Below, one piece after another: positions 1-64,000 of a stretch of 64,000 nt of DNA. Source of the stretch: Magallana gigas. Taxonomy: Eukaryota. Each line of letters opens with the position of its first letter. Within the stretch, counting starts at the first letter, position 1. The notes under the pieces were generated by a model. The model was not told the DNA's origin, ran no database searches, and saw only the letters and a program-made list of their open reading frames with translations. The DNA is taken from contig NC_088855.1 of assembly GCF_963853765.1 (NCBI RefSeq), positions 31,806,001 through 31,870,000 of the forward strand. Reading direction: 5' to 3'. The position numbers were made by a program, and so were the translations under genes.

Positions 1-12956: not shown

Positions 12957-13685
12957 GAAATATAGATTAGATAATTTGACAATACTATTTTTAATTGAAT
13001 TCCTGACAAATTATTTGCATATCTGTTTCATTTTCGTCCAACATTTTATAACAACTACCAGTTGGGTTAAAAATCTCCATGAACGCGTTTACTCAAAATG
13101 TTAAAAATGAAAAAAAAATATGCTCTTGTTCATTGGAAAACGTTGTTCATTGCAAATCAAGTGTCTTTGAAAATATTGGTACAATTGTACAATGTCCGAT
13201 AGGGACAAACGTTTTTAATCCGGGATCTTTGAACATTTCATGATTTGGTTTATCTGCGCAGTAATTTTTAGCAGGCCTTTTATTCGGACTTTTTAAAAAT
13301 GGTTGGTAAATGTGCAAAATGTCTTATTTTCACAACAGAGCGATCATCAAAAGATAATGAACACCAATCATATACTCTTGCCAAAATATGCTATTCTCAA
13401 CTTTCATAATCAATAAATCGACTCCTCGTATGATATAGAATAAGTCTTTAAAACAATTCAATACTTTTTATTTTTATAAAACTTCCTAAATAATATACAT
13501 AAAAAAAATAATGAGTTCATGATAATATCAACTGTTGTTTTACTTCATTTTTGTATAGAGATAAGTAATTCAAAATACATTTTGAATAATGATTATAATT
13601 TTTTCGCTGTATATATCTATAAAAAATTTTGCCCGGATTTTTTCCTTTCTACTCGGACTTCTTTGATTCTGGCATTTCTCTGTAT

Positions 13686-14395
13686 CTAGATTCTTGAGTC
13701 GTCCACACTCGTAGAGGGGACGGTTGGGAGTGCGAGTTTTCCCCTGGAGCCATTCCTAAAAAAGCCAGCAACAAAGCGCTTTTATTTTTGGAAAATACTC
13801 AAAATAAAGCGTCCCGCAAAACTTCTCCATTTTGATAAAGCAGTATCATTAAATGAATGGACGACCTAGAACTATGTCCAGAAGTATAGTAAGTTTTGCA
13901 TCTCAATCAAGTATCGATACTGAGACTAATTACATATATAAGAAATTTATGGCCATCTTAGCATCAAATCAAATCTATTATTAACCCTGATGTAACTGCA
14001 GTAGTTTCGCATATGTGCTGTAACAACTGTCCCGCCCCTTAATTATAATGAAAGTACTGGAACCACTGGCATAATTGATGCTAGCGCTGAGAGTGGGGTT
14101 GTAAATTTACTGACCTTGGCCTTGACACACTGGTGCTGGAAGAAATAGTGATATCGTCCACACTGGAACCTTCCCTCATAATGCGCTTGCGATCATCCAA
14201 CGAAAGGTCCGATGCTACAAAACAGACGAAAACAACGGAAATATTGCATCAATTTCAAACTATTCAACTACTGCAAACTTCAAATTTTGGAGAGAAAAAA
14301 TTATTAAAATCCTTACTATGAATCTTTACAGCTCGCACTGCTTGGTCGTAAGCCCACTGGATGCCGTGAACGATAAGCTGCGATAGCACTATCAT
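13686..14395 (-). CDS. Small 82-aa uncharacterised protein (3 exons)
   Basis: Exons 14395-14317 (MIVLSQLIVHGIQWAYDQAVRAVKIH), 14214-14115 (TSDLSLDDRKRIMREGSSVDDITISSSTSVSRP) and 13755-13686 (RNGSRGKLALPTVPSTSVDDSRI*). Donors are gtaagg/gtcagt, acceptors are pyrimidine-rich, and phases 1 and 2 fit. An in-frame upstream TGA lies at 14437-14435. Confidence 0.6.
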
Positions 14396-14545
14396 CTTGT
14401 TGGAGTGAGTCGTTGCTGCTGTTGTTGGCTTTGTTCAGTTATAGAATACCGACTTAGCAACGTTGTCAAAGCATCTGCTATCTTTGTTTGAAAACATATT
14501 CTTTTCATAACGTCACGCGCATCTTTGAGAGATATGGTTTTTTTA

Positions 14546-14553
14546 TGACGTCA
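14546..14553. promoter_or_regulatory. Palindromic CRE-like site TGACGTCA upstream of the 82-aa gene
   Basis: Perfect octamer about 150 bp upstream of the ATG; an ACGTCA half-site lies near 14510. Confidence 0.3.
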
Positions 14554-14957
14554 TAAATATTTCTGAACGGGAAAAAAGGGGATGAAAAACTGAGGGTAAA
14601 AAACTGTGCAACGTCACGGTAAATTTTCAGTTACAAAGGTTTTCCGCAATATACACAGTCTGCTTCTTTCATCAAGCATCCAATTATACTGTAATCGGAA
14701 ATTTCAAGTAGTGTACCATCAGAAACATAGACGGATGTGCGGACGAATGGTTCGTACAGCTTTCTGTCTTATCATAGGGTTTTGTGATTAATTTTTTTTT
14801 TAGTTCATCAATATTCGCATTAAGAATCGCAAACTTATTAAAAAACAAGGACTGTAACTTTCGTGATGCAAAAAACAATTAATTCATATAAAAAGTATTT
14901 TTTTTATAAAGTTAACGTTCATACAGTTTTATTCATCATTGAAATATACACACTATA

Positions 14958-16306
14958 TTAAGACGTTTGGACAGAATAGTCTACAGCTCCCATGTAAGTC
15001 TGAAACTCCGGTGCATGAATCTCAATAGAAACATGACCATTTTGAGCTTGTACACATGGCCATGTACCTAAAAAAAAAAGGGATAAAACACATGTTATTT
15101 TACCTTTATTTTGACGGCATGTATTCTATTGTTCTTTGATTTGCAATTAAAGCAAACACAACAATTCAAAATGTATCTAAAAGAATGCACACCTTTTGGA
15201 ATAGCTTGTTTTGTGTCCCCAGTGACGTCATAAAGCGTGAACATGTCACCACCTAGATTTCCTCCCAGACATACGGAATATTGAACGTGACCTTCCCCCT
15301 TGAAGTGAATGATGACGTACTCCTTTGGGTAGTTCCAGTCAATGGTGCCGTTCGTACAGCTCCCCGGCACTACATAGTCCCGATGCTCCCCATCGGGGAT
15401 AAACCTGAAGATGAATACCTTAGTGATGTGTCGTTTTTGAAAGAGGGGGGGGGGAGACTAATCCAAAAGAGGCCATTCTTCAAACTTCCAAAAATTCTGA
15501 AAATCCTAATCCGTGGGAGGGGAGGGGAGCTAGCGTACTACACCTATAACTTCAATTTCATCCCCTGTACCCCCCTTGATGCTAGGTGCATGAAATAGCT
15601 AGTCCTGTTGAAATGATAATTTAAATATTATATCAAAACTATCACTCTTGTTTGAATACTGAATGCGTATATGGTGATTCATCCAGGCTAGGAAGGTAGT
15701 GACATTGCAGAGAAAATACATAACCTGCGTACTAAGCGGGTTATGTTAATTTTTTCTGCAATGATCGTTACCTTCATTGCCTGTATGAATCATCGACGAA
15801 ATCATTTTAAAATTGTTCATATTTATATTTTCTTTAAAAAAAAAAATTGAAGTAATCATATATGTAAAAAGTGGGAAAAGGTAATTAAATCATGGTTAAT
15901 GTACGTCAGTACTTTAAAATAGAAGGAATAGCCAAGACGTCTTATATGGGGATTTATGTTTGGCATTATCATCGTGATGATTATGCCAAACTCGTGTTTA
16001 TTTCGTGCAGTCCGTGACTTTTCTTAGGTTGCTGAAGGTTCCAACCGAACGATAAACTGGTTAGAACTGGATCGGGTAGATTTTAGTCCCGTCAGAGTTC
16101 TATAAAGCTACATGTATGAATAACAATCGGTTTTCTTCAGAAAGAGAGGAGAAAAAGTCGTAAGGTTGATGTAAATATAGATAAGTGTGCTGCAGAGTAC
16201 AAAAAACTTACCCCTGTGGAAGGATAGTACAGCGCTCTCCAAACATGAACGTACTTACTACAGGAATCAAAACCAGTAAGGTCACACCAACTCTAAGAGA
16301 CTCCAT
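14958..16306 (-). CDS. Secreted 138-aa meteorin-like protein (N-terminal domain only)
   Basis: Exons 16306-16212 (MESLRVGVTLLVLIPVVSTFMFGERCTILPQ, signal peptide), 15404-15193 (...GSCTNGTIDWNYPKEYVIIHF...YSVCL...) and 15067-14958 (GTWPCVQAQNGHVSIEIHAPEFQTYMGAVDYSVQTS*). Four Cys and the C-x-x-G-x-x-x-W-x-YP motif match the meteorin/METRNL N-terminal domain as recalled. AATAAA on the minus strand near 14930. Confidence 0.75.
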
Positions 16307-17420
16307 TTCTTCTTACAGATAAGAACTACCGGAAACGTGAAATCTCTGAATAATCAGCGCATGGAGGGATATCTTGTTTTCTGTACGATCCCATTGCCAT
16401 GCCTCTGAAAAATAACTGGTTACAGTTATATGTTTTGTGTAATAGTGTATCATGATTATATGCATAATACGTATTCAAACAAACCAACCACAAAATTGAA
16501 TTTTATAGAAGTGATCGATGAATCCATATATTTATACATAATATACGAATTACATGTACGTGGCATAATTATGTATACAGTTCACAACCTGTACGACAGG
16601 GTCCGCTGGACTAAACCAAGTTATTATATTTCCTTCGCTGATTGCAAACTCGTGCGATTTATCCTAACATTGATTTTTTTTTTGGGAGGGGGGGGGGGGG
16701 GACTTCATGTAGCAGGACTGCAATCCCAACCATTTTGTCAACCGACCCATTTTTTTCTACAAGAAGAAGGTCAAAGTTTAAAGTGAATACTAGACCCTCT
16801 ACCTTTGAACATGAACAGTGTACAAAAATGAAGTTGATGCATAAACTTAAGATAAACCTAATATTAAGCCCCCCCCCCCCCCCCCCCCCCCCAACGGATT
16901 TTTAAAAGGATTTCGAAGTTTGATGTGTTTTATAGTTGATATTCAATTTTCAACGTCCCTGGTATTACTGTTTGCTATAATACACAAATGCATTTTCATT
17001 TTCTGATGCATGTTGCAAACGTACCGCTCATCGATGTGCAGTCATTTTTACCGGAATTTGTTTATCCACTTCAACGTTTCCAGGTTTATATTTCGTGGAG
17101 TAGTTCCTACATGATTTTTAGATCAACATTATTTTGAGATGCGTACGTTGTTGTGTTTGTCCTTAAAAAGGATAAACACACAGTGCTTTCCTTTGAAAAT
17201 ATGTGGAAGGCAACTTTCTCTAAGGTATTGTGAAAAATACCGACTTCTTTTTATTATCTTATGATATGGCATGTATCAACTGAAATGAACAAGAATGAAA
17301 ATTTTAATGACACATTATTTCTTACAGCAAACAACCGATGAACAACTTCTTCATCGATAAACATCAAACAACATCATATTAATCTCAGTGAAATTCGTCG
17401 AGACCGAAAATTTTTGACGG

Positions 17421-20400
17421 ATGTCTCTTCTGAAGAGACGTATGTCAAAAATTTTCAGTCCTAAGAGACGTACGTCAAAAATTTTCACTCTCGCCAAATC
17501 TCACTTGGGCGATTCCAAATCCAGAGTTATAATTTTTTGTAGATGTCAAGCTGTTGGACCTGCTATCGATGAAAAAGAAGACACAGAAACCTATGATATT
17601 GGACAGGTTGTTGCTGAAATTATTTAGAGTCTGATCAATTCCTTTTTTTGTCCTTGGGGACCAAGGGAAATGAGGGGAGCTAGGTGATTTGCACTTTCGT
17701 ACTTTCTATTGCTGGTTTGTTTTTTATGATCATGCTATTATATCATTCATTACAGACATTCATCAACAAGACATTTGGATACAGGGGTGTAATTTTTGGT
17801 CAGAATCCCGCCACTCTTCATATAACAGAACCTCCAGAGCAGAACCTAGAAAGTTTGTACGTATATCATTAACATATAATTTGTTGAACATATTTTAATT
17901 TTTACGATTAACAATATTTGGAGGAAATTTGTGTCTGAACAGGTTGATTAAAAGTTGAGTGCACACCTTTTTGAAAGCATAATTTTTTGTGAATGGACAA
18001 AAATTTGTAGAAATTACTTTCTTAAAAAAAAAAACCACTTAATCGAATCAAACATAGAGAATTATGTATAAATGAATGAAATGAAAAGAAAAACATATAT
18101 ATAAACACACAAAAGTTGTTTTGAAAGTTTTTTGACTGTATTTTATTCTATACATCTGACTTGTGTTAAAACTGAAACACTGTCGACTTATGACATTTTA
18201 AGAACTATGGTAGCTGAGATGCAAAATATTTACATTTTGACATTTTATTGTTGTTTTAAATTGTTGTGTTTGGATTTTGCAACCTACATGTAACTGCAGG
18301 ACTTTGGAATCAAACCACAATCAATGTATTTTAGAAAAACAAATGGGTTCTTTGGAGGCAGAAAGAAAGAGAAGAAACATAAATATTACCATGTTTTATG
18401 TGATGAAAGAGACATTCGTCGTAACGATGTTAGTGTAAGTATATTTATCTTTCCTCATCATCTTACATAATCGTCCTATACTGGTAATGAGTTATTAAGG
18501 GCTTTATTATGTGGTTTCCTTTACCTTTTGATATCTAGCAAGACTAGCAAGCTTTAATCAAATTTTATGTTTTAACCCCTCCCCCCCTAAGAAAATGGTA
18601 CATTTCTAAATTGAATAAACAGATACAACGAGTTTATGCTGCAAGTGATGTGACCAACAAAATGAGTAAATTTTTAGTCCATGTAAGAGGTATGTATGCA
18701 TGGTTATTCAAGTACTTTTTAATATAAAAAGAATTGACATACAATATAATGATAACATCAATAAGATCAAAATGATAACATCAATTAGATCAAAGAAATT
18801 TCAGAAATTTCGTTATACTGTATGTATTGATTTATATATGGCAGCGTGGAAAGTTTAGTCATGTTTTCATCTGGCCCTTCCATGCATAAATTGATGATAC
18901 TGGTACATGCATGTACAATTCCAGGTGTTGATCTTGTTCCACATGAAGATGTACTTCCTTATCAAAGCACAGAAAATCCCATCATAGAAAACAAGCTGTT
19001 TGCTAAATGGCAGACAAACACTGCTGCCTTTATTGGTAAGTAGCTGCATGCACTTTATGCAGCTCTAAGTAAAAAAAATTGCTTATACTTTTTGACTTTT
19101 AGTAGAATTGAGGTGCAGGTAGAAAGCGGAAACACCGTTGGTGTTTTGCATACAAATTCCTTAATCTTTCCATTTCAGAGGAAATAAGTACTTTATCATT
19201 TATGAGGATAACCAGTGTCTTTCAAGAAACAACTGAGAATGTTAGAGTGACTGTGATGCCATTTTATTTGAAGAAGTCAGATTATGTAAGTGGTTTTTTT
19301 CTTTCCTTTGATAACATTTTCTTTCTCATTGAATCACTTGTAATTCCCCTATATGTTGTTCAGTCGAATTTTATAAGATGCTGTGAACAACTTATTTCAG
19401 CTGAGCAAGCATGAAATATCAGGTATATGGATCAATAATCACAAATATTTGATAAATATAAATGAACTGAATATTTTTTGGGGGGTGGGGGGTGGGGGTA
19501 TAATAAATTGTTTCTTGATTGTTTTGACCTGTTTTGTAACACAAAATATAATTTTCATTATTTTTATTTGACAGATACCAGGGTATTTCAGTTTTAACAG
19601 CCGACGACCAGAAAAGGCAGGACTCACAGTAAGTCTTGATATTCAGTACAAATTTGTAGCAGTTTCAAGTTTTATGAAATAAATAAACTAAATACATACC
19701 GTATCCAAACGATAATAATAAATGATGTGTGATTGCCTTGAATAATAAAATACATTTATATCCAAAGAATAATAACATTGTTTTAATGAGTTGGTGTATA
19801 AATGAGTATAAACTCAGTTTATCAGTGAACAATCCTAGTGTATAAATTAATGGTGTCAATTTATTAATTTATAGACAGACACAGGAGGCAAACATTATGT
19901 AAGTATTCTACACATTAACTGTTTACTTTTTGTGTCTGTAATAATATATTTATCTTTGAATGTTACAAGTTAATTTCATTGTTTAACACGTGCATTTTGA
20001 AAGCTTTCTATGTTTTTGGTCAAAATAAATTTCATACACAGTTTCTTGGGCATAATGATACCAAGACGAATGCTTCTTGTAAAGGGAAATAACTAAATTT
20101 TTATTTTATTAAATTAAGTTGAGAGTTTCTCCTCTTTTCAAATATTGCAATAAATTCCAAGTTCCTAACTGCAGCATTATATTTTGACCTGAGAAACTTA
20201 CGATTTATTTTATTTAACCTTTCAATGAATTTTTCTCTTTTTTTACTTTAGTGGCGATATGTCATAAGAGTTGATAACTTAAGAGATGATGTCATTCAAA
20301 TCCGGAACCGTAAATGGACAACTTTAAGTATTCCCAACTCGCAGAGATGTTCCCCTCTCTCACAAGGAGTGGTTGGGATGGTAAGACTTTAATATTATTT

Positions 20401-21946
20401 ATTTTTACGTATTATTACATATGTACAATACTATAAACAAATGATAAAAGACAGCTTCCTGAGAAGCCAAAGAAAGTTAAACTAGTTTATCAATGTATGT
20501 GTAACTACACACGTACTTTTGAAGTTGAATCTAAAAGAAAGTACTGCACAATTTTTTGGCTTAAAGTTTTGTTGAATTTGACTTTTTAATGTTTCAGAAA
20601 TGAAAGTAACTTTCTTTCACATTAGACTAGTTCTTTATCTCAATGCATAGTAAATCTTCTTGTTTTTTCTTTTTAAACTTCACAACCTTAAAGGCATTTG
20701 TAGTGCCGAATAGTTTATAAGTATCTGTACCCAATTCATTAGAACAGTTAAATCTTTCCCTCTTAAATATCCAATCTCTTGAGGTGTGTTTTGACTGAGT
20801 TTGTATTTTCTCCTGATTTCAGCAACCTAAGATTAACCCTGGCAGGACCTTCCAGTATTGGAGCAATGTAGAGCTGGACGCTCCCAGTGGGGCAATGTGG
20901 TGAGAACTAGTTTGTCAATGACAGTAGGAAATTATCTTGTTATGTGTGTAGAAATTGGCCAAAGTAGCTCAGTGGTAGAGCTCCTGATTAGAAATGCAAG
21001 AGTCCCAGGTTTGATTCCCGGCATCAAAATCATAAAGCAATTAAGAGTTAAGTCAAAATTTCAGTTAGTCATAAAATGAATATTTATCATATTTAACGGT
21101 TAAATTTGTAATTAACAACGATTTATCAAGACACCATTAATTGCATTTAAATTTTACCAATGTGTGTCCAATCGAGACACTAGACAGTGAACAATTTTTG
21201 GCTCCAGTCTGATTGCTTTATGATCCTGGAGCATGCAAATAATATCATCGTATATATGTTTTTTTCTCATTTTCCTTCTAAAGATGTTACCTTTGATGAT
21301 ACGTGTACATTGCATAGTTTATAATAGTACACGTGGAATTTTTATGTGTGAAACCAAAGTAATATCTTAGAAGGAATTTTAAATGATTTTTACTTTGTTA
21401 TTGAATTCAACTCATGGTCCATCCCATTTATGCCATGAATTCACTTAATTGCTTAAATCCATTATCACTTGAAAATTACTAGAAGACATTTCCTTTAAAG
21501 ATCATTGTGGGATTGAAGTTGATACCAAGTTGAATTTAATCGTAAATTATTGCATATTTATCTTGGGTATGACTATAAATTCAAATTAACTATTGTATGG
21601 TGACTAAGTTATTTTGAAAAATAATATTTCTGCAAAATATCCAATATATATATATGGTAATATTTCATATAAGCTGTAGAGTTGTAGCTTCATCGTAAAA
21701 ATTGTCTAAAAGTCTATTTGCAGTTATACAGCTTTCATTTCATGTTCTCCTCATTTCCTGTATTGAACGAATAAATTTTAATTTAAATGGTGATAAATAC
21801 CCCCGTCTTTCTGTATCAGGGCCACATATGGTGTAGAAAAGGAAGATGGCGGAATGTTCACCGTAAAAGTTCCACGAGTGATGCTGGAATCCAGGAAAGA
21901 TAAGGACGATTTCCCAAATATATCACCACCAGTCGGAATGGTGTGA
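17421..21946 (+). CDS. POLDIP2: Polymerase delta-interacting protein 2-like (YccV/HspQ-like + ApaG/DUF525 domains), divergent
   Basis: Exons 17421-17606, 17756-17856, 18335-18434, 18623-18689, 18925-19035, 19179-19285, 19575-19628, 19875-19898, 20252-20380, 20823-20899, 21820-21946. Motifs YDIGQ|TFINKTFGYRGVI, YYHVLCDERD, GVDLVPHEDVLPY, ETTENVRVTVMPFY, WRYVIRVDN, QGVVGMQP, FQYWSNVELDAPSGAMW. The N-terminus is R/K/S/L-rich, like a mitochondrial presequence; the start is uncertain. Confidence 0.85.
20957..21025 (+). mobile_element. tRNA-derived SINE head or tRNA pseudogene (intronic)
   Basis: A-box TAGCTCAGTGG and decayed B-box GGTTTGATTCC at tRNA-like spacing; the anticodon and acceptor stems do not pair. 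Confidence 0.6.
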
Positions 21947-23825
21947 ACCGAACGTGTCTAGTTTTCAAGATGGTTTCCACATTGTACCGGTATATCCTAG
22001 TATTTTTTGCGTACTAGACAATATAAATCAAACTGCATTTTTGATGCAGGTATTTATTTCAATTGCCATAGTCTGGCGTTTGTATTTCTGATATTTTGTT
22101 AATCCAAATGAAGTGGCCTGGTTTAACACAAACAATAGAAAAAAAAATGAGTTACAAAGTGTTTTTTAACATACATGTAGATTTGTAAAGATGAAAATGA
22201 TACAATAAAATAATTTTAATAGTTACAAAAGTTTTTCTATTATTTTTGGTACTAAAGCGAGGGGCTATATATTTTCTTGTTACAAACAATCTCACTTATT
22301 ATGAGATTTTGAAAATGTTGTAGATAATATAATCAACTACACTTATGGATTCTTCGGTTTGTTACAAAGTAAATGTACATGTAATTGATTTATCGGCCTT
22401 TGTGAAAAATGATCGTTGGTTAATATACATACATGTACTTGTAGTATTCTACAAAAGGATTACGTTAAGCTTTCCCAGTATTTTTAATTTCTTTTTATGC
22501 CGTTATACATTGTTTTGTAGCCAATGCTCAAAATTGAGATTTTTTTTCTAAACAATACAATGTCGTCGTTGACCCACCTTAATGCTTGAGAAAGCAGAAC
22601 TTTTTTTTCATATCTCATTTAATATATTCTCTCTAATTAAATTGGCATTATTTTGCACCCATTCAAGAAGAATGGCAAATTAGGTCACTACTATGGTTCG
22701 CTCCCTTGGTTTGTTTCTATCACATTGGTTTTTCACAATACCAGCAAATATATAGAAATATTCCCATTTTATATGGGAGAATGCAATGAAGAAGTTCTTT
22801 ATTAATTTTACAGTCAACTACATGGGTATTTTTATTCATCTGGATGTAAACGGCATCTATTTTAACCTTATGATCAACTGATTAAACGTGAAACGAATCA
22901 ATCATTTGTACAAAAATGAGAGGGGGGAGCTCTCTTTGCAAAAATAAATATTGAGGAAAACACCGCTTCTGGTAGGTTGAGATAATTGGATGGCATCAGT
23001 CATGATCAGACTGAGTCACAAAAAATTAACAGAAATTGATATAACAAGGAAAATGGCGCTATTCACAAATACTGCAACATCTCATGTTTTTGTCATTATA
23101 ATGTATATCTTCTCTTAATATGTATATAGTTGCGCTCTTTGGGGTCTTCAATCGTGTTAATGTACATGTATGGATAAAGATACACGTATTTGAATTTAGA
23201 CGAGAAATTTTGTAGGATGACGTATTTATTTTATTCCGTCAATAGTTATGGCATGTAATTTTGTTAAATATGTATCTCTATAGAGATAAGTACTTTGCAT
23301 GGACTCGTCGGAGAAGGAAAGTTAAACTTACGGAAGGGACTCGAGAAATTTGGTGGGCAAGAAGAGAGGCACACCGGGTTTAATTCAGACACACGTAACT
23401 ATATTCGTTGTAGTGATGCGTATTTCCTCTGAGTCAAAAGTTCATGATAATTATTTAGCACTAGTATTAGAAGTATATATTTATTGACGTCACGGCTTTC
23501 AGAATGTCTCTGTTCTTCCTTGATCCTCTAAGATAGAGAGATAGGTGGAGAAGTAGAAATAAGGAGCGAGAGAGTGAATCAATGCAACGCATCTTAATTA
23601 AAATATACACAGACATTTTAATGAGTCGTTAGTTTTTGGCACAAATGATTAATCACAATTCATACCTTCAGATACAATACGATGCGACATTGTAATTTGT
23701 TAAATATGAAATTAAATGCATTCAAGTAAAGTCGACAACACATAAAAATAAAAATGATAACAAAGAGTCGGTAAAAAGAACATTCATTGTTAATTTGATT
23801 CCTAAGATGTTGCTTTCATCACACA

Positions 23826-37675: not shown

Positions 37676-38329
37676 AAGGTCTTCTATCATTTGCATTAAC
37701 AGCATTTGTGCTGCGCCGTCAATCTTCAGGCATTACTAAATGCTGTATGAGAGTAGTGAATTTTGCATCTGCTATATCACCACCATTTAGGCAGTCTAAC
37801 AAATTCTACATGTATTTTGACCGGTCTGCCGCTTCAAGATAAAAATTGTTGAACTGCTTCGTCACATATGAATGATATCTGCCCGATTTCGGTGAAACAA
37901 AAATAACCAGAAGGCAGTGCGGCACAAGTGACAACTTACATGTATACAAAAATGTCATGTACTTGCATCCATAGTTAAGCCAGGGTATAACAAAACAGTT
38001 ATTGACTAAGATTTCGACGACATCTGCTTTGTTAGACCTTCAGACAGAGAAATATTGTCCCCGGAACGACATTGTGCAGCATTTGTGTCCTCAATTCCAA
38101 CAAATAATATGCGGCCCCCATACCCAGGCAATAAATACATACTATATTATGTATAGGTGTTTCAGTTTGTAAATTTTGTACAGTTTTTCTATTGAAATGG
38201 TAAAGGCCTCGTAGGTTGTCAGAACTTTTGTCCTAACCATTTGTAAATGTATCTTATATATATACAATAAAATATGTTCAAATCAAAATTCAGTTTTGAA
38301 AATAGAATACCCCTCTCTAAACGCCCTGC

Positions 38330-38490
38330 AGTTCTGTCCGTCCGACATCATTTGCATGAAGCGTTCTTTCTCACTCCTCGAATCAGTCTGGCTCATACTT
38401 CATCCACACAGTGCCTTTGGGTTAAGGATGTACAGTGACCTTGTACAAAGTATTTAGGTCAAAGGGCAAAGGTCATAACAACGACTCTTC
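38330..38490 (+). repeat. Degenerate Helentron/HINE-like fragment
   Basis: gtccgtccg microsatellite seed followed by a gtgaccttg...aggtcaaagg...aggtca core, typical of bivalve Helentron-associated repeats (family recall). Confidence 0.35.
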
Positions 38491-41400
38491 AGAAATAAAA
38501 GGCATACCACCCCCTCGACTGTCTCAGCCCCCCAAACGCCGATTTTTTTTTCAGTTAATTCTTAATACTAAAACCATGTGGTTTGACAATATCCCTCTTG
38601 CATGTACACGCCAAGCAGTTTTTTTTCCAGATTAAAGAGAGGGTAATGTTCTTGTTCATAATTTTAACAAAACTTGAGCAAAGATTGCGTTCGATAAATT
38701 GCATGCATGCATTCGACGGTTTTCTTTGGAAATAAAAATAGAAGAAGTAAATCCTTAGAAACCATTTTAATTCCATATAAATATTTTTCATTCTATGCAG
38801 AGTTTCAATTACAAACTAGAAAAAAGAATTCGAACTATTTCAGTTTATCCTTTAGTATATGTAAGATGATGACATTTTGTGAGTTTTTGAGTAGGTTAGA
38901 TATAATTTAAAGCTATTATTAAAGGCGGATATTTTTCATTCACACTGACGGAAGAGTTGTCGCTCCTGTTACCTCCTGAACATTTTAATAGCCAATTTTT
39001 TTTTATTACAATGTACCTTACAAAGGTCGACTCAAAATACAATCATATTAGACTCGTATTGTCAGATTCGCTCACCCGAACAAATACATATTTACTTCAA
39101 TGCTAGAAAAGAATTAAAAACATAAAAAAACACAGAGCTATGTGTACTTTGTTGATTTTATCATATACTGGCAGAACACGATAATATATCAAACACTATA
39201 TTCTGTCGCTTATTATCGAGTTATTTCCCTTAGAATTTTGCTGGAAAAAATGCCTTACACGTAGTTCAAATTCAAAATACCTATTAACAATCATCATATA
39301 TTAATTTTTTATCTCTTGTACCATATACCAGTATTTTTACGGTTGGTACTCTGTATTTTAAAAAAGTATTTTTTTTTTTAAATTGCGATTAAAACATTTA
39401 TTATTGTAATATCATTACCTCGTAGACTAATTCAAGACTGCGAATTTTCATATGTCTGCGGTTTATTTAAACCAATGACCCGAATGTTTCTTGGTAATAA
39501 ACAATCTATCCACAGACGCTTGTCTCATACATTACGCATATTTGCTATAATAAACACCTTTATTAATTTCTGTAATAAATTGTTCGATGTTTTTGACGGT
39601 TTGAAGTATCAGTGTATGTACAAATCAAGTGCACGTGCTGCTAACCTGTACGTCCCGACATCAAATCATATGGTTTTTTAAAATGGTGAATACCGTTTTT
39701 AATGTTTTAATTTCAACATATATTCCAGAATCAAAACCTCGATCCGGTCATTATTTCTTTTTGCTGCTACGGTAGCGACAGTAAAAAGATATAGGAGCGG
39801 ATCGAGCATCTGCTTTTAATCTGATTGAGCTGCCATTTACAGTCATATCATCAACCAACAAGATTCTGCGTATTCCAGAATCAAAATCATTGCAATTCTT
39901 TCACTTAATGTAGAATTTTTATTATATGGTAAGAATGATATATCTGAACGTGAAAACAATAATGTTTTACATTGTCCAACAAAAGTTCTTTATCTAAAGT
40001 AAAATATTTTACGTTCACCTGTTGTACTGCATGTTAACTGCATGTACTATTGCTACATGTACACATATACATGTATATATCAAGTATGAGACCTGTGCGT
40101 GTGTGCTCACATACATGTATATTCTTATATGGCCTAACTTACTCAACAGAGAAAAACAAAACAAAACAAAACAAACGAAAAACAAAAAAACCAATATTAA
40201 TGTCAAGTAACATAATATTATTCGTATCGAAGACATTTATTTTACACGAAGCTTATCAATTCTTGAAATACTAGTATCATACGTTAACGAAAGTATTATA
40301 GAAGCTGAAATAAGAAGTATTATAGAAATGGGAGTATTTGGTTTTAATACAAGACATACATGTATGTCTAAAATAGAATACAGTCTAGAAACATTCCAAT
40401 AAATTGTTGGCTCTTCATATGGGTTTTTTTCTATTCATTATTCCATCCACTTATACAGAATTATATATCTATTTTTGCATATACATGTATTTATGTATAA
40501 TCCGTTTTTTAACAAGTGTTTCAATACTCCATTTCACATTTTCTTCTTAGTTTTCTTTCTTTTTATTTCTTCTCTCCATTCCTTCTTTTTTCTTTCTCAA
40601 TGTTCATGTACATGTGTCATGTTCGTGTGCTTTGGCCGTTTATTCTCTTCTCCATTGTAAAATGACTAGAGCGAGATTAACATAAACCATTTGAACTGTT
40701 TCCCAGTCTTTGCTTTTAAAGTGTACATGTATATGATACCGATTACTGAATAAATATTATTCAAAATAATCAAAGAAGGCGACATTTTTACCTTTTTTTC
40801 GAGGGGGGAGGTATAAATTTGTTACTTTTATGATAAGTAATACTTTTATTACTAAATTTGTTAAGCAAATATTAGTGGGGAAGTCATGTACATGTAACTA
40901 TCTTTACCAAAACATTTATTATTTATCTTTACATGTACCAGGTAAATTATTCAAATTTCACTTGAATTTTCAGCTTATACACTGTATGTCCCCGATTTTG
41001 TGGAATGTGAGAAAATTAAAGTTTAAGACAAAAACAATACCTTGATTATTTCTTGGACAATCGTATCAACGCAGCCTTTACCAGCACTGAAAGTTCAGTT
41101 CATGTCACACTACATTCGTGAATCCAGATTTATTTTTTTTTTTTTTCGAGGGAGGTGGTTTCCGGGAAATTTTTGTTTGCCTTTTTTCTTCAACTTTCTA
41201 TATTAATTTAGCTTAACAAATGTTTTTATTCTAGTGAAAGTATTATAATAACTTTGATGTTCCTTGGTCACAATGGAAATATATATTAGAAGAATAATTT
41301 GTCTTCTGGAATGAGATGTTTTCTTTCTGTTTTTTCTCACTATTTTTTATACAAATTAACAAAAATTGCATAGTTTTCTTTCTTTTTTTCTTTTTTTTTA

Positions 41401-41826
41401 TGTATCAGCTTAATAGCGTGTAAACTTACCTTAAATGTATTTTGTATATCTTGGTATGGGTGATGTGTGCAAGTCTGTATGGGTGGTCTGTGCAATGTAT
41501 AATACACATATTTGTCTGTTTGTAGCGAAAGCACAGAAATAAAGCATTATAACAAAAAAGTTTTAAAAACCCCCGGCCCTTTCTATCCCCTCAAGATTTA
41601 TTGTAGTGGAATCACGAGTTTGCGTGACGTCACAATCACGGACACATGGTATTAACGTCACAATCAAAACGACGCAATTACTATCACTACAGTATACACA
41701 GAAAAGTTGGAAGGTAATGAAAAGGTTGGTCTGTAGTTTATAACATCGAATATTGCATGTATGTAATTAAACATCATATCTTAGATGTGGTTACAGAAGG
41801 TATCTCTTGTTTCAGATCACAGTAAA

Positions 41827-43800
41827 ATGGAGTCACAGTCATATTGTGGAAATGGTTCAGTTACCAATATGGTAAATAAAATAACGTCTTATGCATGCAT
41901 CTCTGACAAATCCTAAAGTTGCAACATATATATTAAACAATCCATTTTGTCTTGTCCTTTATTTGTCTAGAAAAGGGTTGCAACCATAGACGATCAGGAG
42001 ATTCAAAGTTTAGACGAAAAGAGAGCTAAGGAAACCAGAAATGTAGAAATGAAACGTCGGATTAAGGATATCCCTGCACTGGAAGAAAGGAGACTTCTAG
42101 CTCTAGAAAGGCATATCAAGCGTAAACGGAGGAGACGCCCGTATGTTAAAAAGATCAGGAATTTTAACAAAACAGAGCAGCAGCTTAGCGAAACCTTGGT
42201 GGCTCCCCATGGAAAAATGCCAGACGACCATGGGGCGTTTGATTTAAAGGATAAGGGGATACAAGTATGCGGAGGGGAAGGGATAAAAGGTTGTAGTCAG
42301 AATGAAATCGAAGGTACTAGGATGGAAGTTTCCGTGAAATATGGGGAGAAGCCAAATTGGTTGCAAACGCCAAATGAACTGAGTGAGAGTTTTGAAATGT
42401 CATCAACAAAGATGGATGCCGAAGAAGATAAGCAACAGACAGTGCATTTTGATAAGTTGATTGAATACGTGCTCGACAAAGTCAAATCAGATATAGTGAA
42501 TAAAGTTGAAGATGAATTCGAAAGCCTGATCGAAGTTAAACAGTTGAATGTTGAAGGGGAATGTCAAATTGAAAAGGATGAAAAGACCTGCATAGAGGTG
42601 AAAGGAGAGGAACTAAATGAAAATGTCACTCAAGTGAAAAAAGTAAATACCTCAACTTCTGAAGACGCTGGACATGTAAATGAGGAAGACTTGAAGAAAG
42701 AAAAGGAAAAATTTAAAGATGAAAAGTATTTTTGTGCACATCTGGAGAGGGCAGAGAACAACGAAAACAAAATTGTTGATATCGGGTAAAATATCTACGT
42801 TTTTCTGTTCCTACATAATATTGTATCTGTAAATCAGTAACTTTTTTATAGTTCTATTTTCTTGTTCAAGAATTAAATACATGGCATGGCAAGGCATGGA
42901 GTATGAAATACATGTATTTGTTTTGAATAATTATATCATGTAGACAACATTCACAACATTTGATATCCCATTTGATAGCATTAAATTTCTTCTCAGTGGT
43001 GTAAAAGCCGAACAGACTTTCAACACATTAAGTGCTAGAATAAAGGAATCGAAACCAGACGACCCTAAATTGGAGGCCAGCAAAACCAGTCAGCTGATAA
43101 AACATGAGAAAGAAAACGATTTCGATGTAAGAAAGAAGGCAAAATGCGTTTCCTAATTATTTTACATCTTTTAAAAAATATAATGACCTGACAAAATACT
43201 GTGATGACCTATTCATCCATAATTTTGTTTAATCTGAAAGTGGGAAAGAATTTAAGTCGAAGAGATGTAATTTTTCCCCTGAAGTCTTCGAATGCAATGG
43301 TCTCAGTTGCGCTGAAATGGATATGCATGTCCATTGGTGGAATAGTTTTCGGTCCAATTTTTCTGATGATGACTCCACTCAAATACGATTTATAACATGT
43401 CATTAAGTATTCCAGTAAAGGAATAACGCATCTCCTTCCAATTTATTTTTAGCTCGTCGTCGATGACTTTGAGGATGACAAGGATGATGAAGAAGATGAT
43501 GATGATGATGGTTTCATGCCGAGAAAATTATTTTTCTTTAATATTTCTCAATTTAAGGTAACGTTTTTGTAATACTTGTAATTTTTTTCATGGCGCACTT
43601 AATTATACAATAAAATCATGAATCATGTTTAATTGAACTCTTCTATTATTCAAATCGATAGACTGCCTTTGGCAACTGTATCCCTCAGCTTTTTATTAAC
43701 TCAGTTTTTAGCATACATGCCTACACGTTAAACACGAACATGCGTATGAATTCTATAAGATGTTATTCATCTCTTTTAGAAAGAAGAATTATCCGCGTAA
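41827..43800 (+). CDS. Uncharacterised ~371-aa acidic E/K/D-rich protein with a basic NLS-like patch
   Basis: Exons 41827-41871, 41971-42785, 42997-43126, 43453-43557 and 43780-43800 (KEELSA*) with compatible phases 0, 2, 0, 0. Contains HIKRKRRRRPYVKK and a poly-Asp tract. A CRE-like GTGACGTCAC lies near 41625. Confidence 0.7.
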
Positions 43801-44276
43801 TGGACAGGAAGGATGAAAATTATCCACACAGTGAACAGAAAGGATAAGAATTATCAGCAATAAACAACATTCCATTTCATCAACTGGTTACTTTGTTTAT
43901 TAATGCTACGAGTTTAATAATAAAAAATAAAATGTATTCTTTAGATGTTGGGTATTTTATTTTACTGTGACACTTCTTTAGATTGCGAGATTAAATCAAT
44001 AGCATGTCAATGGTGATATTAAGACAAATAGCATAACAGATAAAATGGATAATCCGCATCCAAATTACGTACATGTACTTAATATCATCAATGTTCAAAT
44101 AAATTGAATTAAAGGAGCAAATATAATTTTATTGCAGTAACAAAAGGCTTTTTGTAAACATCTATAAAAATATTAATTTAGTCTTACTTTTTCTTTTCGG
44201 ACTGGTATAATAATATTTACCCCTTTTTTCATTTGCATCTTTTCTATGGCCTGAGTTGTATTATTTGTATTGAATA

Positions 44277-44490
44277 CTGTGAAATCATTAAAATTCGTGG
44301 GGACCTAAATTCGTGGATTGTTTAAAATTTACAGGTTCGTGGGGACAAAATTTCGTGTATTCTTTTATACCTACAAAAGGAAATATGACTTTATAACCCT
44401 ATAACGTCTAAGAGGATATAGATTTTTAGGTGAGAGGTACCCACGAATTCCACGAAAATTGAGCCATCACAAAATCTAATGATTCCACAG
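44277..44490. mobile_element. MITE with CTGTGGAATCATTA-type TIRs and TA TSD (Tc1/mariner-type); second copy at 49256-49480
   Basis: ta|CTGTGAAATCATTA ... TAATGATTCCACAG|ta. Confidence 0.8.
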
Positions 44491-46576
44491 TATTTCAATT
44501 TGTTCATTTTGTCTTTGATGTAGGAAGACTGCTAAAATAGACCGTGCCTGCTGCCTAATTTCATTTAATATACTGCAATGAATAAAATATTGTTGAAATA
44601 AAAATGATTCGGCCTGATATACTAGTAATTGGGGAGGGGGGAGGGTGTCATACACGTATGAGAAATCTGAAAGTGAGAACTTGATCAGGTTTTTGTGGAA
44701 TAAACATGATAAACCATGATGGAATAAATGGGCTCGATGATCTTGGCCATTTTTAGACTGTATTAATCTTCTTCAAAAGGAGAGCTTTATATCAGAATAT
44801 AGGAAATTTAAAAGGTGAATTACATATTTGCTACAAAAAAATAGTTTATAGCTTAAGAAATCATATCTTAAAATTGAAGGAAGATCTGATGACTTATCGG
44901 CCGACCACGCAGCTTCCGTTAGTACAATGTGACTAACAACATATATAATGACTGGATACATGCCAAAACCACAGGCAGGATAAATTCATTATGATTCTTG
45001 AAAATTCAAAGATTGCCCTCCTCGAACATTGACCTGGTTAATCAGACGTTTAGACTAAACAATTTTAAAATACGTGAATTAATTATTACTTCGATCCGGA
45101 TATCGCGGATAATGAAAGTTATTTGAAAAGGGACACTTGCTTTAAATTTTACATCAACTATCAATTCACTTAGGGGAAAAAATCATAATGGGTATCTGTA
45201 AACAAATGTTTTAGATTGTACAATCCTTTATGTCAACGACTGAAAAATCACTTAAATGTTTCAGAAACAAGAAAATCAATAGATAGTTAAATTCGGAGAT
45301 GAATAAGATATATTGTATTATAATCAATAGAAAAAAAAATCAGGAACAGATTGGTCTAAACAGCCATAGTAAAAATGTTTCTTTCATAAAGTACGTTTAC
45401 CAATGATAAATTTTCTACAGGTGCCATCTTGATTTTCTCTCAGGATACCGTGGGTGCCCTTCTTTGACCAATAGGTTTTAAGCGTGAAGTTTTGATAGTG
45501 AAATTTCCGTGAAGTTGTGGTTGACCCGGTATTGATTCAAGTTGTTCATAAAAAAAAAATTATCAATACAAGAAAGCAAGACTTGGTTGAAATTTATACT
45601 AATGCACGTATTTGGAAACAATAACAAAACTTGAGTTTTGTTTACAAAACACAGAGTAACGCTTTTGACTTGATATTTGACAATCAAATTTAATGAAACA
45701 TTTAAGATACCCTAAATAACAATTCAATCACTAATTAAAATATATGGGGAAATAATGAATTTTAAAAATACTGAGTTCGAATAGTGTAGAGGTCCCTTTG
45801 AAAGACAACCGCATTAGTTGATTACAAATGTATAAAAGATTTAAGATATATAATAATTATAATTATACAAGTACTTATTTATTCAAACTAAAGATGTAGC
45901 TTGTCAAGGATATTTTGACATTGCATCCTACTTAAGGCATTACAACTGCCTTATACTTTCATGTTATTTCCTACCATCTTATCATTTTGTCTAAGTGGGA
46001 ACTAGGTGCAACCGCACCGGATTGGCGTTGGCGTATTTTTTGCAGAGATGCGAGAAAATCTGTTAAACTGATTTTAACACAACAATGTTACGTGAAGGTT
46101 AAGTGGAAATCGTTTTTGTTTTTGCCGATCAATTTTTATCATGTGTTAGTAATAAAAGTTGGATGAAAAGAAAATGTAGTTGTTGTTTTTTTTCCTGCTG
46201 CTCGGTTGTTATTGAGTCTATGTCTATACATAACATCTTTGGTGTATCATTCAATAAGTCAAAGTCTTGTTGTCAATTTGAAATCTTGTTTTGTTTCAAA
46301 GACATTTAGGTTATCTATTGAAATTTATATAACCAAATATTTTTACTATACTTTCATGTTAAATACTGAAATCTGATTGGTTTATACGCAGTTGATAATC
46401 CGTTCTATTACCCTCAGCGTTTGCAACACAGTTGGCAACGGGTAACACAACGAATTGTTACATGCCCGTAAATTATGCATGCGCGTACGGTTCGCCGTAG
46501 AATTCACGTCATTTTTATATAAAAGCAGTAATAATTTCTCTAAAATTAAGACATTCAGTATAATAAAATAAAAAAA

Positions 46577-46701
46577 GCCTGTTTGGGAGGATAAAAGTTG
46601 AAATTGACACCCCGAGGAAACATTTGTTAACCTCCGCTTCACGTCGGTTGACAGTGGTTTTCTCGGGGTGACAATTTTAACTGCTACCCTCCCAAACAGG
46701 C
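46577..46701. repeat. Long imperfect hairpin within an unclassified non-autonomous element; second copy at 51586-51710
   Basis: gcctgtttgggagg...aattgacaccccgaggaaac pairs with gttttctcggggtgacaatt...cctcccaaacaggc. Confidence 0.7.
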
Positions 46702-47911
46702 ACTATTTATATATTATATCCAAAATTTGAGTGTTATATACTAGTACTTTATGTACTTATAACCCGCGCTTTGCTCTTTAGCCTTAAAACCGAATTCAAT
46801 ATACAGTAATTATTTGACTCTTTTGCTTGCATGTCTCACTTATTTGCATCTTTACTCAGTCGAGAATCTTCAGATCATCTAATATTCTTCACTTTTGAAC
46901 ACGTTCTAAAAAAAAAGCCACCAACGCATGCAAAAGAAGCCATTGCACCAAAAGTGAGTTGCGTATTGTATATGTGACGTCATAATTGATCCCGGTATTT
47001 ATTACTGGAGACAACTCAGTATGTATCCAAAACGTCCATTAAACATGTTTTATAAAATAATCAGTTGAAATCGAGAGATTTAATGAAATTTCAATGGGTA
47101 TGCTGGTTTGATGGGTAAAAACGGATGGTCCCAAGAAAGAAGCTGCCATAAGACCATTACTTATATACTTACTTATCTTTCGGGGAAAATATGAAATACA
47201 AAAAAGGTAAAATAAAAAAAAATAATTCACTAATAAATATTATTTCAAAGAGAAAACGATAATTTACATTTTATTTGCCATGAGCTTAATCTGTCCTCCA
47301 GGGTTATAAAAAATCGTGATACCTAATTTCCGTTGGGGGCTACATGTAGGTCCTCTGAGCCCTCTACCTGCTCAGTCGTAAAATCTTCTTCTTCTTTTTT
47401 AATTCACCGCGTCAACGCTTGGATGTTGCATATGTAACATTACATTAAAAATAACGAAAAGACCAAACAACACTGAATACTTCGAATCTTTAAAATCGAT
47501 TCTAGGCCAAGAAATTCAGTATATAAAGCAATCGGCACGAGCAATGAAAATTTTCAAATTTTCAAGATGAGTCATCCGAATCCTTTTTCATGTCAAATGC
47601 AGAAGTTAGTACCTAAATTCTAATTTTTTAAATAATAGTTTTAAAAAATACCAACACCACTTGTACACTGTCACATAAAATTACAAAACGAGCATGGAAA
47701 AACGGCTTTATGATGGGGAGTTTGTAAGAAAATCCAAATGATTTAGGTAAAGTTTAATATATTATTAACAATAAATATGATTTATACAAGAGAGTAACGA
47801 AATTAAACTCTGTTGGGGAAGGGGGGGGTGGATAAATAGAAATTGTGACTGGTTTAAAAAATGTGAAATAAATCCACACACCCAGCACTGGCCAGCAGTC
47901 TTTCATACAGA

Positions 47912-47994
47912 TGTCTTTTACTAATTAACAATTTTTAATTGTTAATGAGTCCTTGACTCACTGACAATTAAAAATTGTTAATTAGTAAAAGACA
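47912..47994. mobile_element. Centre-deleted copy of the TGTC...GACA palindromic element (83 bp)
   Basis: Same arms as 12855-12956 with a shorter centre; flanks caga/caaa. Confidence 0.8.
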
Positions 47995-48077
47995 CAAAGG
48001 TTAAACATTTCTTACTATAACTGACATGTATAAATTCAAAAGCTTTTAAAAATGATTTTATTGTGTATGTTATAAGT

Positions 48078-48997
48078 TCAAGTTCTTTATTCCAAGAGAC
48101 AAATGTCTCATAGGTTATACATATGAACATATACATATTAAATAAACAGTAAGAAAAACATAGTGTACATAATCAATTTGGATAATTCACATGGAGAGTT
48201 CGTTGCTTGTTTGCATAATATAAATATTTACCTAAATTGCACAGTTCTTTAGTATTAGAGGTAGATAATAACTGTATAACTTTATAGACACTTGGTTTTC
48301 GGGAGTAGTATTTTTTAATATACTTATCTCTTAAACTACAAAGTGATGGACAAATAAGTAAAAAATGGAACTCATCTTCAATTACATTTAAGTTGCAAGA
48401 TTCACATTTTCGACAATCACGCGTTAAATTATCATGCCTCCCTGTTTCAATCTTTAAGTCATGTGAGGACAACCGTAAGCGTGTAATTAATTTACGATAT
48501 TTTACATGAATTGGTTTCTTTAGGTAAACTTGTAAACAAAAATGATCAACAACATGTTTATATAATATACATTTTGATGCATTGCTTATATCGTTAACAA
48601 CTTTTTGTTTAAAGACATCACACATTCTATTAAATATAATATCTAAAATAACAGACTCTTTCATAGTACTTTGATATAAATCGGCTAAGCCTAAGATGGA
48701 CAATTCTTTCCTAATATTTGAAATCCAGATGTCATTATTTTTCACCATGTCTTCGTAGCATGCTTTTAAAATACAGTTTTTACTGATTCTTAATTTAAAC
48801 CAGTATTTAAAAAAAATTTTGTTTCCTGAAAATCTCTAATGGAAATCTACCTACTTCATAATAAACTGCACTGTTGCAAGTATTTTTTCTGACACCCAAA
48901 ACCTTCTTACAAAAATTTATATGGACTTTTTCTACATCTTGACCTTTATGGAATCCCCAAATTTCAGCACCATAACTAAGTACACTTTTTACATAAG
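48078..48997 (-). mobile_element. 5'-truncated non-LTR retrotransposon 3' fragment (RTE-X/L2-like, distinct from the 35-37 kb copy)
   Basis: ORF 48173-48748 (RLRLSSHDLKIETGRH...CxxC...EDEFHFLLIC) continues upstream in a shifted frame (YVKSVLSYGAEIWGFH...EVGRFPLE) to ~48997. The 3' end has AATAAA-GAACTTGAA at 48078-48095. Confidence 0.9.
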
Positions 48998-51900
48998 TAT
49001 TAAGGCAAATAGCATAACAGATAAACTAGATAAACCGCATCCTAATTACGTACATGTACTTAATATTATCAATGTTCAAATAAATTGAATTAAAGGAGTA
49101 AATAATCTTATTGCAGCAACAAAAGGCTTCTTGTAAACATCCATGAAAAAAATAATTTAGTCTTACTTTTTCTTTTCATACCGATATAATAATATTTACC
49201 TCTTTTTTCATTTGCATCTTTTCTATAGCCTGAGTTGTATTATTTGTATTGAATACTGTGAAATCATTAAAATTCGTTGGGACCAAAATTTGTGGATTGT
49301 TTAAAATTTACAGGTTCGTGGGGACATAAATTCGTGTGTTCTTTTATACCTACATGTACAAAAGGAAATATGACTTTATAACCCTATTTCATTAATTCGT
49401 GGAGGATATAAATTTTTAGGTGAGAGGTACCCACGAACTCCACGAAAATTGAGCCATTACGAAATCTAATGATTCCACAGTATTTCAATTTGTTCATTTT
49501 GTCTTTAATGTAGGGAGACTGCTAAAATAGACCGTGCCTGCTGCCTAATTTCATTTAATATACTACAATGAATAAAATATTGTTGAAAAAAAAAAAGATT
49601 CGGCCTGATATACTAGTAATTGGGGAGGGGGAGGGGGGGAGGGTGTCATACACGTATGAGAAATCTGAAAGTGAGAATTTGATCAGGTTTTTGTGGAATA
49701 AACATGATAAACCATGTTGGAATAAATGGGCTCGATGATCTTGACCAATTTTAGACTGTATTAATCTTCTTCAAAAGGAGAGCTTTATATCAGAATATAG
49801 GAAATTTAAAAGGTGAAATACATATTTGCTACAAAAAAAAGTTTATAGCTTAAGAAATCATATCTTAAAATTTAAGGAAAATCTGATGACTTATTCGCCG
49901 ACCACGCAGCTTCCGTTAGTACAATGTGACTAACAACATATATAATGACTGGATACATGCCAAAACCGCAGACAGGATAAATTCATTATGATTCTTGAAA
50001 ATTCAAAGATTGCCTTCCTCGAACATTGACCTGGTTAATCAGACGTTTAGACTAAACAATTTTAAAATACGTGAATTAATTATTACTTCGGTCCGGATAT
50101 CGCGGATAATGAAAGTTATTTAAAAAGGGACACTTGCTTTAAATTTTACATCAACTATCAATTCACTTACGGGAAAAAAAATCATAATGGGTATTTGCAA
50201 ACAAACGTTTTAGATTGTACAATCCTTTATGTCAACGACTGAAAAATCACTTAACTGTTTCAGCAACAAGAAAATCAATAGATAGTTAAATTCGGAGATG
50301 AATAAGATATATTATATTATAATCAATAGACAAAAATCAGGAACAGATTGGTCTAAACAGCCATGGTAAAAATATTTCTTTCATATAGTACGTTTACCAA
50401 TGACAAATTTTCTACAGGTGCCATCTTAATTTTCTCTCCAGATATTTTTTTTCCGTATGTGTCCTTCTTTCACCAATAGGTTTTAAGCGTGAAGTGTTCA
50501 TAGTGAAATTTCCGTGAAGTTTTGGTTGTCCCGGTATTGATTCAAGTTGTTCATTAAAAAGAAATTATCAATACAAGAAAGCAAGACTTGGTTGAAATTT
50601 ATACTAATGCACGTATTTGGAAACAATAACAAAACTTGAGTTTTGTTTACAAAACAAAGAGTAACGCTTTTGACTTGATATTTGACAATCAAATTTAATG
50701 AAACATTTAAGGTACTCTAAATAACAATTCAATCACTAATTAAAATATATGGGGAAATAATGAATTTTAAAACAAAAGTTCGAATCGTGTAGAGGTCCCT
50801 TTGAAAGACAACCGCATTAGTTGATTACAAATGTATAAAAGATTTAAGATATATAATAATTATAATTATACAAGTACTTATTTATTCAAACTAAAGATGT
50901 AGCTTGTCAAGGATATTTTGACATTGCATCCTCCTTAAGGCATTACACCTGCCTTATACCTTCATGTTTCCTATCATCTTATCATTTTGTATAATGGGAA
51001 CTAGGTGCAAAAAAGAGATATTTACGCGCCGGATTGGCGTTGGCATATTTCTTGCAGAGATGCGAGAAAATCTGTTAAACTGACTTTAACACAACAATGT
51101 TACGTGAAGGTTACGTGGAAATCGTTTTTGTTTTTGCCGATCAATTTTTATCATGTGTTAGTAATAAAAGTTGGATAAAAAGAAAATGTAGTTGTTTTTT
51201 TCCTGCTGCTCGGTTGTTATTGAGAGATTGTAGGTGTTTATACTTAACATCTTTGGTGTATCATTCAATAAGTCAAAGTCATGTTGTCAATTTGAAATCT
51301 TGTTTTGTTTCAAAGACATTTAGGTTATCTATTGAAATTTATATAACCAAATATTTTTACTATACTTTCATGTTAAATACCGAAATCTGATTGGTTTATA
51401 CGCAGTTGATAATCCGTTCTACTACCCTCAGCGTTTGCAACACAGTTGGCAACGGGTAACACAACGAATTGTTACATGCCCGTAAATTATGCGCGTACGG
51501 TTCGCCGTAGAATTACGACATTTTTATATAAAAGCAGTAATAATTTCTCTAAAATTAAGACATTCAGTATAATAAAATAAAAAGAGCCTGTTTGGGAGGA
51601 TAAAAGTTGAAATTGACACCCCGAGAAAACATTTGTTAACCTCCGCTTCACGTCGATTGACAATGGTTTTCTCGGGGTGACAATTTTAACTGTTACCCTC
51701 CCAAACAGGCACTATTTATATATTATATCCAAAATTTGAGTGTTATATACTAGTACTTTTTGTACTTATAACCCGCGCTTTGCTCTTTAGCCTTAAAACC
51801 GAATTCAATATACAGTAATTATTTGACTCTTTTGCTTGCATGTCTCATTTATTTGCATCTTTACTCTGTCGAGAATCTCAGACCATCTAATTTTTTTTAA

Positions 51901-52705
51901 CTTTTGAACACGTTCTTAAAAAAGCCACCAACGCGTGCAAAAGAAGCCATTGCACCAAAAGTGAGTTGCGTATTGCATATGTGACGTCATAACTGATCTC
52001 GGTATTTATTACTGGAGACAACTCAGTATGTGACCAAAACGTCCATTAAACATGTTTTATAAAATTATCAGTTGAAATCGAGAGATTTAATGAAATTTCA
52101 ATAGGTATGCTGGTTTGATGGGTAAAAACTGATGGTCCCAAGGAAGAAGCTGCCATAAGACCATTACTTATATACTTACTTATCTTTCGGGGAAAATATG
52201 AAATACAAAAAAGGTAAAATAAAAAAAAAATAATTCACTGATAAATATTATTTCAAAGAGAAAACGATTATTTACATTTTATTTGCCATGAGCTTAATCT
52301 GTCCTCCAGGGTTATAAAAAATCGTGATACCTAATTTCCATTGGGGGCTACATGTAGGTCCTCTGAGCCCTCTACCTGCTCAGTCGTAAAATCTTCTTCT
52401 TCTTTTTTAATTCACCGCGTCAACGCTCGGATGTTGTATATGTAACGCTAAAAATAACGAAAAGACCAAACAACACTGAATACTTCGAATCTTTAAAATC
52501 GATTCTAGGCCAAGAAATTCAGTATATAAAGCAATCGGCACGAGCAATGAAAATTTTCAAATTTTCAAGATGAGTCATCCGAATCCATTTTCATGTCAAA
52601 TGCAGAAGTTAGTACCTAAATTCTAATTTTTTAAATAATAGTTTTAAAAAATACCAACACCACTTGTACACTGTCACATAAAATTACAAAACAAGCATGG
52701 AAAAC

Positions 52706-54034
52706 GGTTTGTTCCCGTTTTGCACACATTTGAAAATGTGGTATCAAAAAAATGTGTGCGAAACGGGAATTTGACCAGGTGAGATAATTGCATAATTGCT
52801 ATAGTCTATATCACAATTCCCGCGAGGGTAATTGACAATAAAATAAGTAAAACATATTTACTCGCAATTTATATTTACATTTTATTTTATCTTACAATAT
52901 AAATTGCATAAAAGCACATTTACATAATAATCACCATCCATATTCATGAATTTGATTTCAAACATTAATTTGGTCATGAACAATTTTTTTATTTTTATAA
53001 ATAAGAAAGATTATTGCAAAAATGTTGAATATGTAGCGCCTTTGTTTAACTTACTGCCTATATAGGAAGAACATGTACACGCTAAAAATTTGAAGAGAAA
53101 ATATCATATGTTAATATTTAATTATCGCTTTTGCTGACATAAATGGAGGAGATGTGTCTTGTGAAAACACTGCTTAACATTTTTCATTGATGTTGTGGCT
53201 TGAAAAATCGAAGAAATAGACAAACTGTATGCCGATAAATCGGCAATTTTATATGCTTCAAAAACTGTAAAGATTATTTCACAAAACCTATTAAATGTAG
53301 ACCTAATTCATGCATTTTCAACCTTTTTCAGTTTTAGTTATATCGCATAAATATTGAAATATTATTTTTGTCAGAATTTTTTATGTATTTAACCTCTGAT
53401 TTGAAAAACTAGAGAGTGACCCGCCATAAACTAAAGCGATGATGTCATAAGAACTACCGTCAAGGTTGCTACTTCAAAGATTGAAATATTTTGTGATAAA
53501 GATCTGTTTTCTTTCATAATATTCTTTCTGTTGATACCAAACAATCAATTATAAACATGTCTTTTACATAATTTGCAACTCAATTATAAAAAGAGACACG
53601 GAGTACCCCATATGACTGTCCTTGTAGTTTTCCCCTTCATCATATAACTATCCATTGAATCAGCTTCCAATTGGCTTGGGACCAGCAATTTTTTCTGATT
53701 CATTTTGTTTAAATTTAAGGTAAATGGACAAAAATTTGAAAGTCAAATCATCTAATCATTATTTGTTTTAATAAGTGTGTGGAAATTGAAGACTTTTTTA
53801 AATATATCATTATCTTTATCTAATCAAACGAAAAAAATGGTGATAGTTATTAGACCTAAAACACAACAAAATGTCTACATTCTTCTTGTTTTATCGTTAA
53901 GGTGCTGATAAAAGACAGGTAAAAAAACCAGGTAAAATCTTTGACCGAAAGCAGACTATAATTGCTATCACAACACAATTCACACCTATTGTTCTATACC
54001 CAATTATCAAATGTGTGCAAAACGGGAACACACC
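52706..54034. mobile_element. Non-autonomous DNA transposon, 28-bp TIRs, 8-bp TSD (Merlin/MULE-like GG...CC termini)
   Basis: tggaaaac|GGTTTGTTCCCGTTTTGCACACATTTGA ... TCAAATGTGTGCAAAACGGGAACACACC|tggaaaac. The empty site is visible at ~47696-47712. Confidence 0.9.
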
Positions 54035-54236
54035 TGGAAAACGGCTTTATGATGGGGAGTAAATGATTTAGGTAAAGTTTAATATATTATTAACAATAAA
54101 TATGATTTATACAAGAGAGTAACGAAATAAAACTCTGTTGGGGAAGGGGGGGGTGGATAAATAGAAATTGTGACTGGTTTAAAAAATGTGAAATAAATCC
54201 ACACACCCAGCACTGGCCAGCAGTCTTTCATACAAA

Positions 54237-54319
54237 TGTCTTTTACTAATTAACAATTTTTAATTGTTAATGAGTCCTTGACTCACTGACAATTAAAAAT
54301 TGTTAATTAGTAAAAGACA
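54237..54319. mobile_element. Centre-deleted copy of the TGTC...GACA palindromic element with caaa TSD
   Basis: caaa at 54233-54236 and 54320-54323. Confidence 0.8.
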
Positions 54320-54446
54320 CAAAGGTTAAACATTTCTTACTATAACTGACATGTATAAATTCAAAAGCTTTTAAAAATGATTTTATTGTGTATGTTATAA
54401 GTGAACTGCACACCGACTTCAATGTTTTAGGAGCTCTATCCTTGTA

Positions 54447-54656
54447 ACATCTTCGCTAGCCAGGGGTTTTCGATACACTTCGCTTCTCATAAACCATTGT
54501 AAATTGCCGGTCAATTTTCATTGGAGAGTTGCAGTCGGTCGTGGAACCGTTTACAGTTAACGACCTTGAACTTTTAAAATGGTCAAAATACCAAAAAAAA
54601 TTCGGATCGTTTATTAAAAGCGTAGTGTATCGGAAACCCTTGGCTAGCGAAGATGT
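54447..54656. mobile_element. 210-bp MITE with ~33-bp TIRs and a 7-8-bp TSD
   Basis: (t)ccttgta|ACATCTTCGCTAGCCAGGGGTTTTCGATACACT ... AGTGTATCGGAAACCCTTGGCTAGCGAAGATGT|ccttgta. Confidence 0.8.
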
Positions 54657-55589
54657 CCTTGTATGTGCACCTGTCTATTTTACACCGTTGCGTCATCTAC
54701 TCTCCAGATCTCCAGTGGTGATATTACCTTTCATTTGTCATTGAAATCATAGCTCGATTAAATGCACAATACAGCTATTTAACAATTGAAATATGCTTTC
54801 TAAAAGATTTTTATCATGACCCGGTAATATAGCTGATCAATTTATTAGTTTTTACATTAAACATGAATGGTAATACAATTCAATTGCACAGAACCATTAA
54901 GATATTGTTAAAATTACCTGTTTGTTTTATTATACTTTTATTCTGCACGGTCCTTTTGAAAATTGCTTTTGTTAAACATTGTGCAATTATTCAATGTCAT
55001 TAGCCATTTGTAGAAAGAGAATTGAAGACTCAGACACGAGCTCGTGCATTGTAGATCACTACTTGGAGGAGGTACATGTATGCGCAGCTGAAATCACAAT
55101 TAGTTCAAGGTCGACCTTTTGACCTTTTAAACGTTATACTTACCGCGTGTCTTTGGACGACAATGTCAAGAATGAATTTTTAAAAAAACCCTTCGGGAAC
55201 CATCCCTTCTTACTCTCAAGAATGAAATCGAATCACCCACATACAATTAAAACTATATGATGTTGTTATGTAGAAGAATTGTTTTTGAATTTTAATTTTT
55301 TTTGGAAAATAAAAATCAACTTTAAAAAGTGTTTATATTTAGTGACTCCATACAGACGTTAATTTGCATTTATAAACGACAAAAAAGATATGCTTTTATA
55401 CTTACTGTTCGATGTGTATATATCTTCTACCTTGTAAATTATGATTTTAAAAATTCTTCACGTTCACGTGTGGACAATGACAATTCAAAGGAGTATGTAT
55501 ACATGTAGTTTTTTCCCGTGATGTTTATTTATTTTCATGTTTCTTAAACACAAGTAATACATAGATGTATATGCTTCACACTTACTACT

Positions 55590-55665
55590 TTCTTCCTTTC
55601 TTACTTAGTTACTTACTTACGTACTTACTTGCAGTCGCACTTACTTACTTATTAATTTACTAACT
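55590..55665. repeat. Imperfect (CTTA/TTAC)n tetranucleotide repeat
   Basis: ttacttagttacttacttacgtacttactt... Confidence 0.8.
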
Positions 55666-56874
55666 AATACGTACGTTACATGCTGACATAGTTGTGTTGT
55701 TTGTCAATATAGTTTTATCGATATATTATGTTGACATAATCTGATAATAGAAAAATATTACTGGTATGTAGATATAAGACTACAGTTTTAGAGCAAAACA
55801 AATAGATTTTCAATCCTCTTCACACCAATGATTTCAATTAGTTCAAAGTGGTTAGAGAAAAACTTAATTTAACATATACATGTAGTGCCATTCAATTCAA
55901 TATCATCGATTATTCTTGTTCAAAAAGTCGAGAGAAACATTTTTTTAAACTAAATAGCTCATTAAGTATACATTTGCTGAAGACTGGTCCACAAAAATTA
56001 TGAAATGGGATTCATTTGATTCTAATTTATTATTCCCATTTTAGAAGAATTCAACAATGAGCGAAACGCAGCTTCCGTTTGTCTTCAAACGTATTTGTTT
56101 GAATTTCTCTCAATGAATTGAAGACATACCGCGGGGCGTTTACTTAAGGCACCGCTTGTTTCAGACAACGGAGCGGTTCAGGTCAATACAATGTCAATTT
56201 AAATCGAAAACTTAAGTTTGAATACATTACATCCATTTTGTCATTAACGCTGCCACCCATTTAAAGGTGTATATCGTATATCGTATTGTATGGCATGATG
56301 TAGTCGGGTTCTTTTTCTCTCTCGCAATATTTTTTTGGCTGTTTAATATCCGAGGTAAGTGTTTACTTTAGCCTACAGATTTTATTTTGTATATCATAAT
56401 TCTATTTCTTTCTCTTTTTTTTCTTTTTTTTTTTTTTAAAAAGCGTTTGGATATTAAAAAAAATAAATAAGCAAAATAAAAGGACACGTGTTCGTGTGCT
56501 GATAGAATCTATTCGGAATAAAAAAAAATAAGTAAAAAGACAGTTTACTCTGAATAAAAAAAAAGATTTTTAAAATAAATTACAATTATTCATGAAAGTA
56601 GAATATATTTCTATAATTATAGCTCTTTTTAAAAAAAAAATGTTTTTTTTTTCATCTTACTTTTTTCCCCATTCGGTTGTTTTACCGTAGGACTTACTAG
56701 CAGTCATTAACATTTTGTCTGTTTTTTTTTATAATATTCGGTTGAAACAAATACGTCATTTTTCAAACATATCTATTATTTATTATATATTATTATTATT
56801 ATCTATTAATTATCATATGGTTTGTATTTTCTGTAATTAAAGTTTCGGAATATTTAAGAAATGAACTCAATGTA

Positions 56875-56983
56875 TTCCCAGGTTAAACGAGTATTGGGGC
56901 AATTTACGCTTGATAATCCGCTTTGCAGATTATAAAAAGGTGTAAATTGCTCCAAACCAGGTCATACGAGTATAACCTGGGTA
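56875..56983. repeat. Short foldback element
   Basis: cccaggtta...ggggcaatttacgctt pairs with aaggtgtaaattgctcc...taacctggg. Confidence 0.55.
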
Positions 56984-59780
56984 GATATCTGTAAACATCA
57001 TATAAATTTCATAAACCTATAAATCTGCTGGTTTCTAAGCACGAATACCTTTCTTAAATTCAAACCAAATTATTTCGATATATAAAGTAAGATAGTTACA
57101 TGTACAGCTTAAAACATATCATCTCTAACATACTAGTATTGTATTTGATATACTTTGTCATTATATTTGTTCATAAGCTTTTAAGACCGTGAAACATTAA
57201 CTGGCAAGATTGGAAATATACAGGCAGCTTACGTCAATTTCACCCGTTATAAAAAAGCTAAAATCTAATGGGTTCTCTTTTCAATGTCATATCGAGCGAA
57301 ACTAGGTCAAAACATTTAACTCTCATATTTGAGGGTTTTAACAACTTTAACTAGACCTTGCACAATTTTTTTTCAAAGGTGCATAAATATCAACCATATC
57401 AACTCACTTTGAAAAAAAAAAATATTTTTCAAAGTGCGTAGACTTGGTCTCAATTTTAACGCACTTTAACGAAAACTTTTTATCAAAGTGCGTAAGATTT
57501 CAAAGTGCGTTGTAACACATGTGTCAGTATAATATTACGCATTTTGCGAGGTTTCCTTCACGGAAGTGTGAAAGAGTTAATTAGAATACGACATGTATTA
57601 TTCATTAGATCGAAATTCTTTAAGTTTGCGCATGATCAGTAAGCATATGAAAGACTGATCGTGGATTTTCGACGACGACAATATGTTCATATTTTGTAAA
57701 TACATTCAATGTGCGCATCTGAATTAGTAAGAGGAAATGACAGAGACATTTATCACTATTATAACTGTTATTTTAGGACCGCTTTTTTTTGTTTTAATTA
57801 TCTTTCGTTCCTTCAAAAAAAATCTGAAAAATTCAACATGACTACAATATATGTCACCATTAAACATATTAATGCAACGAAAGTATTAAGTGAATGCACA
57901 CATTGTTTATTTGGAAAACATGCTCTTTTTGTTAGTTGTGTTTTAGTTATTAAAAAATATCAACCCAAGAGGTATTTATATCTTCTGTGGTATGTGTTAT
58001 TTTCGATTTCATTGATGCGTTATTGTGCAAAATGTTATTGCTTCCAATCTAAAGCTGAAAGCAATTTTTTATTTGTTCGATTCAAAATTTTAAATAACTC
58101 ATGTGTATAAAATTCTGTAGTCTTTTATCACCCTCCGTTGTAAATGAACGTTTGAGTATTTCAAAACTTTATACTCTTGAAAATCATTCCTATAAGGGCA
58201 TATTTTGATCAAGAAAAAGTTTGATAAGTTTTAATATATAATCTAAAACAAATATTAAATAAAAATCTCATATACTTCTTATTAATAGTTTGTATAATTT
58301 TTATAGCATGTTTTTGTTTATCATAAGGACCAGGTGCTTTAAATTAAATGTAAAATGAATAAATAAATAAATAAATAAAACAAGATTGTTATCGATAGTT
58401 TTTAAAACTTTGAATTACAAAAAAATGATGTAACATCTTTATTTATTTTAATCCATTATCTTCACAAATTTAGCTATTGAAAGTAAAAAGAAAATCATGA
58501 GAAACATATTTAATAGGCCTACATGTATTTGATGAATCGTATTCATTTTGAATACCTATTTAAATGAAAAAAAACCCTCATATAATGTATCCAATATACC
58601 AATTGAGATTGTGTGTCAGACTGTCTGCATCAAAACTTAAATATTTACAGCGATTAAAAAATACAGAACAAAGACCGGAAATCAACAACGGTGAATCACA
58701 GTCTAGCTGGGTTTTCATGCCATCAAAATCTTACTAATCATTTTTTAAATACGTCAGCCGCCGTAATAATTGGCTAACTACATGTACGTCAATACTTGTG
58801 AACGACAAGCTTCGGTTATTAAAATACGATTTCATTCCAATTACGTCTTATTCATTCATTTGTTTCTTTTTTTCTTTTTTCTTTTTTGTTGTTGTTGTTG
58901 TCTTTGATGAATATTTGTAGCAGGGATCGGGAAGCTTCACATTTTAGTTGTAAACTACAGTACTACAGTACTATACTCTGTCCCAAGTTTTTGCTTCCAC
59001 CACTTTTCGCTGATATTTCGATAATAATAAATACCTTTGTGCTCAAACTACGTTCATCAACTAATATGAAAAATGTCCAGATTATCTGTTTTGAAACGCC
59101 CCCTCTACCGCTTCAGGTTTCAATACACATCCCAAAATAGAAAGTCTACGTAGATTTTTCATTGCATCAGCCATTAACAAGCCCGGATGATAACGCTGAA
59201 AAATTGCGCGAGGTGTCCCGAGTACTTCCGAGTGGAGAAAAGATGTAAACATTTTCCATTACAAAATCTCCGTAAGAAATTTGTTTTCCTCCCTGTAAAA
59301 TTTTATGAGTGAAAAGGGATAATTTATCACTGAAGATATCTTGGATATTTTCCATTTCATCGATTTCAAGTGTACTTCTTTCACAAGTATGTGTATTTTT
59401 TTTTAAAAATCATCAAAATGTAATGGAAGCAATAACTTTGGACAGACTTAAGATAATTTTGTTGATGTATTCAAAGCATTGTGGGTACGGCCCAAAAGCA
59501 TGTCATTTGCAAAAGTCGGGACTTTGAATGTTGACTAATTTCCTTTGCTCATTGTGTTTCTGTTTGTACTTATACATAGATGACGGCCTCAACTGATAAA
59601 ACTAAGGTTAAAGGTATCGATAATATCCATTAATTATTATAATAATCGACCGGAAGTTCTCGGCATGATAAATACGGAAGTGACGCGGAAAGGGAAAAAT
59701 TACGTAACTGAAGAAACAAACACTTCCTATACAGGCACATGACGTTATGTATGCTTCTCATACTGAAAAAATATTTACTC

Positions 59781-60060
59781 TCTGCCTAATAATACCTTAA
59801 TTTCACATCGCCGCCATATTGGTTTACATAAAACTGTAACATCAGTTGAAAGTTTCTGTTGAAATTCATCATTAAAAAAGTTTTGCAATCATCACCGTCT
59901 TCCGATCAGTTCTTCAACTCCTAACCTTACAACCTATTCAACCAAAGCAGTGCATTACGTCTGACATTAATAAAAATCACTCCGCAATCGGCATCTACTG
60001 CTTTAGATATGCGACGAAAGTAAGATGGCGGCGATGTGTATCTGTGTATCATTAGGTAGA
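59781..60060. mobile_element. ~280-bp MITE-like element with ~40-bp imperfect TIRs containing CGCCATxTT motifs
   Basis: tctgcctaataatac...cacatcgccgccatatt versus aagatggcggcgatgtg...gtatcattaggtaga. Confidence 0.6.
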
Positions 60061-60862
60061 TTTTTTTTTATTGTATTACAAGATGACGTTGCTGTAATTT
60101 TAAAAAATTCACCCCCATTAGTAAACTATACCTTCTGTAGGCAGGCGATATCATTTTGATCTTTATATAACAATAAAGCATTGGAATTTGTGTGTAACCT
60201 CCCTTTATACCAGAATGTTACCATAAACTAATGAGCTAAGTGGTCTTTCTTTACATCAAAATACTGAGTACTTACATGTTATGTACTGTTTGCAGAATAT
60301 TAGTCCATAACATCATAATCTCCCATTTAGAGCATCGAATCTCACGCATCTATTTTCATGAGCATTACTTTCCGCTCGAAAGACATTTTATAACAACGGC
60401 AAAATTTAATCTGCCACTTGATTCCATTACTTCTTTATTGCACATATACTAGCTGCAGGTCTGTAGCTCCCGGTCTGAAAAAATTCGGATGGACGACCTT
60501 GGAGCTACAGGGCCACCCATTGAAAAAATTGTATTTCTATTGCGCAGAAAAACGTGCGCTAGTTTTCGACTAATTTACCTTATTTATACGCAAATTCTGT
60601 GAAAACAATTAGTACCATTAAATTCTTCATGCAATTTACTGCTGCATAGTAATGTGCGCGCGCAAATAGTAGAATTCGCCGAATGCCTGATACTATACAT
60701 GTTAACTTCTTTGATATAGATCATAATTATTTTAGAAGTATGAACCCTTTAAATTCTGAGATAAAAAGTCAGGGTTATACATATACATGTACGTAATGCA
60801 ACGTACAAATTTAGTGGTTAAAAGCAGGGGCCTAGAGTTGGCGGAATCTCTGATAATCTGAA

Positions 60863-61359
60863 AGGGGCATGGTCACGATTTGGTCAAAAATTATTTTTCC
60901 GATTTTAACGTTTACAATGCTATAGTAAGGCATTTTAAATAGGCAACCAAAATTTGAGTGTCATTTGTTGAGTTATGAACGAGTTACAGAGCTTACAATT
61001 CTTTGCTATATAAACAAAGCTTTTGTTTACATTTTCAAATGTTGAAGTGGAAATTCCAATTTTAGACCTTAAATGAATGTGTTAAACGTTAAAAACTGTT
61101 TCTTTATGCTTAAAATGAATAAGAGGATAGAGAAATCAGCTTGAAAAAGATTTAAGTGGTATATTGAACCTATGTAAACAAAAACAGGGCACGAGCCTTG
61201 TGTACATGAAAAAGAATTGTGAGTTCTGTATCTTGCTTATAACTCTACGTCTGACTCTCAAATTTCATTTGATCATTAGAAATGCATTCCTAAAGCATTG
61301 TTAAAACTAAAAAAAAAACCAGAAAAATAGAATTCTACCAAAATCGTGACCATGCCCCT
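60863..61359. mobile_element. Kolobok-like non-autonomous element (TTAA-type target)
   Basis: tgaa|AGGGGCATGGTCACGATTT ... AAATCGTGACCATGCCCCT|ttaa. A related left end starts at ~63779 and runs off the window. Confidence 0.75.
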
Positions 61360-63778
61360 TTAAGGCTTTCACGTTTTCGTTGGAAACACATGCATATGGT
61401 CCACGTTTTGCAGTCCTTTTTAAAGGACAGCAATTTGTCTGTTAAATTAATGGAATTTGTCAAATCCTATTTAGATTGGCTGTTTAGATTTAATTATATC
61501 ATTGCATGGGGTTGACTTGAGAGAAATGCAAATTACTTGACGAATAAGCATAAACATGTATCTAAATGTTTCCATTGCTGAATTGCCTGCCCTTTCCAAA
61601 TAACCCCCTTAGTGAAAAAAACAAAAACAATCTAAAGCTTATGTGGCTCAAATAGACGGCCGTTTATAAACATAAACGTTGAAGTCGTTCTGAATTTACC
61701 TACATTGTAGCTAAATACCGATCTGATGTGTTAAATTGATAGCTAGGGACACTAAAGTTTTTTTTACGAGAGACGTGGCACTGAAACTATATTGATCATA
61801 TATAACATCAGTTAAGTGATGATCCTTCACATACCCCCCCCCCCCCCCCCCCCCGAGTTTAAGTTTATATATTTACTCAAGATCGACTGCATCCCCCACT
61901 CTTTCATCACCAAACCGTTATGTGCGATTCAAACTAAAGAATAAGATTCATTCGATTTCTATGATTTTTTTTTAACTTTCAATCTATCTCCGAATATTTG
62001 ATGATTAAAATCAATGTTTACTGAAACAGGGTTTTTATTATTGCATGATGCCATCCAACCTTATAATTTTGTTTTTTGTAATGCATTACGCTCGATAGCA
62101 TTAGTCAACGTTAAATTTTTAAGATATTCATCGAAATACACGTAGGGGGTACCATATAGAGGAAACATTGTTGTCCTACGGTAGCAACGTTTTCTTCTAA
62201 AAGCGAATTGGGATCAACTATCCGAATTCAATTGTTACGAGCAATTAAAGTTAAGCCAAGTTTCCAAAGTACATTTAACATTATCTTATCCCCAAGATTC
62301 CTTAATTTCGTCAGCTTAAGCAAATCTTGACAAACCTTGGTTGTACCATTTGTACATGTAAACGTTTAAAAACATTTCGATTTTGGTAAATCTACTTCAA
62401 CTTAATTGCAACTCAAATACCACTAATAATAAAAAGTTTACTACATTTCGAGTTCACTGTTCATTTAATCAAGAATCATATCGTTTAAAAGTCGAACAGC
62501 GCACTTGAGTCTTTGAATCTACAATTCATATTGATGTATTATACTACAAATAGTTAAACGCCAATTAAGTAAATTTGTCCTAGTATGCCTTTAGCCTTTT
62601 GAACGAAACAAAACAAATAGAAAACATCGAATGAATGAAAGTAATGAAAGATGGGATGTTGACATAAACAGACTGACGCCAAATTTAAACAGCATACTGG
62701 CAATGCAAGTCAGTCGACATCGCGCGAAAAAACAGTTGTTTTATGTCGGGCGGGTGGAGGGGGGGGGGGGGTATACCCGTAAGCAGCGATACAGGTATAC
62801 GCCGGTCAAAAATTCTATTTATTGCGATTTTCAAACTTGCATCTTCTTTCCTCTGCGTACAATTGAAAATAAAAAAAATAAAAAATTAAGTAGCAAAAAC
62901 AAGCAAATGATAAACTTTGATGAAAATACTAAAGAATTTAAGATTTATAATATCTATACATATTATATGACCTTCATGGTATATGTACAAAAAATATTCA
63001 TGTACCATAGTTAATTTGGATTTTTTTTCTATCGTAGGATCTAATTTGCACCAAATTACGGTGCACATTCTTATTGCGTCTTGCTGTCATTGCGCTGTTA
63101 CAACGCACTTTGAAAAATTACGCAATTTGAAAAACAAATTTCAAAGTCCCTAATTTTTTCACAATGCTAACAACTCAGTTTCTACAATGTAGGCAACAGT
63201 AAAACAAAAAATAATGCTTTCAACGACGAATGGAAACAAGACACGCTGTCACAAATCACAGACTTTTAGATCAAGGTCCCAATCCGAATTTGTTGTTGGA
63301 ACAAACATTAATCTATCATATTAGTTTAATGTATACTACTGTACGATCATTATAATAAATAGTTTTTTTATTCCCCATTTAACTGTATTTTTCTTATTTG
63401 TCTCTCGCTGACAAGCGGCCTGACTCTTTATTCGAATATATTTTCCAGTGTCTGTCTGTAATAACACTACAAACCTATCTAACATAGTCATAAAGACATT
63501 TAATCAGTAATATAAATAACGTAGTGTGGGGCCCAAGCGGGATTTGCATAGTTAAACAGAATTTTAAAAAAAAATATAAAGGTCAATATTCAATCAACAG
63601 TTTGTTGTGAAAATCATTAAAATAAAAAAAAGAAGTCAAAAATCATTCTTTGACTTTTATGAGGGGATCAAGTACAATCATCGGGCTTTTTTCAAATTTT
63701 ATCAAAGGTATATATTGGGTTTTGGTCATTCCGACCGTATTTAATCACCTAATGATATTGAACGTCCTTAAAAAATCA

Positions 63779-64000
63779 ACGGGCATGGTCACGAGTTGGG
63801 TTGAATCATTATTTATTGTTTGTTTTCCTGTCAAATGTTTGTAATGCGTGCCATTTGTTTAAAGCTTTATTTAATTTGGTGTTTTAAAGACATAATCTCA
63901 CGGCTTTTATTTATTTCATTATTTTTGTAGAAAATATTGATAGATTCTATATAACGATCTATATATAAACACAAAAAGGCAAACGTCTTGTTTACATACC
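63779..64000 (+). mobile_element. Left part of a second Kolobok-like element, truncated by the window end
   Basis: Begins gggcatggtcacga, shared with the 60863 TIR; internal tataaac...ttgtttacat similarity. Confidence 0.55.

What the first reader, a model, noticed from the sequence alone, without database searches (positions are those of the whole stretch)
44017..54402. LINE fragment exactly filling the junction of a ~4-kb direct duplication: a candidate kilobase-scale target-site duplication
Seen in sequence: copy 1 (44017-48077) ends exactly where the 3' tail of a minus-strand LINE begins (48078). The LINE's truncated 5' end reads as RT-region codons (..NTYVKSVLSYG) up to ~48997-49003 and runs straight into the start of copy 2, sharing a ~6-bp tattaa microhomology with the sequence at 44017. 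No other filler is present. Established: target-primed reverse transcription gives direct TSDs, usually 5-20 bp, and 5'-truncated junctions often show microhomology. Inference: second-strand cleavage or repair occurred ~4 kb from the first nick, or the LINE cDNA patched a break that made a tandem duplication. Either would make this LINE family a generator of kb-scale duplications. A TIR element later landed only in copy 2, which dates the events relative to each other.
Basis: partly seen in the sequence, partly recalled or inferred. Interest (0 to 1): 0.72.

Follow-up and report, generated by a model that had tools for sequence, protein, structure and literature searches.

The report
LINE fragment bridging a 4-kb tandem duplication
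A broken-off piece of a young jumping gene (a LINE) sits exactly between two copies of an otherwise unique 4-kb stretch, as if its insertion had duplicated the target; this kind of event is already known from human cells and a green alga, and here it could not be confirmed in raw reads.

Summary
Copy 1 (44017-48077) and copy 2 (48998-54402) are the only two copies of this 4,061-bp unit in the 564-Mb genome. The 920 bp between them is the 3' end of a young, multi-copy APE+RT LINE on the minus strand. It ends at the family's true (GAACTT)n tail, overlapping copy 1 by 4 bp. Its truncated 5' end overlaps copy 2 by 3 bp (TAT), not 6. There is no other filler and no LINE at the outer flanks. A single aberrant target-primed reverse transcription event that bridged to a DNA end 4 kb away is the best reading (about 0.5).

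Three things temper it:
- Copy divergence is uneven (7.4% at the left end, about 1% at the right). Over the left half it exceeds what the LINE's age predicts, and the TIR element found only in copy 2 belongs to an old-looking family. The copies may therefore have been two alleles when they were joined.
- No other family copy tested has an unambiguous long target-site duplication (usual size 6-10 bp).
- Read and cross-assembly tests were unavailable, so an assembly artefact, or an unequal crossover between two allelic LINE insertions, is not excluded.

Kilobase LINE target duplications are already documented (human L1, Chlamydomonas Dualen). The scan holds other unchecked notes of similar cases in this genome. 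Verdict: a new member of a known kind, of moderate interest.

The parts
44017..48077 (.). Copy 1 of the 4,061-bp duplicated unit (lacks the TIR element)
   Evidence: The only other full copy in the genome is copy 2. Homology with copy 2 starts at 44017 and ends at 48077.
48074..48077 (.). 3' junction overlap AAGT, shared by the end of the unit and the LINE hexamer tail; the likely primer end for reverse transcription
   Evidence: Other family copies stay homologous down to 48074. Copy 2 ends with the same AAGT at 54399-54402.
48078..48997 (-). 5'-truncated LINE fragment: ORF2 C-terminal ~275 codons (frameshift at 48810/48811), ~98-nt 3' UTR with AATAAA, and two GAACTT tail units
   Evidence: It is 98.8% identical to an intact-ORF2 copy (L031). 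There are 7 private and 2 shared non-majority differences in 920 bp.
48998..49000 (.). 5' junction microhomology TAT, shared by the LINE (family reads ...AAGTATCAAAAA) and the start of the unit
   Evidence: alignment of 28 family copies, the window and copy 1's left flank.
48998..54402 (.). Copy 2 of the duplicated unit, interrupted by the TIR element
   Evidence: The right flank from 54403 (GAACTGCAC...) is unrelated to the LINE.
52706..54034 (.). Non-autonomous TIR element (~1.33 kb) present only in copy 2, flanked by an 8-bp TSD TGGAAAAC (52698-52705 and 54035-54042)
   Evidence: (I6). A dispersed family with at least 40 copies; the nearest relatives are 92-93% identical.
47695..47703 (.). 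Empty TIR insertion site in copy 1 (TGGAAAAAC), with no excision footprint
46341..46716 (.). Dispersed ~375-bp repeat inside the unit (also in copy 2 at about 51350-51725); it predates the duplication
   Evidence: unit positions 2325-2700, thousands of candidate matches; I1, I3, I4.

Best explanation
One aberrant retrotransposition event made both the insertion and the duplication.

Proposed steps:
1. The plus strand was nicked after ...TTATAAGT (the position now at 48077 and at 54402).
2. Its AAGT end paired with the (GAACUU)n tail of the LINE RNA.
3. Reverse transcription ran for about 920 nt.
4. The cDNA end was then joined, through a 3-nt TAT microhomology, to a DNA end lying 4,061 bp upstream of the nick instead of the usual 6-10 bp.
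5. Fill-in synthesis left the 4,061-bp segment on both sides of the LINE.

Shown: the anatomy, the true 3' terminus, the microhomologies, the uniqueness of the unit, and the family's normal short TSDs.

Inferred: the order of steps, and where the second end came from. It could have been a distant nick on the same duplex (a literal giant TSD), a break on the sister chromatid (the model drawn for human L1 in PMC7058536, Fig. 7b), or a break on the homologous chromosome. The uneven and partly excessive copy divergence, together with an old-looking TIR element present in only one copy, favour the homologue, meaning the two copies were already alleles when they were joined.
For: - The unit has only two copies in 564 Mb.
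- The filler matches a young APE+RT LINE family.
- The fragment ends inside the family's variable (GAACTT)n tail, beyond which other copies have unrelated flanks. This points to RNA-templated, tail-primed synthesis.
- Primer-like 3-4-nt complementarity to the tail is also seen at other copies' TSDs (TGACGTA, TTGACAGA, TGAATA).
- Family copies are 5'-truncated at many different points.
- There is a 3-bp microhomology at the 5' junction.
- There is no other filler, no N run near the junctions, no family LINE at the outer flanks, and no other large duplication in the window.
- The LINE's age (0.76-0.98% per lineage) agrees with the right half of the unit (1.17% per lineage, p = 0.38-0.73).
- Precedent: L1 TSDs over 1 kb in 18 recovered inserts (PMC5223499); Dualen LINE insertions flanked by duplications of median 900 bp in mutation-accumulation lines (PMC9977147); L1-bridged tandem duplications (PMC7058536; PMC11702581).
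Against: - There was no read-level or second-assembly confirmation.
- Copy divergence is heterogeneous (chi-square 48.6, 15 df, p = 2e-5). The left half (2.39% per lineage, p = 0.001-0.006) and the left 500 bp (3.7% per lineage, p about 1e-5 to 1e-4) are older than the LINE. Copies that were identical at birth do not predict this.
- The TIR family's nearest relatives are only 92-93% identical, so the insertion may predate the event.
- No unambiguous second example was found in this family.
- The same sequence can arise from two allelic LINE insertions joined within the LINE.
Confidence: 0.5

Rival explanations
1. Assembly artefact. The two copies are the two haplotypes of a single-copy region laid in tandem. 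The most concrete route is two different heterozygous insertions of this 99%-identical LINE family, one at each boundary on different haplotypes, through which the assembler made a chimeric join.
For: - The copy divergence (3.56% on average and strongly uneven) and a TE presence/absence difference look like allelic variation.
- The LINE is a high-identity repeat.
- Neither reads nor other assemblies could be consulted.
- Earlier notes on this genome report other unconfirmed joins (s1-356089, s1-359008; unchecked).
Against: - There is no N gap at or near the junctions.
- The LINE/copy-2 junction must exist on some real molecule, so this route needs two independent same-orientation insertions of a family with about 230 candidate matches to its 3' end within 4 kb, plus a mis-join inside 920 bp or less.
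- There are no other false-duplication signs in the 64-kb window.
Confidence: 0.2
2. A real unequal crossover. Two ordinary insertions of the same LINE family lay 4 kb apart in the same orientation on different homologues (one at 48077, a 920-bp one at 44017). They recombined within the LINE, giving unit-LINE-unit on one product and a deletion on the other.
For: - It predicts exactly the observed sequence, with both junctions being ordinary TPRT junctions.
- A 7-bp TSD, TATTAAG, at the left site would end in AAG, which can pair with the tail as at other copies.
- It explains allelic-type uneven divergence and the TIR difference.
Against: - It needs three events instead of one.
- The family has only about 230 candidate matches in 564 Mb, so two insertions within 4 kb in the right orientation is a low-probability configuration.
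- No mosaic signal can be seen in the 920 bp.
Confidence: 0.15
3. A DNA-level replication error (template switching of the FoSTeS/MMBIR type) made the tandem duplication and copied 920 bp from a LINE elsewhere in the genome as templated filler.
For: Short microhomologies (3-4 bp) at both junctions are also typical of template switching. Templated insertions at duplication junctions are common (my own knowledge).
Against: The filler ends inside the LINE's 12-nt tail at a tail length seen in other copies. A random DNA template segment would do this less than about 0.5% of the time. The orientation and the tail-primer complementarity fit TPRT.
Confidence: 0.05
4. An older LINE-free tandem duplication existed, and the LINE later inserted exactly at its junction.
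For: On average the LINE looks younger than the copies.
Against: It requires an insertion at one specific position out of about 4,000, with no TSD and no loss of either copy's end. Both unit ends coincide with the LINE ends to within 3-4 bp.
Confidence: 0.02

Closest known systems
Kilobase-scale target-site duplications of human L1 in cultured cells (Servant et al. 2017, PMC5223499; earlier Gilbert 2002/2005 and Symer 2002, as cited there)
   Same: A single 5'-truncated LINE insert is flanked by direct copies of the target that are hundreds of bp to more than 1 kb long. The proposed cause is a second nick or DNA end far from the endonuclease nick.
   Different: Those are engineered L1 elements with poly(A) tails in somatic culture, mostly in NER-deficient cells. 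This case is a natural insertion of a hexamer-tailed LINE in an invertebrate assembly, with copies that are 3.6% diverged.
Dualen-4b LINE insertions with flanking duplications (median 900 bp) in Chlamydomonas mutation-accumulation lines (PMC9977147)
   Same: A LINE insertion is bracketed by a kb-scale direct duplication positioned like a TSD.
   Different: In Dualen it is the rule (more than half of insertions) and is attributed to two endonucleases (RLE plus APE). Here it is an exception in a family whose usual TSD is 6-10 bp, and only an APE-type endonuclease domain was detected.
L1-bridged tandem duplications in cancer genomes and L1-overexpression models (PMC7058536 Fig. 7; PMC11702581 Fig. 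5)
   Same: A short L1 sits at the junction of a direct tandem duplication, with the endonuclease or priming site at the 3' breakpoint. The model has the cDNA joining a break on another chromatid.
   Different: The sizes there are 64 kb to 22.6 Mb and the events are somatic. Here the size is 4 kb, the event is apparently germline, and the partner may have been the homologue rather than the sister chromatid.
R9 LINE of bdelloid rotifers with a 126-bp TSD (Gladyshev and Arkhipova 2009, as cited in PMC9977147)
   Same: A non-LTR element with a TSD far longer than usual.
   Different: R9's long TSD is a constant, site-specific property of that element. Here it is a one-off.

Membership tests
APE-type LINE (non-LTR retrotransposon), 5'-truncated TPRT insertion | The family encodes an ORF2 with an apurinic-type endonuclease and a reverse transcriptase | tested here: met
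   L031 ORF2 (1,014 aa): RVT_1 at E = 2.8e-34; Exo_endo_phos_2 at E = 1.3e-5, which is just under Pfam's cutoff. The window fragment matches ORF2 residues 740-1014 at 94-99%.
APE-type LINE (non-LTR retrotransposon), 5'-truncated TPRT insertion | The insert ends at the family's own 3' terminus or tail | tested here: met
   27 copies end in ...GGAATAAAGAAC(TTGAAC)n followed by unrelated flanks. The window copy has two hexamers, as do L009 and L018.
APE-type LINE (non-LTR retrotransposon), 5'-truncated TPRT insertion | Variable 5' truncation among copies, with microhomology at the 5' junction | tested here: met
   Truncation points differ between copies. There is a 3-bp TAT overlap in the window.
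APE-type LINE (non-LTR retrotransposon), 5'-truncated TPRT insertion | A short TSD (6-10 bp in this family) | tested here: not met
   The flanking direct repeat is 4,061 bp. The other copies have 6-10 bp TSDs.
LINE clade (L1, L2, CR1, RTE, Jockey and others) | Placement of the RT in a reference phylogeny | not tested
The only observation is a microsatellite-type tail rather than poly(A).
LINE-bridged tandem duplication / giant TSD | One LINE insert, and nothing else, lies between two direct copies of unique DNA, with the 3' end at a priming site | tested here: met
LINE-bridged tandem duplication / giant TSD | The copies and the insert are of the same age (copies identical at birth) | tested here: inconclusive
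   The right half is consistent with this, the left half is not (p = 0.001-0.006), and the heterogeneity has p = 2e-5. This is compatible only if the copies were alleles or if mutation rates differ along the unit.
LINE-bridged tandem duplication / giant TSD | The structure is present on single DNA molecules with matching copy number | not testable with these tools
LTR retrotransposon (the two copies read as LTRs) | The LTR sequence is multi-copy in the genome, and the internal region encodes gag/pol in the same orientation | tested here: not met
   The unit is present only twice. The internal 920 bp is a LINE 3' end on the opposite strand. No Pfam or Rfam match was found in the unit.
hAT-like non-autonomous TIR element (the copy-2 insertion) | Terminal inverted repeats and an 8-bp TSD | tested here: met
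   About 46-nt imperfect TIRs (I6) and the TSD TGGAAAAC. An 8-bp TSD also fits P-type elements, and the transposase was not examined.

The most novel reading that the evidence does not exclude
In this bivalve genome, LINE integration may fairly often resolve with a distant second DNA end, sometimes on the homologous chromosome. This would give a long tail of germline 'TSDs' from about 50 bp to several kb, making LINEs a regular source of small tandem duplications and presence/absence variation. The window would be the largest example among several that first readers noted in this genome (51 bp, 198 bp, ~515 bp, 0.9-1.7 kb, 1.19 kb; all unchecked).
Probability: 0.15. Interest if true: 0.65.

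Novelty: new member of a known kind. Interest (0 to 1): 0.4.

Why it matters
If the structure is real, it is a natural, inherited example of a LINE insertion that duplicated 4 kb of its target. It lies in an invertebrate and involves a LINE with a hexamer-repeat tail rather than poly(A). Until now this has mostly been documented in engineered human L1 assays, tumours and one green alga. It would show that the mechanism operates in animal germlines and can seed small segmental duplications.

The uneven divergence raises a testable extra point: the bridging partner may have been the homologous chromosome, which would amount to a LINE-mediated unequal exchange. The duplicated DNA carries no recognisable gene or RNA, so no functional consequence is evident. 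If the structure is an artefact, it marks a specific failure mode of assemblies of highly heterozygous genomes, namely joins through young LINE copies.

Tried and rejected
- **More genome letters:** I could not fetch 10-kb contexts for 35 more LINE copies or visit the loci named in earlier notes.
- **Alignment:** a one-piece MAFFT alignment of the two copies misplaced the 1.3-kb insertion. I redid it piecewise.
- **Pfam on the fragment:** there were no hits on the LINE fragment's own ORFs. The domains were found only in a longer family copy.
- **Rejected readings:** the unit as a mobile element or LTR; NAHR between LINEs flanking the unit on one chromosome; 3' transduction, because there is no tail at 44017 and the geometry is wrong.
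- **A retracted inference:** I briefly read 'homology starts at the LINE junction' at L007 and L008 as support for further cases.
- **LINE clade:** not determined.
- **LINE age:** estimated only by counting differences from the majority of copies.


Full report
**What is there.** A repeat scan of 40-58 kb finds one pair of long direct repeats and nothing else of that size in the whole window. Reading the junctions gives these coordinates:
- copy 1: 44017-48077
- filler: 48078-48997
- copy 2: 48998-54402

Copy 2 is longer because a 1,329-bp element with terminal inverted repeats lies at 52706-54034. It is flanked by an 8-bp duplication, TGGAAAAC, and copy 1 has the uninterrupted site TGGAAAAAC. 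The left flank of copy 1 and the right flank of copy 2 are unrelated to each other and to the filler. The only N runs in the window are at 4820-4968 and 6339-6477, far from this region, and I left them alone.

**The filler is a LINE 3' end.**
- On the minus strand it reads as the last ~275 codons of an ORF2, with one frameshift at 48810/48811. About 98 nt of 3' UTR containing AATAAA follow.
- The window's genome (564 Mb, 29 contigs) holds at least 40 scored matches out of 229 candidates, up to 99% identical.
- A longer copy (L031) has an open 1,014-codon ORF2 with RVT_1 (E = 2.8e-34) and an Exo_endo_phos_2 endonuclease match (E = 1.3e-5, just under Pfam's cutoff).
- Copies are 5'-truncated at many different points.
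- In 27 copies the element ends ...GGAATAAAGAAC followed by a variable number of TTGAAC/GAACTT hexamers. After that, the flanks are unrelated.
- The window copy ends with two hexamers, like L009 and L018. So it stops at the family's true 3' terminus, not at an arbitrary internal point.
- I did not determine the clade. What the sequence shows is a microsatellite-type tail instead of poly(A).

**Junction detail.**
- Other copies stay homologous to the window down to 48074. The bases AAGT (48074-48077) could therefore belong either to the unit (copy 2 ends with the same AAGT at 54399-54402) or to the tail.
- At the other end the family reads ...ACATAAGTATCAAAAAC, the window reads ...ACATAAGTATTAAGGC, and copy 1 with its flank reads ...GGTGATATTAAGAC. 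The perfect overlap is TAT (48998-49000), or 5 of 6 bases.
- Where TSDs of other copies can be read, they are 6-10 bp (TGACGTA, TTGACAGA, TGAATA). They begin with bases that can pair with the tail, as AAGT does here.

**The unit is not a repeat.** A whole-genome search with copy 1 returns only itself and copy 2 at full length. All other hits fall on a ~375-bp dispersed repeat at unit positions 2325-2700. Six of its longer ORFs (62-97 codons) have no Pfam match, and there is no Rfam match. The only other LINE-like sequence in the window is a distant relative (33-36% amino-acid identity) at 35.6-37.6 kb. This excludes recombination between LINEs flanking the unit on one chromosome, and it excludes reading the copies as LTRs.

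**Timing.**
- The copies differ at 143 of 4,018 aligned sites (3.56%; 87 transitions, 56 transversions) and by 24 indel events.
- The LINE fragment differs from the majority of 26 family copies at 7 private and 2 shared positions in 920 bp, which is 0.76-0.98%. I only counted these differences and wrote out no consensus.
- If the LINE and the duplication were born together from one template, each copy should be about as diverged as the LINE. The average per-lineage value is 1.78% (binomial p = 0.011-0.044 against the LINE).
- The divergence is strongly uneven. It is 7.4% in the first 500 bp, 2.2-5.0% across the next 3 kb, and 0.8% in the last 500 bp (chi-square 48.6, 15 df, p = 2e-5).
- The right half (1.17% per lineage) fits the LINE (p = 0.38-0.73). 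The left half (2.39%) does not (p = 0.001-0.006), and neither does the left 500 bp (3.7%, p about 1e-5 to 1e-4).
- The left-end alignment is clean, with scattered point changes.
The opposite tension exists.
- The TIR element's closest relatives among the scored genomic copies are only 92-93% identical. That suggests an old family and an insertion that may predate the LINE event. A cut-and-paste element need not leave a close sibling, so this is suggestive only.
- Together these points fit two copies that were already diverged alleles when they were joined. The alternatives are rate heterogeneity along the unit or gene conversion on both sides of the TIR element.

**Is the family a habitual duplicator?**
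- Sixteen other 5'-truncated copies (about 14 independent; L003/L032 are the same place, and L022/L024 are a segmental duplicate) show no flank-to-flank repeat. With the flanks I held, this test is sensitive to roughly 30 bp to 2-3 kb, and to about 6 kb for L032-L034.
- For larger sizes I searched the genome with the 3' flanks of further young copies. L006, L009, L010, L012 and L013 have no nearby high-identity second copy.
- L007 and L008 lie in locally repeated DNA and are uninterpretable without more sequence.
- So the window is an exception in this family.
- Earlier notes of this scan list other LINEs in this genome bracketed by 51-bp to 1.7-kb repeats, and a tyrosine-recombinase retroelement between identical 2.2-kb copies. 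These are unchecked notes, and I could not visit those places. The same notes call the genome Pacific oyster, which I did not verify.

**Mechanism.** The most economical account is one TPRT event:
1. A plus-strand nick after AAGT.
2. Priming on the hexamer tail.
3. About 920 nt of reverse transcription.
4. Joining of the cDNA, through TAT, to a DNA end 4,061 bp upstream of the nick.

That end could be a distant nick on the same duplex (a literal giant TSD), a break on the sister chromatid, or a break on the homologue. The timing data lean towards the homologue.

Two rivals give the same sequence and cannot be separated here:
- Two ordinary allelic insertions of this family, 4 kb apart, joined within the LINE by a real unequal crossover.
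- The same two insertions joined by an assembler.

Both need more events, in a family with only about 230 candidate matches to its 3' end in 564 Mb, so I rank them lower. Template-switch filler is unlikely because the filler ends within the 12-nt tail. A later insertion exactly at an older duplication junction is very unlikely.

**What is known.**
- Large TSDs of human L1 are experimentally documented. They occur in fewer than 10% of events in HeLa cells but in 57-91% in NER-deficient cells, with 18 inserts over 1 kb (PMC5223499).
- In Chlamydomonas mutation-accumulation lines, more than half of Dualen-4b insertions carried flanking duplications, with a median of 900 bp (PMC9977147).
- L1-bridged tandem duplications, and the model of the cDNA joining a sister-chromatid break, are described for tumours and L1-overexpression models (PMC7058536; PMC11702581).
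- The finding is therefore a new member of a known kind. What would be new is a natural, apparently germline example in an invertebrate, involving a hexamer-tailed LINE and possibly the homologue.

**Limits.** The reality of the structure on single molecules, the existence of an empty allele, and recurrence across the genome therefore remain untested.

Noticed in passing
L007 = G000:C8:47844262-47848182, and C8:47818002-47874554 by coordinates only: About 20 bp after the tail of a LINE copy of this family, a tandem array begins with a ~6.66-kb period and 100% identity. Units start at C8:47846711, 47853380, 47860043, 47866709 and 47873371. A further 98% copy lies 28.7 kb upstream. The first ~550 bp of the unit is a dispersed repeat.
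   Followed up: partly
L008 = G000:C9:47566561-47570479; C9:47481710 and C9:47533180; C10:22.58-22.62 Mb: The 3' flank of this LINE copy has two 97-98% copies on the same strand, 36 and 87 kb upstream. It then runs into a 368-bp piece of a satellite that forms 1.55-kb-period arrays on contig 10.
   Followed up: partly
window 47912-47994 and 54237-54319: An 83-nt near-perfect palindrome (two 40-nt arms, 95% complementary, 3-nt loop) lies about 83 bp from the LINE priming site in each copy. It could be a fragile or stalling site near the first nick.
   Followed up: no
window 54447-54656: A MITE-like inverted repeat (51-nt arms, 88% complementary, 108 nt apart) lies 45 bp to the right of copy 2.
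   Followed up: no
window 35576-37649, minus strand: A second, unrelated and older LINE: 33-36% amino-acid identity to the family's ORF2 over residues 311-979.
   Followed up: no
window 46341-46716 and about 51350-51725: A ~375-bp dispersed repeat with internal inverted halves lies inside the unit. The genome search found thousands of candidate matches, sometimes in short tandem or inverted clusters (for example C7:24922798-24924645).
   Followed up: no
L022 (G000:C1:69769697-69773615) and L024 (G000:C1:69863266-69867184): Two LINE copies 94 kb apart share the same truncation point and the same flanks. This is a segmental duplication that carried a LINE insertion along.
   Followed up: no
L011, L021, L022/L024: In these copies the best 9-10-bp flank matches lie 8-32 nt upstream of the 5' end and 29-52 nt downstream of the tail. 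These may be TSDs separated from the element by extra nucleotides or a short 3' transduction, or they may be chance.
   Followed up: no
L031:3822-4727: A Tc1/mariner-type transposase ORF (HTH_Tnp_Tc3_2 and DDE_3) lies about 0.7 kb upstream of the start of the longest LINE ORF2 examined (L031:5442-8486).
   Followed up: no
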